From Octopus sinensis (lineage: Eukaryota), in contig NW_021828506.1 in assembly GCF_006345805.1 (NCBI RefSeq), forward strand, positions 1 to 8,132: a stretch of DNA of 8,132 nt. The letters are read 5' to 3'. Below, in pieces: positions 1 to 8,132 of the stretch. The notes under the pieces were generated by a model, which worked only from the letters and a program-made list of their open reading frames with translations, ran no database searches and was not told where the DNA came from. A program made the translations under genes and the position numbers. Every line of letters begins with the position of its first letter. The stretch's first letter is position 1.

Positions 1-2
1 GC

Positions 3-333
3 AGACAAGTGTATCAGTGATTCAGACGTTTCTAAGATGGCCGAAGATATGTCGACATTGACGATCGTTCTGGGAGGCCCGCAACCATCAGAACTGAGAA
101 AAACTTCGCAGCTGCGAAAGGGAAATCGTCGAATCATCATCGGTGAGTTATCAGAGGATGTGTAGATTGGTTATGCTTCAGTTCAGTTCATTATAAATGA
201 AAATTTGGGTATGAGACGCGTGTCTGTCAAGTTTGTAGCAAAACTCCTTTCAGCTGACCAAAAAGACAGTCGGGTTTCAGTTGCACAAGAGCTACTTGAT
301 TGTGTCAAGAGCGATGAAAACTTGTTGGAAACT
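3..333 (+). pseudogene. Mariner transposase pseudogene: HTH region, linker and start of the catalytic domain
   Basis: Frame 3 reads RQVYQ*FRRF*DGRRYVDIDDRSGRPATIRTEKN. After a frameshift, frame 1 reads NRRIIIGELSEDV*IGYASVQFIINENLGMRRVSVKFVAKLLSADQKDSRVSVAQELLDCVKSDENLLET. This contains the RSGRP motif and the WVPHEL-equivalent linker (KFVAKLL). It has three stops and breaks off just before the expected TGDE motif. Confidence 0.92.
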
Positions 334-412
334 TTCTGTAGGCTACTGAGTAGGTATCGCCAAGCATTTGGCAAAATTTGCTGCAAAGTCTCTACTCCAT
401 TTCCTCTGTCAT
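329..412 (-). pseudogene. Mariner transposase N-terminus, inverted copy
   Basis: The minus strand from ATG at 412 reads MTEEME*RLCSKFCQMLGDTYSVAYRKF, matching the mariner N-terminal EQRxCIKFCxKLGxT pattern. It is preceded on the minus strand by about 190 bp of leader plus TIR-like sequence (413-601). Confidence 0.8.
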
Positions 413-645
413 GATCAATACCATCAGCACACGTTACACACGTTACTTCCAAGCACTGCTGTATATAGCGAAGTCAACTAGAATCTTAAAACTTAGTGCG
501 CATGCACACCAAAGTTGAAAGTCAATCTGTGCCAATTGGATTTACTCTGTGAACTTTAGCTTTGTTATTATGGCAATAGTCTGGATACCTATTGATCAGA
601 CAATTAATAAGTTCTCGTATACTCCATTTTCCGTTTTTCATTTGC

Positions 646-972
<327 letters not shown>

Positions 973-1556
973 GTGTCTGTATGTGTGCTTGTGTACGAGT
1001 GTCCTCAATTCCGGTAATTAAATCATGCAAAAAAAACAAAAAAAAAAAAAACAGCTGCTAAACTATCTTAAAAATCGCTTTTCCAGATATTATCATAATT
1101 AAAAGCTGTCTCACCCATTACTTTTTTTGAAAACCACTTAAACACACTTCAATATAATCTAACTTAAACTGAATTATATTCGATAGTTTAAATCCTAAAT
1201 TCTGCCGTGCGAATCAAACGATTGTTTCGTGGCGTATATTTCAATAGTTGTCATTTTATCTTCTTTTTTTTTCTCTTTTTTTTTTGTTTTTGTTTTGGTA
1301 AACACATTCGATGAAATAGTGAGCAATGAAAAATTTTTCGAGTTATCGCTAGCAGTTCGAGTGCTTCAAATATGTCATTTATATCTGACTGTTAGTCTGA
1401 GATTCAAGTACTTCGTACTTAGTTCTACCTGTTGTCTGGTGCAGACGCTTACCAAACAAAATTGCGTGCACTCAATGTTCACCCAACCTTCTAAGCTACC
1501 ACTTCAAAGGTTATAAATCCAATACTTTCTCTTTCTCTACATTTCTTTCCCTTTCA

Positions 1557-1824
1557 ATATGTATATACATAAATACACACACTCGTGTGCGCGCGAGTGT
1601 GTGTGTATATGCGTGTGTGTGTATGTGTGTATGTGTGTGCCTCTGTGTGTGTGTGTGCGTGTGCGTTTGTATGTGTACATATATATTTATATAAACGTAT
1701 ATACGAACAGATATGTTTACATATATACATGTAAATAAATATATGTATGTATATTATTTACATATGAATATGTATCATATATATATAGTCATATTTGTGT
1801 AAATGTGTGTATATATATGTATAC
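1557..1824. repeat. Degenerate (GT)n/(AT)n low-complexity tract
   Basis: Read directly from the sequence. Confidence 0.9.
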
Positions 1825-1825
1825 A

Positions 1826-2444
1826 TTGGGTTGGCACGTAATTAACGACCGCTTTTAAAATTCTAAATTCATTCGAAAATAAAGCATCAAAGTACGGTTA
1901 AAATGTGTCTAAATGATTATTCCGGAGCGTAGTAGCCATCTACTTGAACAACTACTTCCCATTTGCTTGGCAAACGAACGATTCCACGCGCAAAAATGTA
2001 ACGATCTTTGGACGCAATTCACGGTTTGACGTCAGCGGGTCGTCCAAATCATTGTAGACTTTACCCACGTTTCAATTTTTTAGCGAACGACGTGATAGTC
2101 TGTAGGAACTTCAGTGGGAGAATATGGTGGGTGTCCAAGTAGCTCCCATATTTTATCTTTGATTGCTTGGATTACTTGCCGTTCAACATGTGGTCTTCCG
2201 TTGCCATCTTTTTATGGGGACGTTTGTCTTTTATAGCAGCTTCCAAGCGGTCGAATTGAGCCAGATAAACGCCACTGCTAACGCAATGCTGTTTTTCTAT
2301 TTCTGTCAGAAATATGCCATTTATATTTCGTATCGTTTTCATCCTACCATTCATAGAAATTTTATTTCTGAGCGATGATTTCCCAGTGAATAATCCCAGA
2401 GTGGTCCCACCATACACACCACATGGCCTTCTTGTCGTGAAAGG
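1826..2444 (-). mobile_element. 5'-truncated mariner (DD34D) element: 3' half of the transposase, 3' UTR and TIR
   Basis: TIR-like TTGGGTTGGCACGTAATTAACGACCGCTTTT (1826-1856) resembles mellifera/cecropia-type mariner TIRs (TT[AG]GGTTGG...). It lies about 60 bp beyond the transposase stop codon at 1917-1919. Confidence 0.9.
1917..2444 (-). pseudogene. Mariner transposase catalytic-domain pseudogene
   Basis: Minus strand, across frameshifts: FHDKKAMWCVWWDHSGIIHWEII / CVSSGVYLAQFDRLEAAIKDKRPHKK / GNGRPHVERQVIQAIKDKIWELLGHPPYSPTEVPTDYHV / RSLKN*NVGKVYNDLD / ADVKP*IASKDRYIFARGIVRLPSKWEVVVQVDGYYAPE*. Exactly 34 residues separate the mutated D of DNARPH (codon 2205-2203, now G) from the D of DYH (2100-2098). 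Confidence 0.95.
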
Positions 2445-2469
2445 ATTATGAAACAGAATTTAAAAACGA

Positions 2470-2673
2470 TAGTAGAATTTAAAACAAAATGCTCAGAATT
2501 TAAAACAAAATGCTGTCTTTAAGTTCTGAGCTCAAATTTTGTCGAGATCGACTTTGTCTTTCATCTTCTTAGGGTCGATTGAAATAAGTATCATTTGATT
2601 ACTGAGGCCAATGAGGAGACTTACATCCTTACCCGAAATTGCTGGGTTTGTGCCAAAATTTGAAACCAATATT
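2470..2673 (+). mobile_element. Degenerate SINE, family A copy 1
   Basis: Aligns by eye with the reverse complement of 3264-3467: TCTTTAAGTTCTGAGCTCAAATT..GACTTTGTCT..GGGTCGATTGAAATAAGTATCATTTGATTACTGAGG versus TCTTTACGTCTTGATTACAAATT..GACTTTACCT..GGGTCGATAAAATAAGTATAAATTGAACACTGAGG. The head is disrupted by a local duplication of AGAATTTAAAACAAAATGCT (2474-2493 and 2495-2514). Confidence 0.8.
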
Positions 2674-2696
2674 TGCATATATCACTTTCTCTAGAA

Positions 2697-2830
2697 AGGA
2701 AGTGGTCAGGATGTTCGGCTCATTGTTATAATGTCGTGTGTTCCTCGAGCGAGCGGCGCGTTCTGTCCTTAAGCAAGGCTCTTCATTTCACGTTGCTCCA
2801 GTTTGCTCATCCGACAATAAGAAGTGGCTG
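2697..2830 (+). mobile_element. Degenerate tRNA-derived SINE fragment with a CORE-like block
   Basis: tRNA-like spacing of AGTGGTCAGG...GTGTTC followed by GCGTTCTGTCCTTAAGCAAGGCTCTTCAT, which resembles the GTGTCCTTGRGCAAG block of CORE-type SINEs. Heavily decayed; boundaries are approximate. Confidence 0.55.
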
Positions 2831-3059
2831 AGTGCTACAGTAGCTCTCTCCTACCGGCTGTGACAACTTGGATGTGCCACTGGGTTAAAAAGTAGTAGAA
2901 GAGTTGATATGATGCCTATATTTCTTTGGACATAGTCTCGCGACTTCACGAACAACTAAAACTGTTAGCGAAAGCTTATTATCCGTTTTATAGTCCCGCA
3001 CTCAAGTTACAAGCAAAAGTTTTAAAATATGCGAGAAGAAAACGACGCCGACGATGGCA

Positions 3060-3122
<63 letters not shown>

Positions 3123-3264
3123 TGATGATGATGATGATGATGAAGAAGAAGAAGAAGAGAAGAAGAAGAAGAAGAGAAGAAGAAGAAGAAGAAGAAGAGA
3201 AGAAGAAGAAGAAGAAGAAGAAGAAGAAGAAGAAGAAGAAGAAGAAGAAAGAAGAAGAAGAAGA
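3060..3264. repeat. Compound trinucleotide repeat: (GAT)n 3060-3141 then (GAA)n 3142-3264
   Basis: Read directly; it abuts the 3' end of the minus-strand SINE at 3264. Confidence 0.98.
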
Positions 3265-3467
3265 TTTCTATTATAGACACAAGGCCTAGTTTTTAGTGTA
3301 AGGGTTAAGTTATTAAACCAACCTCAGTGTTCAATTTATACTTATTTTATCGACCCCCGAAGGTAAAGTCAACCTGGGCGGAATTTGTAATCAAGACGTA
3401 AAGATAGTCGGAATTTCGCTAAACATTTTTGCACGACGTGCTAACCATTCTGCCACGCTCGCTACTT
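3264..3467 (-). mobile_element. tRNA-derived SINE, family A copy 2
   Basis: The minus strand begins AAGTAGCGAGCGTGGCAGAATGGTTAGCAC with A box TGGCAGAATGG (3455-3445). It has a degenerate B box (..TTACAAATTCC), the core GGGTCGATAAAATAAGTA and a 3' end AGGCCTTGTGTCTATAATAGAAA. Homologous to 2470-2673. Confidence 0.85.
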
Positions 3468-3468
3468 T

Positions 3469-3470
<2 letters not shown>

Positions 3471-3551
<81 letters not shown>

Positions 3552-3564
3552 GCAGCGGCGGCGG
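3471..3564. repeat. (CAG)n trinucleotide repeat with AAG interruptions, ending in (CGG)n
   Basis: Read directly from the sequence. Confidence 0.98.
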
Positions 3565-4085
3565 CAACAAGTTTAAATGGACCTGTGCGTATAATGTCTC
3601 ACAAGTATGGTTGAGTAGAGTTTACAGACAAAGCGGGAGAACGATCGGCAACAAGATTCGTTATTACTAAAGTGGTTCAAAACTGAAATAAAATAAAATA
3701 AAATATAATAAAATAAATAAATATAACAGAAAATAGAGAAAAACAAAAAAAAAACTAAAATAAAAAAAAATGAAATGTTGTTGGTTTTCATCCAACAAGT
3801 GAAAGAAGCGCGAATTTTTTTTTGTTGTAGCAAAACAACCAGCAACAATAAGTTCATTACAAGTTGAACTTCTCAGTGCAACGTTTATGGAAGAGATGTG
3901 TTAATATGGATGACACATGTCAAAGGCACTAAAATGCACTGATTCTTGACAGAGATAGATATTCCGCCGTACGTACCTACTGTCCACCCTAGTCACGTTG
4001 GCGAGCTTTAGTTCTAATAGGTGAAAAACTGGTACAACAACAGTAGAAATAACGGTAACCTGTAGTTAGCGACAGAAACCATCAA

Positions 4086-4183
4086 AACAACAACAACAAC
4101 AACAACAACAAAAACAGCAACAACAACAATAACAACAGTAACATCAAAAATAGTAGCAGCAAACGGCTGTAGTAGCAGCAACA
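4086..4183. repeat. Degenerate (CAA)n/(CAG)n/(TAG)n trinucleotide tract
   Basis: Read directly from the sequence. Confidence 0.9.
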
Positions 4184-4334
4184 ATGGCTAAGTGCATTTA
4201 AAGTACATATCGGAAGATTTCGAAATGGAAGGGTTATATATATGGGATGCAAAGGGTAGTAATTCAATTAGCTGGACTACAGTAATTGTAATAAAATAAT
4301 TATTAGGCAACTCTTAGGGCATAATATCAATTTA

Positions 4335-4464
4335 TCTCCCAACTACCTTTCCAGGTTCAGTCTCACTTCGCGTCACCTTGGAAAGATATCTTCTATTATT
4401 GGCTTCGAGTCTTCCAAAGCATTCTGAGTGGATTCGGTAGACAGAAACTGACAGAAGCCCGTCG

Positions 4465-4468
<4 letters not shown>
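4335..4468 (+). mobile_element. Truncated, diverged SINE, family B copy 1
   Basis: TTCCAGGTTCAGTCTCACT..CTTGGAAAGATATCTTCT..TGAGTGGATTCGGTAGACAGAAACTGACAGAAGCCCGTCGTATA (4349-4468) aligns with the reverse complement of 4816-4933. It ends at the internal microsatellite position, followed by (CA)n/(TA)n to about 4518. Confidence 0.88.
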
Positions 4469-4502
<34 letters not shown>

Positions 4503-4568
4503 TATATATATATATATACCAAATATATACGTTATTATTATTATTTCCAATTTACTTGATCATCGGTA

Positions 4569-4982
4569 TCTCTTTTCTCTTTACTCTTTTACTTGTTTCA
4601 GTCATTTGACTGTGGCCATGCTGGAGCACCGCCTTTAGTCGAGCAAATCGACCCCGGGACTTATTCTTTGTAAGCCCAGTACTTTTCTATCGGTCTCTTT
4701 TTGCCGAACCGCTAAGTGACGGGGACGTAAACACACCAGCATCGGTTGTCAAGCAATGCTGCTAGGGGGACAAACACAGACACCAAACACACATACATAT
4801 ATATATATATACATATATACGACAGGCTTCTTTTCAGTTTCCGTCTACCAAATCCACTCACAAGGCATTGGTCGGCCGGGGCTATAGCAGAAGACACTTG
4901 CCCAAGATGCACGCAGTGGGACTGAACCTGGAACCATGAGGTTGGTTAGCAAGCTACTTACCACACAGCCACTCCTGCGCCT
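4569..4982 (-). mobile_element. Full-length tRNA-derived SINE, family B copy 2
   Basis: The minus strand starts AGGCGCAGGAGTGGCTGTGTGGTAAG with A box TGGCTGTGTGG (4971-4961) and B box GGTTCAGTCCC (4928-4918). It has a CORE-like CTTGGGCAAGTGTCTTCT, an internal (TA)/(TG) microsatellite at about 4775-4820, and a 3' end CTCCAGCATGGCCACAGTCAAATGACTGAAACAAG with an (AAAGAG)-like tandem tail. Confidence 0.93.
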
Positions 4983-5034
4983 ATATTATTGTATATTATT
5001 GTTATTTTATTTTTAATATTTCTATTACATGTAA

Positions 5035-5325
5035 CTAGCATTATCGCCCGGCGTTGCTCGGGTTTGTAAGGGAAATAACTATATAAGCATTTTTAGAGAG
5101 TTACTTCCCTTATATAATAGCAAAAAAATACATTAAAAATGGGAAGAAATGATGGTAATTTTTTTTTTAATCGCAGACTCATCGTAGACGCGCGCTAATA
5201 CCCAGAAGGGCTCGATACGACTATAGATACCCGCTTTTGGTTAAACTGCACCGCAAAATGTGGGAGTAGTTAGGAATCTAAATCGTAGTGGAGACAGACA
5301 CAGAACTTCACTTTTAATATAAAGA
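5035..5325 (-). mobile_element. Complete non-autonomous Helitron, 291 bp
   Basis: Minus strand: host A | 5'-TCTTTATATTAAAAG ... CCCGAGCAACGCCGGG (GC-rich hairpin, 5062-5047), 8 nt, CTAG-3' (5038-5035) | host T. All canonical Helitron hallmarks are present: 5' TC, subterminal hairpin, 3' CTRR, A|T target and no TSD. Confidence 0.88.
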
Positions 5326-5518
5326 TTTCTAGATGGTGTAATTTTAATTGTTTTTTTTGAATTGATAAAAGGTGGTTTTTTTTCTAATTTTTTATAGACA
5401 TTATATTTTGTGAAATTTGATTTAGTATTTCTAAATTGAATTTTCCCTGTAAGTTAGGAATAATATTCCCTCAAATTATTATTATTATATTATTATTATT
5501 ATTATTATATATATATAT

Positions 5519-5728
5519 AACGGGAAGCTTTATGAAAATAAACAAACGACGGAAAGGTGTGGAATACAAACAAACAATTGTATTAGTATGGCGCTCAGGA
5601 ATAGAAAATAAAACAAGTCTTTTACGTTTCGAGCCACGCTCTTCAACAGAAAGATACACAGAAAGAAACACAGAAAGAAACAAGGAGAGAAAAAAATGCG
5701 TGCAGAAGCTAGCGAATCAACATGGCGA
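5519..5728 (-). repeat. Probable interspersed repeat inserted in a (TA)n tract, with a degenerate hammerhead-like motif (possible Penelope-like terminus)
   Basis: A complex 210-bp island bounded on both sides by TA repeats. The minus strand has CTGTTGA-A-GAGC-GTG-GCTC-GAAACGT at 5649-5624. There is a short tandem duplication of ACACAGAAAGAA near 5656-5680. Confidence 0.5.
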
Positions 5729-5992
<264 letters not shown>

Positions 5993-6001
5993 TTATTTAT
6001 G

Positions 6002-6299
6002 TGGAGGCGCAATGGCCAGTGGTTAGGGCACCGGACTCGCGGTCGTAGGATCGTGGTTTCGATTCCCAGACCGGGCGTTGTGTGTTTATTGAGCGAAAAC
6101 ACCTAAAAGCTCCACGAGGCTCCGGAGGGGTGATCCCTGCTGTACTCCTTCACCACTCTTACTCTCACTCTTTCTTCTGTTGTCCTGCTCGCTTAGCCAG
6201 CGGGGTGGCGTCATTCGAAGGCTAAAACAATGCGTACGCATTGTGACCAGCGATGTGTAGCAACATCTGATGGTCTGGTCAGTCACGTGATCACGTGAT
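6002..6299 (+). mobile_element. Full-length tRNA-derived SINE, family C
   Basis: Starts GGAGGCGCAATGGCCAGTGGTTAGGGCA with A-box-like TGGCCAGTGG (6013-6022) and B-box-like GGTTTCGATTCCC (6055-6067). It has structured 3' hairpins and a (TCACGTGA)x2 tail at 6283-6298, and is flanked by TA repeats. Confidence 0.9.
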
Positions 6300-6520
6300 A
6301 TATATTTATATATATATATATATATGTATTGAATATTATTTGCCAACATAATGTGGCAGTTCCGGTTGGTACGAAAGTTAGTTATCTAGTCCCAGGAAAC
6401 TTCGCCTCCAGCTGGCTATATTGATTCGAATGAATATAGTACTTGATTTAGATGCACCAGAATTTTGTATGGTGTTATCCATAAAAATTTGTGGAGTGAT
6501 CATAATCAAAATATGCAACA

Positions 6521-6638
6521 AGAATGACTCCGGTAATTTGGTACAATCGTTTCGTACTACACCATTTTATTAAATGTTGTAAGTATTACAACCGATTTAA
6601 GATGCTGAGTACTCATCAGCCAATTATAGAGGTTTTCC
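6521..6638 (-). ncRNA. Type I hammerhead ribozyme (predicted), left copy
   Basis: Minus strand: TAATTGG-CTGATGA(6619-6613)-GTACT-[49 nt]-AGTAC-GAAA(6553-6550)-C-GATT-G-TA^CCAAATTA. The conserved core is complete, with a 5-bp stem II base closed by G10.1-C11.1, stem III AC/GT, a GUA cleavage triplet and stem I TAAT-TGG/CCAAATTA. Confidence 0.8.
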
Positions 6639-6754
6639 AGTCAGCGGAAAGACTTCACTACCTCATATGTTCTTAAAATTTAAATCTACATCTTTGTCTG
6701 TATATCTACCTTCTCTATAATGTTACCACTTGATTTAAAAACTTTTGTATTAAT

Positions 6755-6871
6755 GGAAAACCTCTATAATTGGCTGATGAGTATCAGCATCTTAAATCTG
6801 TTGTAATAATTACAAACATTAATAAAATGATGTAGTACGAAACGATTGTACCAAATTACCGGAGTCATTCT
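6755..6871 (+). ncRNA. Type I hammerhead ribozyme (predicted), right copy
   Basis: TAATTGG-CTGATGA(6774-6780)-GTAT...GTAC(6835-6838)-GAAA(6839-6842)-C-GATT-GTA(6848-6850)^CCAAATTA. Stem I extends through CTCT(6762-6765)/GGAG(6861-6864) and GGAA(6755-6758)/TTCT(6868-6871). One C is deleted from stem II relative to the left copy. Confidence 0.75.
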
Positions 6872-7217
6872 TGTTGCTTATTTTGAGTATATATATATAA
6901 TCAAAATAAGCAACAAGAATAACTTCGGTAATTTGGTACCAAATTACCGAAGTATTCTTGTTGCTTAATTGATTATAATAACCCATTTGATTTATATGGA
7001 TAACACCATACAAAATTCTGGTGCATCTAACTTAAGTACCATATTCATTTGAATCTAAATTTTGCTGAACTTATATATATATACATATGCACGACATATG
7101 GAGTAGGTGTAAATATATATATGTATTATATATGTACGCATGTAAAAATAAAAAATAAAAAAAGGATAAATAGAATAAAATAAAGTTTGAATTTTAACCG
7201 TTGTCCTGGAAAAGAGT

Positions 7218-7220
<3 letters not shown>

Positions 7221-7280
<60 letters not shown>

Positions 7281-7470
7281 ATGTATTGTGTATGTATATA
7301 TAATATATATATATATAATATATATGTATATATATATATATATATGTATGTATGTGTGTATATTGTATTTATGTATATAGAGATGGATGCGCGTCTATGT
7401 GTGTATGTGTAAGTGTCTATATGATTGTGTGTACTTGTATATATGTATAAGGTTATATGTGCATATATGT
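7221..7470. repeat. (TA)n and degenerate (TG/TA)n tract
   Basis: Read directly from the sequence. Confidence 0.95.
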
Positions 7471-7522
7471 ATCTAGGACGTTGTATCCATTCACCGTTAG
7501 ACAGTGGTGAGATGGTGAGAGT

Positions 7523-7836
7523 GACACACACACACACACACACACACAAATGTGTGTGTGTGTGTGTCTGCATAAATGTATATGTGTGTATATATACAAC
7601 ATTCAACAAGGTAACAGTCATGTATACAACTTGAACTGACACATATCATTACACAAACATACGTTCACATGTACATACACATGTACACACACATAGACAC
7701 GTCTACACACTCTCCTAAATACTCACATACATACGTAAGTACATAAGTACATACATACATACCCACACACACATACATACATAATCACACACACACACAC
7801 ATACATATACACCACCACACACACACACTTACATAC

Positions 7837-7890
<54 letters not shown>
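7523..7890. repeat. (CA)n/(TG)n, (CATA)n and (TA)n microsatellite cluster
   Basis: Read directly: (AC)n 7524-7548, (TG)n 7551-7567, degenerate CA/CATA at about 7650-7840, (AT)n 7841-7890. Confidence 0.95.
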
Positions 7891-7892
<2 letters not shown>

Positions 7893-8132
7893 CGGAGTAA
7901 CACACACAAATGTGAAACAAGGTGGAAAAACGAGTACTCAAATACCAGTGGTCGAGTAGTAATATGCTTTATTTTAAGCAGCAGAAACAGATTTATATTC
8001 ATACGCCTGTATATGTATGGCGTTGGCACGCATCCTTCTGTGTATGTTGATATATATATGTACACGTTAACATAAATTGTATTGCAGGGTATATTTTATA
8101 ATAGGTTTAATTTCTAAGCTTTAATTATACTT

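What the first reader, a model, noticed from the sequence alone, without database searches (positions are those of the whole stretch)
6896..6977. Nested hairpin whose symmetry axis sits at the predicted ribozyme cleavage site
Seen: the near-perfect 82-bp palindrome ...CTTCGGTAATTTGG-TA-CCAAATTACCGAAG... is centred at 6937/6938. Its arms are the sequence that begins at the predicted 3' cleavage product (GTA^CCAAATTACC...), so the axis lies 1 nt from the scissile bond. This roughly 40-bp segment therefore occurs four times: 6503-6541 (-), 6851-6890 (+), 6898-6936 (-) and 6939-6977 (+). Both nested arms share the variant CCGAAGT, whereas the ribozyme-bearing copies have CCGGAGT. Inference: this may be a footprint of reverse transcription reaching the 5' end of a self-cleaved RNA and folding back, which would be indirect evidence of in vivo activity, and it may derive from a second template variant. 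Alternative: the GTAC micro-palindrome there simply primes DNA-level fold-back.
Basis: partly seen in the sequence, partly recalled or inferred. Interest (0 to 1): 0.75.

Follow-up and report, generated by a model that had tools for sequence, protein, structure and literature searches.

The report
Two-armed Penelope stub beside ribozyme cut
The hairpin is a separate, tiny two-armed insertion of a Penelope-type jumping gene whose arms were likely copied from uncut RNA and joined at a four-base self-pairing word next to the predicted ribozyme cut, so it likely does not record self-cleavage, although across the family copies end exactly at that predicted cut about three times more often than at four control positions.

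Summary
The hairpin is real (axis 6937/6938, 1 nt from the predicted GTA^CC cut), but it is not a local fold-back of the neighbouring copy. It is an independent head-to-head stub of a Penelope-like element. The short arm (6897-6939) ends at the family's +39 end, the long arm (6936-~7071) runs to its ~+135 end, both sit in (TA)n, and they come from a different subfamily than the adjacent copies. Nine other genomic hairpins near the cut have this build. Of 70 head-to-head pairs, 63 join one long and one short arm and none two long arms. Either arm can reach further 5' (15 vs 16), which needs two cDNAs, not one fold-back. The junction keeps GTA from 5' of the cut, and the CC|GG palindrome 10 nt away gives 14 symmetric hairpins against 2 at GT|AC. 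So this copy likely records microhomology joining on uncut RNA. A side result: arms ending exactly at the cut number 17, against 8, 8, 3 and 1 at controls (3x; about 9x in this hairpin's subfamily, post hoc), a modest hint of minority cleavage in vivo. The scan noted the same kind of stub in other genomes.

The parts
6897..6939 (-). Short arm (A2) of the stub: element positions -3..+39 (0 = first base after the predicted cut), ending at the family's short 3' end; subfamily 2 (CCGAAGTTA)
6936..6939 (.). GTAC junction: 4-nt palindromic overlap shared by both arms (positions -3..0); holds three bases from 5' of the predicted scissile bond
   Evidence: same junction in L033-L035
6936..7071 (+). 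Long arm (A3) of the stub: positions -3..about +135, ending at the family's long 3' end (tail of about 97 nt beyond +39); subfamily-2 haplotype
6888..6899 (.). (TA)n run between the short end of the older copy and the short end of the stub; inferred target of the stub insertion
   Evidence: sequence; family ends abut (TA)n
7072..7082 (.). (TA)n flank at the long end of the stub
6638..6890 (+). Neighbouring insertion, short arm R (-214..+39), with a type I hammerhead motif (core 6774-6780, GAAA 6839-6842, predicted cut 6850|6851; one base missing from the 5' strand of stem II relative to the family); subfamily 1
6423..6639 (-). Neighbouring insertion, long arm L (-98..+118), with a type I hammerhead motif (core from 6619, predicted cut 6542|6541); its long end is shorter than usual; subfamily 1

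Best explanation
The hairpin is an independent, very short head-to-head insertion of a Penelope-like element, likely made by two cDNAs primed from the two ends of a cut in (TA)n, likely on RNA that the ribozyme had not cut, and likely joined through the 4-nt GTAC palindrome. Shown: the arms end at the family's two fixed 3' ends (about +39 and +135), sit in (TA)n, belong to subfamily 2 while the neighbouring copies belong to subfamily 1, and the same build recurs genome-wide. Inferred: the GIY-YIG endonuclease opens both strands; reverse transcription starts at the two internal sites, one per target end; both cDNAs stop near the structured ribozyme region; their 3' ends anneal at a palindromic word (GTAC here, CCGG more often) and are filled in. 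The axis falls 1 nt from the predicted cut because the GUA^C triplet and the next base form a palindrome.
For: Family is a PLE: GIY-YIG endonuclease C-terminus upstream of the pLTR in L015/L024 (Pfam GIY-YIG E = 2e-4, 21.8 bits, just under the 22.6 cutoff). 605 exact short-end/(TA)n junctions genome-wide. 9 of 9 other family hairpins with the axis within 6 nt of the cut have one short and one long arm. 63 of 70 head-to-head pairs are long+short, 6 short+intermediate, 1 short+short, 0 long+long. Among 31 long+short pairs whose arms differ by 4 nt or more at the 5' end, the long arm reaches further in 15 and the short arm in 16. Symmetric axes among the 70: CC|GG 14, GT|AC 2, TAC|GTA 2, GA|TC 2, CA|TG 1. 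76 of 95 sampled short arms extend past -4, so the template is usually uncut or religated. 2 of 34 TA-flanked stubs listed start at the cut. Published: internal RT starts mark the tail, both strands are cut and extended, ribozyme mutants still insert, no RNA-seq ends at the cut (PMC11167929).
Against: Arms ending exactly at position 0 number 17 against 8 (-5), 8 (-16), 3 (+5) and 1 (-8): 3.0x, p about 0.001; in subfamily 2, to which this hairpin belongs, 10 against 4 (8.8x, p about 1e-4, post hoc). 3 of the 4 GT|AC hairpins are subfamily 2, though subfamily 2 also lacks the competing CCGG palindrome. The central TA could also arise after run-off at 0, by re-priming of the cDNA's GG end at CC(+8,+9), which is followed by TAA. 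21 of 70 junctions are symmetric, more than independent cDNA ends would give without trimming. No read spans the locus.
Confidence: 0.74

Rival explanations
1. Same independent two-armed insertion, but on self-cleaved RNA: both cDNAs ran off at position 0, and the central TA was added without template or by re-priming at CC(+8,+9) before joining. The junction would then be a cleavage footprint.
For: 3x excess of arm ends at exactly 0, about 9x in subfamily 2. Some of those junctions carry short or repeated templated insertions, as expected at a fixed free cDNA end (L178, L180). 3 of 4 GT|AC hairpins are subfamily 2.
Against: The TA (and the G) match template bases 5' of the cut, so no extra step is needed. 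0 of 10 family hairpins show the GG|CC or GGA|TCC join. 17 of 21 subfamily-2 ribozymes have U.U where G10.1-C11.1 is usual (PMC4209133 calls this pair highly conserved). In the 140-arm set position 0 has 8 arms, close to +7 (7), -2 (7), -20 (7), +4 (6) and +5 (6), and +1 and -1 have none. Six of the 17 ends at 0 have 2-4 nt of microhomology, one through stem I itself.
Confidence: 0.17
2. One cDNA (from +135) folded back on itself at GTAC, copied itself, and was cut at +39 by the endonuclease (self-priming).
For: 21 of 70 junctions are symmetric. +39 lies in an ATT-rich word, the motif that the anole enzyme cuts (PMC11167929). Self-priming and endonuclease resolution were proposed in PMC3846280 and PMC8557442.
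Against: In 16 of 31 asymmetric pairs the short arm holds 5' sequence that the long arm lacks, as does this window's outer pair (-214 against -98); one folded cDNA cannot give that. In L213 the arms differ at two subfamily-diagnostic sites. It may still apply to some symmetric junctions.
Confidence: 0.06
3. Local DNA-level template switch (inverted triplication of the adjacent copy), or an assembly artefact.
For: The window is a whole small contig of 8132 bases; no listed read or contig bridges the hairpin.
Against: The arms carry another subfamily's haplotype than the neighbours, end at the two family ends, and differ from each other by indels; the same build stands alone at 9 chromosomal loci.
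Confidence: 0.03

Closest known systems
Endonuclease-bearing Penelope-like element insertion with inverted 5'-truncated pLTR and a tail at one end (PMC3846280, PMC8557442)
   Same: Head-to-head arms, palindrome at the inverted junction, extension at one end only, AT-rich microsatellite target, C-terminal GIY-YIG domain, hammerhead in the pLTR, N-rich insert before the endonuclease domain as in Adineta Pen2a.
   Different: The extension here is about 97 nt, not 30-40 nt; both arms are cut down to the pLTR end; the one-long-one-short rule is counted here (63 of 70, no long+long).
Poseidon element of Anolis carolinensis, PAc (PMC11167929)
   Same: Two internal RT start sites that define the tail; cutting and extension of both target strands; ribozyme not needed for insertion in vitro.
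   Different: PAc showed no difference in start site between strands in vitro, whereas genomic pairs here nearly always use one site per arm; a small excess of ends at the predicted cut is seen here, while no RNA-seq ends were found there.
L1 twin priming
   Same: Both target ends prime cDNA, and the two cDNAs join by microhomology to give a 5' inversion.
   Different: In L1 the two pieces cover different parts of the RNA; here both arms copy the same 0..+39 stretch, from two fixed internal start sites.
Metazoan type I / minimal PLE hammerheads (PMC4209133)
   Same: CUGAUGA and GAAA cores, short stem III with a mostly palindromic loop, predicted dimer-dependent cleavage.
   Different: Stem II is extended by about 47 nt; subfamily 2 mostly has U.U at 10.1/11.1; no activity tested.

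Membership tests
EN+ Penelope-like element | C-terminal GIY-YIG endonuclease with CCHH motif upstream of the pLTR | tested here: met
   Translation of L024/L015; Pfam GIY-YIG E = 2.3e-4, 21.8 bits against cutoff 22.6; CCHH read by eye from the translation
EN+ Penelope-like element | PLE-type reverse transcriptase in the same ORF | not tested
   Loci held reach only about 1.4 kb upstream of the cut; no full-length copy was fetched, so the clade (Penelope/Poseidon, Neptune, other) is not assigned
EN+ Penelope-like element | Inverted 5'-truncated pLTR with a tail at one end | tested here: met
   46 of 95 sampled short arms have an inverted partner; 63 of 70 pairs long+short
EN+ Penelope-like element | AT-rich / (TA)n target | tested here: met
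   605 exact short-end/(TA)n junctions; ends
Type I hammerhead ribozyme | CUGANGA and GAAA cores, UH triplet, three stems | tested here: met
   Both window copies; 97 motif matches in held loci; compensatory fifth pair of stem II and palindromic loop III (GATC against AATT) in sister families. No Rfam hit
Type I hammerhead ribozyme | Self-cleavage activity | not testable with these tools
   Active fold is about 4 kcal/mol above the MFE in both subfamilies; only contigs, no raw RNA reads, were available
Footprint of a self-cleaved template (this junction) | Arms begin at position 0 with no base from 5' of the cut | tested here: not met
   Both arms match the template to -3; GTAC overlap
Footprint of a self-cleaved template (family level) | Excess of 5' ends exactly at the scissile bond | tested here: inconclusive
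   17 against 8, 8, 3, 1; only four uneven controls, microhomology confound, no clear peak in the 140-arm set or among TA-flanked stubs
Non-LTR retrozyme | Tandem array of 2 or more units, each with a complete hammerhead | tested here: not met
   Copies are inverted or solo; the stub has no hammerhead core

The most novel reading that the evidence does not exclude
This family's junctions record two things about Penelope transposition in the germ line. Each inverted insertion is built from two cDNAs, one from each internal start site (63 of 64 classifiable pairs). And a minority of template RNAs (roughly 1-2% of arms) were cut by the element's own hammerhead in vivo, seen as a 3x excess of arms ending on the scissile bond, about 9x in the subfamily of this hairpin, which could itself be such a product.
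Probability: 0.33. Interest if true: 0.6.

Novelty: new member of a known kind. Interest (0 to 1): 0.33.

Why it matters
The hairpin itself is an ordinary product of a known insertion pattern, and a caution: the hammerhead's GUA^C word is palindromic, so a hairpin axis at the cut is weak evidence of cleavage. The family-wide counts are more useful. The role of PLE hammerheads is open (PMC8557442 calls it unclear; PMC11167929 found them dispensable in vitro), and how the inverted arm and tail form is unexplained. The strict long+short pairing, with either arm reaching further 5', argues against self-priming as the general route and gives a direct in vitro test. The excess of ends at the cut, if it survives full-genome mapping, would be genomic evidence of occasional cleavage in vivo.

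Tried and rejected
Rfam scan: no ribozyme family, only microsatellite- and hairpin-driven miRNA matches below gathering score. A local inverted triplication by replication template switch was my first idea; rejected by subfamily haplotype and fixed ends. An apparent common inversion point at -98 was an artefact of my first reference and was dropped. 5' ends near -104, -116 and -185 to -196 partly reflect subfamily divergence from the reference copy (L024) and were not read as hot spots. The A after position-0 ends (14 of 17) is not specific: 6 of 8 ends at -5 are also followed by A. Constrained folding showed no clear difference between subfamilies (median 3.7 against 4.1 kcal/mol). Sequencing runs: no RNA holder listed on record, all runs laid were contigs, and no listed piece spans the stretch; this is no evidence either way. 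A pattern search for a compact hammerhead in the window found none because stem II is long. The relaxed window scan printed nothing through a script fault; redone. Control patterns at -16 caught many sister-family copies, which were dropped. No empty-site allele was searched for. The mariner-like fragment was not confirmed by Pfam.

Full report
Observation. The window is a whole 8132-base contig of a 2.7-Gb genome rich in (TA)n. The palindrome is there: 16+16 perfect bases about 6937/6938, and 6896-6977 at 93%; z = -14.5 against shuffles. Two type I hammerhead motifs lie beside it, with predicted cuts at 6850|6851 (+) and 6542|6541 (-). I number positions from the first base after the cut (0). 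The layout is L (-98..+118, minus), R (-214..+39, plus), a (TA)n run, A2 (-3..+39, minus) and A3 (-3..about +135, plus), then (TA)n.

The family. A search with R gave 1951 candidates, 40 scored. Longer copies carry the C-terminus of a GIY-YIG endonuclease, an N-rich stretch before it and about 700 nt of 3' UTR after it (Pfam E = 2.3e-4, just under cutoff): a Penelope-like element. The RT was not fetched. Copies stop at two fixed 3' ends, about +39 and +135, each running into (TA)n; 605 exact short-end junctions exist. Of 95 short arms taken in genome order from the first 100 of those 605 (a few are local duplicates), 46 have an inverted partner, 76 extend past -4, 5 end between -4 and +1 and 14 end further 3'. 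Most templates were therefore uncut or religated.

The hairpin is a separate insertion. A pattern for hairpins with the axis within 6 nt of the cut gave 11 loci: the window, 9 family loci and 1 unrelated repeat. All 9 have one short and one long arm, the same build as A2/A3, standing alone. Among 105 long arms, nine diagnostic columns split two subfamilies; A3 is subfamily 2 and L is subfamily 1.

Two cDNAs, not one fold-back. With fixed anchors and gaps of 2-63 bases I collected all 70 head-to-head pairs (43 + 27; one is a local duplicate; the window is missed through a 1-base deletion). 63 are long+short, 6 short+intermediate, 1 short+short and none long+long. Among 31 long+short pairs that differ by 4 nt or more at the 5' end, the long arm reaches further in 15 and the short arm in 16. 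A folded-back long cDNA cannot give a short arm with more 5' sequence, and a short cDNA cannot template the long arm. This fits priming from both target ends at two internal start sites. PMC11167929 (parts 1-2 of 4 read: results, start of methods) reports that the anole element cuts and extends both strands and starts internally at two sites that bound the tail. The asymmetry by arm is my inference from genomic copies.

Is the axis a cleavage footprint? Against: the arms overlap at GTAC (-3..0), which holds three bases that a cleaved RNA lacks. Run-off from two cleaved ends would give GG|CC or, with an added A, GGA|TCC; neither occurs among 10 family hairpins. Symmetric axes among the 70 pairs are CC|GG (+9/+10) 14, three of them with one substitution, GT|AC 2, TAC|GTA 2, GA|TC 2 and CA|TG 1; four of these five are 4-8-nt palindromic words of the element or next to one, and AA|TT and the upstream GT|AC gave none. 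A looser anchor shared with sister families found 135 hairpins with gaps up to 30, i.e. axes mostly 3' of the cut. Of 34 distinct TA-flanked stubs in the first 100 rows, 2 start at the cut. In the 140 arms, position 0 has 8 ends, similar to +10 (8), +7, -2 and -20 (7 each).

For a minority footprint: patterns for arms that end exactly at a given base gave, after removing copies that continue, other repeats and duplicates, 17 of 24 matches at 0, 8 of 14 at -5, 3 of 4 at +5, 8 of 34 at -16 (33 examined) and 1 of 7 at -8. Weighted for capture this is 3.0x, p about 0.001. The excess sits in subfamily 2 (10 against 4; 8.8x) and is not significant in subfamily 1 (7 against 16; 1.5x); this split is post hoc. 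Caveats: four uneven controls with different anchors; 6 of the 17 have 2-4 nt of microhomology; and 17 of 21 subfamily-2 ribozymes have U.U at 10.1/11.1, where PMC4209133 (part 1 of 4 and passages read) reports a highly conserved G-C. Stalling of RT at the three-way junction would give a similar signal. Three of the four GT|AC hairpins are subfamily 2, which also lacks CCGG, so either reading fits. The central TA could come from re-priming at CC(+8,+9) after run-off, so cleavage is not excluded for this copy; I put it at about 0.17.

Reads. All runs offered were contigs; none listed spans the locus. An artefact is unlikely on internal grounds (unequal arms, family ends, other subfamily, 9 chromosomal twins) but is not excluded by reads.

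Known and new. Inverted 5'-truncated pLTRs, junction palindromes and a tail at one end are described (PMC3846280, passages and Discussion read, proposing self-priming; PMC8557442, passages read, proposing endonuclease resolution and calling the ribozyme's role unclear). bioRxiv 10.64898/2026.07.22.740005 (part 1 of 5 read) links retrozymes to pLTRs; this locus is not a tandem retrozyme. Four searches listed no paper whose title or abstract start reports twin priming of PLEs or genomic ends at the PLE ribozyme cut; most subscription papers are not covered. Earlier notes of this scan describe like stubs in other genomes, with both readings; I saw them after reaching my reading and they are not independent support. 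Verdict: real, a new member of a known kind; interest 0.33, carried by the pairing rule and the modest excess at the cut, not by this hairpin.

Noticed in passing
window 166-414 (+): Frame reading like a mariner-type transposase fragment (LGMRRVSVKFVAKLL; resemblance recalled); 1-610 matches 3 of 293 held loci at about 75%.
   Followed up: partly
window 6330-6422: The left arm ends early at +118 in a 24-nt imperfect palindrome (6416-6439) and abuts another low-copy repeat (3 of 293 loci, about 80%); its normal long end may have been lost.
   Followed up: partly
window 5519-5726 and 7885-8030: Two further (TA)n-flanked repeats (20 and 6 of 293 loci). The first has a degenerate hammerhead-like core on the minus strand near 5620-5650 (by eye; not passed by the scan); both may be pLTR stubs of other Penelope families.
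   Followed up: partly
window 4555-4985, 5030-5330, 6000-6297: Abundant interspersed repeats (117, 8 and 23 of 293 loci); 6000-6297 looks like a tRNA-derived SINE by eye.
   Followed up: no
L255-L278: Sister Penelope families share the ribozyme core, with a compensatory pair in stem II and a different but still palindromic loop III (AATT), and also form short hairpins: a ready set of independent tests for the excess at the cut.
   Followed up: partly
L180:1500-1580, L178, L234: Junctions with repeated short templated insertions, like template jumping or polymerase-theta-type joining.
   Followed up: no
L213 (G000:C21:9570964): The two arms differ at two subfamily-diagnostic sites, which suggests that two different RNA molecules templated one insertion.
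   Followed up: no
L015:160-500 on the minus strand, L024: Asparagine-rich insert just before the endonuclease domain, as described for Adineta Pen2a (PMC3846280).
   Followed up: no
short 3' end of the family: Short ends read either ...TTTTGAT-TATATA (as the template) or ...TTTTGAG-TATATA, a recurrent G not seen in long arms at that place; unexplained, perhaps a mark of priming at this site.
   Followed up: no
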